A stretch of 64,000 nt of DNA from an uncultured Chloroflexia bacterium (GTDB taxonomy: Bacteria; Chloroflexota; Limnocylindria; Limnocylindrales; CSP1-4): the NCBI GenBank assembly GCA_963777975.1, contig CAVZSO010000010.1:118847-182846 (forward strand), given 5' to 3'. Position numbers and translations under genes: made by a program. The number at the start of each line of letters is the position of its first letter. Position 1 is the first letter of the stretch. Under the pieces are notes generated by a model that saw only the letters and a list, made by a program, of their open reading frames with translations, did no database searches and had not been told where the DNA came from. Below, in pieces: positions 1 to 64,000 of the stretch.

Positions 1-446
1 GCCATCGAGCTGTGCGCCCCAGCCGGCGACGGCGCTGAAGAGCTCGTCGCGCATCGGGTCGTAGACCACGCCGACGGTCGGGCGTCCATCGAGCACGAAG
101 CCGATGCTGACGCAGAAGAGGGGCACGCCGTTGGCGTAGTTGACGGTGCCGTCGAGGGGATCGACGACCCAGGCTCGGCCGGCGCCTTCGGATGCATGGG
201 CACCCTGGCCACGTTTGGACCGGTGTTCACCCGACTCCTCGGCCACGATGGCGTCGTCGGGGAAGTGGCTCCGGATGGCACCCAGGATGAGCGCCTCGCA
301 GAGGTGGTCGACTTCGGTCACCACGTCCTTCGGGCCCTTGTGGACGATGCGCTCGAGGCGCTCGTAGCGCTCGAGCTGGATGGCGCCGGCGCCGCGCGCG
401 GCTTCGATGGCCATCGCCAGCTCCGCCGCATGCTCGGTCGTCATCG
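1..446 (-). CDS. inositol monophosphatase (IMPase/SuhB) family protein, N-terminal part; C-terminus lies beyond window start
   Basis: Minus-strand translation gives [20 protein letters not shown]...[45 protein letters not shown], carrying the IMPase WxDPxDGT signature. Start ATG at 444-446. Confidence 0.6.
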
Positions 447-463
447 GCGTCGGGCGTCGCAGT

Positions 464-949
464 TCAACTGCAGTGGACGAGCAGTCGCTCGGCGACCCAG
501 GGCGGATCGTCAGGTCCCGGCGGCGGGACCGTGCGCGCGACCTGGATCGTCCCGCCCGCCTCGATCGAGGACGTCCGGAAGACCGGGTCGGCCGGTGTGC
601 TGACGCCGCCGCGAGTGATCCGGCAGGTTGCGATGTTGGGCGAGCTCCCCGAGTTGGTGACGGCGAAGACGATGTCCGCGCCGCCGTCGGCGAGGCCGAC
701 CGCGCCGAGCACCTCGACCGGGAACGGTCCGATGCTGCCGAGTGCCCAGTTGGCGACGAAGGCCAGGATGAGGAAGCCGATGCCGATGCCGACCACGATC
801 GTGCCGTGGACCTGGGTCGTGCTGGGGCCCTTGAGCGCGGCGGGGTTGTCCTCGTCACAGAGGGCCACGCCGAGGGGCGTCGGCTTGCCGCAGCGGACGC
901 ACGTGTCGTGGGGCTTGGTCAGGTCGATGGTCGGCACGCCCGTCGTCAT
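464..949 (-). CDS. membrane protein with N-terminal zinc-ribbon (CxxC...C) and one TM helix
   Basis: 161-aa ORF with motif [18 protein letters not shown] and hydrophobic segment [21 protein letters not shown]; GC3-rich codon usage. Confidence 0.45.
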
Positions 950-986
950 GGCGCCGGCAGCGTATCGCGGATGGACGGTCGATGTG

Positions 987-1835
987 TCAGTTCAGCGAGG
1001 CGCGCTCCGCGGCCGCCAGGACCTCGCCGATCCGATCGCGTCGGACCCAGTTCAGGATGAGCTCATCGGCGCCGGCCTCGCGCCAACCCTCGGCGGCGCC
1101 GACCATATCCACCAGGAGCGGGTCGGAATCGGCCTCCTCGAGCGGTCGCAGGTCCACCGCCACGATGACCTTCACATCGTGGCGGCTCCGCCCGGCGGCC
1201 GCGAGGGCCTCCTCGAAGGCCGGCAGGTCCTTGGCCAGACGCGCCTCGGTGGTCGCCCACGCGTCGCCGACCCGGGCGGCCAGTCGGGCCCCGGCCGGCG
1301 TCTCGCCGCCGATGACGATGCGCGGCGTGGGATCGGGCACGGGGTTGGCGACGGCTTCGGTCAGTCGCGTCCAGCGACCCTCATACGAGACCGGCCCGCC
1401 GGTCCACAGCGCACGCAGGATGGCGACCGTCTCCTCGAGATGCGCGACCCGTTCGGCCGGCGCCGGGAAGTCGATGCCCAGCATCGCCATCTCGTTCGCG
1501 AAGCCGCCGATGCCGATGCCGACGTCCAGCCGCCCCGGCGCCATGGCCGCGACGTTGGCGGTCATCCGGGCCAGCACGCTCGGGTGACGGTTCATGACGT
1601 TGGTGACGAAGGACCCGATGGTCGCTCGCTGGGTGACCGTTGCCGCGCCGGCCAGGGTCGTCCAGCACTCCAACACGGCCCGATGCGTCTCGCCCCGACT
1701 GAGGAAGTGGTCCCAGATGTAGATGCCATCGAAACCGGCAAGGTCCAGCCAGCCTGCCGTCCGCAGCCACCACAACGGCGACACGCCGATGGACGTCGGA
1801 TTGATGCCGATGCGCGGTCGTTGCCGCTCGCTCAC
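987..1835 (-). CDS. LLM-class (luciferase-like) F420-dependent oxidoreductase
   Basis: 282 aa; motifs [28 protein letters not shown] typical of the LLM flavin/F420 oxidoreductase family. Confidence 0.7.
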
Positions 1836-1916
1836 GGGCTGCCTCGTCTACGCTGTCGCGGTCCACTCACTGCCGCCCCACGAATGCAGCGCAGCGTACC
1901 GCGTGGAGGCCCCTCG

Positions 1917-2718
1917 ATGACCAACGAACGCGCAGAGATCGGCATCTTCGGCGGGTCGGGCTTCTACTCCTTCCTCGACGACGCGCACGAGGTCGAGATC
2001 GAGACGCCCTATGGTGCGCCGTCCGCACCGCTGACCCTGGGCTCGATCGGCGGTCGGTCGGTGGCCTTCCTGCCGCGCCACGGCAGGGCCCACCAGTTCC
2101 CGCCGCACATGATCAACTACCGGGCCAACCTGTGGGCGATGCAGGCCTGTGGCGTGCAGCCGGATCGTGGGACCGTGCGCCGTCGGCTCGCTTCGTGCCG
2201 ATGTCCATCCGGGCGAGTTCCTCATCGCCGACCAGCTGGTCGATCGGACCAACGCCCGCAAGGACACGTTCTACGACGGGCCCAAGACCACGCACGTCTC
2301 CTTCGCCGACCCGTACTGCCCGACGCTCCGCCCGATCGCCGTCCAGACCGCGCGCGACGAGGGCATCAGCGTCCACGACCGGGGCACCATGGTCGTCATC
2401 CAGGGACCGCGCTTCTCGACCCGTGCCGAGTCGCGCTGGTTCTCGTCGGCGGGCTGGTCCGTGGTCGGCATGACGCAGTACCCGGAGGCGTACCTGGCCC
2501 GCGAGCTCGAGATCTGCTTCGTCAACGTCTCGCTGGTGACCGACTACGACGCCGGCCTCGAGGACGACGATGCGCCGGTGACGCACGAGGGCGTGCTCGA
2601 GGTCTTCGACGCCAACGTCGAGAAGGTCCGCCGCCTGCTCTTCGCGCTGGTGCCGCGCATCCCGGTCGAACGAGACTGCCCCTGTGCCACGGCCCTCGGC
2701 AGCGCCAGCAGCGACTAG
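1917..2718 (+). pseudogene. mtnP: S-methyl-5'-thioadenosine phosphorylase (MTAP/MtnP) with an apparent +1 frameshift near 2157-2162
   Basis: N-terminal part [19 protein letters not shown]...[31 protein letters not shown] is in frame 0. It continues in frame +1 as [20 protein letters not shown]...[10 protein letters not shown]. One extra C in CAGCCGG joins two halves of a canonical MTAP. Confidence 0.7.
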
Positions 2719-2733
2719 CAGGTCGTCCGGCTG

Positions 2734-3378
2734 GTGACAGACGACACGAGCCTGCTGGATCTCGCCGACTGGCGTCGACGAGTGGCGGAGATGTGGTCCG
2801 AATGGCGGTCCGGCTGCCAGACGGATCCTGCGGCCGCGACGGCGAAGCTGCGCGCCACCCGCGACGTGCTGTACAGGACCCACCCACAGTCTCCACTGCC
2901 CGAGCAGGATCGGGAGCGGTTCGCCGGAGTCCCGACGTGGCCCTACGATCCGGCGTGGCGCCTGCGCGCGTCCCTCGTGCTCGATGCGGGATCCGAACCG
3001 GGGCTGCTGCCCGTGCCGTGGACGGCGCCGTCCACGGTCGCCATGCGGCTCATCGGCCACGTCGATCTGACCGTGCCGTTGGCCGGCCAGCGGCTGCCGG
3101 TCTTCTGGATCGAGGGTTATACCGGCGGTCTCTTCATCCCGTTTCGCGACCTGACGTCGGGAAACGAGACGTACGGGGCGGGCCGATATCTGATCGATAC
3201 GGCGAAGTCCGCGGACCACGGCCGCGATCCGGTGACGGAGGAGTTGGTCCTGGACTTCAACGTCGTCTACCACCCTTCCTGCGTCTACGACCCGCGATGG
3301 ACATGCCCGCTGGCGCCGCCAGGCAGTCGATTGGACGCAGCGGTCCGTGTCGGCGACCGCCTCCCGGCTCCCGCCTGA
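2734..3378 (+). CDS. DUF1684 family protein
   Basis: 214 aa; C-terminal YGAGRYLID...[19 protein letters not shown] matches the DUF1684 signature. Confidence 0.55.
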
Positions 3379-3489
3379 TCACTCGCCGACGATCACGTCA
3401 TGCCGCCCGGCGGTCCCAGGACGGCCGATGCGACACGTGACCCTCTCTCGCGTACCATCGGCCTACCCTCTCGCCACCCGGAGCCGCCC

Positions 3490-3930
3490 ATGCCCGATGC
3501 CGTTGCCGGATTGACGCCCGCCGTTCGCCGGTACCTCGACGTCCCGCCACGCCACGCCACGCTGGCCACGAGCGGCACCGACGGGACGCCCCATGTGAGC
3601 GTCATCTGGTATCGCCTCGAGGGGGACGACATCCTCGTCAACTCGCGCGTGGGGCGGCGATGGCCGCGTGAGCTGCAGGCTGATCCGCGCTGCGCCCTGA
3701 CGGTCATCCATCCGGACATCGACCACGAGCTGTACGTCGCCATCCAGGCCGAGGCCGAGGTCGTGGCGACCGGGGCCGCGGCGCTGGCCGACATCCAGGC
3801 GCTGGCGCGGCGGTACGGTGGCGATCCGGCCAAGTTCGAGGGCCAGTCGCGCATCAGCTTCCGCCTGCGGCCGACGTCGGTCGTCGTCCACGGTGCGCTC
3901 GAGCCGGCAGCGGCCGAGGTCGGCGCGTGA
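3490..3930 (+). CDS. PPOX-class F420-dependent / pyridoxamine 5'-phosphate oxidase family protein
   Basis: GLTPAVRRYLDVPPRHATLATSGTDGTPHVSVIWYRLEGDDILVNS resembles the Rv1155-like FMN/F420-binding split-barrel fold. GTGA overlap with the downstream fgd. Confidence 0.55.
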   Translation: MPDAVAGLTPAVRRYLDVPPRHATLATSGTDGTPHVSVIWYRLEGDDILVNSRVGRRWPRELQADPRCALTVIHPDIDHELYVAIQAEAEVVATGAAALADIQALARRYGGDPAKFEGQSRISFRLRPTSVVVHGALEPAAAEVGA

Positions 3931-4916
3931 GCCGGCCGAAGATCGGCTACGCGGCGATGCTCGAGCAGTTCCATCCGACCGAGCTGCTCGAGATGTGCAC
4001 GGCCGCGGAAGCGGCCGGCTTCGACGGCATCATGGCGGCCGACCACGTCCAGCCCTGGGTCCCGCAGCAGGGCCAGGCGGCCTATGTCTGGAGCTTCATG
4101 ACGGCGGCCCTGGAGCGCACGCGCGGCGACGTCGGTCCAGGCGTGACCTGTCCCAGCTTCCGCCAGCACCCGGCCATGGTGGCGCAGGCGGCCGCGACCA
4201 TGGCGGCCATGTATCCGGGCCGATTCTGGCTCGGGTTGGGGTCCGGCGAGGCGCTCAACGAGCACATCGTGGCCACGTACTGGCCCGAGGCGCCGGAGCG
4301 GATCGCGCGCATGTTCGAGGCCATCGAGATCATACGCAAGCTCTTCAGCGGCAAGGACGTCAAGCACAAGGGCGAGTACTACCGCATGGAGACGATGCGC
4401 TTGTGGACGATGCCCGCCACGACGCCGCTCATCTATGTCGCCACTGCGGGGCCGATCACGGCCAAGAAGGTGGGCGCCCTGGCGGACGGGATCATCACGG
4501 TCGGCGCTCCCGAGGGCCGGGTCCAGACCCTGATGGAGAAATGCTTCGAGGGCTGCGTCGAGGCGGGCAAGGATCCGGCGAAGTTCAAGTCGATCCTCCA
4601 GCTCCACCTGTCGTGGGCAGCGACGGACGAAGAGGCGATGGCCAACGCGTTGCTCGAGTGGCCGAACGGGGGCATGCGCTTCCCCAAGCAGGACATCCGC
4701 TCGCCGCACGACCTCGAGCAGATGGCCCGACTCGTGCGTCCCGAGGACTTCCAGGGCCGCATGCTCATCAGCTCCGATCTCGAGGCGCACCGACAGGAGA
4801 TCCAGCGCTACCTGGACGTCGGCTTCGACGAGATCTACCTCCACAACGTCGGTCGCAATCAGCTCGAATGGGCGGAGGTCTTCGGCCGTGAGGTCCTGCC
4901 AGGGTTGACCGCGTGA
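3927..4916 (+). CDS. fgd: F420-dependent glucose-6-phosphate dehydrogenase family (LLM class)
   Basis: 329 aa; AAEAAGFDGIMAADHVQPW...LGLGSGEALNEHIV aligns closely with mycobacterial Fgd1 (DHFQPW, LGVGTGEALNE). Confidence 0.7.
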   Translation: MSRPKIGYAAMLEQFHPTELLEMCTAAEAAGFDGIMAADHVQPWVPQQGQAAYVWSFMTAALERTRGDVGPGVTCPSFRQHPAMVAQAAATMAAMYPGRFWLGLGSGEALNEHIVATYWPEAPERIARMFEAIEIIRKLFSGKDVKHKGEYYRMETMRLWTMPATTPLIYVATAGPITAKKVGALADGIITVGAPEGRVQTLMEKCFEGCVEAGKDPAKFKSILQLHLSWAATDEEAMANALLEWPNGGMRFPKQDIRSPHDLEQMARLVRPEDFQGRMLISSDLEAHRQEIQRYLDVGFDEIYLHNVGRNQLEWAEVFGREVLPGLTA

Positions 4917-4959
4917 ACCGGGCCGAGCCCGGCAAACCGACCTGTATCGGCTCCCGGGC

Positions 4960-5916
4960 ATGAGCGCCCTTCGTCGCCCGCCGACGATCGGCATCAACCT
5001 CTGGCCGCAGGACGGAGCCTGGCCGGAGCTGCGCGACGCGGCCGTGGCTGCCGATCGCGCCGGCGTCGACTCGCTCTGGACGTGGGATCACCTGTACGCG
5101 ATCGAAGGCGAGCCGGACCGCCCGATCTTCGAGGCGTGGACGACGCTGGCCGCCTGGGCCGCCCTGACCGAGCGCATCGAGGTCGGGTTGCTCGTCGGGG
5201 CCAATACGTTTCGCAATCCCGGCCTGACCGCCAAGGCTGCCCTGACCATCGACCACATCAGCGGCGGTCGGGCCTGGCTCGGCCTGGGTGGTGCCTGGAA
5301 CGGGGTCGAGCATGAAGCCTTCGGCCTCGACTTCGGCAGCGGCTTCGGCGAGCGGCTGGACCGGCTCGACGAGGCGCTGGCGGCCATCACCGCGCTCTTT
5401 CGTGGAGCGTCTGTGACCTCGCCGGAGGGCGGCGCCTACGGCTTTCATGACCTCGTGGCCCGTCCGCTTCCGGTACGTGGGCCGGGGCGGCTGCCGATCC
5501 TGGTCGGTGGCGGCGGCGAGAAGAAGACGCTGCGCACGACGGCTCGGTACGCCGATGCCTGGCACGGCTTCGGCGGCGTCGAGCGCTTCAAGCGCAAGCT
5601 CGACATCCTCGAGGGCCACTGCGCCGCGGTCGGCCGCGACCTCACGGAGATCGCGTTCTCGTGCGGGCCATACGTCTGCATCCGCGACGAGCCGGCCGAA
5701 GCGCTGCGCGTCCTGAATGCCGCGCTGGCACCGTACGACAGCTCGGCCGAAGACAGCGAGGACACGTGGCTCGGCCCGCCCGAGCGGATCGCCGAGCGCT
5801 GGCGTCCCTTCGCCGACATCGGGGTCACCTTCGCCATCGCCGACCTGCCATCGCCGTACGATCGCGAGACGATCGAGCGCTGGCCAGAGGTACGAGCGCT
5901 CATGGCAGGCGCATGA
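4960..5916 (+). CDS. LLM-class F420-dependent oxidoreductase
   Basis: 318 aa; IGINLWPQDG, VDSLWTWDHL, AWLGLGGAWN; ATGA overlap with cofD start. Confidence 0.65.
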   Translation: MSALRRPPTIGINLWPQDGAWPELRDAAVAADRAGVDSLWTWDHLYAIEGEPDRPIFEAWTTLAAWAALTERIEVGLLVGANTFRNPGLTAKAALTIDHISGGRAWLGLGGAWNGVEHEAFGLDFGSGFGERLDRLDEALAAITALFRGASVTSPEGGAYGFHDLVARPLPVRGPGRLPILVGGGGEKKTLRTTARYADAWHGFGGVERFKRKLDILEGHCAAVGRDLTEIAFSCGPYVCIRDEPAEALRVLNAALAPYDSSAEDSEDTWLGPPERIAERWRPFADIGVTFAIADLPSPYDRETIERWPEVRALMAGA

Positions 5917-6872
5917 CCGATCGGGTCGTGATGCTGGCCGGCGGCTACGGCGGCGCCAAGCTGAGCCACGGCGTGGCCATGCTGGCAGAGGCACCGGGGT
6001 CGGATATCGAGCTCTCGGTCATCGTCAACACCGGCGACGACCTCGAGCTCCACGGCCTGCTCGTCTGCCCGGACCTCGACACCGTCATGTACACATTGGC
6101 CGGCCTGGCCAACGACGCCACCGGCTGGGGGGTGCGCGACGAGACCTGGTCGGCGCGAGCGATGCTCGAGCGCTATGGGCAGGAGACGTGGTTCGGCCTC
6201 GGCGACCGGGACATCGCGACCCACCTCCTGCGCTCGAAGCGGATGCGCGCCGGCGTCCGGCTGACCGAGGTCGAGGCCGAGCTGACACACGCCCTGGGCA
6301 TCCACGCCCAGCTGCTGCCCATGACCGACGACATCGTGCGCACCAAGCTGCGGACCGACGACGGCTGGCTCTCGTTCCAGGACTACTTCGTCCAGCGCCA
6401 TCATGCCGACGACGTCCACGAGGTGCACTTCCACGGCATCGAGCACGCGCAGGCGACGACCGAGGCGCTCGAAGCCATCGCCCACGCCGACCGGATCCTG
6501 ATCGCGCCGTCGAACCCGTTCGTCAGCGTCGGCACCATCCTGGCCGTGCCTGGCCTGCTCGACGCGCTGCTCGACGCCGAGGCGCCGATCATCGCCGTCA
6601 GCCCGCTCATCGGCGGCGCCGCCGTGCGCGGCCCGGCCGACCGGATGTTCGTGACCCTTGGCGGCGAGGCGTCGGCCAGCGGCGTCGCGCGTCACTACGT
6701 GGAGCGCTACCCGGGCCTCCTCGATGCCATCATCATCGACGAGGTCGACGCCCACGAGGCGGACGCCGTCCGTGCCCTCGGCATCGCCGTCGACGTGGCA
6801 CGCACGCTCATGCTCTCGAACGACGACCGACGTGAGGTGGCTCTGGCAGCGCTCGCCCTGGAGACGCGTTGA
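5913..6872 (+). CDS. cofD: 2-phospho-L-lactate transferase (F420 biosynthesis, CofD/FbiA)
   Basis: MTDRVVMLAGGYGGAKLSHG...VIVNTGDDLELHGLLVCPDLDTVMYTLAGL...NPFVSVGTILAVPG are typical CofD motifs. Confidence 0.8.
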   Translation: MTDRVVMLAGGYGGAKLSHGVAMLAEAPGSDIELSVIVNTGDDLELHGLLVCPDLDTVMYTLAGLANDATGWGVRDETWSARAMLERYGQETWFGLGDRDIATHLLRSKRMRAGVRLTEVEAELTHALGIHAQLLPMTDDIVRTKLRTDDGWLSFQDYFVQRHHADDVHEVHFHGIEHAQATTEALEAIAHADRILIAPSNPFVSVGTILAVPGLLDALLDAEAPIIAVSPLIGGAAVRGPADRMFVTLGGEASASGVARHYVERYPGLLDAIIIDEVDAHEADAVRALGIAVDVARTLMLSNDDRREVALAALALETR

Positions 6873-6971
6873 TGGGCTCGGCGGTCTCCTTCGTCCGCCT
6901 CTCGGCTGGAGGGGCCGAGCGGTCGGCTCGTAACCCTCCACGGATCGACGAGGTCGGCGCATCATCCGTCG

Positions 6972-9596
6972 GTGCCGCACCAGCTGCCGACGGGGACCCT
7001 GACCTTTCTGTTCACCGACATCGAGGGGTCCACGCGCCTGCTGCAGCGCCTCGGAGCTCGCTACGCGGACGTGCTCGAACGACACGGCGCCATCGTTCGT
7101 GACGCGCTGACGGCACATGGCGGCGTCGAGGTCGGCACCGAGGGCGATGGCTTCTTCGCCGTCTTCCCGATCGCCTCGCAGGCCGTCGCGGCCGCCGTCA
7201 CCGCTCAACGTGACATGGCCGCGGAGGGCTGGCCGGACGACTCGACGGTGCGAGTCCGGATGGGCCTGCATACCGGCGAGGGACGCCTGGGCGGCGACAG
7301 CTACGCCGGCCTGGACGTCCATCGCGCCGCCCGGATCGCCGGCCTGGCGCAGGGAGGCCAGGTGCTCCTGTCCGCGGCGACGCGGTCGCTCGTCGAGGAC
7401 GTGCTGCCGGACGGGGTGTCCCTGCGCGACCTGGGTGCCCATCAGCTCAAGGACTTCGACCAGCCAGAACGCCTGGTCCAGCTGGTCATCGAGGGCCTTG
7501 CCAACGACTTCCCGGCTCTGGCCTCGCTCGATGTGCGGGTCGCCCTGCCGAGAGAGGCGACAAGCTTCGTCGGGCGCCGCCAGGAGATCGACGAGGCGAC
7601 GATGCTGCTGACGACCAGCCGCCTGTTGACCCTGACCGGCCCAGGAGGCACTGGCAAGACGCGGCTCGCGATCAGGATCGCGGCCGAGGTGCGGGACGGA
7701 TTCCGAGACGGCGTGCAGTTCGTGGACCTGTCGGCTCTTGCCGACGCGACATTGGTGGGCCCGACCATCGCTCGCAGCCTCGGCCTTCGCGAAGACGCCT
7801 CGCGATCGATGACCGAGTCGCTCAAGGACCACCTCAGACCGCGCCACATGCTGCTGGTCCTCGACAACCTCGAGCGACTGCTGCCGGCAGCCGGCCTCAT
7901 CGAAGAGCTGCTGGCGGACTCCGCTGGACTGCGTGTCCTCGCCACCAGCCGCAGCGCCCTGCACGTCTATGGGGAGCAGGAGTTCCCGGTCCCGCCGCTC
8001 GCCCTGCCGGCCGCCGACGAGCGGCTCGACGAGGACGCGTTGGCACGGTTTGCCGCCATCGCGCTGTTCATCGACCGCGCACAGGCGGTGAAGCCCGCAT
8101 TCGTGCTGTCGCCGGAGAACGCGGCAGCCGTGGCCGATATCTGCCTCCGGCTCGACGGTCTGCCGCTCGCAATCGAGCTGGTGGCCAGCCGGGTCCGGAT
8201 GCTCGAACCGGCGGAGATCCTCATCCGGCTCTTGGATCGGCTGCCGGTCATGGGCGCCGGCGGCAGCGGCGTGCCGGCTCGCCAGCGAACCCTGCAGGGT
8301 GCGATCGACTGGAGCTACGACCTGCTGACGGGACAGGAGCAGGCCCTCTTCGCTCGACTGGCCGTGTTCTCGGGCGGTTGCACCCTGGAGTCCGCAGATG
8401 AGGTCTGCAATCCGGACGGCGAGCTGGGGCTCGACACCTTCGACGGGATCGCCTCCCTGGTCGATCGCAGCCTGCTGCGGCAGGCAGCCGACTCCGGCCG
8501 ATCCCGGTTCCAGATGCTCCAGACGATCCGCGACTACGGGCTGGATCGATTGACGATCGAGGATTCGATGACGACCATCGGACGTCGACACTCTGCGCAT
8601 TTCCGAGCTCTCGGCGAGACCGCCGAGGCGCACTTCCTGGGACCGGACCGCGGCGAGTGGCTCGACCGTTTCGAGGCCGAGGCCGACAACGTCCGGGGCA
8701 CGCTGGGACGATCATCGGAGTCCGGCGACTCCGAGACCGGCCTGCGGCTGGCGTCGGCGATCTGGCGCTTCTGGCTGCAGCGCGGGTACCTGCGCGAGGG
8801 TCGTACCTGGCTCGAGACGCTCCTCGCGACGGAGCCAGATTGTTCGCCGGCGATCCTGGCCAAGGCGTACACGGCACTCGGCGGATTGACCTACTGGCTG
8901 TCGGATGCCGAAGCCACCGAGCTCGCCTACGAGGGCGCGGTACGGCTGCGCCGCGGTTCGGGCGACCGCGGCGCCGAGGCAGCGGCGATGTACGACCTGG
9001 CGTTCGTGCCCGTCATGCGCGGTGACCACGACGAAGCGCGCCGGCGGCTCGAGGCGAGCCTTGAGCTGGCCAAGGTGGCGGGGCGTCCCGATGTCGTCGC
9101 GCTGGCCCAGCACTCCTTGGGCCTCGTGATGACGGTGGGCGGCGATCCTCGGTCCGGGCTCGCATACCAGGAGGCCTCGCTGGCCTACTTCCGGGCCTCG
9201 GGCGACCGCTTCCAGACCGCTTGGACGCTGTCCGGCATCGGTCTCGCCTTCGCCTTCCTGGGTCGGCGCGCGGAGGCGCGGGCGAGATACATGGAGAGCC
9301 TGAGGCTGCACGCCGAAGCCAGGAACCTGCCCGGCATCGGAGCCGGCCTGGAGGTGTTGGCGATGCTCGAGTCGACGGGCGGCCACCACGCGCCTGCCGT
9401 CCAGCTGGCGGCGGCGGTCGAGGCGCTGCGTGCGACGACCGGCGCTTCGGCACCCTTGATGTTCACGCACGCGATCGATGTCGTGGGCCCGGCAACGCGC
9501 GCCCTGGGAGCCGCCGCGGTGGAGGCGGCACAGCGGGAGGGCCGGCGGATGACCATCGATGAGGTGATCGAATACGCCGCCGGCCTCCACGATTAG
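6972..9596 (+). CDS. adenylate/guanylate cyclase domain - AAA/NB-ARC ATPase - TPR repeat signalling protein (no C-terminal LuxR HTH)
   Basis: GTG start. N-terminal class III cyclase motif LTFLFTDIEGSTRL...GLHTGE, then Walker A GPGGTGKTRLA, then a TPR-like C-terminal half. 874 aa. Confidence 0.7.
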   Translation: MPHQLPTGTLTFLFTDIEGSTRLLQRLGARYADVLERHGAIVRDALTAHGGVEVGTEGDGFFAVFPIASQAVAAAVTAQRDMAAEGWPDDSTVRVRMGLHTGEGRLGGDSYAGLDVHRAARIAGLAQGGQVLLSAATRSLVEDVLPDGVSLRDLGAHQLKDFDQPERLVQLVIEGLANDFPALASLDVRVALPREATSFVGRRQEIDEATMLLTTSRLLTLTGPGGTGKTRLAIRIAAEVRDGFRDGVQFVDLSALADATLVGPTIARSLGLREDASRSMTESLKDHLRPRHMLLVLDNLERLLPAAGLIEELLADSAGLRVLATSRSALHVYGEQEFPVPPLALPAADERLDEDALARFAAIALFIDRAQAVKPAFVLSPENAAAVADICLRLDGLPLAIELVASRVRMLEPAEILIRLLDRLPVMGAGGSGVPARQRTLQGAIDWSYDLLTGQEQALFARLAVFSGGCTLESADEVCNPDGELGLDTFDGIASLVDRSLLRQAADSGRSRFQMLQTIRDYGLDRLTIEDSMTTIGRRHSAHFRALGETAEAHFLGPDRGEWLDRFEAEADNVRGTLGRSSESGDSETGLRLASAIWRFWLQRGYLREGRTWLETLLATEPDCSPAILAKAYTALGGLTYWLSDAEATELAYEGAVRLRRGSGDRGAEAAAMYDLAFVPVMRGDHDEARRRLEASLELAKVAGRPDVVALAQHSLGLVMTVGGDPRSGLAYQEASLAYFRASGDRFQTAWTLSGIGLAFAFLGRRAEARARYMESLRLHAEARNLPGIGAGLEVLAMLESTGGHHAPAVQLAAAVEALRATTGASAPLMFTHAIDVVGPATRALGAAAVEAAQREGRRMTIDEVIEYAAGLHD

Positions 9597-9659
9597 CCGC
9601 TGCACGAGTCGCGTGAGGGCCGGCGACATCCGACCGCGAGCGTCGCCTACCATCCGTCC

Positions 9660-10349
9660 GTGGCGCCCACCAGACCTGCCGACCTCAGCCAGCTCCACGT
9701 CATCGTGCCGGTCCGCGCGCTCGACGACGGTAAGAAGCGCCTCAGCCCGGTGCTGGGCGAGCAGCAACGAGCGCTGCTCGTAGCCGGCCTCCTCGAACGC
9801 ACGCTTGAGGTCCTTCGGGCGTGGGGCGGGGCGGCGGCGATCCATGTCGTGAGCCCCGACCCTGCCGTCATGCCGCTCGCGCGCTCGGCCGGGGCTCGGC
9901 CGATCCTCCAGGCGGACGAAGGGCTCAACGAGGGCATCGGCGCGGCGCGCGCGATCGCCGTCGGCGGCGGCGCCACGGCCATCCTGATCCTGCCCGCCGA
10001 CCTGCCCGTCCTGGAAGCCGACGCCCTCGACGCGCTCGTCGACGCGGCGGATGCCGCGCTCGCGGCGGGCGGCGGTCGGCCGGTCGTCGTCGTCGCGCCG
10101 GCAGATGCGCGAAGCGGCACGAATGGGCTCCTGCTCTCCCCACCCGACGCGATCGCGCCCGGCTTCGGGCCAGCCAGCCTGGAGCGCCACCTTCGGGCCG
10201 CGGAGGCCGCCGGGGCCTCGACGCAGCTCGTGGTCGATGCCGCTCTTGGCTTCGACCTCGACACGCCCGACGACCTGACGCTGCTGGGGCCAGCACGCCT
10301 GGCGAAGCTGATGCGGCCGACCCCACCACGCGCCTCGACGGTCCCATGA
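9660..10349 (+). CDS. cofC: 2-phospho-L-lactate / phosphoenolpyruvate guanylyltransferase (CofC/FbiD)
   Basis: GTG start; HVIVPVRALDDGKKRL, TNGLLLSPPDAIAPGFGPASLERH typical of CofC. Confidence 0.7.
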   Translation: MAPTRPADLSQLHVIVPVRALDDGKKRLSPVLGEQQRALLVAGLLERTLEVLRAWGGAAAIHVVSPDPAVMPLARSAGARPILQADEGLNEGIGAARAIAVGGGATAILILPADLPVLEADALDALVDAADAALAAGGGRPVVVVAPADARSGTNGLLLSPPDAIAPGFGPASLERHLRAAEAAGASTQLVVDAALGFDLDTPDDLTLLGPARLAKLMRPTPPRASTVP

Positions 10350-10362
10350 GCCGACGGTCGGG

Positions 10363-11157
10363 GTGCCCATAGCACTGATGCATCGCCTGCTCGCTGTCGC
10401 GCTGCCGCCGCTGCCCGAGGTCCGGCCAGGCGACGACCTGCCGGGGCTGGTCGCGGCGGCGTGGCGACTCGCCATCGCCGACGAACCGGAACTGACGCCG
10501 GCCAGCGGTGACGTGCTCGTCGTGACCCAGAAGGTCGTCTCCAAGGCGGAGGGCGCGGTCGTCGATCTGCGCACGGTCACGCCCCGCGCCGAAGCGGTCG
10601 CCTTCGCCGAGCGCTGGGAGCGCGACCCGCGGCAGGTCGAGGTCGTGCTGCGTGAGGCCGCGGCCATCGTGCGCATGGAGCGTGGCGTGATCATCACCCG
10701 CACGCGCCACGGCTTCGTCTGCGCCAACGGTGGCGTCGATGCCTCGAATGTCGCGCCAGACACCGTGACGATCCTGCCCGAGGATCCGGACCGATCGGCC
10801 CGAGCGATCATGGCGCGCCTGGCCGATCTGCTCGATCTGCCGCCGGAGCGCACCCCGGCCATCGTGATCAGCGACTCGTTCGGCCGGCCGTGGCGCTGGG
10901 GCATCGTCGACGTCGCCCTTGGCGTGGCGGGCTTCGGCCCGCTCGACGACCAACGCGGCCGACCGGACACGGCGGGTCGCGTGATGCGCTCGACGGTCGT
11001 GGCGGTCGCCGACGAGATCGCTTCCGCGGCAGAGCTCGCGTCGGGCAAGACCAGCGGGCGACCGGTCGTCCTCGTCCGGGGCGCGGGCCTGCCGGCCGGT
11101 GACGGGTCGATCCAGCGCGAGTTGGTCATGCCCACCGAGAACGACCTCTTTCCCTGA
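10363..11157 (+). CDS. cofE: coenzyme F420-0:L-glutamate ligase (CofE, FbiB N-domain type)
   Basis: VLVVTQKVVSKAEG, RTRHGFVCANGGVDASN are CofE motifs; alternative ATG start at 10378. Confidence 0.7.
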   Translation: MPIALMHRLLAVALPPLPEVRPGDDLPGLVAAAWRLAIADEPELTPASGDVLVVTQKVVSKAEGAVVDLRTVTPRAEAVAFAERWERDPRQVEVVLREAAAIVRMERGVIITRTRHGFVCANGGVDASNVAPDTVTILPEDPDRSARAIMARLADLLDLPPERTPAIVISDSFGRPWRWGIVDVALGVAGFGPLDDQRGRPDTAGRVMRSTVVAVADEIASAAELASGKTSGRPVVLVRGAGLPAGDGSIQRELVMPTENDLFP

Positions 11158-11203
11158 CGACCCCTTCCCCGAGACGACGGCCGCGCCTACGATTTCGCGC
11201 GTG

Positions 11204-11446
11204 ATGCGTGGCACCACCCTGCGCCGCTGGGCCCCCGCATCGGCGTGGGGCATCTGGCTCATCGGCGCCCTGCTCCTGGCGGCCGTCCTGCTGCTCGGGG
11301 CAGCGCCGGGGTCGACCGCCCTGGGCGAGCTCAACCTGTTCGTGGTCGTGCGCATCGTCGCGCCACATCGCCGACCGCATGGCACACTACGCCGCAGGGT
11401 CGCCGCCGCGGAAATACTCCCAGGGAGTATGCAGGTTGCGTGCTAG
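11204..11446 (+). CDS. possible small single-TM membrane protein (hypothetical)
   Basis: 80-aa ORF with GC3-rich codons over the first ~50 codons and TM segment GIWLIGALLLAAVLLLGAAPG. Lies in the largest intergenic gap (cofE-trxB). Weak. Confidence 0.25.
   Translation: MRGTTLRRWAPASAWGIWLIGALLLAAVLLLGAAPGSTALGELNLFVVVRIVAPHRRPHGTLRRRVAAAEILPGSMQVAC
11410..11437 (+). promoter_or_regulatory. candidate ECF SigH/SigR-type promoter (GGAAAT-N19-GTT) upstream of trxB, enclosing a perfect 17-bp palindrome ATACTCCCAGGGAGTAT (11413-11429)
   Basis: Seen directly. trxB is a classic SigR/SigH regulon member in actinobacteria. Confidence 0.3.
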
Positions 11447-11455
11447 GATAGGTGC

Positions 11456-12574
11456 ATGGTCAACGAATCCAAGGGCTTTACCGGCATCCAGATGATCGAC
11501 GCGGGGGCAGCCGATGCGGTCCCGGCGACGAAGCCGGTGAGCGCCTTTCCGACCATCGCGCAGGTCGCCGAGCCCAGCCTCCAGCCGGCCGAGCCGGCGG
11601 CGGTCGAGGCAGGTGAGTTCGGCGGCGGCGTCAGCAAGGTCGTCATCGTCGGCTCCGGCCCCGCCGGCCTGACGGCGGCCATCTACGCGGCGCGCGCCAA
11701 CCTCGAGCCGCTGGTCATCGCCGGCCTCGTGCCCGGCGGTCAGCTGATGATCACCAGCGACGTCGAGAACTACCCAGGCTTCCCGGACGGCATCCAGGGA
11801 CCCGAGCTGATGGACCTCTTTCGGAAACAGGCCGCGCGCTTCGGGACGCGCTTCGTCGACAAGGACCTGGAGCGGGTCGACTTCAGCCAGCGGCCCTTCA
11901 GACTCTGGGCCGGCGGCATCGAGCACCGCGCCGAATCCGTCATCGTCGCCACCGGGGCGTCGGCCATCTGGCTGGGCCTGGAGAGCGAGACGCGGCTGCG
12001 CGGTCGGGGCGTCAGCGCCTGCGCGACCTGTGACGGCTTCTTCTTCCGCGACAAGCACGTCGGCGTCGTCGGAGGCGGCGACTCCGCGCTCGAAGAGGCG
12101 ACCTTCCTGACCAAGTTCGCCAGGCGGGTCACGATGATCCATCGCCGCGATGAGTTTCGTGGCTCCAAGATCATGCGCGACCGCGCACTCAACGACCCCA
12201 AGATCGACGTCCGCTGGAACAGCGAGGTCGCCGAGGTCATCGGCGACGACGTGGTCAGCGGCCTGCGCCTGCGCGACACCGCGACCGGCCAGGAGCACGA
12301 GGAGCCGATGGACGGGCTCTTCGTCGCCATCGGGCATCAGCCCAATACCGACGTCTTCCGCGACTGGCTCGAGGTCGACCCGAAGGGCTACCTCGTCGTG
12401 CACGACCAGACCGGCACCAAGGTCGAGGGGGTCTTCGTCGCCGGCGACGTCCACGATCATCGCTACCGGCAGGCCGTCACCGCCGCGGGAGACGGCTGTC
12501 GGGCGGCCATCGATGCCGAGCGCTGGCTCGAATCGGTCGGCCTGGCCGAGGCGGCGACCTCGACCGCCTGGTGA
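11456..12574 (+). CDS. trxB: thioredoxin-disulfide reductase with ~55-aa N-terminal extension
   Basis: VIVGSGPAGLTAAIYAARANLEP, CATCDGFFFRDK (redox-active CxxC), GGGDSALEEATFL, HRRDEFR. Alternative ATG at 11492. Confidence 0.8.
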   Translation: MVNESKGFTGIQMIDAGAADAVPATKPVSAFPTIAQVAEPSLQPAEPAAVEAGEFGGGVSKVVIVGSGPAGLTAAIYAARANLEPLVIAGLVPGGQLMITSDVENYPGFPDGIQGPELMDLFRKQAARFGTRFVDKDLERVDFSQRPFRLWAGGIEHRAESVIVATGASAIWLGLESETRLRGRGVSACATCDGFFFRDKHVGVVGGGDSALEEATFLTKFARRVTMIHRRDEFRGSKIMRDRALNDPKIDVRWNSEVAEVIGDDVVSGLRLRDTATGQEHEEPMDGLFVAIGHQPNTDVFRDWLEVDPKGYLVVHDQTGTKVEGVFVAGDVHDHRYRQAVTAAGDGCRAAIDAERWLESVGLAEAATSTAW

Positions 12575-14725
12575 CGGCGCCCTCGATCGGCGCCCTGCCG
12601 AGCCCGCGCCAGGTCATCTTCCGGGTCGAGGCGCTGGCCGACCCACGCATCCGACTCTTCCTGACCAGCGCGACGCTGCTCTTCGTCGAGCTGCTGCTCA
12701 TCCGCTGGATCCCGGCCAACGTCCGTTACGTCGGCTTCTTCAGCAACTTCCTGCTGATGGCCAGCTTCCTGGGCATCGGCCTCGGCATCCTCCTGGGGCG
12801 GAAGGGCTGGCGGCTGCCGTTCTCGCCGTTCACCCTGCTCCTCTTCGTCGTCGTGGCCCTCGTCGTCACGGCCGAGCTCAACGTCCAGATCAACTCCCAG
12901 GACGAGCTCTTCTTCGGCCTCGCCGAGAACACCGCCGCGGACGCCAACTTCATCGTCCTGCCCCTCGTCGTCGGCCTGGTGGCGGCCGTCATGGCGTCAC
13001 TCGCGTTGCCACTCGGGCCGCTCTTCCGGGCGATGCCGCCCCTGCGACGCCTACGCCATCGACATCGTCGGCTCGATGGTCGGCATCATCGGCTTCACGG
13101 CACTCTCGGCGGCCGGCACGAACCCGGTCGTCTGGTTCAGCGTGCTCGCCGTCCTCGTCCTGCTGATCGCGCTGGGCGGGGGCATCACGCCCTGGTCGTT
13201 CGTGGCCGGCGCGGCCGATGCTGGGCGTCATCTACGCCGTCGTCATCCAGGCCGGCAGCGGGGACATCTGGTCGCCCTACTATCGGATCACGACCTACCC
13301 GCTCGCGGATGGCACGCTGAACGTCAACGTCAACGGCATCCCGCACCAGGCCCTCCATCCGGTCGATCGAGCCGAAGGAACCGTTCTACGACCAGGTCTA
13401 CGAGTGGTTCCCGGGTCGCACGTACGACGACGTGCTCATCGTCGGCGCCGGCAGCGGCTCGGACGTGGCCATCGCGCTCGATCGCGGCGCCAAGCACGTG
13501 GATGCGGTCGAGATCGACCCCGCCATCCAGCGCATCGGCGTCGAGCATCACCCCGATCACCCCTACGACGACCCGCGGGTGACGCGGATCGTCAACGACG
13601 GCCGGGCGTTCCTGCGCGACGACGGACAAGCAGTACGACCTGGTCGTCTTCGCGCTGCCCGACTCGCTGACCCTGGTCAGCACCGCAGCCAACATCCGGC
13701 TGGAGTCGTTCCTGTTCACCGAGGAGGCCTTCGCGAGCGTGCGCGACCACCTCAAGCCAGGCGGCATCTTCGTGCTCTACAACTACTACCGCGAGCCATG
13801 GCTGGTGGCCAAGCTGCAGGGGATGCTGACGGACGCCTTCGGCTCGCCTCCGCTCGTGCGCACCTATTCCAACGTCCAGGCGGCCCTCGCCGCGGGACCG
13901 GGCGTGGCGGCTGTCGGCGGCGTGCCACCGGGCGACGGCGTCAGCGAGGTGCCCGACCCGGGCCAGCCGGAGCCCCGGCCGGCGACCGATGACTGGCCGT
14001 TCCTGTACCTGCGCACGGGCTTCATCGCGCCCTACTACCTCGTCGCCCTGGCCATCATCCTCGGCTTCGCGCTGGTCGCGGTGCTCGGGGCGGCGCGCGT
14101 GACGGGGACCCCCATCCGACGCTTCAGCCCGCACTTCTTCGTCCTCGGCACGGCCTTCCTGCTGCTCGAGACCCGCAGCCTGGTCAGCTTCAGCCTGCTC
14201 TTCGGCACGACCTGGATCGTCAACGCGCTGGCCTTCTTCGCCATCCTGGCCAGCGTCCTGGTGGCCATCCTCATCAACGCCCGCTTCCCCATCCGCCACC
14301 CGAACGTCTTCTACATCGGGCTCTTCGTGGCCCTCGGGGTCGCCTTCCTGCTGCCGCCCGAGCAGCTGCTCATCGACCCGCCCTGGCTGCGCTACGTCGT
14401 GGCCGCCGCGCTCGCCTTCACGCCCGTCTTCTTCGCCAACCTCGTCTTCAGCCACTCGTTCCGCGACACGACCACGGCCGACATGGCCTTCGCCAGCAAC
14501 CTGCTGGGGGCGATGGTCGGCGGCGCCCTGGAGTACCTGGCGCTGCTGACCGGCTACCGCGCCCTGCTGCCGCTGGTCGCCGTCCTGTACCTGCTGGCCT
14601 GGCTCTTCGCCACCCGCTGGCGTCGCCTGGCCGACCGCGACCTGGAGGCGGGCACGGCCGACCAGGCCGGCATCGACCACGCCGGCACGACCGAGCCGGG
14701 CACCGTGCTGGAGGGGGCGACCTGA
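12571..14725 (+). pseudogene. spermidine-synthase-like membrane protein (N-terminal polytopic domain + SpeE methyltransferase-fold + C-terminal TM domain) broken by four +1 frameshifts
   Basis: Five successive ORFs (12571, 13076, 13218, 13432, 13739) each step +1 in frame. Concatenated they read ...LGPLFRAMPP|CDAYAIDIVGSMVGIIGF...FVAGAA|MLGVIYAVVIQAGSGDIW...HPVD|IEPKEPFYDQVYEWFPGRTYDDVLIVGAGSGSDVAIALDRGAKHVDAVEIDP...AFLRD|TDKQYDLVVFALPDS...VLYNYYREPW... Junctions are near 13041, 13217, 13366 and 13625. Confidence 0.65.
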
Positions 14726-16860
14726 TGGGCTTCGGGCCGCGAGGCGGCGGGCGAAGCGCGGCCTACAGCGCGGGCGACGATCCCGCCGCGCGGGTGCCGA
14801 AAGAGCGGCGCGGCGCGACCATGCGCCGCATCGCGGCTTTCTTCCGACCCTACCGCTGGCAGGTGCTGGTCGTCCTTGGCGCCATCCTGCTGACGAGCAT
14901 GCTGGGGCTGATCAATCCGCTCCTGCTCAAGGCGCTCATCGACAGCGCCATCCCGTCGGGCAGTTGGCCGCAGCTCAACCTCTTCGTGGCGCTGATGATC
15001 ATCGTGCCCATCGTCAGCGGCCTGATCGGCGTCGGTCAGTCGTACTGGAACAACGTCGTCGGGCAGCATGTCATGCAGGACCTGCGCAACGCGCTCTACG
15101 CACATCTCCAGAAGATGCCGCTGCGCTTCTTCGCCGAGACGCGCACCGGGGAGATCCAGAGCCGCCTGGCCAACGATGTCGGTGGCGTCCAGAGCGTGGT
15201 CACGGACACGGCCAGCTCCGTCGTCAGCAACATGGTCATCGCGGTGACGACGATCATCGTCATGCTCTTCATCTCCTGGCAGCTGACGCTGTTGTCGCTG
15301 ATCGTGCTGCCATTCTTCATGTGGCTGACCTACCGCGTGGGCAAGATCCGGCGGAGCATCAGCACCGAGACGCAGGAGACGATGGCGGACGTGAGCGCCA
15401 TCACCCAGGAGACGCTCAGCGTGAGCGGCATCCTGCTCTCCAAGACCTTCGGTCAGCAGACCGCCTCGGTCGAGCGTTTCCGGCTCGCCAACGCCAAGCT
15501 GGCCGCGCTGCAGATCCGCCAGAGCATGGTCGGACGCTGGTTCTTCATGATCGTGGGCACCATCTTCAGCATCATGCCGGCCTTCGTGTACTGGCTGGCC
15601 GGCGCGCTCATCTTCGCCGGCGTCTCGAACGCGCCGACGATCGGCGACATCGTGGCCTTCACGACGCTCCAGAGCCGCCTCTTCTTCCCTCTCGGCCAGC
15701 TGCTCAACGTCCATGTCGAGGTCCAGGGCGCGCTGGCGCTCTTCGACCGCATCTTCGCCTACCTCGACCTGGAGCCCGAGATCAAGGACGCGGCCGACGC
15801 CCTCGAGCTCGACCCGTCGAGCGTCCGCGGCGACGTACGCTATCGAGGCGTCAGCTTCCGATATCGGACGACCGCACCGGCGGCCATCCAGCCCGAGGCC
15901 GAGGCGGCAGACCAGACCATGGAGGCCGACGAGGACGTCGAGGAGGCGGTGGCAGCGGCAGAAGCCGGCGCCGGTGCCGCCGTCGAGGCCGAGGCGGAGT
16001 CGGCACGAGCGACCGGGGTGGCCCTGGCGGTCGCGCTCGAGGACCCGATCTCGCCCGAAGACGAGGCCGCCGCCGCCGACGTCGAGCCCATCGCGCCCTT
16101 CGGCATCGAAGGCGTCGATTTCGAGGCCCGTGCAGGACAGCTGGTGGCGCTGGTCGGCCCATCGGGGGCGGGCAAGACGACGACGACCTACTTGCTGCCG
16201 CGCCTCTATGAGGTCGACGCCGGCGCCATCGAGCTTGACGGGCACGACATCCGGACGCTGACGCTCGAGTCGCTCGGCCGGGTCATCGGCTTCGTGACCC
16301 AGGAGACATACCTCTTCCACGCTTCGGTCCGCGACAACCTCCTCTATGCCCGGCCCGATGCCAGCCAGGCCGAGCTGGAGGCCGCCGGGCGGGCGGCAGC
16401 CATCCACGATCGGATCATGGAGTTGCCCGAGGGCTACGACACCATCGTCGGCGAGCGCGGTTACAAGCTCTCCGGCGGGGAGAAACAGCGCGTCGCTATC
16501 GCTCGGGTGCTGCTCAAGGATCCACGGGTGCTCATCCTCGACGAGGCGACGTCGGCACTCGACACCGTCAGCGAGCGCCTCATCCAGGCGGCTCTCGAGC
16601 GGGCCGAAGCCGGACGCACGACCCTGGCCATCGCCCACCGGCTGTCGACCATCCTGCGCGCCGACCTGATCCTGGTCTTCGAAGGCGGCCACATCGTCGA
16701 GCGCGGCACGCACCACGAGCTGCTCGGCCTGGACGGCCTCTATGCACGGCTGTATCACGAGCAATTCCTGACCGCGGCGGCGGTCGCAGCCGAGGCTGAT
16801 CCGGCTGGCGAGGCGCCCGATATCGGACGCCAGGCGTCGCTGCCTCTCGGACAAGGTTGA
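14725..16860 (+). CDS. ABC exporter, fused permease/ATP-binding (MsbA/ABCB type) with acidic low-complexity insertion in the NBD
   Basis: 6-TM exporter domain then Walker A GPSGAGKTT, signature LSGGEKQR, Walker B LILDEAT. The likely true start is ATG 14821 (MRRIAAFFRPYRW). A ~75-aa Ala/Glu/Asp-rich insert lies between VSFRY and GIEGVDFEA. Confidence 0.8.
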   Translation: MGFGPRGGGRSAAYSAGDDPAARVPKERRGATMRRIAAFFRPYRWQVLVVLGAILLTSMLGLINPLLLKALIDSAIPSGSWPQLNLFVALMIIVPIVSGLIGVGQSYWNNVVGQHVMQDLRNALYAHLQKMPLRFFAETRTGEIQSRLANDVGGVQSVVTDTASSVVSNMVIAVTTIIVMLFISWQLTLLSLIVLPFFMWLTYRVGKIRRSISTETQETMADVSAITQETLSVSGILLSKTFGQQTASVERFRLANAKLAALQIRQSMVGRWFFMIVGTIFSIMPAFVYWLAGALIFAGVSNAPTIGDIVAFTTLQSRLFFPLGQLLNVHVEVQGALALFDRIFAYLDLEPEIKDAADALELDPSSVRGDVRYRGVSFRYRTTAPAAIQPEAEAADQTMEADEDVEEAVAAAEAGAGAAVEAEAESARATGVALAVALEDPISPEDEAAAADVEPIAPFGIEGVDFEARAGQLVALVGPSGAGKTTTTYLLPRLYEVDAGAIELDGHDIRTLTLESLGRVIGFVTQETYLFHASVRDNLLYARPDASQAELEAAGRAAAIHDRIMELPEGYDTIVGERGYKLSGGEKQRVAIARVLLKDPRVLILDEATSALDTVSERLIQAALERAEAGRTTLAIAHRLSTILRADLILVFEGGHIVERGTHHELLGLDGLYARLYHEQFLTAAAVAAEADPAGEAPDIGRQASLPLGQG

Positions 16861-16923
16861 CGATCCTTTACCAGCCCATGGCAGTCCCTGAACCGACCTG
16901 ACCTACGATCCGCCGCGGTCGAC

Positions 16924-18117
16924 GTGATCCATGATCCCGATGAGGAGGTAGCCACGGTGCCGCGACCAGCTTCCCTGCTGCGATCCCTTGGCCTGGCCGT
17001 CCTGGCGGTCGCGCTGCCGGTCGGCCTCGCAGCCCAGGCAGCCGATGCCGTGACGGTGACCACCCCGTACCCGGCTGTCGTCGCCGATCCGGGCGGCACC
17101 GCACGATTCCCGCTGACGATCGACGCCAGAAGCGCGGGCACGGTGGCCCTCGAGGCCACCGGCGTGCCGACCGGCTGGACGGCGAGCTTCCGTGGCGGTG
17201 GCTCGATCGTCTCGGCGGTCTACGTCACGGGCGGCAAGGCGTCATCGGTCGATCTGGAGGTCAAGGTCCCTTCAGATGCCGCCCCGGGCAGCCATCGCAT
17301 CGGCGTCCGAGCCAACGACGGCAGCGGAGGCAGCGGCAACCTGGCGGTCGAGATCCGTGTCTCCGACGCATCCGCCGGCGGAGTCAAGCTCGAAGCCACC
17401 TATCCCACGCTCAAGGGTCCCGCCAGCGCGACCTACCGATTCGATCTGACGCTCAGCAACGACACCAGCCAGCAGCAGACCTTCACCCTGCAGGCCTCGG
17501 GACCGACCGGCTGGACGGTCGACGCGCGGCCATCGAGCTCGAACCAGGCAGCCACGGCCGTCGTCGACGCCGGCAGTTCGACACAGATCCAGGTGACGGC
17601 CCAGCCCCCGGTCGACGCGACGGCGGGCTCCTATCCCATCGCCGTGGAGGCCGTCGGCGGACCGACCGTCGCCCATGCCGACCTCGCCGTCGAGATCGTG
17701 GGCAGCTACACGATGAACGTGACCACGCCGGACGGCCGCCTCAACGCGGATGTCACCGCCGGCACGGCATCGCCGATGACCGTCGAGGTCCATAACACCG
17801 GTTCCGCGCCCCTGGCCGGCGTGGCCATGAGCGCGACGCCGCCGCAGGGCTGGAAGGTGACCTTCGATCCAGCTGTCATCGAGGCCATCGCGGCGGGGGA
17901 CTCGGCGACGGTGACAGCGTCGATCACAGCCGCCGACAGCGCCATCGCCGGCGACTACGTCCTGACGGTGGCTGCCAAGAGCGATCAGGCGAGCGGCTCC
18001 ATGGATGTCCGGACCACCGTCCAGACCTCACCCATCTGGGGATTCGTGGGCCTGGCCGCGATCGGCCTGGTGTTCGTGATCCTCTTCCTGGTCTTCCAGC
18101 GGTTCGGCCGCCGCTAG
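16924..18117 (+). CDS. secreted and C-terminally anchored NEW3-like repeat-domain protein (COG1470-like), partner of the downstream ABC-2 transporter
   Basis: Signal peptide [25 protein letters not shown]. Repeated ~90-aa beta-sandwich-like modules ([25 protein letters not shown]) with the [20 protein letters not shown] pattern. C-terminal [23 protein letters not shown] plus basic tail. Confidence 0.55.
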
Positions 18118-18140
18118 CCCAGCCCTCGGAGGTCGCTCGA

Positions 18141-19149
18141 ATGGATACCAGGGGCGCGGCGACGCCAGCCGACTCGGGTCCGGGATCGGTCGCCATCCGG
18201 ACCCAGGATCTGACCAAGTCATATGGCGAGGTGACGGCCGTCGACGGCCTCGACCTCGAGGTCCGCTTCGGCGAGGTGTTCGGTCTCCTGGGCCCCAACG
18301 GAGCGGGCAAGACGACGACCATCCTGATGCTCCTGGGATTGACCGAGCGCGACGAGGGCACGGCCGAGGTCCTGGGCCTCGACCCTGCCCGCCACCCGCT
18401 CGAGGTCAAGCGCCGCGTCGGCTACCTGCCGGACGACGTCGGCTTCTACTCGGGCATGACCGGCCGCGAGAACCTGCGCTACACCGCGCGACTCAATCGG
18501 ATGTCGTCGGCGTCGACCGAGCAGCGCATCGATGCGCTTGCTCGAGCGAGTCGGGCTGGTCGAGGCGGCGGACCGGGCGGTCGAGACCTACTCGCGCGGT
18601 ATGCGACAGCGACTCGGCCTCGCGGACGTCCTGCTGCCCGAGCCTCGCATCGCGATCCTCGACGAGCCGACGGCCGCCATCGACCCGGTCGGTGCCAACG
18701 AGCTGCTCGGGCTCATCCGCAACCTGGCCGACGAGGAGGGTGTGGCGGTCCTGCTCTCGAGCCACCTCCTCCTTCAGGTCGAGCGCGTCTGCAGCCGGGT
18801 CGGCATCTTCGTGCGCGGCCGCATGGTCGAGCAGGGCACGGTCGCCGAGCTGGCCGGGCGGATGCCGACCGAGCAGATCCGGATCGAGGTCGGCTGTGAC
18901 GGCGACCCGGCGGCAACACGTCGGGCGCTGTCGGAGATGGACGGCCTCCACGTCCTCGAGCAGGACCGCGCTGATCCGCGCATCTGGGTCGTCGCCAGCG
19001 ACGGCGATCGCCGGCGTGAGCTTGCCGCCGGGCTGTCCGATCGCGGCCTCGCCATCTTCCACCTTCGCAGCACCGGCGTCGGCCTCGAGGAGGTCTATCG
19101 GCGCTACTTCCATCAGGCCGAGGAGGACGCCGATGACTCCGCAGCCTGA
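18141..19149 (+). pseudogene. ABC transporter ATP-binding protein (ABC-2/CcmA type) with an apparent +1 frameshift near 18537
   Basis: Frame 0: [41 protein letters not shown]...STEQRIDA. Frame +1 continues [29 protein letters not shown]...[10 protein letters not shown]. The junction gcgCttgctc carries one extra base. Confidence 0.7.
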
Positions 19150-20197
19150 GCCGATCGTGGCGCCGCTGGCGCCAGCGGCGCCACCCGAGACCACCGAGGT
19201 CCAGCAGCGGGACGCCGGCGCCGACGAGCGTCGTTTCAGCGGCGGCTGGCGGATCATCGCCCGGAAGGAGCTCGCCGACCACCTCCATAGCCTTCGGTTC
19301 CTGCTCCTGACGCTCGGCCTTGGCCTGGCGGCGGTCGCCTCCGTCGTCGCGACCAGTGGCGGGATCCGCGATGTCGCTCCCCTGGCCAGCGGATCGCCGG
19401 CCGTCTTCCTGAAGCTCTTCACGATCGGCTCGTCGAACCTGCCGCCCCTGGTGACCTGGATCGCCTTCCTGGGTCCGTTGCTCGGGATCGCGTTCGGCTT
19501 CGACGCCATCAACAACGAACGTGCCGAGCGGACGCTGCCTCGCCTGCTGTCGCAGCCCATCTGGCGCGACGACGTCATCAATGGCAAGTTCGCCGGCGCG
19601 CTGGCAGCCATCGCGCTCATCCTGGCCGCCATCGTCATCGTCATCGCCGGCGTGGGCATCGTGCGTCTGGGCGTCGTGCCCAAGCCCGAGGACATCCTGC
19701 GCCTGGCCGTCTGGTACATCGTCGCCATCGTCTACGTCGGCTTCTGGCTGGCGCTGGCGACGCTCTTCTCGGTCGTTCTTCGGCGCGCCGCGGCATCGGC
19801 CCTGGCGGCACTCTCGGTCTGGCTCATCGCCTCGGCCTTCGCGACGGTCCTGGTCGGCGTCATCGCCGATGCGCTGGCGCCGATCCCAGCGAGCCCCACC
19901 TTCGATGAACAGCTCGCCAACGCGACGATGCACCAGGATCTGGCGCGGCTCTTTCCCGGCGAGATCTTCACGGAGAGCACCCGGGCCATCCTCGACCCGG
20001 GTGTCCAGGCCATCGGGGTCGGCGACCAGGTCCAGCTGGCGATCTCGAACCAGGCGGGCGAGGCCATCCCGTCCGTCCTCTCGTTCGGCCAGAGCCTCCT
20101 CGTCGTCTCGCCGCTGGTCGTCGTCCTCGTCGCCCTGACGGTCACATGCTTCGCGCTCGCCTACGTGGCCTTCATGCGCCAGGAGGTCCGCGCCTGA
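19133..20197 (+). CDS. ABC-2 family transporter permease
   Basis: 354 aa, six hydrophobic segments; ATG overlaps the ATPase stop. Glycine-rich ABC-2 permease-like loops. Confidence 0.65.
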   Translation: MTPQPEPIVAPLAPAAPPETTEVQQRDAGADERRFSGGWRIIARKELADHLHSLRFLLLTLGLGLAAVASVVATSGGIRDVAPLASGSPAVFLKLFTIGSSNLPPLVTWIAFLGPLLGIAFGFDAINNERAERTLPRLLSQPIWRDDVINGKFAGALAAIALILAAIVIVIAGVGIVRLGVVPKPEDILRLAVWYIVAIVYVGFWLALATLFSVVLRRAAASALAALSVWLIASAFATVLVGVIADALAPIPASPTFDEQLANATMHQDLARLFPGEIFTESTRAILDPGVQAIGVGDQVQLAISNQAGEAIPSVLSFGQSLLVVSPLVVVLVALTVTCFALAYVAFMRQEVRA

Positions 20198-20235
20198 GAT
20201 CGGCGCGCCCGAGTCCCGCGCCTATACTCGGGCGC

Positions 20236-20709
20236 ATGGTGAGCACGGCGCAGTCCCCTCTGCCGTCCCCGGCGGCGACCGGTTGGGACGGCGTTCGCGA
20301 CGCCCTCCATGCGCGCGGCCTGCGCTGGACCCCGCAGCGGCGCACGCTCATCGAGGTGCTCTCGCGGACCGACGGACATGTCACCGGCGCTGAGCTCGTG
20401 GAGCGCTGCCGGGAGCTCGACCCGACGACCATCCCCTCGACCGTCTACCGGACGCTCGACGTGCTCGAGGACCTGGGGCTCGTCAGGCACAACCATGGCG
20501 CCGACGGCCGCGAGGAGTTCCATGTCCAGCCGCTGGCCGACCACGGGCACCTCCACTGTCGCAACTGCGGCGGCCGCTGGGAGATCGACGCCGTCGAGGC
20601 GGCGACCCTGGTCGAGGCGCTGCGAACGGGGCGCGGCTTCGCGGTCGACCTCTCGCATCTGACGGTCACCGGCCGCTGCGCGGCCTGCCTCGCGGCCGAC
20701 CAGGACTGA
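20236..20709 (+). CDS. Fur family transcriptional regulator (PerR/FurA-like candidate)
   Basis: WTPQRRTLIEVLSRTDGHVTGAELVERC (winged helix), HGHLHCRNCGG...CAAC (two CxxC pairs forming the structural Zn site). Upstream of osmC. Confidence 0.7.
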   Translation: MVSTAQSPLPSPAATGWDGVRDALHARGLRWTPQRRTLIEVLSRTDGHVTGAELVERCRELDPTTIPSTVYRTLDVLEDLGLVRHNHGADGREEFHVQPLADHGHLHCRNCGGRWEIDAVEAATLVEALRTGRGFAVDLSHLTVTGRCAACLAADQD

Positions 20710-20724
20710 CGGCCCGAGCACCCG

Positions 20725-21222
20725 ATGGCCGACAAGTCCGTCCGCGTCGAGTGGCGGGGTGACCTGAGCTTCGAGGCGACGAGCGGCCTCGGGGGCACGG
20801 CCCGGCTGGCCATGGACGATGACGTCGCCGGCCTCCGCCCGAGCGAGGGCGTGCTGGTCGCGCTGGGCGCCTGCGCCGGCGCCGACGTCGTCTCGATCCT
20901 GCGCAAGAAGCGCCAGCCGATGAGCGCCTACCACGTCGAGGTCCGTGGCGATCAACGGGCCGAGCATCCGCGCTCGTTCGTGCGCATCGACGTGCTCCAC
21001 GAGATCGCCGGCGAGTGGGTCGACGCCGAGGCCGTGCGCCGCTCCATCGAGCTCTCGGTCACGCGCTACTGCGCGGTCACCGCACAGCTCGCGTCGGGCG
21101 ATGTGACCATCAGCCACCGCTACCGCCTCGGCGACGCCGAGCCCGTTACGGTCGCCGAGACGGGTCCGCATGGCCACCTCGTGGTCTTCGCCGAGCAGCA
21201 AGCCGGAGAGGTTCGGGGGTAG
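20725..21222 (+). CDS. OsmC/Ohr family peroxiredoxin
   Basis: 165 aa; ALGACAGADVVSILRKKRQ and VTRYCAVTAQL carry the two conserved OsmC cysteines. Confidence 0.7.
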   Translation: MADKSVRVEWRGDLSFEATSGLGGTARLAMDDDVAGLRPSEGVLVALGACAGADVVSILRKKRQPMSAYHVEVRGDQRAEHPRSFVRIDVLHEIAGEWVDAEAVRRSIELSVTRYCAVTAQLASGDVTISHRYRLGDAEPVTVAETGPHGHLVVFAEQQAGEVRG

Positions 21223-21237
21223 ACGACGCCGTTCGAC

Positions 21238-21275
21238 CGTGCATGATTATTCATGGCGATGTATGCTCATGCACC
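21238..21275. promoter_or_regulatory. AT-rich imperfect 34-bp palindrome TGCATGATTATTCATGG|CGATGTATGCTCATGCA (13/17 arm matches) spanning the argC start codon; candidate tandem ARG boxes (ArgR operator)
   Basis: Seen directly. It is the only AT-rich stretch in the osmC-argC spacer. TGCAT/ATGCA half-sites resemble actinobacterial ARG boxes. Confidence 0.45.
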
Positions 21276-22428
21276 CATGACGATCGCCGGATCCGACCCC
21301 ATCAGCCGATCCGCACCGACCGCGAGCAGGACGCGCGATGGGACGGTCGATTCGCGTCTGCGAGTCGCCATCCTCGGGGCCACGGGCTACGTCGGCGCGG
21401 AGCTCGTCCGCATCCTGGAGCGGCATCCCGGCGTCCGGATCGTCGCGCTCGCGGCCCGCAACCGGGATGGCCTGCCGGTCGGCGATGCGTTCGCCCATCT
21501 CGCCGAGACCGGCCACCGCATCGACGCCGAGCTGCCCGACGCGAGCTCCCTCGACGCGGTCTTCCTGGCCCTCCCCCACGGCCAGTCGGCGGCCGTGGTG
21601 CCGGCCCTGCTCGAGCAGGGACCGTTGGTCGTCGATCTCGGCTCCGACTTCCGATTGAGCGACCCGGCCGACTACCCGACCTGGTACGGCTTCGAGCATC
21701 CGACCCCGGCCCTGCTGCCAGGCGGCGCGGGGCTGGCGGCGACCGGCGATCGTGACGCCATCCCGGCGGCCGTCTACGGTCTGCCGGAGCTCCATCGCTC
21801 CGAGCTCGCTGGCGCGCGCCTGATCGCTTCACCGGGCTGCTATCCGACCGCCACCCTGCTCGCGCTCGCGCCCCTGGCCCGCGCCGGGCTGATCGGCGAC
21901 GTCGTCGTCGATGCCAAGAGCGGCGTCAGCGGCGCCGGACGCGAGCCCAAGCTCGAGACCCACTTCAGCGAGGTCGACGAGTCGCTGCGCGCCTACGGGA
22001 TCGGCGGTCATCGGCATTTCGCCGAGATCCACCAGGAGCTGGCATCGTTGGGCGTGGAGCCCGCTGCCCTGGCGTCGCTCGTCTTCACGCCGCACCTCGT
22101 GCCCATGACGCGTGGGCTGCTGGCGACGTGCTACGTGCGCACCACGCGTCCGACCGCCCAGTCCACGATCGATGCGCTCTACGACGCGGCATACGGCGAC
22201 GAGCCCTGCGTGGCGATAACGGCGTCACCGCCGGCGACGAAGACGACGACCGGCGCCAACGTCGCTCGCGTCTTCGTCGACCTCGACGAGCGGAGCGGCC
22301 GGATCATCGCGATGGGCGCCATCGACAACCTGGTCAAGGGTGCCGCCGGCCAGGCTGTCCAGGCGTTCAACGTGGCCACCGGCCAGCCCGAGACGGCCGG
22401 CCTCGAGCAGCTGCCCATCTACCCATGA
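21253..22428 (+). CDS. argC: N-acetyl-gamma-glutamyl-phosphate reductase
   Basis: RVAILGATGYVGAELVRIL, SPGCYPTATLLALAPL, AKSGVSGAGR, AIDNLVKGAAGQAVQAFN. N-terminal extension means the start may be internal. Confidence 0.85.
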   Translation: MAMYAHAPMTIAGSDPISRSAPTASRTRDGTVDSRLRVAILGATGYVGAELVRILERHPGVRIVALAARNRDGLPVGDAFAHLAETGHRIDAELPDASSLDAVFLALPHGQSAAVVPALLEQGPLVVDLGSDFRLSDPADYPTWYGFEHPTPALLPGGAGLAATGDRDAIPAAVYGLPELHRSELAGARLIASPGCYPTATLLALAPLARAGLIGDVVVDAKSGVSGAGREPKLETHFSEVDESLRAYGIGGHRHFAEIHQELASLGVEPAALASLVFTPHLVPMTRGLLATCYVRTTRPTAQSTIDALYDAAYGDEPCVAITASPPATKTTTGANVARVFVDLDERSGRIIAMGAIDNLVKGAAGQAVQAFNVATGQPETAGLEQLPIYP

Positions 22429-22438
22429 CCGGGTCGTC

Positions 22439-23698
22439 GTGAGCGCACCGAGGGTCGAGGAGCGGGCGGAGCTGCCGGTCGGCTTCCGGGCCGGCGGCCT
22501 GAGCGCGGGCATCAAGGCCAGCGGCCGGCCGGACCTCGGGGTCGTCATGGTGGCCGGTCCGGAACCGGCCAGCGCCGCGGCGGTCTTCACGGCCAACCTG
22601 GTCCAGGCGGCGCCGGTCCGGATGAGCCGGCGCCACCTCGAGCAGACCACCGGACGGGTGCGCGCCCTGATCGTCACCAGCGGCTGTGCCAATGCGGCTA
22701 CGGGACCTGCCGGCGACGATGATCAAGCGGCCATCGCCGAGGCGCTGGCGACCACCTTCGGCATCGAGGCGGTGGAGACGGTAGCGGCCTCGACCGGGCT
22801 CATCGGCACGCGCCTGCCGGTCGACCGCGTGCGTGATGGGCTGACGTTGCTGGCGGCCGAGGGGCTGCGCACGGATGCCGGCGGCTGGGAGGCGTTCGGG
22901 ACCGCGATCATGACCACCGACTCGCGGCGCAAGGCGGCGACGACGACCATCGCCCTGCCGACCGACGACCTCTCGCTCCGCCTGGTGCGCGTCTCCGGGG
23001 TCGCCAAGGGCGTGGGCATGATCCATCCCCGGATGGCGACCATGATCGCCGTCGTCCTGACCGACGCGGCGGCCAGTCCGGAGCTGCTGGCGACGCTCTT
23101 GCGCGAGGCGTCCGCGGCGACATTCGAGCAGACGAGCATCGATGGCGACACCTCGACCAACGACACCGTCTTCGTGCTCGCGTCGGGCGCCTCGGATGCG
23201 GAGTCGCCGCGACCCGGCAGCCCCGAGGCCGCGCAGCTCGGTGCGGCGCTGACCGCGGTCTGCCGATCGCTGGCCCGGCAGCAGGCGGCCGACGGCGAGG
23301 GAGCCACGACGCTCATCACCTGTCTCGTGACCGGTGCCGCCGACGTGACCGACGCGCGCGCGGTGTCGCGGGCGGTCGTGCGCAGCAACCTGCTCAAGGC
23401 CGCCGTCCATGGCCGCGACCCGAACTGGGGTCGCGTCGCGGCGGCGGCCGGTGCCGCGCTCCGTCCGGATGGCTCGGCGGTCGACCTCGACCCCGCGACG
23501 TTGACCATCGGGCTGGCCGGCTCGGCCGTCTTCTCCGGCCTGCCGCTGCCCTTCGACGCGGCCGCCGTCTCGGCGGCCATGGACGCGCCGGAGCTGGTCA
23601 TCGAGGTCGACCTGGCGCGGGGCACCGCCAGCGCGGAGGCCTTCGGATGCGACCTGACCGAGGCCTACGTCCTCGAGAACAGCGCGTACTCGACATGA
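22439..23698 (+). CDS. argJ: bifunctional glutamate N-acetyltransferase / amino-acid acetyltransferase
   Basis: GTG start just after the argC stop. GFRAGGLSAGIK, ATMIAVVLTDAA, TLITCLVTGA and the self-cleavage region ATML-like TDAAAS. Confidence 0.85.
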   Translation: MSAPRVEERAELPVGFRAGGLSAGIKASGRPDLGVVMVAGPEPASAAAVFTANLVQAAPVRMSRRHLEQTTGRVRALIVTSGCANAATGPAGDDDQAAIAEALATTFGIEAVETVAASTGLIGTRLPVDRVRDGLTLLAAEGLRTDAGGWEAFGTAIMTTDSRRKAATTTIALPTDDLSLRLVRVSGVAKGVGMIHPRMATMIAVVLTDAAASPELLATLLREASAATFEQTSIDGDTSTNDTVFVLASGASDAESPRPGSPEAAQLGAALTAVCRSLARQQAADGEGATTLITCLVTGAADVTDARAVSRAVVRSNLLKAAVHGRDPNWGRVAAAAGAALRPDGSAVDLDPATLTIGLAGSAVFSGLPLPFDAAAVSAAMDAPELVIEVDLARGTASAEAFGCDLTEAYVLENSAYST

Positions 23699-24483
23699 GC
23701 ACGATGGTCGTCGTCAAGCTCGGCGGCACGACCGTGGCCGGACAGGAGGCGGTCCTCTCGGAGATCGCCGCCACCGCCCGCCAGCGGCCGGTGGTCGTGG
23801 TCCATGGCGGCGGCGTCCAGGTCACCGAGTGGCTGACACGGATGGGCGTGCCGACCCGTTTCGAGGATGGCCTGCGCATCACCGACGAGGCGGCCATCGA
23901 GGTCGTCGCCGCGGTGTTGCGCGGCGCCATCAATACGGCGCTCGTGGCCGCCCTGCGCGCTCGCGGGGCCGATGCGGTCGGGTTGTCCGGGGTCGATGGC
24001 GGCCTGCTGGTCGCCGAACGGACGCCGGACAAGGGCCTGGTCGCGACCGTCGTCGACGTTCGCCGATCGCTCATCGACGCGCTGCTCGTCGACGGCCGGG
24101 TGCCGGTCGTGGCCCCGCTCGCACTCGATGAGATGGGCGTGGTGTGCAACGTCAACGCCGACGACGTGGCCGCCGGTCTGGCCCGCGGGCTTGGCGCGCA
24201 GCGCTTGGTCCTGCTGACGGACACGGACGGGGTGCTGGGCAGCGACGGCCAGCGCATCGCCACCCTCGGCGCGGCCGAGCTCGAGGCCCTCATCACCGAC
24301 GGCACCATCGGCCAGGGCATGGTGCCCAAGGTGCGATCCGCTGCTGGTGCCCTGGCCGGGGCCGGGCAGGTCGTCATCGCCGATGCAGCCTCGCCACACG
24401 CCCTGTCGCGCGCTCTCGCCGACGAGGACGTCGGCACGCGCATCGTGGCCACCACCGGGCCCGCCGCGACCGGAGCCCGCTGA
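23695..24483 (+). CDS. argB: acetylglutamate kinase
   Basis: MSTMVVVKLGG, VVVHGGG, VCNVNADDVAAGLA; ATGA overlap with argJ stop. Confidence 0.85.
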   Translation: MSTMVVVKLGGTTVAGQEAVLSEIAATARQRPVVVVHGGGVQVTEWLTRMGVPTRFEDGLRITDEAAIEVVAAVLRGAINTALVAALRARGADAVGLSGVDGGLLVAERTPDKGLVATVVDVRRSLIDALLVDGRVPVVAPLALDEMGVVCNVNADDVAAGLARGLGAQRLVLLTDTDGVLGSDGQRIATLGAAELEALITDGTIGQGMVPKVRSAAGALAGAGQVVIADAASPHALSRALADEDVGTRIVATTGPAATGAR

Positions 24484-24996
24484 TGGTCGTTTCGGCCAGC
24501 CCGACCACCAAACGTGCCCGCCAGCGGGCCATCATCGAGATCGTGGCGCGCACGCCCATCGCCAGCCAGGAAGAGCTCGTCGAGCAGCTCGCTGTCGCGC
24601 GGCTTCGCGGTCACCCAGGCGACCGTCTCGCGCGACGTGGCCGAGCTGCGCCTGGTCAAGCTCCTGCGTGGCGACCGCCACGTCTACGTCAGCCCGGACG
24701 ACCTCGCCAACACGCCCGATCCGGATGCCGACGGTCGGCTGGTCCGGCTCCTCGACGAGACGCCGCTGACGGTCGGGCGGAGCGGCCTGATCCTCGTCGT
24801 CCGTGGCCCGGTCGGCAGCGCGCAGGCCCTGGCGCGAGCCATCGACCAGTCCGGCATGCGCGAGCAGGAAGGCACCCTGGCCGGTGACGACACCGTCCTC
24901 GTCCTCTTCGCCGACGAAGAGCGCCTGGTGGCATGGCATCGACGTTTCCGAGCCCTTCAGGGCCTGCCCAGCGAACCACAGGGAGCACGACCATGA
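24483..24996 (+). pseudogene. argR: arginine repressor ArgR with an apparent +1 frameshift near 24595
   Basis: Frame 0: MVVSASPTTKRARQRAIIEIVARTPIASQEELVEQLA. Frame +1 continues SRGFAVTQATVSRDVAELRLVKL...DDTVLVLFADE (ArgR C-domain). ATGA overlap with argB. Confidence 0.7.
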
Positions 24997-26267
24997 AGAA
25001 GGTCATCCTCGCCTACTCCGGAGGCCTCGACACCTCGGTCGCCGTCTCGTGGATGAAGGAGACGCTGGAGGTCGAGGTCGTGACCCTGACCGTCGACGTC
25101 GGCGGCGGCTCCCTCCGCGACGGCGTCGAACGACGAGCCATCAGCGCCGGCGCTGCACGGGCCTACGTCATCGATGCCCGCCAGCGCTTCGTGACCGACT
25201 TCTGCTGGCCCAACCTGCAGGCCAACGCCCTCTATCAGGGCGTCTACCCGCTGGCGACGGCCCTGGCGCGGCCCCTCATCGCCCAGCTCCTGGTCGAGGT
25301 CGCCCAGCGGGAAGGAGCCGACGCGGTCGCCCACGGCTGTACCGGCAAGGGCAACGACCAGGTCCGCTTCGATGTCGCCGTCCACGCCCTCGACCCATCG
25401 CTCGAGGTCATCGCCCCGATGCGCGTCGGGATGGGCCTCTCACGCGACCAGGAGATCGAGTACGCCGATGCGCGCGGCATCGAGATCCCCATCACCCGAG
25501 CCTCGCCGTACTCCATCGATGCCAACCTCTGGGGACGGTCGATCGAGACCGGCGTGCTCGAGGACCCCTGGACCGCGCCGCCGGCCGACGTGTACCAATG
25601 GACGGTCGATCCGGCCGCGACGCCGGCCGTGCCCGCCGAGGTCACCATCACCTTCGCGGGCGGCGTGCCGGTCGCCCTGGACGGCATCCCGACCGATCCG
25701 GTCGGCATCGTCGACGGCCTCTCCGAGCTTGGTGGCAAGCATGGGGTCGGGCGCATCGACCACGTCGAGGATCGCCTGGTCGGCATCAAGAGCCGCGAGA
25801 TCTACGAGGCGCCGGCGGCGGTCATCCTCCACGTCGCACATCGGGCGCTCGAGGGGCTGACGCTGTCCAAGGAGCAGCTCCGCTTCGATCGCCTGGTGGC
25901 CGACGAGCTGGCCCAGGCGACCTATGACGGCCTCTGGTTCAGCGCCCTGCACCGCGACCTGCGCGAGTACGTCCGCTCGACGCAGCGTGTCGTGAGCGGC
26001 GAGGTCCGGCTCCGTCTGGATCGCGGATCGCTGGCCGTGGTCGGCCGGCGCAGCGACCTGTCGCTCTACGACCGAGCCCTGGCGACCTATGAGGCGGAGG
26101 ATCGCTTCGACCACGCCAGCGCGGTCGGATTCATCAAGATCTTCGGCCTGCCGCTGGTCACCGAGGCCGCCCGTCAGGGCTCCGCCTGGGCGTGGACCGA
26201 GCCGCTCGTCGACCAGCTGCCGCTGAAGGTCGCCGACGCGAGCGACATCGAGGCGCCGGTCAGCTGA
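24993..26267 (+). CDS. argG: argininosuccinate synthase
   Basis: MKKVILAYSGGLDTSV, AHGCTGKGNDQVRF, RIDHVEDRLVGIKSREIYE. Confidence 0.85.
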   Translation: MKKVILAYSGGLDTSVAVSWMKETLEVEVVTLTVDVGGGSLRDGVERRAISAGAARAYVIDARQRFVTDFCWPNLQANALYQGVYPLATALARPLIAQLLVEVAQREGADAVAHGCTGKGNDQVRFDVAVHALDPSLEVIAPMRVGMGLSRDQEIEYADARGIEIPITRASPYSIDANLWGRSIETGVLEDPWTAPPADVYQWTVDPAATPAVPAEVTITFAGGVPVALDGIPTDPVGIVDGLSELGGKHGVGRIDHVEDRLVGIKSREIYEAPAAVILHVAHRALEGLTLSKEQLRFDRLVADELAQATYDGLWFSALHRDLREYVRSTQRVVSGEVRLRLDRGSLAVVGRRSDLSLYDRALATYEAEDRFDHASAVGFIKIFGLPLVTEAARQGSAWAWTEPLVDQLPLKVADASDIEAPVS

Positions 26268-26272
26268 CGGGG

Positions 26273-27433
26273 CTAGCCGACGGGCAGCGGTCGCTCCTGG
26301 GGGCCGGTGTAGATGACGTCCGGCCGGATGAGCCGACTGTCGGCGGCGTACTCGATGCAATGGGCCGTCCAGCCTGCGTGGCGAGCGATGGCGAAGGTGG
26401 CCGGGAAGAGGTCCGGTGGCAGGCCGACGCCCTGCAGGACGGCCGCAGCGTAGTACTCGACATTGGTCTTGAGGATGCGGTCTGGCTTCATCTCCGCCAG
26501 GACGCGCAACGCGACATCCTCGACCGCGACGGCCAGGTCGAGCCAGTCGGCCATGCCGCTCATCCCCTCGGCCACCTTGCGCAGCGCGGCGGCGCGCGGG
26601 TCGTAGGCCTTGTAGACGCGATGACCGAAGCCCATCAATCGCTCGCCACGAGTGACCGCGTCGCGGAGCCAGGCCTCGGCATGCTCGGGCGTGCCGATCT
26701 GGTTGAGCTGGTCGACGACCTCCGATGGCGCACCGCCGTGGAGCGGGCCCTTGAGGGCGCCGATGGCGCCGCAGATGCCGCTCACCAGGTCGCTCTTGGT
26801 CGAGGTGATGACCAGGGCGGCGAACGTCGAGGCGTTGAAGCCGTGCTCGGCGCCGACGATGAAGTAGGCATCCAGCGCGCGGGCCGAGGCGACGGCCGGC
26901 CGGACCCCGTCGAGCTGATACAGGAACCCCGCCGCGAGGCCGAGCACGGGGTCGGGGGAGATCGGATCGAGGCCCTGGCGCAGGCGCCCGAAGGCGGCCA
27001 GGACGGTCGGCGCGATGGCCGTCACGGCGCGCGCCTGATCGACCGTCGGCGGCCAGGCCATGTGCTGCCGGGCGCCCCAGGCGCTGATGCCGGTACGCAG
27101 CGCATCCATGGGGTGAGCATCCCGCGGCAGCAACCGAAGCGCAGCCTCGACGTCGTCGGGCAACGGCGCGCATGGCAGATGCGCATGCGCCGGCCACTCG
27201 CCGGTCCACAGCAGCTCCGCGACCTGCGCATAGGTGCCGTGCTCGACCAGGTCGCCGATGGCATAGCCACGGTAGAGCAGACGGCCGGCAGCCCCGTCGA
27301 CGAGCGCGATGGCGGTCTCGCCTGCCAGAACGCCCTCGAGGCCGGGTGAATATGGCGGGGCGTCCGGTCCCGGCGTCGCAGGGACGTCAGCCATCGGTGG
27401 GTCCGCCTTCACCGTCTCGGTCACGGTCGGCAT
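26273..27433 (-). CDS. citrate synthase family protein (type-II / 2-methylcitrate-synthase-like size)
   Basis: 386 aa; GLEGVLAGETAIALVDG, GFGHRVYKAYDPRA (catalytic His), EYYAAAVLQGVGLP. Confidence 0.75.
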   Translation of the reverse strand: MPTVTETVKADPPMADVPATPGPDAPPYSPGLEGVLAGETAIALVDGAAGRLLYRGYAIGDLVEHGTYAQVAELLWTGEWPAHAHLPCAPLPDDVEAALRLLPRDAHPMDALRTGISAWGARQHMAWPPTVDQARAVTAIAPTVLAAFGRLRQGLDPISPDPVLGLAAGFLYQLDGVRPAVASARALDAYFIVGAEHGFNASTFAALVITSTKSDLVSGICGAIGALKGPLHGGAPSEVVDQLNQIGTPEHAEAWLRDAVTRGERLMGFGHRVYKAYDPRAAALRKVAEGMSGMADWLDLAVAVEDVALRVLAEMKPDRILKTNVEYYAAAVLQGVGLPPDLFPATFAIARHAGWTAHCIEYAADSRLIRPDVIYTGPQERPLPVG

Positions 27434-27545
27434 TCTAGCCCTGAGGCTCCGGAGCGGTCGTGCCGGACGTCCCGATCTGGGCGGGCGCTACGGCTGGATG
27501 GGCGATCCGCGAGGGTTCGGGTCGCAGGATTGGTATCGTGGCCAC

Positions 27546-28106
27546 ATGTCGGAGGTCGAGCTGCTCGCGTACCTCATGGACGACGCCTTCTCTGGCGCTG
27601 GGAGCGGGGCCACGGACGAGTCCCAGGCCCTGGTGCCCAACCTGGAGTCGGTCGAACCCGTCATGTGGCAGACACGGCTGCCGGGCTCGGTCCGCACGAT
27701 CGGCTCGATCGCGGTCCATGTCGCCAGCTGCAAGGTCATGTACGCGAACTACGCCTTCGAGGACGGACGGCTGACCTGGGAGAGCCCCGAGGTCGCGCCA
27801 TGGCCGGAGTTCGAGGCGCCGATGGTCGAGACCCTCGACTGGCTCCGGACGTCGCACGCGGCGCTCATGGCCCACGTCCGCGGACTGACCGACGACGACC
27901 TGCTCGTCGCGCGGCCCGCGAACTGGGGCGAGCTCCGCGAGACCCGCTGGCTGCTGTCGGTGCTCCTCGAGCACGACGTCTACCACGCCGGCGAGATCAA
28001 TCGGACGCGCGCCTTGCTGGCCGGTGAAGACCGCTGGAACTGGCAGATCTTCGAGGGCATCGACCCGCTCGCCACGGCCGACGGGCCACCCGGGGCCGCA
28101 CCATGA
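27546..28106 (+). CDS. DinB family (DinB_2-like) protein
   Basis: 186 aa with HVASCKVMYANYAFE and LLEHDVYHAGEINRTRAL (metal-binding His triad pattern). Confidence 0.55.
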   Translation: MSEVELLAYLMDDAFSGAGSGATDESQALVPNLESVEPVMWQTRLPGSVRTIGSIAVHVASCKVMYANYAFEDGRLTWESPEVAPWPEFEAPMVETLDWLRTSHAALMAHVRGLTDDDLLVARPANWGELRETRWLLSVLLEHDVYHAGEINRTRALLAGEDRWNWQIFEGIDPLATADGPPGAAP

Positions 28107-28708
28107 TCCGACGCGCCAAGGCCGAGGACGCGCCCGCCATCCACGCCCTCATCCATCGCTATGCCGGGCAGGATCTGCTCCTGCCGCGCCCGCTGGCCGA
28201 CATCTACGACCGTATCCGCGACTTCTGGGTCGCCACCGACCGGCAGGGCAGCGTCGTGGGCTGTGTCGCGATGCGCATCTGGTGGCACGACCTGGCGGAG
28301 GTCCGCTCGCTGGCCGTCGATAGCGACGCTGGCGGCCATGGTTACGGCGGCCGCCTGGTCGAGGCCGTCGCCCACGAGGCGCAACGCTACGGGGTCAAGG
28401 TCCTTTTCGCGCTGACGCGCGTCGAGCCCTGGTTCGTGGGCCACGGCTTCACCGCCGTCGACCGCGGCGTCCTGTACCAGAAGGTGTGGGGCGACTGTGC
28501 GCGCTGCCCGTTCCGCAACGCCTGCGACGAGGTCGCCGTCGTCCGCGCCCTGGAGCCCGGAGCCATCGACCACCTGCTGGCGCCCGACCCAGCTGCGCTG
28601 GCCCGGGTCGCCCACGTCGTGCCGCCTCGTGCGCCGGGCATGCCCGAGCATCTCGAGGTCGTGGCCGCTGGTCGCCGCCTGCCGATCATCGAGCCCGAGG
28701 CCCGCTGA
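28103..28708 (+). CDS. argA: GNAT N-acetyltransferase resembling single-domain N-acetylglutamate synthase (Rv2747/ArgA-like)
   Basis: MIRRAKAEDAPAIHALIHRYAGQDLLLPRPLADIYDRIRDFWVA...VVGCVAMRIWWHDLAEVRSLAVD...GHGYG follows the short mycobacterial ArgA pattern. ATGA overlap with dinB. Confidence 0.5.
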   Translation: MIRRAKAEDAPAIHALIHRYAGQDLLLPRPLADIYDRIRDFWVATDRQGSVVGCVAMRIWWHDLAEVRSLAVDSDAGGHGYGGRLVEAVAHEAQRYGVKVLFALTRVEPWFVGHGFTAVDRGVLYQKVWGDCARCPFRNACDEVAVVRALEPGAIDHLLAPDPAALARVAHVVPPRAPGMPEHLEVVAAGRRLPIIEPEAR

Positions 28709-28715
28709 TCGGAGC

Positions 28716-30101
28716 TCAGCCCTCGGCGTCGAGCCGTGCGCGAGCGGCGCTCAGCGCCTCGCGAACGCGTTCGAGGGCCGTGCCGCCGATGACCCGAGGA
28801 CGCGCGAGGGCGGCCTCCAGCGTGGCCGCCGCACGCAGCTCATCGGGGCTGGCAGGCAGGTCGAGCAGGGTCGAGAAGGCGTCGTCGGGCAGCTCGTCGA
28901 GCCGACAGCCGCGGGACTCCGCCTCGGCCACCAGGGCGCCCACGACGCCATGCGCATCGCGGAACGGCAGGCCCCGTTCGACGAGCGTGTCGGCGACCGA
29001 GGTCGCGGTCACGTAGCCCTCGAGAGCCGCCGCGCGCATCCGTTCCGGTCGAACGGCAAGCGTGGCGATGAGGCCGGCCATGACCCGCAACGAGGACTCC
29101 AGCACCGCCATGCCATCGAGCAACGGGGCGACCGACTCCTGGAGGTCGCGCTGGTAGGCCAGCGGCAGGCCCTTGAGCGTCGCCAACAACCCCGTCAGCT
29201 GCCCGATGACGCGCCCTGCCCGACCGCGGATGAGCTCGGCCGGATCGGGGTTCTTCTTGTTCGGCATCATCGACGAGCCCGTGCTCCAGGCGTCGGCGAC
29301 CACGATCCAGCCATAGGCCGGGCTGGACCACCAGACGAGCTCCTCGGCCAGCCGGCTGAGGTGCGCCATGCACAGCGCGGCTGCGGCAAGGGCCTCGACC
29401 ACGAAGTCACGGTCGCTCACGGCATCGAGCGAGTTGGCGGTCACGCCACCGAACCCGAGCTCCGCCGCGACCGCCTCGCGATCGAGCGGGAAGCCGGCCC
29501 CGGCCAGGGCGCCCGCACCGAGCGGCGATCGGTCGGCGCGCGCCCAGGCATCCCGGAAGCGGCCCCGATCGCGCTCGAGCATCTCGACGTAGGCCAGCAG
29601 ATGGTGGGCCAGTAGGACCGGCTGAGCCGGCTGGACATGAGTCATGCCGGGCATGACCGCCTCGCCATCTCGCTCGGCACGCTCGACGAGCACCCGTTCG
29701 AGATCGAGCACGGCCCCGTCGATGACCGCCAGCGATCGTCGCAGCCAGAGCCGGAGGTCGAGGGCGACCTGGTCGTTGCGGGATCGGCCGGTATGCAGCT
29801 TGCTCGCGACCGGCCCGATACGCGCCGCGAGGGCCGCCTCGAGGTTGAGGTGGACGTCCTCGAGGCTCACATCCCAGGCGAAGGCACCCGTGGCCACCTC
29901 ATCGGCCAGACCCTCGAGCCCGGCGACGAGGGCGGCTTCCTCCTCGGGTGTCACGAGGTCGGCGCGCGCCAGTCCATGGACGTGCGCGACCGAGCCGGCC
30001 AGGTCGTCGAGCGCCAGCGCGCGGTCGACCTCGATCGAGCGCGTGAAGTCGGCGGCCAGCGGGTCGGTCTCGGCGGCAAAACGGCCGCCCCACATGCGCA
30101 T
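28716..30101 (-). CDS. argH: argininosuccinate lyase
   Basis: MRMWGGRFAAETDPL, HTGRSRNDQVALDLRLWLRR, GSSMMPNKKNPDPAEL (fumarate lyase signature). Confidence 0.85.
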   Translation of the reverse strand: MRMWGGRFAAETDPLAADFTRSIEVDRALALDDLAGSVAHVHGLARADLVTPEEEAALVAGLEGLADEVATGAFAWDVSLEDVHLNLEAALAARIGPVASKLHTGRSRNDQVALDLRLWLRRSLAVIDGAVLDLERVLVERAERDGEAVMPGMTHVQPAQPVLLAHHLLAYVEMLERDRGRFRDAWARADRSPLGAGALAGAGFPLDREAVAAELGFGGVTANSLDAVSDRDFVVEALAAAALCMAHLSRLAEELVWWSSPAYGWIVVADAWSTGSSMMPNKKNPDPAELIRGRAGRVIGQLTGLLATLKGLPLAYQRDLQESVAPLLDGMAVLESSLRVMAGLIATLAVRPERMRAAALEGYVTATSVADTLVERGLPFRDAHGVVGALVAEAESRGCRLDELPDDAFSTLLDLPASPDELRAAATLEAALARPRVIGGTALERVREALSAARARLDAEG

Positions 30102-30163
30102 CGAGTCGCGGGTCCTCCTGCTGTGGAGTGTAGGCGAGCAGTCGGGCGCCTATCCTTCGAGGC

Positions 30164-30823
30164 GTGCCCCATCTCGCGGTCATCCTTCACGACATGGGCG
30201 GACAGCTGCCCACGACCCACGACCTGGCGACGCTGGCGATCGTCGTCGTCATCGTCGCGGTCATCGCCGCCGAGGTCGTGCTGACCATCGTGCGCCGTCG
30301 GCGCGGTGGGCCAAGCGGGCCGGTCGCCGCGGCGACCTGGGGGGGCTGGGTGGCGGCGGCCTGTTCGATCGCGGCCGCCATCATCCACCTGGCGGTCATC
30401 GAGGAGCACCTCGCGGAGTACGTGCCGTTCGGCATCGCCTTCGCCCTGCTGGCCATCTTCCAGCTGGTCTGGCCGCTGGCCTACCTGCGTCGCCCGACGC
30501 GCTCGCTGGCCCTCCTGGCCGTGGCCATCAACCTCGGCGCCGTCGTCGTCTGGGTCTGGTCGCGCGGCTGGGGCCTCCCCATCGGACCGGAGCCCGGGGT
30601 CCCGGAGGCGGTCGGCCCAGCCGACGTGATCTCGTCGCTGCTCGAGATCGGCCTGGCGCTGGCCCTGGTGCCCACGATCACGGGGCGGCGGATCAAGAGC
30701 GGGGCCGCATCGGAGGCGACCGGGCTGCAACCGGCGATGGCGGTGCTGGTCATCGGTGCCGTGGCCGGTCTGGCGGCATTCGGCACGCTCGTGGCGCTCT
30801 TCAGCCTCAGTCAGCCGGCCTGA
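30164..30823 (+). CDS. hypothetical integral membrane protein (5-6 TM)
   Basis: 219 aa, strongly hydrophobic; start could be 30194. Confidence 0.4.
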   Translation: MPHLAVILHDMGGQLPTTHDLATLAIVVVIVAVIAAEVVLTIVRRRRGGPSGPVAAATWGGWVAAACSIAAAIIHLAVIEEHLAEYVPFGIAFALLAIFQLVWPLAYLRRPTRSLALLAVAINLGAVVVWVWSRGWGLPIGPEPGVPEAVGPADVISSLLEIGLALALVPTITGRRIKSGAASEATGLQPAMAVLVIGAVAGLAAFGTLVALFSLSQPA

Positions 30824-30892
30824 GCCAGCGGTCGGTTCGGCGGCGCCACTGCGGCACGTCATCAGCGACCCCCGAGCGAAGCCAAGATCCCC

Positions 30893-30914
30893 TTATTGCG
30901 ACATGCTGCAATAA
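30893..30914. promoter_or_regulatory. palindrome TTATTGC-N8-GCAATAA in AT-rich spacer 31 bp upstream of the NiCoT transporter gene; candidate metalloregulator (Nur/NikR/ArsR-type) operator
   Basis: Seen directly (ccTTATTGCgacatgctGCAATAAtgg). Confidence 0.35.
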
Positions 30915-30944
30915 TGGCCATCCGCCGAGGATCCCCGACGACCC

Positions 30945-31922
30945 ATGGCCTTCGAGCACCTGGCCGCTGAAGCCACTGCCGCCACGAGCGGCGTCGCGCT
31001 CCTGGCGACGGCGCTCGCGCTCGGGCTTCGCCACGGCATCGACTGGGATCACATCGCGGCCATCGCCGACATCACGAGCACGACCGCGGCGACGGAGGCA
31101 GCCGAGGAAGTCCATGAGTCGGTGCACGAGGTCAGCGATCCAGCCCACGAGCACACGCATGGCGGCGATCGCGAACAGGACGTCCACGTCAGCTCGCCGA
31201 CCGATCCGACCGCGACCGGCCTCCCGACCGCGATGCCGATCACGCGCCAGCGCTTCCTGGAGGATCAGCGCCGATCGATCGGCCTCGGCTCGCTGTATGC
31301 GTTCGGTCATGCTGCCGTGGTCATCGCCCTGGGACTGGCCGCGCTGACCTTCGGCGCCCTGCTGCCCTCATGGATCGATCCGATCATGGGTCGGATCGTC
31401 GGCGTGACCCTCGTCCTGCTCGGCCTCTGGGTCCTCTACTCCGCATATCGCTATGTCCGCCATGGGGCGTCGTTCCGCCTTCGCAGTCGATGGATGCTGG
31501 CCTTCGACAGCGTGCGCTACGGCTGGCGCTGGTTCGGAGCCAAGGTCCACGGCCATCGCCACGTCGAGCCCCTCGAGGCGAGCGCCTACGGAGCCAAGAC
31601 CGCGTTCACCGTCGGCGCCATCCACGGCATCGGGGCGGAGACCGGGACCCAGGTCCTGCTCATCGCGGCGCTCGGGGGCGCATCAGGGTCCGGTCTCGGC
31701 GTGCCGATGCTCTTCGCCTTCGTCCTCGGCCTGCTCATCTCCAACACCGTCATCGTCATCATCTCCGCGACGGGGTTCGTCGCCAGCCAGACCCGTCAGC
31801 GCCTGTACGTCGCGGTCGGGGTCGTGGCGGGTGTCTTCAGCCTCGTCGTCGGCGTCATCTTCCTGGCCGGCGCGGACGCCATCCTGCCGGCACTCGCCGT
31901 TCGCGCGTTTTCGGGTTCTTGA
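30945..31922 (+). CDS. NiCoT (HoxN/NixA, Pfam NicO) family nickel/cobalt transporter-like protein with His-rich loop
   Basis: LGLRHGIDWDHIAAIADIT matches the NiCoT TM2 signature HxxDxDHI. His/Glu-rich loop EEVHESVHEVSDPAHEHTHGGD. About 8 TM helices. Confidence 0.55.
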   Translation: MAFEHLAAEATAATSGVALLATALALGLRHGIDWDHIAAIADITSTTAATEAAEEVHESVHEVSDPAHEHTHGGDREQDVHVSSPTDPTATGLPTAMPITRQRFLEDQRRSIGLGSLYAFGHAAVVIALGLAALTFGALLPSWIDPIMGRIVGVTLVLLGLWVLYSAYRYVRHGASFRLRSRWMLAFDSVRYGWRWFGAKVHGHRHVEPLEASAYGAKTAFTVGAIHGIGAETGTQVLLIAALGGASGSGLGVPMLFAFVLGLLISNTVIVIISATGFVASQTRQRLYVAVGVVAGVFSLVVGVIFLAGADAILPALAVRAFSGS

Positions 31923-31968
31923 TCAACGCCCGATCCCGGCGGGCCGGCCGGACCGACCCGACCGCCAT

Positions 31969-32559
31969 CTACGCGATCCGTGCCCCGGCTTCCGCCATCG
32001 TGGCCAGCGCCCGCTCGCCATCGCCGGGCTGCAGATCGACGGCGGCGATCGCGCCGCTCAGGACGGTCGTCTCGAAGCCGAGAGTCACCGCGTCGAGGAC
32101 GGTCGCCAGGATGCAGTAGTCGGTGGCCAATCCGCCGACCACCACGCGTTCGATCCGGTGCTCCTGGAGGATGACCTCCAGATCGGTCGGTGATGTCAGC
32201 CCGGTGCGCGGGTCGCGGCAGGTGAAGCCCGAGTAGCCGTCTTCTCCGCTGATGCCCTTGTGAACGACTGGCCCAACGACCTTGAGGCGGGGGTGCAGGG
32301 CGGCCCCCCAGGTGTCGGCCACGCAATGGACTGGCCAGATGCCGCCGTCCTTGGCGAAGTGGGGTGTCGATGGCGGATGCCAGTCCTGCGTGTAGACCAC
32401 CAGCGCGCCGGCTGAAACCGCCTCGTCGATGTGCGTGTTGAGGACAGTGACTGCCGCCTCTCCACCGGCCACCGACAGGGAGCCAGCGGGATCGGCGAAG
32501 TCGTTCTGGACGTCGACGACGACGAGCGCCGTCAGGGGGTGGTAAGCCATCGTGACCAT
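31969..32559 (-). CDS. pncA: nicotinamidase/pyrazinamidase (isochorismatase family)
   Basis: ALVVVDVQNDFADPAGSLSV, YTQDWHPP, GGLATDYCILATVLDA. Start chosen at MVTMAY. Confidence 0.65.
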   Translation of the reverse strand: MVTMAYHPLTALVVVDVQNDFADPAGSLSVAGGEAAVTVLNTHIDEAVSAGALVVYTQDWHPPSTPHFAKDGGIWPVHCVADTWGAALHPRLKVVGPVVHKGISGEDGYSGFTCRDPRTGLTSPTDLEVILQEHRIERVVVGGLATDYCILATVLDAVTLGFETTVLSGAIAAVDLQPGDGERALATMAEAGARIA

Positions 32560-32669
32560 CCTACTCGACGTCCGCTGAAGTAACCGGTATGGACATCTAC
32601 ACCGGTTTCGTCTACGATGCCTCGACGATCGAGTCCGTCCCATCTCGACCGCACACGGAGCCCAGCGTG

Positions 32670-33716
32670 ATGCCTGCCAGATCCTCCTCGCCAGCCCTCC
32701 TGTGGATCGTCTTCATCGCCCTCGCCTTCGCCTGGGGCAGCTCGTACTTCTTCATCAAGGTCGGCATCGACAGCGGCCTCCAGCCGCTCACGCTCGTGGC
32801 CTGGCGACTGACCATCGGCATCCTCGGGTTGCTCGTGCTGCTGCGTCCGACGCGTTCGCGCGTTTCGCGCGAATGGCGCGTGCTGGCGCGGATCGCCGTC
32901 ATGGGCATCTTCTACGTCGCCGTCCCGTTCATGCTCATCACCTGGGCCGAACAGTCGATCGGCTCCGCCCTGGCGACCATCCTCCAGGCCCTGACGCCGC
33001 TCTTCGCCCTCGTCATCGCTGCACTCGTCCTGGAGGAGGAGCCGGTCACCATCAACAAGCTCGGCGGCCTCGTCCTCGGGTTCGGTGGTGCCGTCGTCAT
33101 CCTGGCACGACACCTGGCACCCGTGACCGGCGCTGATCCGACATCGGGGCTGACCGGGGAGCTGGCCCTCATCCTGTCCTGCGTCTCCTACGCCGGTGCG
33201 GCCGTCTTCCAGCGGCGCGCGATCGGCTCGCGGCCGCTCATCGATGACCCACTCGTCGGCCGGCGAGCGCTGCGGCCGCTGGAGATCGCGCTGCCCCAGA
33301 ACGTCGTCGCGCTGGCCATCGTCCTGCCGCTGGCCCTGATCTTCGAAACGGGCGCCGGCCTGCCGGTCCCGCCCGACGCCACCGCCTGGCTCAGCGTCGT
33401 CTGGCTGGGCTTGGTCGGTTCGGCCATCGCCTACCTGCTCTACTACCGCTTGCTCAACGCCTGGGGCGCCTACCGTGCCTCGCTCATCACCTACGCCATG
33501 CCGGTCGTCGGCATCCTGCTCGGCGTCCTGGTCCTCAACGAGATCATCGACCTGCAGACCCTCGTCGGCACGGCCATGGTCATCGGCGGCATCGCGCTGG
33601 CCAACGCACCGTTCGGTCGCCGCGTCATCTACCGCCGCGGACGGCGGCCGCCGGCGACCATCCTGCCCGCGCCGACGAGCGACGCGATCGCCAGGCAGGT
33701 GCCGGCCATCGACTGA
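32670..33716 (+). CDS. DMT superfamily (EamA-like) transporter
   Basis: 348 aa, two EamA-like halves (FAWGSSYFFIKVG...; AIAYLLYYRLLNAWGAY). Confidence 0.65.
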   Translation: MPARSSSPALLWIVFIALAFAWGSSYFFIKVGIDSGLQPLTLVAWRLTIGILGLLVLLRPTRSRVSREWRVLARIAVMGIFYVAVPFMLITWAEQSIGSALATILQALTPLFALVIAALVLEEEPVTINKLGGLVLGFGGAVVILARHLAPVTGADPTSGLTGELALILSCVSYAGAAVFQRRAIGSRPLIDDPLVGRRALRPLEIALPQNVVALAIVLPLALIFETGAGLPVPPDATAWLSVVWLGLVGSAIAYLLYYRLLNAWGAYRASLITYAMPVVGILLGVLVLNEIIDLQTLVGTAMVIGGIALANAPFGRRVIYRRGRRPPATILPAPTSDAIARQVPAID

Positions 33717-33835
33717 CCGGGGGACCGGGCCGGCTCGGCGACGGAATGATCGACCCGGCGGAACGATCGACTCGGCCCGTCGCCATCGATGCGGGAGTCC
33801 GGCCGACGCTGCTGGCTGTGATTGACGCTGTGAAC

Positions 33836-33850
33836 TGATACTCAGTATCA
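33836..33850. promoter_or_regulatory. perfect 15-bp palindrome TGATACTCAGTATCA (7-1-7) overlapping a -10 TATCAT, with -35 TTGACG at 33822-33827; candidate Zur/Fur box for the leaderless zur-zupT operon
   Basis: Seen directly. AT-rich island 9 bp upstream of the zur ATG at 33859, with 18-bp spacing between the -35 and -10. Confidence 0.45.
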
Positions 33851-33858
33851 TCGCCGAC

Positions 33859-34341
33859 ATGACACGGGCCGCGACCATCGCCCGCAGGTCGCGGACCGCA
33901 GCGACCGAGCCCGTGACCGCGCGGCTCGTGCGCGCGCTCGATGACGCCGATGTCCGGGTGACCGAGCCTCGACGCGTCGTCCTGGAGCTCGTCGCGGCGC
34001 GCGGCGGCGGCCACTTCGCCGCGGCCGACCTGGTCAGCGATGCCCGGATCCGGGGCATCCACATCGGCCGGGCGACCGTCTTCCGGACGCTCGATCTGTT
34101 CCTGGCCAGCGGCATCATCGAGCGCCTCGACCTGCCCGACGGTGAGCACGCCTATGTGGCCTGCGGCCCGAGCCACCATCACCACGTCATCTGTACCGTC
34201 TGTGGGCGGTCGACGGACGTCGACGATGGCGACCTGCGGGCCGTCACGGCCGCCGTCGAGCGGGCGACGGGCTACGCCATCGACGGTCACCGACTCGAGC
34301 TCTACGGTCGCTGCCCGATCTGCCGGGGCGGCAGGGCGTGA
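33859..34341 (+). CDS. zur: Fur family regulator, probable zinc uptake regulator
   Basis: Winged helix, HHHHVICTVCG...CPICRG zinc sites. GTGA-coupled to the downstream ZIP transporter. Confidence 0.6.
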   Translation: MTRAATIARRSRTAATEPVTARLVRALDDADVRVTEPRRVVLELVAARGGGHFAAADLVSDARIRGIHIGRATVFRTLDLFLASGIIERLDLPDGEHAYVACGPSHHHHVICTVCGRSTDVDDGDLRAVTAAVERATGYAIDGHRLELYGRCPICRGGRA

Positions 34342-35111
34342 GCCCGCTCGTCGTCCTCTTCGCGCTCCTGCCGGTCGTCAGCACGTTCCTCGGCGGCCTG
34401 GCGGTCTTCCGCCTGCGCCACCGATTGCACCCGGTGATGGCGTTCTCGGCCGGCATCCTGGTGGCCACCGCGCTGGTCGACCTGATGCCGGAAGCCCTCG
34501 AGCTGGTCGAAGCCGCAGAGCCGGCGCTGATCGTCGGCGTGGCGGCGCTGGTGGGCTTCCTGCTCTTCTCGGCGGTCGAGTCGTTCGTTCACCGCTCGAG
34601 CTACGAGCACGAGCACGAGCCTGGCGTCGACCCGCACCTGCCCCATGACCACGCCCACCGCCAACCGACCACCCGCATGGGCATCATCGGACCGCTCGGG
34701 CTGGTCGTCCACTCGGCCCTCGATGGCGTCGCCATCGGCCTCGGGTTCGCGGCCAGCGCCGAGGTCGGCATCGTCGTCGGGCTGGCGGTCATGGCCCACG
34801 ACTTCGCCGACGGCATCAACATCACGACGCTCGCCCTGGAGGGCGGCGGCAGCCGGCGGACGGCACTGACCCTGCTGGCCATCGATGCCGTGGCGGCACC
34901 CGTCGGCGCGTTCATCGGCATCACCTTGGGCGTGTCGACAGCTGTGCTGGGCATCCTGCTGGCGGTCTTCGCCGGCGTGTTCGTGGCCATCGGGGCCGGG
35001 CACCTGCTGCCCGAGGCGCAGCATCAGCGGCCGCTCCAGGCGCCGCCGCTCGTCGTCCTGGCCGCTCTTGGCGCACTCCTGGTCGTGACCATCAGGCTCC
35101 TCGCGGCCTAG
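34338..35111 (+). CDS. zupT: ZIP family metal (zinc) transporter
   Basis: HSALDGVAIGLGF, HDFADGINITT, His-rich loop HEHEPGVDPHLPHDHAH. Confidence 0.75.
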   Translation: MSPLVVLFALLPVVSTFLGGLAVFRLRHRLHPVMAFSAGILVATALVDLMPEALELVEAAEPALIVGVAALVGFLLFSAVESFVHRSSYEHEHEPGVDPHLPHDHAHRQPTTRMGIIGPLGLVVHSALDGVAIGLGFAASAEVGIVVGLAVMAHDFADGINITTLALEGGGSRRTALTLLAIDAVAAPVGAFIGITLGVSTAVLGILLAVFAGVFVAIGAGHLLPEAQHQRPLQAPPLVVLAALGALLVVTIRLLAA

Positions 35112-35119
35112 CGGGTACC

Positions 35120-36094
35120 ATGCGCGCGCCGATGATCGAGACCGACAAGGCAGCCGTGGATCCGGCCGCGCCGGGCGCCGAGACCGTCATCCGCGTCGAG
35201 GACGTGCGCAAGGCGTACGGCGACGTGCAGGCCGTCGACGGCGTCAGCTTCGAGGTCCGGCGCGGCGAGATCTTCGGGCTGCTGGGTCCCAACGGTGCGG
35301 GCAAGACCACGACGGTGGAGATGCTCGAGGGTCTGCGACGGCCGGACTCTGGCACCCTGCACGTCCTGGGCGTCGACGCCGCCCGGCACCCGGAGCGGAT
35401 CAAGCCACGCATCGGCGTCCAGCTCCAGACCGCCGCGCTCTTCCCGAACTTGACCGTCGAGGAGCTCATCGAGCTCTTCGCCAGCTTCTATCCGCGCGCG
35501 CTGCCGACGTCACAGCTGGTCGAGGCGCTCGACCTGGCCGAGAAGCGCGCGGCCCGCGTCAAGACCCTGTCGGGCGGGCAGCAGCAGCGGTTGTCCGTGG
35601 CGCTGGCGCTGGTCAACGATCCGGAGATCGTCTTCCTCGACGAGCCCAGCACGGGCATGGACCCCGCTGCCCGACGTGCGCTCTGGACCCTGATCGCCGG
35701 CCTCCGGAACGACGGCAAGACGATCCTGCTCACGACGCACTACATGGAGGAGGCGGAGGTCCTCTGCGATCGGCTGGCGATCATGGACCACGGCAAGGTC
35801 ATGGAGGAGGGCACGGTCGCCGAGCTGGTCGGTCGACGGTTCAAGGACCGCGCCGTCAGCGTCGGCGGGCTGGCCACCGTGGGACGCGAGCGGATGGCGG
35901 CCTTCCCGGGCGTCACTCGGGTGGCCGATGAGGAGGGTGAGACGATCCTCTACACGCGCGACGTGCCGGCCACGATCGGGGCGCTCCTGGCCGCCGCCGA
36001 GGAGTTCGGCGTCGAGACGGAGAACCTGCTCGTCCGGCGGCCGACGCTGGAGGACGTCTTCCTCGACCTGACCGGCCGAGCGCTGCGCGACTGA
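35120..36094 (+). CDS. ABC transporter ATP-binding protein (ABC-2/DrrA-like)
   Basis: [35 protein letters not shown]. Confidence 0.8.
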   Translation: MRAPMIETDKAAVDPAAPGAETVIRVEDVRKAYGDVQAVDGVSFEVRRGEIFGLLGPNGAGKTTTVEMLEGLRRPDSGTLHVLGVDAARHPERIKPRIGVQLQTAALFPNLTVEELIELFASFYPRALPTSQLVEALDLAEKRAARVKTLSGGQQQRLSVALALVNDPEIVFLDEPSTGMDPAARRALWTLIAGLRNDGKTILLTTHYMEEAEVLCDRLAIMDHGKVMEEGTVAELVGRRFKDRAVSVGGLATVGRERMAAFPGVTRVADEEGETILYTRDVPATIGALLAAAEEFGVETENLLVRRPTLEDVFLDLTGRALRD

Positions 36095-36102
36095 GGCCGA
36101 CG

Positions 36103-37206
36103 ATGCGCGCGCTCTGGATGCTCTCCGTCGCCAACCTCAAGAGCTTCGTGCGCGATCGCGCCGCACTCTTCTGGACGCTCGCCTTCCCGGTCATCTTCGT
36201 CGTCCTCTTCGGGACCATCTTCTCGGGTGGTCAGGCACCCTCCTACAAGGTCGGCTGGGTGGACCTCGACGGCACGCCAGCCATCGGCCAGCTCCGCTCG
36301 GCCGTCGGCCAGACGACGATCCTGGTCCCGACTGACGAGCCGGATCAGGCCGGCGCCGAGGCCGCCATGCGAGCTGGGGACATCGACGCCGTCGTCGTCG
36401 TGCCAAAGGGGCTCGGAGCCGCCATCGCCGCTGGGCAGTCGGGTCAGCCGGTCGCGCGGGTGGACCTGGTCGTCTTCACCGATCCGAGCAGTCCGAACGC
36501 GTCGGCGGCCATCACCCAGACCATGGCCGGCGTCGCCGGCGCCATGAACCTGCAGCTCACGGGGCGGACGGCGGTGCTGGGCATCCAGGCCGAGACGATC
36601 CAGGCCGAGACGCTCAACGGCGCCAGCTATTTCGTGCCCAGCATCCTGGCCATGGCGCTCATGCAGCTCGGCGTCTTCGCAGCCGTGCCGCTGGTGGCGC
36701 TGCGTGAGAAGCTCGTCCTCAAGCGCCTCTCGGCGACGCCGCTCACGCGACGGACGCTGGTCGGCGGCAACGTCTCGGTGCGCCTCGTCATCGGAGCGGT
36801 CCAAACGGCCATCATCGTCGGCATCGGGGTCACGCTGCTGAACGTGACCATCATCGGCGGACCGCTGGCGGTCGCCGGGCTCGTCGTCCTGGGCGCCCTG
36901 ACCTTCATCGCGCTCGGCTATGTCATCGCATCGTTCACCAAGACGGAAGAGGCGGCGAACGGGGTCACCCAGCTCGTCCAGGTGCCGATGATGTTCCTGT
37001 CGGGGATCTTCTTCCCGCTCGAGATCCTGCCCGAGTGGCTGCGCGGCGTGGCCATCCTGATGCCGCTGACGTACCTCGGGGATGCCCTCCGCCAGGTCAT
37101 GGTCGGCGGCATCCCGTTCGCGCCGCTACCGGTGGACGTTGCCGTGCTGGCGATCTGGATGCTCGCCTGCACCTACGTGTCCGGCCGCTTCTTCCGCTGG
37201 CAATAG
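36103..37206 (+). CDS. ABC-2 family transporter permease
   Basis: 367 aa, 6 TM; immediately follows the ATPase. Confidence 0.7.
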   Translation: MRALWMLSVANLKSFVRDRAALFWTLAFPVIFVVLFGTIFSGGQAPSYKVGWVDLDGTPAIGQLRSAVGQTTILVPTDEPDQAGAEAAMRAGDIDAVVVVPKGLGAAIAAGQSGQPVARVDLVVFTDPSSPNASAAITQTMAGVAGAMNLQLTGRTAVLGIQAETIQAETLNGASYFVPSILAMALMQLGVFAAVPLVALREKLVLKRLSATPLTRRTLVGGNVSVRLVIGAVQTAIIVGIGVTLLNVTIIGGPLAVAGLVVLGALTFIALGYVIASFTKTEEAANGVTQLVQVPMMFLSGIFFPLEILPEWLRGVAILMPLTYLGDALRQVMVGGIPFAPLPVDVAVLAIWMLACTYVSGRFFRWQ

Positions 37207-37213
37207 CACGACG

Positions 37214-37273
37214 GCGCGATGACCGGGCGCGGAACGCGATGACGGGGCGCGCGAGGCGATGACCGGGCGCCTC
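37214..37273. repeat. three tandem copies of a 20-bp unit (cgcgATGACCGGGCGCGgaa / cgcgATGACGGGGCGCGcga / ggcgATGACCGGGCGCCtct) giving three ATGs exactly 20 nt apart (37219, 37239, 37259); only the third opens the DUF72 ORF
   Basis: Seen directly in the 37206-37259 intergenic spacer. The first two ATGs open 7-codon peptides (MTGRGTR*, MTGRARR*). Confidence 0.6.
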
Positions 37274-37987
37274 TACGTGGGCACCAGTGGCTTCGGCTAC
37301 CCGGCCTGGGTGCCGCGCTTCTATCCCCCGGGCACCCGCGCCGCGGATCTGCTGCCCGCCTACGCCGCTCGGCTGGCGGCCGTCGAGCTGAACGGCACGT
37401 TCTACCGGTCGCCGACGCCAGCGACCATCGCGGGCTGGCTGGCGACCACCCCGCCCGAGTTCCGGTTCGTGGTCAAGGCCCTGCGCAGCGGCTCGCTGCG
37501 AGCCTGGGCCAGCGATCCCATCGGTGCCCTGCCCTGGCTCCTGGAGCCAGCCCGTGGCTTCGGCGAGCGGCTGGGGGCCGTGCTCTTCCGCGTCGGCGCC
37601 GAGCAGCCTCGCAACGACGAGCGCCTCGATCGGCTGCTGGCTGCCTGGCCCCGAGAGGTGCCCCTCGTGCTCGAGTTCCAGGATCCGTCCTGGGTCGACG
37701 ATGAGGTCCACGCCCGACTGCGGGCTGCCGGGACGATGCTCTGCGCGACCGACCTGCCCGAGGCCAGCGAACCGCCCACGCTGCGCCTGACGGGCCCCGC
37801 GATCTACGCGCGGCTGCGGCGCGACGACTACGAGCCGGTCGAGCTCGATGCCTGGGCCGCGCGGTTCGAGCCATTCCTGGCGACAGGCACCGATGCCTAC
37901 GTCTTCTTCAAACACGACCCGGTCGGGCGCGGCGGCGAGCTGGCCCTGGCGCTGGCTCGGCGCCTGCCGGCCTACGCTCCGAGCTGA
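37259..37987 (+). CDS. DUF72 family protein
   Basis: LYVGTSGFGYPAWVPRFYPPG...LAAVELNGTFY, the typical DUF72 N-terminus. Confidence 0.65.
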   Translation: MTGRLYVGTSGFGYPAWVPRFYPPGTRAADLLPAYAARLAAVELNGTFYRSPTPATIAGWLATTPPEFRFVVKALRSGSLRAWASDPIGALPWLLEPARGFGERLGAVLFRVGAEQPRNDERLDRLLAAWPREVPLVLEFQDPSWVDDEVHARLRAAGTMLCATDLPEASEPPTLRLTGPAIYARLRRDDYEPVELDAWAARFEPFLATGTDAYVFFKHDPVGRGGELALALARRLPAYAPS

Positions 37988-37990
37988 GGC

Positions 37991-39174
37991 TCAGCCGGCG
38001 AGCACCTTCTGGAGGGGCGTCGGGAAGCGCGGCGAGACGCGGACCCCGCCGAGCCAGGTGGTGAGCGCCGCGGCCGCCGTCTCACAGGCATCGGCAGCCT
38101 CGCGGCCGACGTCCTCGACCAGACGCTGGACGACCGTTCCGTCGGGTCGCTGGCCCCAGGCGCCGACGATCCGCCCCGCCCACCAGACGGTCGGCCCGAC
38201 GTTGCCGTTGGTGTCGAAGATGGCCGCTCCGTGCGGCCCCAGGAACCAGTCCCGGACCTTCCAGCCCATCGGCGTCGAGTCGAGGCCGGGCAGCAGGAAT
38301 GCGGTCGGACCCGACGCCGGCGTCGACTCGAGGTCCGTGGCCAGGGCGAGCCCTTCGCCTTCGTCGAGCCGCACGGTGACCACGTCGAGCGATGCCAGCG
38401 CGGCACGCAGCTGGCCGAGCGTCAGGCCGCTCCACCAGGCCAGGTCGCGCTCGGTCGCCGGCCCGAAGGTCGCCAGCCAGCGCTCGACGAGCATCCGACG
38501 CGCGGCGGCCGGTGCGGGAGGCGGTGGCAGCTCGGGAGCCCAGGACTCGAGGCGCGACCAGCGGTATTGGCCGCTGACCCAGCTGCCACGTGGCCGGGCT
38601 CGGACGATGGTCCACTCGGCGGCCATCAGGAAGAGCAAGCGTGTCGAGAGGCCGACCGTGCCCTCCCAGCGCTTGCCGACGCCGACGTGGAACTGCTCGG
38701 TCAGCGCCGGCACCGCCCGGGTCAGCTCGGCCGCGGCAGCGGTGCCGAGTCGGTCGAGGGCTGCCAGCGTGTCCGCCTCGACGCCGGCCAGCCAGGCGAC
38801 CGCGTCGCGCTCGGGCATCGAGGCCTCGAGGAAGCCGATCAGGCGGCGACGCTCGGCGCTGGCGATCGGTTCGCCACAGGCTGCGCGGACGACGACGGCC
38901 AGGTCCGGCGGCACCACGAACAACGTGCGACGCATGCCGAGGATGCGCAGCACGGACCGCGTCTCGTAGAGCTCGCGTTCGACGTCCGCCACCGTGGCAC
39001 TCGGGATCCGCGCTCGCGCCGACAGGAAGACGGTCGCCGGATCGCTGCTGTGGAGCCCGACCATGGCGCTGGCGGCCTCGGCCAGTGAGCTCGCCGCGGC
39101 GCTCGGCTCGAGCCGATGTCGCTGGACGAGGCGTCGCCGCCGCTCGGCCGTGTCGAGGTGGATGCGGGTCACGC
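37991..39174 (-). CDS. winged-helix DNA-binding domain protein (DUF1006; AlkZ/YcaQ-like DNA glycosylase family)
   Basis: VTRIHLDTAERRRRLVQRHRLEPSA...AMVGLHSSDP...ELYETRSVLRILGMRRTLFVVP follows the DUF1006 pattern. GTG start chosen at 39172-39174; the upstream in-frame ORF extension overlaps the neighbouring gene. Confidence 0.5.
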
Positions 39175-39212
39175 GTGGCGCCGGCGATGGTCGCGCCGCG
39201 ACACGGACCGGC

Positions 39213-40117
39213 TCAGAGCCCGATCGGGTGCCAGACGGTCTTGAGCTCGAGGAAGGCGGCGATCCACTCCGGTCGCTGCGCCGCGCGGTCGTCGAGCCAG
39301 TCGATCCGCTCGGCGCTGCCGGCCGGCGCTCGGGCGACCCGCTTGACGTTCTCGATGGCGGCCTCGTCGACCGCCGTCCGGAGGTCGTTGGGCACGCCCC
39401 AGGCGTCGATGGCGTTGACGTCCATGTGGCTGGCGAGGGTCGGCACGAGCTCGCGTCGGTGGCCGGTGATGAGGTTGACGACGCCACCCGGGACGTCGCT
39501 CGTGGCCAGCACCTCGGCGAGCGTCACGGCCGGCAACGGTCGTCGCTCGGAGGCCAGCACGACGGCGGTGTTGCCGCCCACCAGGACGGGCGCCAGCCGT
39601 GAGACGAGCCCGAGCAAGGAAGAGCTCTCCGGTGCGACGACGCCGACGACACCGGTCGCCTCCGGGATGGTGAAGTCGAAGTAGCTGGCGCCGACCGGGT
39701 TGACCGTGCCAAGGACCTGGCTGATCTTGTCGGCCCAGCCGGCGTACCAGACCCAGCGATCGACGGCCCGATCGACCTGCTCCCGCGCGCCTTGCGCGTC
39801 GAGACCCTCGGCTGCCGCGACCTCCGCCTCGAACTGGTCACGCCGACCCTCGAGCAGCTCGGCCACGCGGTACAGGATCTGGCCACGGTTCATGGCCGTC
39901 TTCGCCTCCCAGCCGGCGAACGCCCCGCGCGCCGCTCGGACGGCGTCGCGCACGTCCTTGCGCGAGCCACGGACCGCGTTCGCCAGCGGCGCTCCGTCCG
40001 CGGCGCGAACGACGTATGCGCGCCCGGATTCGGAACGCGGGAACCCGCCGCCGATGTACAGCTTGTACGTCTTGCGCACGGCGATACGGTCGCTCCCCGA
40101 CGCGATCGTGGTCACCG
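39213..40117 (-). CDS. short aldehyde-dehydrogenase-family protein containing only the N-terminal NAD(P)-binding half (no catalytic Cys/Glu region)
   Basis: TYKLYIGGGFPRSESGRAYVV...WVWYAGWADKI...VVLASERRPLPAVTLAEVL...GGVVNLITGH aligns to the first ~300 aa of the upstream full-length ALDH, then terminates. Only 39 nt remain before the next gene. Start (GTG ~40115) uncertain. Confidence 0.5.
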
Positions 40118-40176
40118 CCTGGCCGCCTGCCGCGACGGCCCTGGCGGCAGGCTTGGCGAGGGCTTCGGACGAGCCA

Positions 40177-41721
40177 TCAGCGATCCTCGAGTCGGACGTA
40201 GGCGAGCAGGCCCGGCAGCCCGCCCTCCCGGCCGAAGCCCGACTCCTTGTAGCCACCGAAGGGGCTGGTAGGGTCGAAGCGATTGAAGGTGTTGGCCCAG
40301 ACGACGCCCGCCCGGAGCTGCTTGACCATCTTCAGGATGCGGCTGCCCTTCTCCGTCCAGACGCCGGCGGACAGACCGTAGGGCGTGTTGTTGGCCTTCT
40401 CGACGGCTTCATCCGGGGTCCGGAAGGTGAGCACCGAGAGGACCGGCCCGAAGATCTCCTCCTGCGCGATGCGATGACTCTGGGCGACGTTCGTGAAGAG
40501 GGTCGGGCGCACGAAGTAGCCGCGCGAGGGCAGCTCGCAGGCCGGCTGATAGAGCTCGGCGCCCTCGGCGACGCCGACCTCGATGAGCTCCTCGATCTTG
40601 GCCAGCTGAGCAGCGTTGTTGATGGCGCCGACGTCGGTGTTCTTGTCGAGCGGGTCGCCCACGCGCAACGTCGCCAGCCGATCCTTGAGCTTCTCGATGA
40701 GCGGCTCGGCGATCGACTCCTGGACCAGCAGACGACTGCCGGCGCAGCAGACCTCGCCCTGGTTGAAGAAGATGCCGTTGACGATGCCCTCGACGGCCTG
40801 ATCGAGCGGGGCGTCGTCGAAGACGATGTTGGCGGCCTTGCCGCCCAGCTCGAGCGTCAGCGCCTTGTCGGAGCCGGCGATGGCACGCCCGATCTCCTTG
40901 CCGACAGCCGTCGAGCCCGTGAAGGCGACCTTGTCGATATCAGGGTGCTTGACCAGCCCGAGGCCGATCTCGCCCGGCCCGGTCACGATGTTGACGACGC
41001 CTGGCGGCAGATCCGCCTGGCGGCAGACGTCGGCGAAGAGCAGGGCGCTGAGGGGCGTCGACGAGGCCGGCTTGAGGACGACCGTGTTGCCTGCGGCCAG
41101 CGCGGGCGCGATCTTCCAGGCAAGCATCAGGAGCGGGAAGTTCCAGGGGATGATCTGCGCGGCCACGCCGAGCGGCCGGGCGATCCGGCCGGGGAATGCG
41201 TAGTCGAGCTTGTCCGCCCAGCCGGCGTAGTACCAGAAGTGCGCGGCCACGAGCGGGATGTCCACGTCGCGGGATTCCTTGATCGGCTTGCCGGTATCGA
41301 GCGTCTCGAGGACCGCGAACTCTCGGCTGCGCTCCTGAAGGATGCGCGCGATCCGGAAGAGGTACTTGGCCCGCTCACGACCGGGCAGCTCGCCCCACGA
41401 TCGACGGAACGCCCGCCTGGCGGTCCCGACCGCCTGATCGACATCCTCCATGCCGGCGCGAGCGACCTCGGCCAGCGGCTCCTCGGTCGCCGGATCGATG
41501 GTCGTGAACCATTGGCCGCTGCGCGGAGCGACCTCCTTGCCACCGATGAAGAGCCCATACCGCGCCTGGAGCTTGACCACGTCGCGCGCTTCTGGCGCGG
41601 GTGCGTACTCCCAGGGCACAGCCTGGCCGTCGCCGAAGCCCCAGGTCGACGGGGACGCGGTGTCTCGGCCGACGGCATCCGATGTCGCGCGTTTGGTGAC
41701 CGAACGGTCACTCGTTGTCAT
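40177..41721 (-). CDS. aldehyde dehydrogenase (NAD(P)+) family protein
   Basis: 514 aa; FWYYAGWADKL, IIPWNFPLLM, TLELGGKAANIVF, EVCCAGSRLLV (catalytic Cys), EEIFGPV. Confidence 0.8.
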   Translation of the reverse strand: MTTSDRSVTKRATSDAVGRDTASPSTWGFGDGQAVPWEYAPAPEARDVVKLQARYGLFIGGKEVAPRSGQWFTTIDPATEEPLAEVARAGMEDVDQAVGTARRAFRRSWGELPGRERAKYLFRIARILQERSREFAVLETLDTGKPIKESRDVDIPLVAAHFWYYAGWADKLDYAFPGRIARPLGVAAQIIPWNFPLLMLAWKIAPALAAGNTVVLKPASSTPLSALLFADVCRQADLPPGVVNIVTGPGEIGLGLVKHPDIDKVAFTGSTAVGKEIGRAIAGSDKALTLELGGKAANIVFDDAPLDQAVEGIVNGIFFNQGEVCCAGSRLLVQESIAEPLIEKLKDRLATLRVGDPLDKNTDVGAINNAAQLAKIEELIEVGVAEGAELYQPACELPSRGYFVRPTLFTNVAQSHRIAQEEIFGPVLSVLTFRTPDEAVEKANNTPYGLSAGVWTEKGSRILKMVKQLRAGVVWANTFNRFDPTSPFGGYKESGFGREGGLPGLLAYVRLEDR

Positions 41722-41730
41722 GGTGTCGCC

Positions 41731-42717
41731 TCAGTCGAGCGTGAAGTAGTCGCCACCGGAGTAGCGGCCATCTCGCTCCTTGCGGAGCTGCATGAGCACA
41801 TCGTTGAGCAGCGTGCTGGCGCCGAAGCGGAAGCGATCGGGCGTCATCCAGCGCGGACCGAGGGTCTCGTACAGGACCGTCAGGTAGGCGATGGCCTCCT
41901 TCGATGTTCGGATGCCGCCAGCGGGCTTCATGCCAACGGCTCGACCGGTGCGCCGTTCGAAGTCACGGATGGCTTCCAGCATCACGAGCGTGACCGGCAG
42001 CGTGGCCGCCGGGGTCACCTTGCCGGTCGAGGTCTTGATGAAGTCGGCACCGGCCGCCATGGCCAGGATGCTGGCTCGACGGACGTCGTCATACGAGCCC
42101 AGCTCACCGGTCTCGAGGATGACCTTGAGATGGGCTTCCCCGGCAGCCGCCTTGACGGCCACGATCTCATCGAAGACCGCAGCGTAGTCCCCGGCCAGGA
42201 ACGCACCGCGATCGATGACCATGTCGATCTCATCGGCGCCAGCGTCGACCGCTTGTCGCGTCTCGAGCACCTTCAGCTCCAGGAAGGTCTGTCCCGACGG
42301 GAAGCCGGTGGCGACGCTGGCGACATGGATGCTGCTGCCGGCCAGCGCCTCACGGGCGTCCGCGACACGGGCCGGATAGACGCACACGGCGGCCACGGAG
42401 GGGATCGTCGGGTCTGACGGATCCGGTCGTCGAGCCTTCTGGCAGAGCGCGTGGACCTTGCCGCTGGTGTCCTTGCCCTCGAGGGTCGTCAGATCGATCA
42501 TGCGGATGATGAGGTCGAGCGCCCAACGCTTCGACTCGCGCTTGATGGATCGCTTGGCCAGGGCCGCCGCCCGTTCCTCGACGCCGACCTGGTCGACGCC
42601 GCCGATGCGGCCCAGCAGACCGCCCAGGCCGACGGCCCGTCCATCCCAGGCGCGGACCAGCTCGTGGGCGCGGGTCTCGGCCTGCTCGTGAGCACTGCCC
42701 TCGACGGTCGACGTCAT
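41731..42717 (-). CDS. deoC: deoxyribose-phosphate aldolase (long actinobacterial form)
   Basis: DLTTLEG...KVILETGELGS...GADFIKTSTGK (Schiff-base Lys), GGIRTSKEAIAYL. Confidence 0.7.
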   Translation of the reverse strand: MTSTVEGSAHEQAETRAHELVRAWDGRAVGLGGLLGRIGGVDQVGVEERAAALAKRSIKRESKRWALDLIIRMIDLTTLEGKDTSGKVHALCQKARRPDPSDPTIPSVAAVCVYPARVADAREALAGSSIHVASVATGFPSGQTFLELKVLETRQAVDAGADEIDMVIDRGAFLAGDYAAVFDEIVAVKAAAGEAHLKVILETGELGSYDDVRRASILAMAAGADFIKTSTGKVTPAATLPVTLVMLEAIRDFERRTGRAVGMKPAGGIRTSKEAIAYLTVLYETLGPRWMTPDRFRFGASTLLNDVLMQLRKERDGRYSGGDYFTLD

Positions 42718-42767
42718 GAGCCCATCCTACACCCGTCGCCAACCGCACCCCGATCAGTCGACGATCC

Positions 42768-43061
42768 ATGTTACTCTACGGTCACATGATCGGCACCGTC
42801 GACACCCGTCTGGACGTACTGGCGCATGCGGTCTCCGATGCCACCCGCCGACGGATCATCGAGCGCTTGCGCGTCGATCCCGGGGTGACCACGGCAGATC
42901 TGGCGGCGCTGGCCCCGAGCATGACGCGCTTCGCGGTCATGAAGCACCTCGACGTGCTCAGGCGGTCGGGGCTGGTGCGCTCCATGGACGAGGGGCGCCG
43001 GCGGCGGCATTACCTCGAACCCGCCGCCCTCGAGCCGTTGCGCGACTGGCTCGGCGCCTGA
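42768..43061 (+). CDS. ArsR/SmtB family transcriptional regulator (no metal-binding Cys motif)
   Basis: LAHAVSDATRRRIIERL...TADLAALAPSMTRFAVMKHLDVLRRSGLV HTH pattern. Confidence 0.5.
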   Translation: MLLYGHMIGTVDTRLDVLAHAVSDATRRRIIERLRVDPGVTTADLAALAPSMTRFAVMKHLDVLRRSGLVRSMDEGRRRRHYLEPAALEPLRDWLGA

Positions 43062-43071
43062 TCGGGAGCGA

Positions 43072-45192
43072 TCAGCCCCGGCGCGGCGGTCGGGCCGGCG
43101 GCAACCGCGTGGCCCCGTCGACGAGGTAGTGGCGGAACCAGTCGCGGATGAGGATGAGGTTGTCGACGCGCCGGAATGGCGTGCCCGAGCGCGTCAGCTC
43201 GTGGGTCTCGTCGGGCACGCGCATCAGGCGCACCGGCCGCTTGAGCGAGCGGAGGACCGTGAACAGCTGCTCGGCCTGACCCATCGGCGTCCGGAGGTCC
43301 TTCTCCGCATGCTGGATGAGCAGCGGCGTGTGGATGGCCGGGGCATAGGTCAGGGGCGACTCACGGTGGTACATGTCCGGGTCCTGCCACGGATTGGCGC
43401 CGTACTCGAGGTTGCCGAACTGGGGACCGGCGATGTCTCCGGTCTCCATCTGCGAGGTCATGTCGTTGACCGAACGGCAGGTCACGGCGGCTCGGAAGCG
43501 ATCGGTGTGGCCGATGATCCAGCTGGTCAGGTAGCCGCCGTACGAGCCACCCGTGACGCCGAGCCGATCGGGATCGGCCAAGCCGTCGGCGATGAGGCCA
43601 TCGATGCCGGCCATCACGTCGGCCATCGGGCCAGTGCCCCAATCACCGAAGTTGGCGGCCGCGAAGTCCTGGCCGTAACCCTGCGAGCCACGCGGGTTGC
43701 TGGCGTAGACGCTGATGCCCTGTGCGACGAGGCACTGCCACTCCCACATGAGCGACCAGCCGTAGAGCGTCTGCGGGCCACCGTGGATCTCGAGCACGAG
43801 CGGTTTGGGGCTGCCCGGTGCCGTCCCCGCGGCGGGCAGGAACCAGCCCTGGATCCGTCGTTCGTCGGCTTCGTGCCAGCGAGACTGCGGCTCGACCAGC
43901 TCGATGTCGGCCCAGGCCTCGCCCATCAGGTCGGTCAATCGGTGGCCGACGATGCGCGCGCCATCCATGAGTGGTTCCGCAGGCAGGTCGTGGACCACGA
44001 TGTCTGCGGCACGCGTGGCGGTCACGCATGCCGATGCCACCCGGGCGCCGCCGGCGACGACGGCCTGATCGGCGCCATAGAGGAAGTGCCGGTCCTCGGT
44101 CAGACGCTCGATGCGGCGCGTCTCGACCTCCACCCGCCAGAGCTCGTAGGTGCCCTCGATGGGGGCAGCGAAGGTGATCCAGCGGCCATCGCCGCTCCAG
44201 TGGATGGCACTGCCCCCGGCGCCCAGCAGATCGGAATTCATGCCGGCATCGGCGAAGAGATCCGCGTCGGCGGTCAGGTCCTCGCCACGATCCTGCGGCG
44301 TCGCCCGGAAGCGCCAGACATCGCCGCGCGAGCCGGCCTTGGCCGGGTGCCGATGACCGACGACCGCGATCCAGCCACCGTCGGGGCTCCAGGCCGGGGC
44401 ATCGAAGAGCTGCTCACCGCGACCGGCCGTGATGCGCTCGACGCGTCCGCCATCCGAGGGCACGACATAGACGTCCTGCTGAAAGGTCAGGTCGGCATCC
44501 CGATGACGACTGGAGATGAAGGCGATGCGTAAGCCATCGGGGCTCCAGCGGGGCTGGCCATCATCGGCCGGACCGGACGTCAAGCGGCGCGCTGCGCCCG
44601 ACTCGAGATCGATCCGCCACAGCTGACCCGGGCGATCGTAGGTGAAGCCGGCGCCGTTGAGCTCGTAGAAGAGCCGGTCGATCTGGCGGATGTCCGGGTC
44701 GGGGACGGCCTCTGGTGCTTTGCGCGGCTCCGGCACCTCGGTCAAGGCGGCGCTCACGACGCACAACGAGCGGCCATCGGGGCTCCAGGCGATGTCGGAG
44801 ACATCGCGCGGCAGCCGCGTGACCTGGCGTGCTTCACCGCCGTCCATGGGCAGCAGCCAGACCTGCGTGCCGCCTTCCTTGGGTGCCTCGACAGCGGCCG
44901 GACGATCGGCGGCACCAGCTGCCTGGAAGACGGCGGCGCGGTCGCTCAGGAAGGCCAGGCTGCGTCCATCGGGGCTCCAGCGTGGCGCGGTGTCGCTGCG
45001 TCGGCCGAGGGTCAACGGACGCGCCGGGGTCGAACCGTCGGCGGCCACGATCCACAGCGCGTACCGATAGCCGTCGAGCTTCGGTGCGCTGGAGCGGACC
45101 GTGAAGACGACCTGCGACCCGTCCGGCGACAGACGGACCTGGGTCGGGACGCGCAGGTCGAACAGATCATCCGGGCGCGGCGCGCGCGTCAT
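43072..45192 (-). CDS. S9 family peptidase (beta-propeller + prolyl oligopeptidase / acylaminoacyl-peptidase catalytic domain)
   Basis: 706 aa; TolB-like repeats (WSPDG x several) then GGSYGGYLTSWIIGHTDRF (GxSxGG nucleophile) and catalytic D/H region. Confidence 0.75.
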   Translation of the reverse strand: MTRAPRPDDLFDLRVPTQVRLSPDGSQVVFTVRSSAPKLDGYRYALWIVAADGSTPARPLTLGRRSDTAPRWSPDGRSLAFLSDRAAVFQAAGAADRPAAVEAPKEGGTQVWLLPMDGGEARQVTRLPRDVSDIAWSPDGRSLCVVSAALTEVPEPRKAPEAVPDPDIRQIDRLFYELNGAGFTYDRPGQLWRIDLESGAARRLTSGPADDGQPRWSPDGLRIAFISSRHRDADLTFQQDVYVVPSDGGRVERITAGRGEQLFDAPAWSPDGGWIAVVGHRHPAKAGSRGDVWRFRATPQDRGEDLTADADLFADAGMNSDLLGAGGSAIHWSGDGRWITFAAPIEGTYELWRVEVETRRIERLTEDRHFLYGADQAVVAGGARVASACVTATRAADIVVHDLPAEPLMDGARIVGHRLTDLMGEAWADIELVEPQSRWHEADERRIQGWFLPAAGTAPGSPKPLVLEIHGGPQTLYGWSLMWEWQCLVAQGISVYASNPRGSQGYGQDFAAANFGDWGTGPMADVMAGIDGLIADGLADPDRLGVTGGSYGGYLTSWIIGHTDRFRAAVTCRSVNDMTSQMETGDIAGPQFGNLEYGANPWQDPDMYHRESPLTYAPAIHTPLLIQHAEKDLRTPMGQAEQLFTVLRSLKRPVRLMRVPDETHELTRSGTPFRRVDNLILIRDWFRHYLVDGATRLPPARPPRRG

Positions 45193-45339
45193 AGGGTCAC
45201 CTCGAGCGGAAAGGGCTGTGGTGGTCCAGTCTACCGGCGCGATGGTGGGCCCGGCAGGCTGGCTACGGCGGTCGGTCCGGATGTCGGATGGGACCGGCTG
45301 CGAGGGTCACACGCGACCGGCTGGTCGTATCCTGCGGCG

Positions 45340-46074
45340 GTGCCAACGCCCGCGGGCCAGCGATCGCTCGAGCTCGACGCCCGCCTGCCGCTGCCGCCCG
45401 ACGACCTGCGTCCGATGCTCTCGAGATCGGCCCGCCAGCTGACCATCGATGACGACCGGGTCGTCGACCCGACCTGGGGCGGGCTGCGCATCCTCGCCTC
45501 GGCCCAGCGCGGGCACGTCCGACTGTCCGTCGGTGCCGACGACGTCGCCCATCGATTCCCCGACGTCGTCGCCTCCCTGCGTTCCCTCGATCTGCCCGGC
45601 GCGGTCCTCGACGGTGAGATCGTGGTGCCTGGGATGGTCGGCCGCGCCACCGCCGATGCCGTCCGTCGTCGCGGAGCCGTCCGTCCAGCCACGCTCGTGG
45701 TCAGCGACCTGCCCTGGCTGGCCGGCCGGCTCCTGCTGGCCGAGGCACTCGAGCGGCGTCGGGAGCGGCTGGCCGAGCTGGCCATCGCGGCGCCTTCGGT
45801 CGTCGTCCTGGAGCCCGCCCGTGGCGCCGCCGCCGTCCTCCAGCTCATCGCCCTGCACGGCCTCGTCGGTGTGGTCGCCAAGCGCGCCGACTCTCCCTAC
45901 CTGCCCGGCATGCGCAGTCGTCTCTGGACACTCATCCGGGTCGCAGACGTCATGGCCGACGGCGCGGCTGGATCGGGCGTCGTCCTCGAAGGCGCGGCGC
46001 CGGACGGGGTTCATGTCCCGTCTCGCCCGGACATCGCGCTCCTCCGGACGTTGCCGTTCGACGAAGACGCCTGA
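45340..46074 (+). CDS. ATP-dependent DNA ligase adenylation-domain-like protein, apparently lacking the KxDG catalytic lysine and most of the OB fold
   Basis: DPTWGGLRILAS occupies the position of EPKWDGYR (motif I), while RFPDV, LDGEIVV and VVAKRADSPYLPGMRSRLW (motifs III-V) are conserved. Only 244 aa. Confidence 0.4.
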   Translation: MPTPAGQRSLELDARLPLPPDDLRPMLSRSARQLTIDDDRVVDPTWGGLRILASAQRGHVRLSVGADDVAHRFPDVVASLRSLDLPGAVLDGEIVVPGMVGRATADAVRRRGAVRPATLVVSDLPWLAGRLLLAEALERRRERLAELAIAAPSVVVLEPARGAAAVLQLIALHGLVGVVAKRADSPYLPGMRSRLWTLIRVADVMADGAAGSGVVLEGAAPDGVHVPSRPDIALLRTLPFDEDA

Positions 46075-46093
46075 AGGCGCCTAGCATCGCGTC

Positions 46094-46471
46094 GTGAGCT
46101 CCTACGTCACAGGCGGCGAATACCTCTCCCCGCTGCGTATCCACGCCGACCGGGCCGAAGGCCGTCTGGAGATCGACTGGTCGGACGGCCACCGGACGGT
46201 CTACGACGGTCTCACGCTGCGCTGGCTCTGCCCCTGCGCCTATTGTCGCGGCGAGGCCGGGCTGCCCGGCTGGCTCGACTCCGCACCGACCCTCAGCGCT
46301 GACCAGACCCGGCTCGTCGACATCCAGCTGGTCGGTCAGTATGCGGTCTGCCCGACCTGGGGCGACGGACATCACACCGGCTACTACACCTTCGAACGCC
46401 TGCGGGCCGACTGTCCGTGCGAGGAGGACACGGCGCTGCGCGCGGCGGCGCCGCACGCCGACCATCGCTGA
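46094..46471 (+). CDS. DUF971 family protein
   Basis: LEIDWSDGHRTVYDGLTLRWLCPCAYCRGE matches DUF971. Confidence 0.55.
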   Translation: MSSYVTGGEYLSPLRIHADRAEGRLEIDWSDGHRTVYDGLTLRWLCPCAYCRGEAGLPGWLDSAPTLSADQTRLVDIQLVGQYAVCPTWGDGHHTGYYTFERLRADCPCEEDTALRAAAPHADHR

Positions 46472-46558
46472 GACCGGTTCGGGCGCAGCCGCGCAGCAGG
46501 TCCCACGTTGCGGACTGACCGAAGGGTCATGGACGACGTCGGACGCGAGCGCGGTACG

Positions 46559-48716
46559 ATGAAGCCAAGCAGCCCCGTCCACGAGGCCCGACACCGACCC
46601 CTGATGACCGCCATCCGCCCGCCTGCGACTCGACGTCGACCGCGTCCGATCGACCCGCCGGCCATCCCCTACATCAACCGCGAGCTCTCGTTGCTCGACC
46701 TGAACGCGCGCGTCCTGCACGAGGCGACCGATGAGCGCAACCCGCTGCTGGAGCGGGTTCGCTTCCTGTCGATCGTCTCGGGCATCCTCGACGAGTTCTT
46801 CCAGATCCGCGTGGCGGGCCTCAAGCAGCAGGTCGAGGCAGGACATTCGAAGCTCGGGCCGGACGGACGCAGCGCTGCCGAGACGCTGTCCGAGGCACGA
46901 CGCAAGGTGCTCGACCTGATCGTCGAGCACACGCTGGCCTTCAACAAGGTTCGCGAGGCGATGGCCGAGCAGGGCATCACCATCGTGCGCTACGACGAAC
47001 GACCCGAGCGCCACCTCGAGCTGCGACGGATGTTCATCGACCAGATCTTCCCGGTCCTGACGCCGCTGGCCGTCGACCCTGGCCATCCCTTTCCGTACAT
47101 CAGCGATCTGTCACTCTCCCTCGCGGTGACCGTGCGCGATCCCGAGACGGGCGAGCGAGACTTCGCCCGCATCAAGGTCCCCGAGGTCCTGCCGCGCATG
47201 GTCGAGGTCGGCGTTCGGACCTACATGCTCCTGGAGCAGATCATCGCGGCCAACCTCGATGCGCTCTTCCCGGGCATGGAGATCGTCGAGCACCATCTCT
47301 TCCGAGTGACCAGGAATGCCGACCTGGCGATCGAGGAGGACGAGGCGGATGACCTCCTGCTGGCCATCGAGGAGGAGCTCCGGCGGCGACGGTTCGGCGA
47401 GGCGGTGCGCCTCGAGGTCGAGCGCTCGATGCCGACCGAGACGCGGTCGATCCTGCGGCGTGGCCTGGGCGTCGGCCCCGAGGATGTCTACGAGATCTCG
47501 GGCATGCTCGATCTGCGGGCGCTGGAGACGATCGCCGACCTCGAGATCCCCGAGCTGCAGCGCGAGCCCTGGCACCCGGTCGTCCCCGCGCGGCTGCTGC
47601 CGCACGACGAGGACGAGGAGGCAGACGTCTTCGCCGCCATCCGCACCGGCGACCTGCTCGTCCACCACCCGTATGAGTCGTTCGTCGGCTCCGTCCAGCG
47701 CTTCATCGAGCAGGCGGCCAGCGATCCAGACGTGCTGACCATCAAGATGACCCTCTACCGGACGACGGGCGACTCACCGATCCTCAAGGCGCTCATCCGG
47801 GCCGCCGAGAACGGCAAGCAGGTCGTCGTCCTGGTCGAGATCAAGGCCCGTTTCGACGAGCAGGCGAACATCGTCTGGGGCCGCACGCTGGAGCGCGCCG
47901 GCGCCCACGTCGTCTACGGCCTGGTCGGCCTCAAGACCCACTCCAAGACGGCGCTCGTCGTGCGCCGCGAGGGCGGCGGCCTGCGTCGCTACGTCCACAT
48001 CGGGACCGGCAACTACAACCACAGGACCGCACAGGCTCTACGTCGACTTGGGCATGCTGACCTGCGACGACGAGATCGGCGCCGATGTGACCGACCTCTT
48101 CAACTTCCTGACCGGACTCTCCCGCCAGCGCCGCTTCCGCCGGCTGCTGATCGCACCGGTCAGCCTGCGGCCGCGCATCGAGGAGCTCATCGAAGGTGAG
48201 ATCGAGCGCCAGGCGTCGGATGCTGATGGCGCCATCACCATGAAGCTCAACGCGCTCGTCGATCCGGGCATCATCGCTGCCCTCTGCCGTGCCAGTCAGG
48301 CGGGCGTGCCAGTGGATCTCATCGTGCGGGGTGCCTGCGCCCTCCGGCCGGGCGTCAAGGACGTCAGCGAGGGGATCCGCGTCCGTTCCATCATCGGCCC
48401 CTTGCTCGAGCACTCTCGGATCCTGCGCTTCGGACAGGGCGAGCGGACGACGCACTGGATCGGCTCGGCCGACATGATGGATCGCAACCTCGACCGCCGC
48501 GTCGAGGCCGTGGCGCCGGTCCTCGACCCCGTCAGCAAGGGCCGCCTCGATCACATCCTCGAGGTCATGCTGGCCGACGACCGACGAGCCTGGGAGCTTG
48601 GTCCCGACGAGCGCTGGCAACGGGTCGAGTGGCGACTCGAGAACCCCACGGGCCTCGACACGTTCGAGGTCTTCAAGCAGGAAGCCCTCTCCGCGGGCGC
48701 GACGGAGGTGGCATGA
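46559..48716 (+). pseudogene. ppk: polyphosphate kinase 1 with an apparent +1 frameshift near 48030
   Basis: YINRELSLLDLNARVLHEA...YVHIGTGNYNHRTAQ in one frame. The +1 frame continues LYVDLGMLTCDDEIGADVTDLFNFLTG...HSRILRF (PLD-like HxK region). One extra G at cagGctc. Confidence 0.75.
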
Positions 48717-50776
48717 CGGGGAGCCCGGTCGAGATCGAGCTCAAGTACGGGGTGCGCGATCCGGAGGCCGTCGAGCGCCTGCTCGAAGGCGATCGCCTGG
48801 GCGACCTGGTGGTCGGACCGTGGGGCACGGTCGAGGTCGTCGATCGCTACATCGACACCGCCGACCTGCGTCTCGAGACGGAGGGCTGGAACGCCCGGCT
48901 GCGGACGACCGAGGCGGGCACCAGCCTGGACCTCAAGTCGCTCGATGACGTGGCCGTCGAGCCCGAGGCCGGCCGACGACCCCAGGGCGCGTCCCTGCGC
49001 CGTCGGATCGAATGGAGTGGCCCAGCGACGGAGCACCTCGATCCGAGCGAATGGCCGGAATCGGGAGCTCGCGCGAGGCTCGCCGCGCTGGCGGCCGATG
49101 CTCCGCTCGAAGAGCGATTCACGCTCCGTCAGACCCGTCGCGAGCGTGAGCTGAGGGGCACCAGCGGGTGGGCGATCCTGAGCCTCGACGACGTCAAGGT
49201 GGAACACGATGGGCGGCCGATCGGTCGTTTCGGCGCCCTGGAGATCGAGATGAAGGGCGGCGACGACAAGCTGCTCGACAGCGTGGCCGAGCTGCTGGAG
49301 TCGAGCGGCGTGGTCGAGGATGCGCCGGCCTCGAAGCTGGAGGCCGCCTTGACGATGCTGGCTCGCGCCGGCATCGACGTCCCATCGGCCTACACGCCGG
49401 CGCTCGTCGAGCCGACCCCGGCCGAGATCGATGATGAGGTCGCGGCGTCCGATGTCGAGGACCTCTCGGACGCGAGCGCCGGCGATGGCATCTCCGATAG
49501 CCTGATCGGCGTCGACGCTGGTCGCCGTCGCGATGGGGAGCGCGATGATGTTCCGACGATCGACCCTGCCTCGACGATGGAGGATCTGGCGAGCCCGGAG
49601 ATCGGAGGCGTGGACCTCGAGGCAGCGCTCGAGCGCAGCGCCGGCGCCGACCGCGAGGACGCTGCGGTCGATCGGCTGTTGACAGCCGAGCTGTCGACCC
49701 TGGGCACGGCCCACAGCGACGATGACCTGCCGGTCGTCGACGAACGTTCGCCCGACGAATCGGAACAGACGGACACGGGCGACAGTGTCGACGCGGGCGA
49801 GGAAGCAGCCGCCCCAGCGGCCAAACCAGAGCCGCGCCTGGTCACCGGCCGGACACCTGGGGTCGTCGGCGGCGACCCCTTGGCTGAGGCCGGCCGGAAG
49901 ATCCTGCGCTTCCATTTCGCGCGCATGCTCGAGCGCGAAGCCGGCACCCTCAGCGGCGAGGACATCGAGGACCTGCATCGGATGCGTGTCGCGACACGCC
50001 GGATGCGGGCGGCCTGGCGGCTCTTCGGCGACGCGTACAAGCCAAAGGCCGAGCGCCGCTACGTCCGCGAGCTGCGAACGGTGGCCAACAGCCTGGGCGC
50101 GGTGCGCGACCTCGACGTCCTGCTGGAGAACCTGGCCGCCTACGTCGCGCTGCATCCCGCCGAGGAGGGTGCCGCACTCGAGCCGCTGGCCAGCGCCTGG
50201 CAGGAGCAACGCGAGACGGCTCGCCGGAACATGGCGGCGATGCTCGACTCCGGCACATACCGGCACTTCGTGGACGACTACCTCGCCTTCGTCGAGACCG
50301 ACGCCGCGGCCGCTCGGGCCGTCGAGGCCACCCAGCCCAGCCGCGTTCGCGACACGGCCACCAGCCGTATCTGGGGCGCCTACGAGCAGGTCCGAGCCTA
50401 TGACGCGACGCTGGCCTGGGCGGACGTGGCGACGATCCATCAGCTGCGCATCGCCTCGAAGCGGTTGCGCTACTCGCTCGAGTTCTTCCGCGAGGTGCTC
50501 GGGCCGGACGCCGGTCCGCTGATCGAGCGTGTGACGCGACTCCAGGATCATCTCGGCCTGCTCAACGATGCCGACGTCGCGGCCCGACTCGCCCGTGAGT
50601 TCCTCGTCGCCTCCGCGGCCAGGCTGGCACCGCCGACGATCGAGGCGGTCGGACGCTATCTCGGTGCCCGCGACCGCGACGTGGCCCGGCTCCGACGTTC
50701 GCTGCCCGCCGCCTGGCGCCCGCTGGCGGCCGAGAGCTTCCGGCGCGCGCTCGGACGGGCCGTCAGCGCGCTCTAG
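48713..50776 (+). CDS. CYTH domain (triphosphate tunnel) - acidic linker - CHAD domain protein
   Basis: N-terminal VEIELKYGV...EIEMKGG CYTH pattern. ~160-aa Asp/Glu-rich linker. C-terminal CHAD with HRMRVATRRMRAAWRLF and IHQLRIASKRLRYSLEFF. ATGA-coupled to ppk. Confidence 0.7.
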   Translation: MTGSPVEIELKYGVRDPEAVERLLEGDRLGDLVVGPWGTVEVVDRYIDTADLRLETEGWNARLRTTEAGTSLDLKSLDDVAVEPEAGRRPQGASLRRRIEWSGPATEHLDPSEWPESGARARLAALAADAPLEERFTLRQTRRERELRGTSGWAILSLDDVKVEHDGRPIGRFGALEIEMKGGDDKLLDSVAELLESSGVVEDAPASKLEAALTMLARAGIDVPSAYTPALVEPTPAEIDDEVAASDVEDLSDASAGDGISDSLIGVDAGRRRDGERDDVPTIDPASTMEDLASPEIGGVDLEAALERSAGADREDAAVDRLLTAELSTLGTAHSDDDLPVVDERSPDESEQTDTGDSVDAGEEAAAPAAKPEPRLVTGRTPGVVGGDPLAEAGRKILRFHFARMLEREAGTLSGEDIEDLHRMRVATRRMRAAWRLFGDAYKPKAERRYVRELRTVANSLGAVRDLDVLLENLAAYVALHPAEEGAALEPLASAWQEQRETARRNMAAMLDSGTYRHFVDDYLAFVETDAAAARAVEATQPSRVRDTATSRIWGAYEQVRAYDATLAWADVATIHQLRIASKRLRYSLEFFREVLGPDAGPLIERVTRLQDHLGLLNDADVAARLAREFLVASAARLAPPTIEAVGRYLGARDRDVARLRRSLPAAWRPLAAESFRRALGRAVSAL

Positions 50777-50804
50777 GCAGGCGCGGCACCCGCGGCGAGG
50801 CGAG

Positions 50805-51773
50805 TCAGCCCGCGTCCGGCCAGCCGGCGGTCAATGCGGTCAGCTGTGAGCGCCAACCCGGGCCCGCGTGCCGCAGGGCCAGGACCGCACCTTCACGCAG
50901 GCTCGCTTCGCTGACCTCGACGGTCTCGAGCTCGTAGCGCTCCATGAACGCCAGCACCAGCGCCGCGCCGGCCGGCAGCAGGCGGGCCCGAGTCGGGGTC
51001 AGGCGATAGCGCTCGGCCAGCACGGCGCTTGGCGTTCGGTCGATCTCGTGGATCGCCTGTTCGACGCCGACCCGCGGCACGGCCGTGTCCGGCGCCGCCG
51101 GGTCACCGCCCCTGACCCCGGCCACCACCCGAGCGACGTTCGTGGCGCTGCCACCGACGAAGACCGCGCGCGACGGATGGCCACGCGGCGCGGCGGCCAG
51201 GAGCTCGCGGGCCCGTATCGCGAGCTGCTCTCGATCGGCCGGCATCGGCGGGTCGGCCGGCTCGCAGGCCTGGGTCAGTCGGCTGGAGCCGGTCGCGATG
51301 ATGAACGTCCGAGGCGGGACGCCCGGACCCTGGACGATGGCTTCCGTCGAGCCGCCGCCGATATCGACGACCAGGAGCGGCGCCTCGACCGGCGCCCCGC
51401 CGGTCACGCCGAGCAGGGTCAGCTCGGCCTCGTCGGCATGATCGAGGACCACGATGGGCACGCCGATCCGGCCCAGGACCATCTCGGAGACCTCGTCGGC
51501 ATCCGTCGCCCGACGGAACGGTTCCGCCCCCAGCAGGAGCAGCTCGTTGGCATGCCATCGGCGGGCCGTGGTAGCGAAGCCCTCGAGCGTCTCGACGAGT
51601 GCGGTGCGCGCCGCGAAGGGCAGCCGCCCATCGCGATCGACGATGCCGCCCAGGCCGAGCAGGGCGCTCTCGTCGGCCAGAGGCGTGACCGTGTGGTCGC
51701 CAACCAGCGCCACCAGCAGGTGAGCCGTGTTGCTTCCGATGTCGACGGCCGCGATGACCTCAGGCGCCTGCAC
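50805..51773 (-). CDS. ppx: Ppx/GppA family exopolyphosphatase
   Basis: IAAVDIGSNTAHLLV, LLVVDIGGGSTE. Confidence 0.75.
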   Translation of the reverse strand: MQAPEVIAAVDIGSNTAHLLVALVGDHTVTPLADESALLGLGGIVDRDGRLPFAARTALVETLEGFATTARRWHANELLLLGAEPFRRATDADEVSEMVLGRIGVPIVVLDHADEAELTLLGVTGGAPVEAPLLVVDIGGGSTEAIVQGPGVPPRTFIIATGSSRLTQACEPADPPMPADREQLAIRARELLAAAPRGHPSRAVFVGGSATNVARVVAGVRGGDPAAPDTAVPRVGVEQAIHEIDRTPSAVLAERYRLTPTRARLLPAGAALVLAFMERYELETVEVSEASLREGAVLALRHAGPGWRSQLTALTAGWPDAG

Positions 51774-52422
51774 ACCTCAAGGATGACAGGGCCCGCGACG
51801 GATGCGGGGGCCAGGTCGAGGCCGGCCGCCGCTGGCGAAGCCGGGCGCCGAACCTGGCGCCGTTCAGCCGGCCGCCTTGCCTCGCGCTCCGCGGCGTGGT
51901 CGCGGCCGACCTCGGGCTGCGCGCGACCGGCGCCGGCTCGGCTGAGGTACCGGACGTGGACTCCACCGCTGTCGCTTGCGCCGGGGCGCGACGCCCCGTC
52001 GTTCGGCGGCGCACGGCTGGCTTCTTCGCCGCGGTGGTCGTGGCGCGAGGTCGCGACGGCGTCCCCGCCCTTCGGGCTGCGGCGAGATCCGACCGGATCG
52101 CGGCCACGAGCGCGTTGACGGCGGCCTGGAGCTCTTTGGCGGTGACCAGCTGCTCCTCGAGCTCGGCGACCTTCTTGAGGCGCTTCTTCTCGGCCTTGGC
52201 GGCCTTGGCGGCCGCCTTCTTGGTCGCCTCGGCGGCGGCCCTGGCCGCGGCCCGCTCGGCCTTGGAGGGCTTTGGAGCGGGCGCGTCGGCCGCCCCGGCA
52301 GCGGCTTCGCCGCCTGACTTGTGCTTGGCCATCTCGAGGAGCTCCTTGTCGGTGGGCACCGTGCCGGACCCTTGCTCGTCCGGGACGCGCAGTATCCCAC
52401 CCTCCGACGCGTACCAAGCCAT
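51760..52422 (-). CDS. hypothetical Lys/Ala-rich coiled-coil protein with basic low-complexity tail
   Basis: ATG 52422. KAERAAARAAAEATKKAAAKAAKAEKKRLKKVAELEEQL. The C-terminal 80 aa is low-complexity R/S/T/P-rich and could conceal a frameshift. Overlaps the ppx start by 14 nt. Confidence 0.3.
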   Translation of the reverse strand: MAWYASEGGILRVPDEQGSGTVPTDKELLEMAKHKSGGEAAAGAADAPAPKPSKAERAAARAAAEATKKAAAKAAKAEKKRLKKVAELEEQLVTAKELQAAVNALVAAIRSDLAAARRAGTPSRPRATTTAAKKPAVRRRTTGRRAPAQATAVESTSGTSAEPAPVARSPRSAATTPRSARQGGRLNGARFGARLRQRRPASTWPPHPSRALSSLRCAGA

Positions 52423-52492
52423 GGCGCATCGTTAACACGCCGAACACGACAAGAAAATGGTGCGTTGACGCACGCAGCCGAGACTGCGGGCC

Positions 52493-53572
52493 ATGAACCA
52501 CACGATTCGCACCACGACCCTGCCCCGCCGCGCCCGTCTCGCTGGCCTTGCGGCAGCCAGTCTCATGCTGGTCAGCGCCTGCGCCACCGGGGGGAGCTCG
52601 CCAGCCGCGAGCACGGGGACATCATCCGAGCCAACCCCGACGACGGCAGCGTCCGGGGCCGCGGGCCTCGAGGGCACCATCGCCATCTCGGGCTCATCGA
52701 CGGTCCAGCCCATCACGTCGGCCATCGCGGAGGCCTTCAACGGCACCAATCCTGACGTTGCGATCTCGGTCGACGGACCGGGCACCGGTGACGGCTTCAA
52801 GCTCTTCTGCGCCGGGTCGATCGACATCAGCGACGCCTCGCGCACGATCAAGGACGAGGAGGCCGCGCTGTGCAAGACGGCCGGCATCGACTACATCGAG
52901 CTCAAGATCGCCATCGATGGCATCTCCGTGCTGACGTCGACGGACAACACCGCGGTCGCCTGCCTGTCGTTCGCCGACTTGTACGCGCTCATCGGCGAGC
53001 AGTCCAAGGGCTTCAAGACCTGGGCCGACGCGCAGCCACTGGCCAAGGAACTCGGCTCGAACACGACGTTCCCGAGTGGCTCCCTCGACATCTTCGGTCC
53101 CGGCGAGGAATCGGGCACCTACGACAGCTTCATCGAACTGGCCCTCAAGACGATCGCCGTCGCCCGAGGTCAAACGGGCACGGCCACCCGCCCCGACTAC
53201 ACCTCGTCGGCCAACGACAACGCGATCATCGATGGCATCGCCAATTCGGCGACCTCGCTGGGCTGGGTGGGCTTCGCCTATGCCGAGGAGAACAAGGACA
53301 AGGTCGGCGAGATCGCCGTCTCCAAGGACCCCAACGGCACGTGCGTGTCGCCGAATGCCGAGACGATCGCGAGCGGCGAGTATCCGCTGTCGCGTGCCCT
53401 GTACATCTACGTCAACAAGGCCAAGCTCGCCGACAACGCCGCCCTGGCGCCGTTCGTCGACTACTACCTGGCTGATGGCACCATCTCGACGGCACTCGAG
53501 ACGGTCCCCTACATCAACCTCGCGCCAGAAGAGCTAGCCAAGACCGTGGCGACCTGGACCGGCAGCCACTGA
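52493..53572 (+). CDS. pstS: phosphate ABC transporter substrate-binding protein
   Basis: Lipoprotein-like signal LAGLAAASLMLVSACA; GSSTVQP, DGPGTGDGF. Confidence 0.85.
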   Translation: MNHTIRTTTLPRRARLAGLAAASLMLVSACATGGSSPAASTGTSSEPTPTTAASGAAGLEGTIAISGSSTVQPITSAIAEAFNGTNPDVAISVDGPGTGDGFKLFCAGSIDISDASRTIKDEEAALCKTAGIDYIELKIAIDGISVLTSTDNTAVACLSFADLYALIGEQSKGFKTWADAQPLAKELGSNTTFPSGSLDIFGPGEESGTYDSFIELALKTIAVARGQTGTATRPDYTSSANDNAIIDGIANSATSLGWVGFAYAEENKDKVGEIAVSKDPNGTCVSPNAETIASGEYPLSRALYIYVNKAKLADNAALAPFVDYYLADGTISTALETVPYINLAPEELAKTVATWTGSH

Positions 53573-53600
53573 TCGTCGTCTTGGATACGTCCTCTTCCCT

Positions 53601-53634
53601 CCGAGGCCGGACTCCCATCCTGGGTCTCGGCCTC
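53601..53634 (+). terminator. GC-rich hairpin (CGAGGCCG...CGGCCTCG, extendable) between pstS and pstC; candidate intra-operon attenuator/processing stem-loop (no U-tract)
   Basis: Seen directly: 8-bp perfect arms with additional flanking pairs and an 18-nt loop. Confidence 0.4.
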
Positions 53635-53669
53635 GCCCTCCTGCCGGTGACGCGAGGCCAAGCTGACCG

Positions 53670-54611
53670 ATGACCGCGAGCTCAGGCGCGATACCCGTCG
53701 CGCCACGGCCGCACCTGACGGGGTCGCCCACGCGACGCCGCAACGAGCGGATCGTGCGTTCCGTCTTGTTCCTTGCGGCGCTCGTATCGATCCTCATCTC
53801 CGCGTTCATCGTCCTGAGCATCATCGGTCAGGCGTTCAGCTTCCTGGCCCAGATCGACCTGTCCCAGCTGACCGCCGAGGGGTGGTTCCCACGTCGCGGC
53901 CTGTTCGGGATCTCGACGCTCATCGTCGGATCGCTCCTGGTGACCGGCATCGCCATCGTCATCGCAGCACCGGTCGGCATCGCGTCCGCGATCTACCTCG
54001 CGGAGTACTCCGGTCCGCGGACACGCGGCATCGTCAAGCCCATCCTGGAGATCCTGGCAGGCATCCCGAGCGTCGTGCTCGGTTTCTTCGCGCTCACGGT
54101 CATCACGCCAAAGGTCATCCAGGTCTTCTTCCCGACTGCCAACGGCTTCAACCTGCTGGCGGCCGGCATCGGCGTCGGCATCCTGACCATCCCGCTCATC
54201 GCGACCATCTCGGAGGACGCCATGCGCGCCGTGCCTCACTCGCTCCGGGAGGGGGCCTACGGCCTGGGCGCACGGCGCGCCACCGTCAGCCTGCGCATCG
54301 TGGTACCGGCGGCCATCTCGGGCATCGTGGCCGCGCTCATCCTCGGCATCTCGCGCAGCATCGGCGAGACGATGGTCGTGGCGCTCGCGGCGGGCGCGTC
54401 CGGTGGCACGCTGTTCACGACGAACGTCCTGGGACCCGGCCAGACGGTGACCGCCGCGATGGCGGCCCTGGCCACGGGCTCCGACCAGGTGACTGGCAAC
54501 ACGGCGGCCTTCCAGAGCCTCTTCTTCCTGGGCCTGATGCTCTTCCTGGCGACCCTCGGCCTGAACGTCCTCGGCGACGCCTTCGTGCGTCGGACGCGGC
54601 AGCGCTACTGA
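53670..54611 (+). CDS. pstC: phosphate ABC transporter permease PstC
   Basis: 313 aa; EAA-like loop and typical PstC TM pattern. Confidence 0.85.
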   Translation: MTASSGAIPVAPRPHLTGSPTRRRNERIVRSVLFLAALVSILISAFIVLSIIGQAFSFLAQIDLSQLTAEGWFPRRGLFGISTLIVGSLLVTGIAIVIAAPVGIASAIYLAEYSGPRTRGIVKPILEILAGIPSVVLGFFALTVITPKVIQVFFPTANGFNLLAAGIGVGILTIPLIATISEDAMRAVPHSLREGAYGLGARRATVSLRIVVPAAISGIVAALILGISRSIGETMVVALAAGASGGTLFTTNVLGPGQTVTAAMAALATGSDQVTGNTAAFQSLFFLGLMLFLATLGLNVLGDAFVRRTRQRY

Positions 54612-54619
54612 GCCGCGCG

Positions 54620-55552
54620 ATGACCACCGTCGCACCGCCCGTATCAGCCCAGGCGGCCACCTCGATCCCACTTGGTGAGCACCGCCGGAACGTGGGCGGC
54701 CTGACGTTTCACGTGCTGCTGCTCATCGCACTGCTCTTCTCGCTGGGCGTGCTCGCGACGCTCGTGATCAGCGTCCTGATCGGCGGTCTGCCGGTCCTCA
54801 TGGAGCGCGGGCTCGACTTTCTGACCAGCCCGACGTCGGCCAACCCGAACAAGGCCGGCGTCGTGCAAGGCATCATCGGCTCGCTCATCATGACCGCGAT
54901 CGTGGCCCTGGTCGCCATCCCGCTGGGCATCATGACCGCCATCTACCTCGAGGAGTACGCGCCCGCGAGCCGGCTCTCGCGCTTCATCGACATCAACATC
55001 CGCAACCTGGCCGGCGTGCCCTCGATCGTCTACGGCCTCCTCGGCTTCACGGTCTTCGTGACGGTCCTGGCACCAGTGACTGGCGGCACGACCATGCTGT
55101 CGGCAGGGCTGACGCTTGCCGCACTCGTGCTGCCCATCGTCATCATCGCCTCGGCCGAGGCTATCCGGTCGGTGCCGCACGAGCTTCGCGAAGGTGGCTA
55201 CGGGATCGGCGCCTCGCGCTGGCAGGTGACCCGAGAGCTCGTCCTGCCGGCGGCCATGCCGGGGATCCTGACGGGTACCATCCTGGCCCTCGCGCGGGCG
55301 ATCGGCGAGACGGCTCCCCTGCTGCTCGTGGGCGCGGTGCTGGGCTACTTCTCGAGTGGTAGCCAGGGGCCCCTCGAGCAGCTGTTCGGCAAGTTCACGG
55401 CCTTGCCGACCCTCATCTACGACTGGGCTCGGCGCCCCCAGAGCGAGTTCAGGGACCTGACCTCGGCCGCTATCATCGTGTTGCTGGTGATCACGCTCTT
55501 TGCCACCGCGGTCTCCATCTACCTCCGCAACAGGTACCAGAAGAGATGGTGA
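54620..55552 (+). CDS. pstA: phosphate ABC transporter permease PstA
   Basis: 310 aa; follows pstC. Confidence 0.85.
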
Positions 55553-56442
55553 TGCAAGAGGACCTGACGGTGACGCACGACGACCCGATGGTCGCGCCCA
55601 GCGAGGCGCCAGGGCACGGTTCCGCGACGATGACATCACCGCGACTCTCGCCCGAGGTCTTCGGGGCGGCTGTGGCCGTCGAGCCCATCATCAGACTCGT
55701 GGACGTCTCCATCTGGTACGGGCTCTTCCGGGCCGTGCGCGGCTTCTCGGCGGAGATCCCGGCCAATCGGGTGACGTCCCTCATCGGTCCGTCGGGCAGC
55801 GGGAAGTCCACGTTGCTCCGGTCGATCAACCGCATGAACGACCTGATCCCTGGCGCCCGATTGGAGGGTGGCGTCCTCTATCACGGACAAGACCTCTACG
55901 GCGCCGGCATCGATGCGGTCGAGGTTCGTCGGCGCATCGGCATGGTCTTCCAGAAGCCCAACCCATTCCCCAAGTCCATCTACGACAACGTCGCCTTCGG
56001 CCCGCGGCTGAGCGGCTTCAAGGGAGACCTCGACGGGCTCGTCGAGACCAGCCTCCGCCGCGCCGCGCTGTGGGACGAGGTCAAGGACAAGCTCAAGTCG
56101 TCCGGCCTCGCACTCTCGGGCGGCCAGCAGCAGCGCCTGTGTATCGCCCGCGCCATCGCCACCGAGCCAGAGGTCATCCTGATGGACGAGCCGTGCTCGG
56201 CGCTGGACCCGCGGGCCACGCTCCAGATCGAGGAGCTGATGCGGGATCTCAAGGAGCGCTACACGATCGTCATCGTGACCCACAACATGCAGCAAGCGGC
56301 ACGCGCATCGGACCGCACCATCTTCATGACTATGGGCGAGGATCGGGCCGGCTACGTCGTCGAGGCCGACGAGACGAACCGCATCTTCACGCAGCCGGCC
56401 AACCAGCTGACCGAGGACTACGTGTCGGGACGCTTCGGATGA
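55546..56442 (+). CDS. pstB: phosphate ABC transporter ATP-binding protein
   Basis: [35 protein letters not shown]. Confidence 0.85.
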
Positions 56443-57182
56443 GCGAGCTCGAACGGGGCTCCGGCGCCGTGCCCGTCGAGGCCAGCAACGAAGGGCCCAG
56501 CCACGAGCCCTCGCCGCGGGCCGACATCGCGCGCTCGCCGCTCGACCGGGAGATGCGCGAAGCCAAGGATGGCGTGCTGCGCATGGGCTCGATGGTCGAG
56601 ATCCAGATTCGCAAGGCCCTCGAGGCACTCGTCGCGCACGACGAGGCGGCGGCCACGGCGGTCATCATCGGCGACCGGCGCATCAACGAGGTCCAGGTCG
56701 AGGTCTCCAACGTCATCACCACGGCCATCGCGACCCAGGGTCCGGTCGCGCGCGACCTGCGCTTCCTGCTGACGCTCGACCACGTGACCTACGAGCTGGA
56801 GCGGATGGGCGACCACGCATCGTCGGTCGCCAAGCAGGCCCGCAAGCTGGCGCCCTTCCCTCCGCTCAAAGGCTATGTCGACCTGCCCCGCCTGGCCTCC
56901 CTGGTCGCCGATCAGGTCAGAGGCATCCTCCATGCGCTGGTCGACATCGACGTCGAGCGCGCTCGAACGGTGGCAGCCGTCGATGACGAGATCGACACCC
57001 TCTATCACCACATCTTCGATCAGGTCGTCGAGCTCATGCGCGCGAACCCCGACAACGTCGATCGTGGCACGCGCATCCTCTTCGCCGCGCATTACCTCGA
57101 GCGCATCGGCGACCGGGTCACGAACATCGCCGAGGACATCGTCTTCCTGGCCTCAGGGCAGATCGAGGACCTCAACCCCTGA
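56439..57182 (+). CDS. phoU: phosphate signalling complex protein PhoU
   Basis: Two PhoU repeats with conserved ExxxD motifs ([22 protein letters not shown]). ATGA overlap with pstB. Confidence 0.8.
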
Positions 57183-57614
57183 CGACGACCGCTCGACCCG
57201 CTCGTGTCCTGTTCGCCTGCGTGGCGAACTCGGCACGGAGCCAGATGGCCGAGGCCCTGCTGGCCGCTCGGGGCGGCGCCAGCTTCACGCCGGCCAGCGC
57301 GGGTGTCGTGGCCAGCCGCGTCCACCCGCTCACGATCGCGGTCCTGGCGGAGCTGGGGATCGACTGGTCAAGGGCCACCTCGAAGGCGCTGGCGCCGATG
57401 CTCGAGCACGACTGGGACCTGGTGGTGACGGTCTGCGATGAGGCGGTCGAGGCCTGCCCCTACATCCCGCCACCGACCCGCGTCCTGCACTGGTCGTTCG
57501 ACGACCCGGCTGCCGCGACCGGCAGGCGACGCGCAACGGCTGACGACCTTTCGACGCGTTCGCGACGAGATCGCCACGCACATCGATGCCCTCGTCGAAA
57601 CGGAGACGCGATGA
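57179..57614 (+). pseudogene. arsC: LMW-PTP-type (thioredoxin-coupled) arsenate reductase with an apparent +1 frameshift near 57520-57545 and a non-canonical CTG start overlapping the phoU stop
   Basis: RVLFACVANSARSQMAEALL (CX5R P-loop), VVTVCDEAVEACPYIP (Cys pair). After DPAAATG the +1 frame continues TFRRVRDEIATHIDALVETETR*. The first in-frame ATG/GTG would delete the catalytic Cys. Confidence 0.55.
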
Positions 57615-58088
57615 CCGAGCTGCTCATGCTGCGCCACGCCCACGCCGGCGATCCGATGGCCTGGACCAAGTCCGACGACATCCGACCGCTGTCCAAGAAG
57701 GGCCGCGACCAGGCGGCCCGCATGGCCACCTTCCTGGCTGCGAGCCGGGGTCCGGCCCGACGTCATCGTCTCCAGCCCGAAGGCCCGAGCGATGCAGACG
57801 GCCACGCCAGTCGCCGACGAGCTGGGCCTGAAGGTGCGAGTCGACGAGCGCCTGGCCGAACCCTTCGGCCTGGCCGAGATCGAGGCGTTGCTCGTCGACC
57901 TGGGCGACCCGGAACGCCCGATGCTCGTGGGCCACGATCCTGACTTCACGTCGCTCGTTGCCGTCCTCTGCCACGCGCCATCGGTGCCCATGCGCAAGGG
58001 AGCCCTGGTGCGCATCGACGCGCCACGGCCACTGTGTCCCGGGTGCGGCACGCTGCGCTGGTTGGTGCCGCCGGAGCTGCTGCCCTAG
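57611..58088 (+). pseudogene. sixA: SixA-like phosphohistidine phosphatase (histidine phosphatase superfamily) with an apparent +1 frameshift near 57748
   Basis: MTELLMLRHAHAG (RHG motif)...ATFLAAS in one frame. The +1 frame continues VRPDVIVSSPKARAMQTATPVADELGL...LVGHDPDFTSL. ATGA overlap with arsC. Confidence 0.55.
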
Positions 58089-58091
58089 CGA

Positions 58092-58447
58092 CTAGGCGGG
58101 CAGGACCGGCAGCCGCCGTCCCGCCAACGCCTCGCCACGAGCGCGGTCGAGCGCCGTGCCCGGGCTGGCCGGGGTCAGCTCGCGTGCCAACCGAGCCAGC
58201 CGCTCGACAGCGGCGGGCTCGAGGGCGTAGTAGATCCAGGTGCCCCGCCGCTCTGCGGTCACGACACCCGCCTCTCGCAGGACGCGCAGGTGGTGGGAGA
58301 CCGTCGGCTGCGATCGGTCGATCCCGACGGTCAAGTCGCAGGCACACGTCTCCAGTTCGACGGCCAGCTGGCGCACGATGGCCAGGCGCATCGGATCGGC
58401 CAGCGCGTGGAGCAGCCGCGCATCTGGATCGGCCTCTCGTGTCACCC
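58092..58447 (-). CDS. arsR: arsenite-responsive ArsR family repressor
   Basis: GTG start. LLHALADPMRLAIVRQLAVELETCACDLTVGIDRSQPTVSHHLRVLREAG carries the ELCVCDL-type As(III)-binding Cys pair (ETCACDL). Confidence 0.65.
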
Positions 58448-58471
58448 CGCTATAATATCCATCATCGTCTA

Positions 58472-58489
58472 TATTGACAACTATCAATA
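58472..58489. promoter_or_regulatory. inverted repeat TATTGA-CAACTA-TCAATA in the AT-rich divergent arsR / lysE-arsM promoter region; candidate ArsR operator
   Basis: Seen directly. Overlaps a minus-strand -35 TTGTCA (17 nt from -10 TATTAT), consistent with leaderless arsR. A plus-strand TATAAT sits at 58451-58456. Confidence 0.4.
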
Positions 58490-58509
58490 CAGCCAGTAGG
58501 GTCACCGGC

Positions 58510-59127
58510 ATGACGAATGTCATCATCGCCGGGATCGTGGCCGGCCTCGGTGTCGCCATCCCGGTCGGCGCCATCGCCGTCCTGATCATCGAGACCACGG
58601 TTCGCCATGGCTTTCGTGTCGGCTGGGCCGGTGGCGCGGGGGCCGCCACGGTCGATGGCGGCTACGCGCTGCTGGCCGCGTTCTTCGGCACCGCTGTCGC
58701 CGCCGTCCTTGCGCCCTGGACGGTGCCTCTGCAGCTCATCTCCGTCGGGCTCCTGGTTGCCATCGCGATGCGTGGGCTGTTGGCATTGCGCCGGCCGCCC
58801 GAGGCGGACATCGGGCAAGACCCGCCGACGATGCGCCGCGCCTACCTGCTGATCCTCGGCTTGACCGCCATCAACCCGCTCACCGTCACCTACTTCGTGG
58901 CGCTCATCCTGGGATTGCCGTCGCTTGCCCAGGACCCCGGCTCCCGCGTCGTCTTCGCGGCCTCGGCGTTCGCCGCCTCGCTGGCCTGGCAAACGTTCAT
59001 CGCCGGTGTCGGGGCCGTCGTCCATCACACAGCGTCGACGCGGATCCGGACCCTGACCTCGATCCTCGGCAGCCTGATCATCCTGGGCCTGGCCGGGCTG
59101 ATCCTCGTCGACCTCGTCCAGTCATAG
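58510..59127 (+). CDS. LysE/RhtB family exporter
   Basis: 206 aa, 6 TM; IIAGIVAGLGVAIPVGAIAVLIIETTVRHGFRVGWAGGAGAATVDGGYALLAAF is the typical LysE N-terminus. The upstream TTG-initiated ORF start at 58474 was rejected. Confidence 0.55.
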   Translation: MTNVIIAGIVAGLGVAIPVGAIAVLIIETTVRHGFRVGWAGGAGAATVDGGYALLAAFFGTAVAAVLAPWTVPLQLISVGLLVAIAMRGLLALRRPPEADIGQDPPTMRRAYLLILGLTAINPLTVTYFVALILGLPSLAQDPGSRVVFAASAFAASLAWQTFIAGVGAVVHHTASTRIRTLTSILGSLIILGLAGLILVDLVQS

Positions 59128-59186
59128 CCATGTCAGCCAACGCCCTGCCATCAAGGCGCGGGCGAGGAGCAGAAGGAGCACCGACC

Positions 59187-59954
59187 ATGACCACCATCCC
59201 GACCGCCGCCGACGAGCTGACCGAGTCCGTCCGAAGTCACTACGCCCGCACCGCCTTGAGCGTGCTCGAGTCGAGCGACGCGACGGCAGCTTGCTGTGAC
59301 GATGGCTGCTGTGGCGGCACGGACGCTCGATGGGGCGCCACCCTCTACGACCTCAGGGATCGCACGTCGCTGCCCGATGCCGCGGTGCTGGCCAGCCTCG
59401 GCTGCGGGAACCCGACCGCGATCGCCGACCTGCAGGAAGGCGATCGCGTCCTCGACCTGGGTTCCGGAGGCGGCATCGATGTCCTGCTCTCGGCCCAGCG
59501 TGTCGGCTCGGCCGGGCGTGCCTTCGGCCTCGACATGACGGACGAGATGCTCGCACTCGCCCAGCGCAATGCCGCCGACGCCGGAGCCACGAACGTCGAG
59601 TTCCTGAAGGGGCGCATCGAGGCCATCCCACTGCCCGCGGGATCGATCGACGTCGTCATCAGCAACTGCGTCATCAACCTCTCCGCCGACAAGCCGGCGG
59701 TCCTGGCCGAGATGGCGCGCGTCCTGCGGCCCGGTGGACGGATCGGCATCAGCGACGTCGTCGCCGACGACGCGCTCGAGCCCGAGGAGCGCGCGCGGCG
59801 CGGCAGCTTCGTCGGCTGCATCGCCGGCGCACTCTCGTTCCACGAGTATCGGCACGGCCTCGAGGCCGTCGGCTTCGCCGACATCGCGGTGACGGCGACG
59901 CACGCCGTGGCCGACGGGATGTGGTCGGCCATCATCACCGCCGTTCGGGCCTGA
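59187..59954 (+). CDS. arsM: arsenite S-adenosylmethionine methyltransferase (ArsM/AS3MT family)
   Basis: SLGCGNPTAIADL, VLDLGSGGGIDVLLSAQRVG, GLDMTDEMLALAQRNA, NVEFLKGRIEAIPLP, DVVISNCVINLSADK, VGCIAGAL. Near-identical motif order to characterised ArsM; the N-terminal Cys pair CCDDGCC is present. Confidence 0.8.
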   Translation: MTTIPTAADELTESVRSHYARTALSVLESSDATAACCDDGCCGGTDARWGATLYDLRDRTSLPDAAVLASLGCGNPTAIADLQEGDRVLDLGSGGGIDVLLSAQRVGSAGRAFGLDMTDEMLALAQRNAADAGATNVEFLKGRIEAIPLPAGSIDVVISNCVINLSADKPAVLAEMARVLRPGGRIGISDVVADDALEPEERARRGSFVGCIAGALSFHEYRHGLEAVGFADIAVTATHAVADGMWSAIITAVRA

Positions 59955-59995
59955 TCCCTCGGACCTCTGTGGCGGATCCCCGGGGCCCCGCCTGG

Positions 59996-60661
59996 CTAAG
60001 GGGCTCCATCCAGCGGGCGACCCTCGACGCAGACCACCTGGACGCCGAGCCGCTCCAGGCGTCGAACGGTCACCTCGCGACGGACCGTGAAGGCGGCCAG
60101 CTCGAGCCCGGCCTCGCGGACGATCCGCACCGAGCTCGGGCTGATGGACCGCCACTGAGCGGCGATCCCGCGGCACCCGAGCGACCGGGCGCGCTCGACG
60201 ACGCCGGCGTCGAGCCAGTCGCTGTTCAGCCAACGCGGCCACCGGGGGAGGCGTCGCGCGACCGCGACCAGGGCATCGGGCAGGTAGGACGACACCACGG
60301 CATCGGCAGGCTGAGGTCCTCGTGCCGCCTCGAGCAGGCGCGCGACCGTCGCGTTTGGCGTGACCTTCAGCTCGACGTCGAGGAACGCCGTCGACGGCAG
60401 GGCGGCGAGCACATCGGCCAGCGTGGGCACCCCGTAGCTCGCGAGGACGCCCGTTTCGGCCCCGACGACCGGGCCGTCGACGCCCTGGACACGCGTCAGC
60501 GACGGATCATGGATGACGACCGGCGTTCCGTCGGCGGCCAGGTGGACGTCGAACTCGAGCCCGTCGGAGCGAGCGGCCCGCGTGCCCGCGATCAGCGCCG
60601 CGAGGCTGTTCTCGGGCGCCGATCGCCAGTCGCCACGATGCGCCAGCCGCAGGATGCGCAT
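59996..60661 (-). CDS. ugpQ: glycerophosphodiester phosphodiesterase
   Basis: RLAHRGDWRSAPENSLAA, LEFDVHLAADGTPVVIHD. Confidence 0.7.
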   Translation of the reverse strand: MRILRLAHRGDWRSAPENSLAALIAGTRAARSDGLEFDVHLAADGTPVVIHDPSLTRVQGVDGPVVGAETGVLASYGVPTLADVLAALPSTAFLDVELKVTPNATVARLLEAARGPQPADAVVSSYLPDALVAVARRLPRWPRWLNSDWLDAGVVERARSLGCRGIAAQWRSISPSSVRIVREAGLELAAFTVRREVTVRRLERLGVQVVCVEGRPLDGAP

Positions 60662-60699
60662 CGGCGGCGTGCCCGATGACGTACCGGGCTCGACCGCCA

Positions 60700-61473
60700 T
60701 CAGGCGCCGATCTCGAGCTCGGCCAGGATGCCTCGGTGGTCGGAGGGGAAGAGGGTCGGGTCATCGACATCCGGCCGATCGAAGGCCAGGCGGGCCGAGC
60801 GCACCCTGACCAGGGCGCTGACCCAGACATAGTCGAGGCAGCGAGGCTGGCCATCGGTGTCCATGGCCGGCGCCTGGAGCCCGGACGGCCAGGTCACGTC
60901 GGGCTCGGCGCCATTCGCCTCTCGATAGGCGGACCGGAATCCGCCGTCGATCATGCGGCCATAGGTCGGTTCGAGCGGATCGGCATTGAAGTCGCCGGTC
61001 ACGATCGTGGCATCGGCAGCGGGCAGCCCCGACAGCCAGGTCAGCAGCGCATCGGCCTGCGCGGCCCGGATCTGGTCGTGCTCGTCACCGATCATGTGAT
61101 GGAGGTGCGTGTTGACGAGGCGCACGTGCAGCCCGTTCCCGAGCTGCAGCTCGGCCCGGCCGGCGCTCCGTTCAAAGCCCAGTGCCAGGCGATCGGCGTC
61201 GTCCGCCGGCGCCAGCCCGTCGGCCATCGGACGGCGGACCAGGATGCTGTTGCCGGCCTCATCGGGCCGGTAGGCCCAGGCGCGCCGGATGGCATAGTGG
61301 CCTTCGCCCGAGGCTGCCAGCAGCCGGTCCTGCTGCATGACGTAGACCGCCTCCTGGAGCCCTGCGACGTCCGGCTGGAGCGCCGCGAACTCGGCCAGCA
61401 GCAGCGGCAGGCGCTCCGGCCAGCGGTCCGCCATGTTGAGGATGTTGAGGGTCAGGACTCGGAGCGTCGGCAT
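60700..61473 (-). CDS. endonuclease/exonuclease/phosphatase (EEP) family protein
   Basis: LRVLTLNILN, GLQEAV, VNTHLHH, VTGDFNADP, PSDHRGILAEL. Confidence 0.65.
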   Translation of the reverse strand: MPTLRVLTLNILNMADRWPERLPLLLAEFAALQPDVAGLQEAVYVMQQDRLLAASGEGHYAIRRAWAYRPDEAGNSILVRRPMADGLAPADDADRLALGFERSAGRAELQLGNGLHVRLVNTHLHHMIGDEHDQIRAAQADALLTWLSGLPAADATIVTGDFNADPLEPTYGRMIDGGFRSAYREANGAEPDVTWPSGLQAPAMDTDGQPRCLDYVWVSALVRVRSARLAFDRPDVDDPTLFPSDHRGILAELEIGA

Positions 61474-61490
61474 CGTCGGACTCCCATGCG

Positions 61491-63077
61491 TCAGGCAGGC
61501 ACGAGTCGGCGCTCGAGGTTCTCGACCTCGAACCTGGCCAGCTCTCGAGCGACGCGTTCGGCATCCCAGCCCAGGCGCTCGACCGCGATGGCGGCGACCG
61601 CCTCGGCAGCCTCGCGACCGAGGTCGGGCCCGAAGCCCAGCATCAGACGACGGAGCACGATGTCGCCGAGCGTCTGCGCCCACTCGACGCCGATGGCGTG
61701 GGCGACCTCGGCGCGCAGCGCATCGCCGACCGGCAGCAGCGGCAACGACCACCAGCCGTCGGCGTCGGCGATGGCGCTGACCTCGGCAGCGCGAGCGCCG
61801 TAGATCCGCCACAGGCGGTGGGCGTACGGGCCGGCGGCGGCCGTCGGCTCGGGCGGCAAGGCCAGCGAGCCGACATCGGTGTCCGCGAGCGCGTGTCGAT
61901 CGCGTCGGTCGAGCAGCTCGTCGACGACTTCGGCGGCGATGGAACGCCAGGCGGTCAGCTTGCCACCGGCGACCGTCGTCAGGCCCGGTGCACCGTCGCG
62001 CGCGTGGTCCACCAGGAGATGCCGCCGCGAGACGCGGTTGGCGAGGCCCGACTCACGGACGAGCGATCGAACGCCGACGCTGCCCCAGAGCGGCTCCATG
62101 GCGTTCGACGCCGGCAGCACGCGGTTCGCGCCGCGCACGAGGTAGGCCACTTCTTCGGGCGTCACGCTGGCATCGTCCGGTCCACCGGGCACGTCGCGCT
62201 CGGTGGTGCCGATCATCGTCATGCCTTGCCAGGGGACCGCGAAACAGAGGCGCCGATCATCGGGATGCTCGAAGGCCACGGCATGCTCGGCCAGCCGCGG
62301 ATAGACGATGTGGATGCCCTGGACGAGGCGCAGCAGCGGTCGAGCCTCGAGGCCCATGCCGGCCAGGGTCGCGTCCGCCCACGGGCCGGTGGCGTTGATG
62401 GTCCGCCCGGCCATGACCGTCGCCGAGACCCCATCCAGCGTGCCGCTGAGCTCGACACCGACGACCCGCCCGCCGCCGTCACGGCGCAGGCCCGTCGCGG
62501 CCGTGTGGTTGCGCACCTCGGTGCCGGCCTCCTGCGCGGCGCGCAGGGCGTCGAGCACGAGGCGCTCGGGCAGCTCGACCTGGGCGTCCCAGTAGAGCGC
62601 GGCCTCGCTCAGTCGATCCGTCGAGAGGCCCGGCTCGATGGCCGCCGCGGCGGTGCGGCTCATGAACCGGTGTCGCGGCATCGAGCGGCGTGGGGACAGC
62701 AGGTCGTAGAGCGTCAGGCCGGCCCGGAGGCGCAGTCGGTGCCAGAGCGGCTCGTGGTAGAAGGGCAGGATGAAGGGCAGCGGCGTGACCAGGTTGGGCA
62801 TCCGTCGAAGCTGCCAGGCGCGCTCTCGCAGCCCCTCGCGAACGACGCCGATGTCGTAGTTGGCGAGGTACCGGAGGCCGCCGTGGATGAGCCGCGTGGA
62901 GCGGGCCGTGGTGCCCCAGGCGAAGTCTCGGCGCTCCACGAGCAGGGTCGACAGGCCGCGCCGCGAGAGCTCCTTGGCCACGCCTGCGCCGAGGATGCCG
63001 CCACCGATGACGACCGCGTCGACCCTGGACCCGTCGAGCCCGGCCACGCCCGAGGTCGTGACCCGGTCGACGCTCAC
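61491..63077 (-). CDS. glpD: FAD-dependent glycerol-3-phosphate dehydrogenase
   Basis: DAVVIGGGILGAGVAKELSRRG (FAD Rossmann), LIHGGLRYL. Proposed GTG start overlapping the glpK stop (GTGA). Confidence 0.75.
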   Translation of the reverse strand: MSVDRVTTSGVAGLDGSRVDAVVIGGGILGAGVAKELSRRGLSTLLVERRDFAWGTTARSTRLIHGGLRYLANYDIGVVREGLRERAWQLRRMPNLVTPLPFILPFYHEPLWHRLRLRAGLTLYDLLSPRRSMPRHRFMSRTAAAAIEPGLSTDRLSEAALYWDAQVELPERLVLDALRAAQEAGTEVRNHTAATGLRRDGGGRVVGVELSGTLDGVSATVMAGRTINATGPWADATLAGMGLEARPLLRLVQGIHIVYPRLAEHAVAFEHPDDRRLCFAVPWQGMTMIGTTERDVPGGPDDASVTPEEVAYLVRGANRVLPASNAMEPLWGSVGVRSLVRESGLANRVSRRHLLVDHARDGAPGLTTVAGGKLTAWRSIAAEVVDELLDRRDRHALADTDVGSLALPPEPTAAAGPYAHRLWRIYGARAAEVSAIADADGWWSLPLLPVGDALRAEVAHAIGVEWAQTLGDIVLRRLMLGFGPDLGREAAEAVAAIAVERLGWDAERVARELARFEVENLERRLVPA

Positions 63078-64000
63078 CGCGGCCGGCTCCGTGTCCGCTC
63101 CACGGCGTCGGCCCAACGGGCACGCTCAGCGGCTCGACGGGCCGCCGGCATCGCTGGCTCGAACCGAGCTGGGGTACCGACCAGGGCCGACAGCTCGGCA
63201 TCGTCCGCCCAGAGGCCGACGGCTCGACCGGCCAGCAGGGCGGCGCCGAGGGCCGTCGTCTCGGGGATGGCGGCTCGCTCGACGGGCCGGCCGAGCAAGT
63301 CCGCCTGGATCTGGAGCAGCAGGTCGTTGGTCGAGGCGCCGCCGTCGGCCCGCAACGTGGCAAGGTGCGGGGCGCCGCCGTTCTCCAGCGCCTCGACCAG
63401 ATCGACGACCTGGTGAGCGATGGCGTCGAGGGTCGCACGAGCGAGATGGGCGCGGGTCGTGCCTGCAGTCATGCCCGTGATGGTGCCACGCGCCTCGGCA
63501 TCCCAGTGCGGAGCTCCGAGACCGGCGAATGCCGGCACGAAGACGACGCCGGCGCTGTCGGGCACGGAGCCCGCCAACACCTCCACGTCGCCGGCGGCCT
63601 CGATGATGCCCAGGCCGTCTCGCAGCCAGCGGACGGCCGACCCTGCCACGAAGACGCTGCCCTCGATGGCATAGGCGACGTCGGCGTTGCCAGCGCCTGC
63701 GATGCGGCGCTGCCAGGCGACCGTGGCCAGCAGGCCGGCGGGCGGCTCGGGCACCATGGCGCCCGTCGTTTCGAGCAGGAAGCAGCCGGTGCCGTAGGTG
63801 TTCTTGGCCTCGCCGGGGCCCAGGCACAGCTGGCCGAAGAGCGCCGCCTGCTGGTCCCCGACCGCGGCTGCGATCGGGATCGGCGCGCCGAAGTGGGTCG
63901 GCTCGGTCATCCCGAAGCCGGCGTCGGTGGCTCGAACCTCGGGCAGCGCGGCCACCGGGATACCGAAGAGCTCGAGCTGCTCCGCCGACCAGGTCCTTGA
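63074..64000 (-). CDS. glpK: glycerol kinase, C-terminal portion (N-terminus beyond window end)
   Basis: NTYGTGCFLL, GSVFVAGSAVRWLRD, GGASTNDLLLQIQADLLGRPV; the upstream reading continues past 64000. Confidence 0.8.
   Translation of the reverse strand, partial: SRTWSAEQLELFGIPVAALPEVRATDAGFGMTEPTHFGAPIPIAAAVGDQQAALFGQLCLGPGEAKNTYGTGCFLLETTGAMVPEPPAGLLATVAWQRRIAGAGNADVAYAIEGSVFVAGSAVRWLRDGLGIIEAAGDVEVLAGSVPDSAGVVFVPAFAGLGAPHWDAEARGTITGMTAGTTRAHLARATLDAIAHQVVDLVEALENGGAPHLATLRADGGASTNDLLLQIQADLLGRPVERAAIPETTALGAALLAGRAVGLWADDAELSALVGTPARFEPAMPAARRAAERARWADAVERTRSRPR

Follow-up and report, generated by a model that had tools for sequence, protein, structure and literature searches.

A soil genome of the Limnocylindrales (Chloroflexota) carries a module in which arsR is divergent from a LysE-family transporter gene, which is followed by arsM. 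Sequence comparison suggests that this transporter gene (here called lysE) is an arsenic-response gene from a family that has not so far been linked to arsenic. We put the chances at about even that its product is an arsenical efflux permease that works without cysteines. A preliminary description of this DNA had named all three genes. Their identities and positions agree with our open reading frames and with the Pfam and NCBIfam profiles, and the divergent arrangement is borne out, with arsR on the minus strand and lysE-arsM on the plus strand. ArsB, Acr3 and ArsP were also said to be absent. This holds within the window, by which we mean the whole 64-kb stretch of DNA that was analysed: neither E. 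coli ArsB nor the Acr3/SBF reading frames found beside other arsM genes had a match in it. An Acr3 or ArsB may be encoded elsewhere in the genome, outside the window, and this is a point against export by the LysE-like protein.

The regulator is the most familiar part of the module. arsR (58092-58445, minus strand) encodes an ArsR/SmtB-family repressor of 117 aa with a GTG start. It scores 49.2 bits against Pfam HTH_5 (PF01022, cut-off 22) and 94.5 bits against NCBIfam HTH_metalloreg (NF033788, cut-off 55), and it is 44% identical to E. coli ArsR by BLASTP. The R773-type CxC ascribed to it is present as Cys34 and Cys36 within ETCACDL. These residues lie opposite Cys32 and Cys34 of E. coli K-12 ArsR in the BLASTP alignment, and T33-C34-A35-C36-D37-L38 is unchanged across 6 orthologues. 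The third R773 ligand is missing, with Thr39 standing where the E. coli protein has Cys37. R773 ArsR can be induced without Cys37, so Thr39 weakens strict membership of the R773 type but not the likely function. With its two cysteines the site may favour MAs(III).

The preliminary description placed an inverted repeat at 58472-58489, over the -35 element of arsR. The repeat is real and is larger than it was thought to be. The putative ArsR operator spans 58467-58488 (it has no strand) and consists of three half-sites, GTCTAT, ATTGAC and, after aact, ATCAAT. They form two overlapping palindromes that have the central ATTGAC in common. A repeat search gave arms at 58469-58477 and 58484-58492 with 89% complementarity. 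ATTGACNNNNRTCNAT has a single occurrence in the window (58473-58488), where shuffled sequence would give 0.04, and GTCAATATTGAC-N4-GTCAAT is kept in all orthologous intergenic regions. The pattern ATTGAC-N4-RTCNAT also occurs once in the 64-kb window. Of 70 unrelated metagenome arsM loci, 34 have it in the 600 bp before arsM, and it has no match in 334 kb of LysE-paralogue control loci. The operator therefore belongs to the ArsR/arsM system.

The overlap with the arsR -35 element is confirmed, since the only sigma-70-like site in 57900-60300 (10 of 12 matches, 0.2 expected) is the arsR promoter (58452-58480, minus strand). It has the -35 hexamer TTGTCA (58480-58475), a 17-nt spacer and the -10 hexamer TATTAT (58457-58452), and its spacing is conserved in orthologues. 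The repeat does not serve arsR alone, however, as the -35 hexamers of both divergent promoters are covered. The lysE-arsM promoter (58474-58502, plus strand) has the -35 hexamer TTGACA (58474-58479), a 17-nt spacer and the -10 hexamer TAGGGT (58497-58502). It was read from the sequence and falls below the stringency of the promoter scanner that found the arsR promoter. The layout TTGACA-17-TAGnnT, with a start codon 6-7 nt further on, recurs in L029, L030, L033 and L122. In the window the GTG of arsR is 6 nt after its -10 hexamer and the ATG of lysE is 7 nt after its own, and from these distances both mRNAs are probably leaderless. An ORF finder listed TTG 58474 as the start of lysE. This codon was rejected, being in the promoter as part of the -35 hexamer; orthologues start at the ATG. 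From the conserved dyad over both -35 hexamers we infer that ArsR binds the operator and is released by As(III).

The enzyme is equally clear. arsM (59187-59954, plus strand) encodes an As(III) S-adenosylmethionine methyltransferase of 255 aa. The reading frame is open from 59130, and the ATG there was judged a less likely start than ATG 59187. The latter is the probable start, with AAGGAG 8 nt upstream and orthologues that begin at the same place. lysE and arsM are 59 bp apart, no terminator was found between them, and arsM has its own Shine-Dalgarno sequence. That this is a bona fide ArsM is supported by NF008823 'arsenite methyltransferase' (285.2 bits, cut-off 263) and by the presence of all four catalytic cysteines. 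Numbered from 59130, they are Cys55 (CC), Cys92 (GCGNP), Cys180 (SNCVINL) and Cys230 (GCIAGA). They are unchanged in 6 orthologues, as is the SAM-binding motif VLDLGSGGG. GCGNP and SNCVINL align to Chlamydomonas ArsM, and we take the four cysteines to correspond to C44, C72, C174 and C224 of CmArsM. The best PDB matches are the arsenite methyltransferases 5evj and 4fs8.

The transporter is where the argument becomes difficult. lysE (58510-59127, plus strand, from ATG 58510 to TAG 59127) is the first cistron and encodes 205 aa. The protein scores 48.4 bits against PF01810 (cut-off 25.6), spanning model positions 3-184 of 193. LysE is the only Pfam family that it matches, which gives it no membership in ArsB, Acr3/SBF, ArsP, the MFS-type ArsK and ArsJ or the GntP-type ArsQ. 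ArsP belongs to the DUF318-type permeases and has a Cys pair, and ArsK and ArsJ are MFS transporters. The sole NCBIfam match of the LysE-like protein is a weak one to the L-lysine exporter equivalog TIGR00948 (24 bits, below the cut-off of 213.65). The AlphaFold model is all-helical with a pLDDT of 78. A sequence-profile search of the PDB found nothing and Foldseek with the model gave no match at E <= 0.001, so structure is uninformative on the substrate. The family positions Asp49, Arg88, Asn122-Pro123, Trp160-Gln161 and His172 are kept, and the protein has no cysteine at all. The protein also has a DPPTMRR loop and a clade-specific Trp39. All 37 ars-linked sequences have the tryptophan, as does P0052; in the other 77 sequences position 39 is mostly Ala, and Trp is never among the four commonest residues. 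This replacement of Ala by Trp, which lies in the conserved GxAAGAGAA helix, suggests that the substrate has changed. The dN/dS of lysE is 0.19-0.50, compared with 0.12-0.34 for arsM, and by this measure lysE is under purifying selection.

Two further genes lie upstream. arsC (57185-57614, plus strand), directly after phoU, encodes a putative thioredoxin-type (pI258-type) arsenate reductase of the LMW-PTP kind. It is outside the operator's control and is an associated gene only. The motifs CVANSARS and C-x6-C, as looked for in a CX5R P-loop and a Cys82/Cys89 pair, can be read in its sequence, and the copy in the window is broken by a 1-nt insertion near 57525 in this assembly, as judged against L029 and L030. 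No canonical start codon precedes its catalytic Cys, and the broken reading frame scores 80.7 bits against TIGR02691 (arsC_pI258_fam), below the cut-off of 174.3. The ATG of a SixA-like histidine-phosphatase gene (57611-58088, plus strand) overlaps the arsC stop (ATGA). This gene is convergent with arsR, with 3 bp between them, and DNA alignment shows that this assembly has one extra nucleotide in it near 57742. The intact orthologue in L029 scores 65 bits against TIGR00249 (sixA), below the cut-off of 74.5. The sixA-like gene also adjoins arsR in L045, L047, L049 and L120.

The distribution of the module bears directly on the function of lysE. All the lysE orthologues that we checked from 60% identity upwards (L029, L030, L031, L033, L034, L038, L120 and L124) have arsR divergent from lysE-arsM. 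The DNA upstream of arsR varies among these loci and may be pst-phoU-arsC-sixA, a two-component system or a molybdopterin oxidoreductase. Relatives have three states at one syntenic locus: arsR is divergent from arsM alone, from lysE-arsM, or, with arsC behind it, from lysE and a stub of arsM. The first state is that of L045 and L049, where phoU-arsC-sixA-arsR is divergent from arsM and there is no lysE. The third is that of L122 and L123, which come from two independent samples. There arsC-arsR is divergent from lysE, behind which come a 40-codon stub of arsM and, after it, GDPD-EEP; lysE is intact and the operator is present, and arsM is deleted. Because of these three states we regard lysE and arsM as separable cargo of one ArsR-controlled promoter. 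The lysE of the stub lineage is a 54% identical orthologue and is the only ars-linked case at or below 54% identity. The stub in L122 is still recognisable, so the deletion of arsM may be too recent to prove that lysE is useful alone. All ars-linked copies of lysE have a common downstream synteny, GDPD-EEP-glpD-glpK, so the association with arsM may be a single insertion that was vertically inherited, and not the result of repeated selection.

The preliminary description made its reading depend on the linkage of lysE and arsM in other genomes. This linkage is conserved in one syntenic Limnocylindrales clade, but it is absent from the paralogues at or below 54% identity, except in the arsM-stub lineage. 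The arrangement is as unusual as had been claimed, with a LysE gene beside arsM in 0 of 80 other arsM loci. What does not stand is that lysE sits where an efflux pump would normally be, since arsR usually abuts arsM directly in related loci. Among the two nearest reading frames on each side of arsM in the 80 sampled loci there are 34 ArsR-family matches, and pumps are uncommon (Acr3/SBF 4, MIP 3, EamA 6 of the neighbours). By this comparison lysE is an extra cistron inserted between the ArsR-controlled promoter and arsM. With the stub lineage again excepted, paralogues of no more than 54% identity are found in non-arsenic contexts (MarR/MFS, arginase, DUF3307). A GTDB scan with the LysE alignment gave 28 loci with paralogues of 39-48% identity. 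None had arsM or arsR nearby, and no neighbour family recurred among them. A plasmid search returned two Streptomyces LysE genes and was uninformative. P0111 groups with P0052 in a neighbour-joining tree and was considered as a second ars-linked outlier. It adjoins arginase and has no ars genes, so it was rejected, and the grouping is probably long-branch attraction. A literature search for the LysE family tied to arsM, arsR, ars operons or arsenite gave only incidental matches. The non-arsenic contexts of the nearest paralogues and the count of 0 in 80 both weigh against arsenical export.

Two other explanations of lysE are worth considering, and we think each of them unlikely. The LysE-like protein could export a non-arsenical metabolite that is raised by arsenic stress or by SAM-dependent methylation. 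It would then be ArsR-regulated and yet carry no arsenic, and its substrate might be cysteine, O-acetylserine, homocysteine or some other compound resembling an amino acid. Amino-acid export is what the LysE family is known for, and those LysE/RhtB members that have been characterised carry amino acids and related metabolites out of the cell. This counts against the arsenical reading, as does the fact that ArsP and Acr3 rely on thiols, from which a cysteine-free protein differs. The lack of cysteine and the weak match to the L-lysine exporter model fit a metabolite, one paralogue adjoins arginase, and the EamA-type metabolite exporters among the arsM neighbours hint at a recurring need for metabolite export. 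However, L122 and L123 have lost arsM and still have lysE together with arsR and arsC, which argues against a role tied to SAM turnover by ArsM. The module has no thiol or amino-acid biosynthesis genes either, and the substitution at position 39 suggests a changed substrate.

No better placed is the idea that lysE is a hitchhiker, an ordinary amino-acid exporter without an arsenic role that was inserted once between the promoter and arsM in the ancestor of the clade. The single clade with its shared downstream synteny is what one insertion would give. The other arsM loci and the 28 GTDB paralogue loci have no such linkage, and the sister lineages L045 and L049 do with arsR and arsM alone. But lysE is the first cistron, right behind the operator and promoter, so expression of arsM runs through it. 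The arrangement persists in proteins that have diverged by about 40%, through three or more rearrangements of the DNA upstream of arsR, and the arsR-lysE pair outlasted the deletion of arsM. lysE is under purifying selection, and it would be odd for a cell to regulate an amino-acid exporter so that arsenic alone induces it. It is highly improbable that ArsR senses another soft metal or a thiol-reactive compound, with the LysE-like protein exporting that or a related compound: alpha-3 CxC regulators of the ArsR/SmtB family do include Cd/Pb/Zn sensors, this one has only two cysteines with Thr at the Cys37 position, and the LysE superfamily includes CadD-type metal exporters, but this pairing of operator and ArsR accompanies arsM in 34 of 70 loci and arsC here and in L122, the N-terminal cysteines needed for a CadC-type alpha-3N site are absent from the orthologue alignment and the E. 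coli ArsR comparison, and the Pfam match is to LysE proper with no further family reported.

We return to arsenical export and propose the following scheme. ArsR, with its two-cysteine R773-type site, would bind the three-half-site operator GTCnAT-ATTGAC-N4-RTCnAT, which spans the -35 hexamers of two promoters that stand back to back and are probably leaderless. From this position it would repress both its own gene and the lysE-arsM operon. Arsenate would enter by the adjacent Pst system and be reduced by the neighbouring ArsC. Trivalent arsenic would free ArsR from the operator, making the module arsenite-inducible. ArsM would methylate As(III), and the LysE-family protein, presumably co-transcribed with it, may export either As(III) itself or the methylated product, driven by the proton motive force and without cysteine ligands. 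Sequence and comparison show the gene identities, the conserved operator, the operon layout, the purifying selection on lysE and its separability from arsM. It is repression and induction, leaderless transcription and above all the substrate of the transporter that we infer. Co-regulation, purifying selection and the one lineage that kept arsR and lysE after arsM was deleted strengthen the case for export.

The module resembles canonical arsR-arsM and arsRBC operons (E. coli R773 and the chromosomal ars operon) in its alpha-3 CxC repressor, four-cysteine ArsM, nearby putative ArsC, palindromic operator overlapping a promoter and predicted autoregulation. It differs in that the membrane component is a 205-aa LysE-family protein and not ArsB, Acr3, ArsP, ArsK or ArsJ, and in that its gene is the first cistron, before arsM. 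ArsR is without the third cysteine, and the promoters are divergent, overlapping and apparently leaderless. As in the As(III)-inducible arsQML arsinothricin operon of Burkholderia gladioli, whose permease exports the arsenical product (PMC8552651), a non-canonical permease gene directly precedes arsM. ArsQ has 408 aa and is GntP-related (PMC8552651), so it was ruled out as a LysE-like precedent. The radical-SAM ArsL is absent here, and our ArsM scores 131 bits against the arsinothricin ArsM model (cut-off 500) and fits the generic arsenite methyltransferase model. With the LysE/ArgO/RhtB exporters (PF01810, TC 2.A.75-76) the protein shares its length of about 200 aa, its all-helical model and the conserved family positions. 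It is unlike them in its predicted ArsR control, predicted co-transcription with arsM, Trp39 and DPPTMRR loop, and in failing the L-lysine exporter cut-off. The postulated role, removal of trivalent or methylated arsenicals from within an ars operon, is that of ArsP, ArsK, ArsG and ArsW, as listed in PMC9144182. ArsW is described in citing papers as a methylarsenic efflux protein (PMC9144182). The novelty of an arsenic-linked LysE would fall if ArsW belonged to the LysE family.

If the arsenical-permease reading holds, the LysE-arsM arrangement would represent a new form of ars operon. Arsenical permeases have come to light one family at a time (ArsB, Acr3, ArsP, ArsK, ArsJ, ArsQ), and to their list an ArsR-controlled LysE-type carrier would add a small, cysteine-free transporter family. 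We hold it somewhat short of an even chance that the Trp39-marked, ars-linked LysE clade is an unrecognised class of cysteine-free arsenical efflux permease, one that can act in place of ArsM, or alongside it, as effector of an ArsR regulon. The operator ATTGAC-N4-GTCGAT is widely conserved and marks arsM promoters under ArsR control in many contigs from soil metagenomes, and it could be used to find further members of the regulon. The exit of methylated arsenicals from bacteria, especially DMAs(V) and TMAsO, is poorly understood, and the LysE-type carrier would be a candidate for it in the Limnocylindria, an abundant uncultured lineage of soil and freshwater. If our reading is true, this LysE clade would account for the way in which these Limnocylindrales rid themselves of As(III) or methylated arsenic with no Acr3, ArsB or ArsP to do so.

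The three genes between 58092 and 59954 were correctly identified and placed in the preliminary description, as profile matches, an alignment with E. coli ArsR and the ArsM cysteines show. The arsR gene (58092-58445, minus strand) starts with GTG, and its 117-aa product exceeds the cut-offs of Pfam HTH_5 and NCBIfam HTH_metalloreg. This ArsR shares 44% identity with that of E. coli K-12; its Cys34 and Cys36 align with Cys32 and Cys34 there, and Thr39 lies opposite Cys37. The LysE-family gene (lysE; 58510-59127, plus strand) encodes 205 aa and matches PF01810 at 48.4 bits against a gathering score of 25.6; its sole NCBIfam match is the L-lysine exporter model, at 24 bits, below the cut-off of 213.65. 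The arsM frame (plus strand) is open from 59130 to 59954. It likely starts at ATG 59187, because AAGGAG lies 8 nt ahead and orthologues begin at the same ATG. ArsM scores 285 bits against the NF008823 'arsenite methyltransferase' cut-off of 263, and its best relatives among solved structures are the ArsM entries 5evj and 4fs8. Its four cysteines and SAM motif are kept in all six aligned orthologues. No ArsB, Acr3 or ArsP-type gene was found within the 64-kb window, so the absence reported earlier holds at that scope. The window has a G+C content of 70%, and its proteins find their nearest relatives in database entries labelled Candidatus Limnocylindrales, Chloroflexota. It also encodes a transporter of the EamA family (32589-33713) and a second small regulator of the ArsR/HTH_20 type (42768-43058); between these, at 33859-35108, a gene for a Fur-family regulator precedes one for a ZIP zinc transporter.

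The spacer between arsR and lysE is 64 bp. It contains a putative ArsR operator, GTCTAT-ATTGAC-aact-ATCAAT (58467-58488), whose three half-sites make two overlapping dyads. The inverted repeat originally described is the right-hand dyad. The 64-kb window has a single copy of ATTGACNNNNRTCNAT, against an expectation of 0.04. A promoter scan of 57900-60300 gave a single site, the TTGTCA-17-TATTAT of arsR on the minus strand. Its -35 does lie inside the dyad, as had been proposed, and its -10 ends 6 nt ahead of the arsR GTG. The putative plus-strand lysE promoter is TTGACA (58474-58479), a 17-nt spacer and TAGGGT, 7 nt from the lysE ATG; this spacing is repeated in four related loci (L029, L030, L033, L122). 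Both transcripts would be leaderless, and a single bound ArsR dimer or tetramer would block both -35 hexamers. The motif belongs to the ArsR/arsM system and not to LysE genes: of 70 unrelated arsM loci from metagenomes, 34 have it no more than 600 bp upstream of arsM, and the 334 kb surrounding LysE paralogues contain no copy.

It is worth considering how far lysE and arsM travel together. All examined LysE homologues of at least 60% identity (P0005, P0014, P0023, P0024, P0033, P0035, P0038) lie in an arsR<>lysE-arsM arrangement, <> marking divergent genes. No ars genes were found near four examined homologues at 49-54% identity (P0039, P0079, P0099, P0111) or in 28 GTDB loci at 39-48%, and the neighbours of these low-identity homologues have no common theme. 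In a neighbour-joining tree the ars-linked proteins fall into a single clade. They share Trp39, even in the lineage without arsM; most other sequences have Ala at this position. The proposed arsM-LysE linkage is thus conserved in one clade but not beyond it: none of 80 metagenome arsM loci (54-75% identity) has a LysE-family ORF, either by our own LysE profile, which recovered every positive control, or by Pfam, which covered the 216 nearest ORFs. The commonest neighbour among those ORFs was ArsR (34 matches), followed by LMW-PTP ArsC (10), EamA (6), Acr3/SBF (4) and MIP (3). EamA-family (DMT) transporters (within L039-L118, e.g. L039:5818-6756), more frequent in this position than Acr3/SBF, may be another unrecognised type of arsM-associated exporter; the one scanned resembles carboxylate, amino-acid and amine exporters.

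Among relatives, the syntenic locus exists in three states. The first is phoU-arsC-sixA-arsR<>arsM without lysE (L045, L049), the second is the arsR<>lysE-arsM of the window's clade, and the third is arsC-arsR<>lysE followed by a 40-codon arsM remnant and GDPD-EEP (L122, from an NCBI MAG, and L123, from an independent set of reads). L049 and both lysE-bearing states have the operator; L045 gave no match. Because either gene occurs alone or both together, lysE and arsM are separable cargo of one ArsR-controlled promoter. The idea that LysE took the place of the usual efflux pump does not survive. Pumps are uncommon beside arsM, and lysE has been inserted into an arsR<>arsM module. What stands is that the unusual gene is real and kept within its clade.

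Several loci carry additional ORFs. One subclade has a 54-56 aa ORF (MNLTLPLLASALR...) between the ArsR-controlled promoter and lysE (L124:3833-3997, L125:877-1041, L038:4834-5004), its stop codon touching or overlapping the lysE start. Only 12 codons of this ORF are left in L031 (4965-5003), and the window lacks it. In L045, an unrelated ORF of ~70 aa, ending DCCPA, lies between arsR and arsM. Directly upstream of arsR, some orthologous loci have a Fer4-NrfD-molybdopterin oxidoreductase of the Psr/Phs/Arr clade (L031:1-4507, L124:1-3208, L038:382-3262). Its catalytic subunit matches PhsA best (330 bits) and ArrA next (249 bits), both far under the cut-offs.

The ars genes sit in an apparent phosphate-starvation neighbourhood, which fits arsenate entry via Pst. 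Upstream is pstSCAB-phoU (52493-57182), and downstream are genes for a glycerophosphodiester phosphodiesterase and an EEP-family phosphatase/nuclease, then glpD and glpK (59996-64000). Relatives also carry a two-component system (L033, L120) or PHO4 and PhoU_div (L122). A sixA-like histidine-phosphatase gene (57611-58088), coupled translationally to arsC by an ATGA overlap, adjoins arsR and arsM across relatives (L029, L030, L033, L120, L045, L049, L047), lysE-less lineages included. Within 57185-58088, arsC and the sixA-like gene each have a frame-breaking 1-nt insertion relative to L029 and L030, near 57525 and 57742. The window and L029 also have ACG where arsC starts with ATG in L030, so their arsC lacks a canonical start codon upstream of its catalytic Cys. 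Either mistakes in long-read assembly, given that genes are broken in sister contigs too (for example L038), or early decay of arsC could account for this.

The firm part of the mechanism is an ArsR-type regulon: a conserved operator covers two divergent promoters, lysE is the first cistron and arsM the second. The lysE gene is almost certainly ArsR-regulated. That its product exports an arsenical is about an even bet. The substrate would lean to As(III), or to one not requiring ArsM, because lysE is retained with arsR and arsC after arsM loss. Since lysE is co-transcribed with arsM in most lineages, the substrate may also be a methylated species. Lacking any cysteine, the protein cannot recognise it through thiols as ArsP and Acr3 do, and no LysE-family structure to guide substrate inference was found in the PDB. 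One can imagine an arsenic-induced exporter of some non-arsenical metabolite, which we consider unlikely. An amino-acid exporter hitchhiking in an inherited syntenic block is similarly doubtful. DNA upstream of arsR varies among the homologues of at least 60% identity (pst-phoU-arsC-sixA, an inserted two-component system or the molybdopterin oxidoreductase), and lysE remained intact after arsM was deleted. It is also under purifying selection (dN/dS 0.19-0.50, versus 0.12-0.34 for arsM). That the regulator senses something besides arsenic is very improbable.

The module would work like a canonical ars operon, with a membrane component from another family. Reviews name ArsB, Acr3, ArsP, ArsK, ArsJ, ArsG, ArsQ and ArsW as arsenical permeases (PMC9144182). 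The LysE family is absent from those named in the accessible literature, where the protein family of ArsW could not be established. ArsQ likewise precedes arsM, in the arsinothricin operon, but is GntP-related (PMC8552651). Upstream of arsM and adjoining arsR, the dyad ATTGAC-N4-GTCGAT recurs widely in soil metagenome contigs (34 loci within L039-L118), and is often lengthened to ATATTGAC-N4-GTCGATAT. It could serve to search for members of this ArsR regulon.
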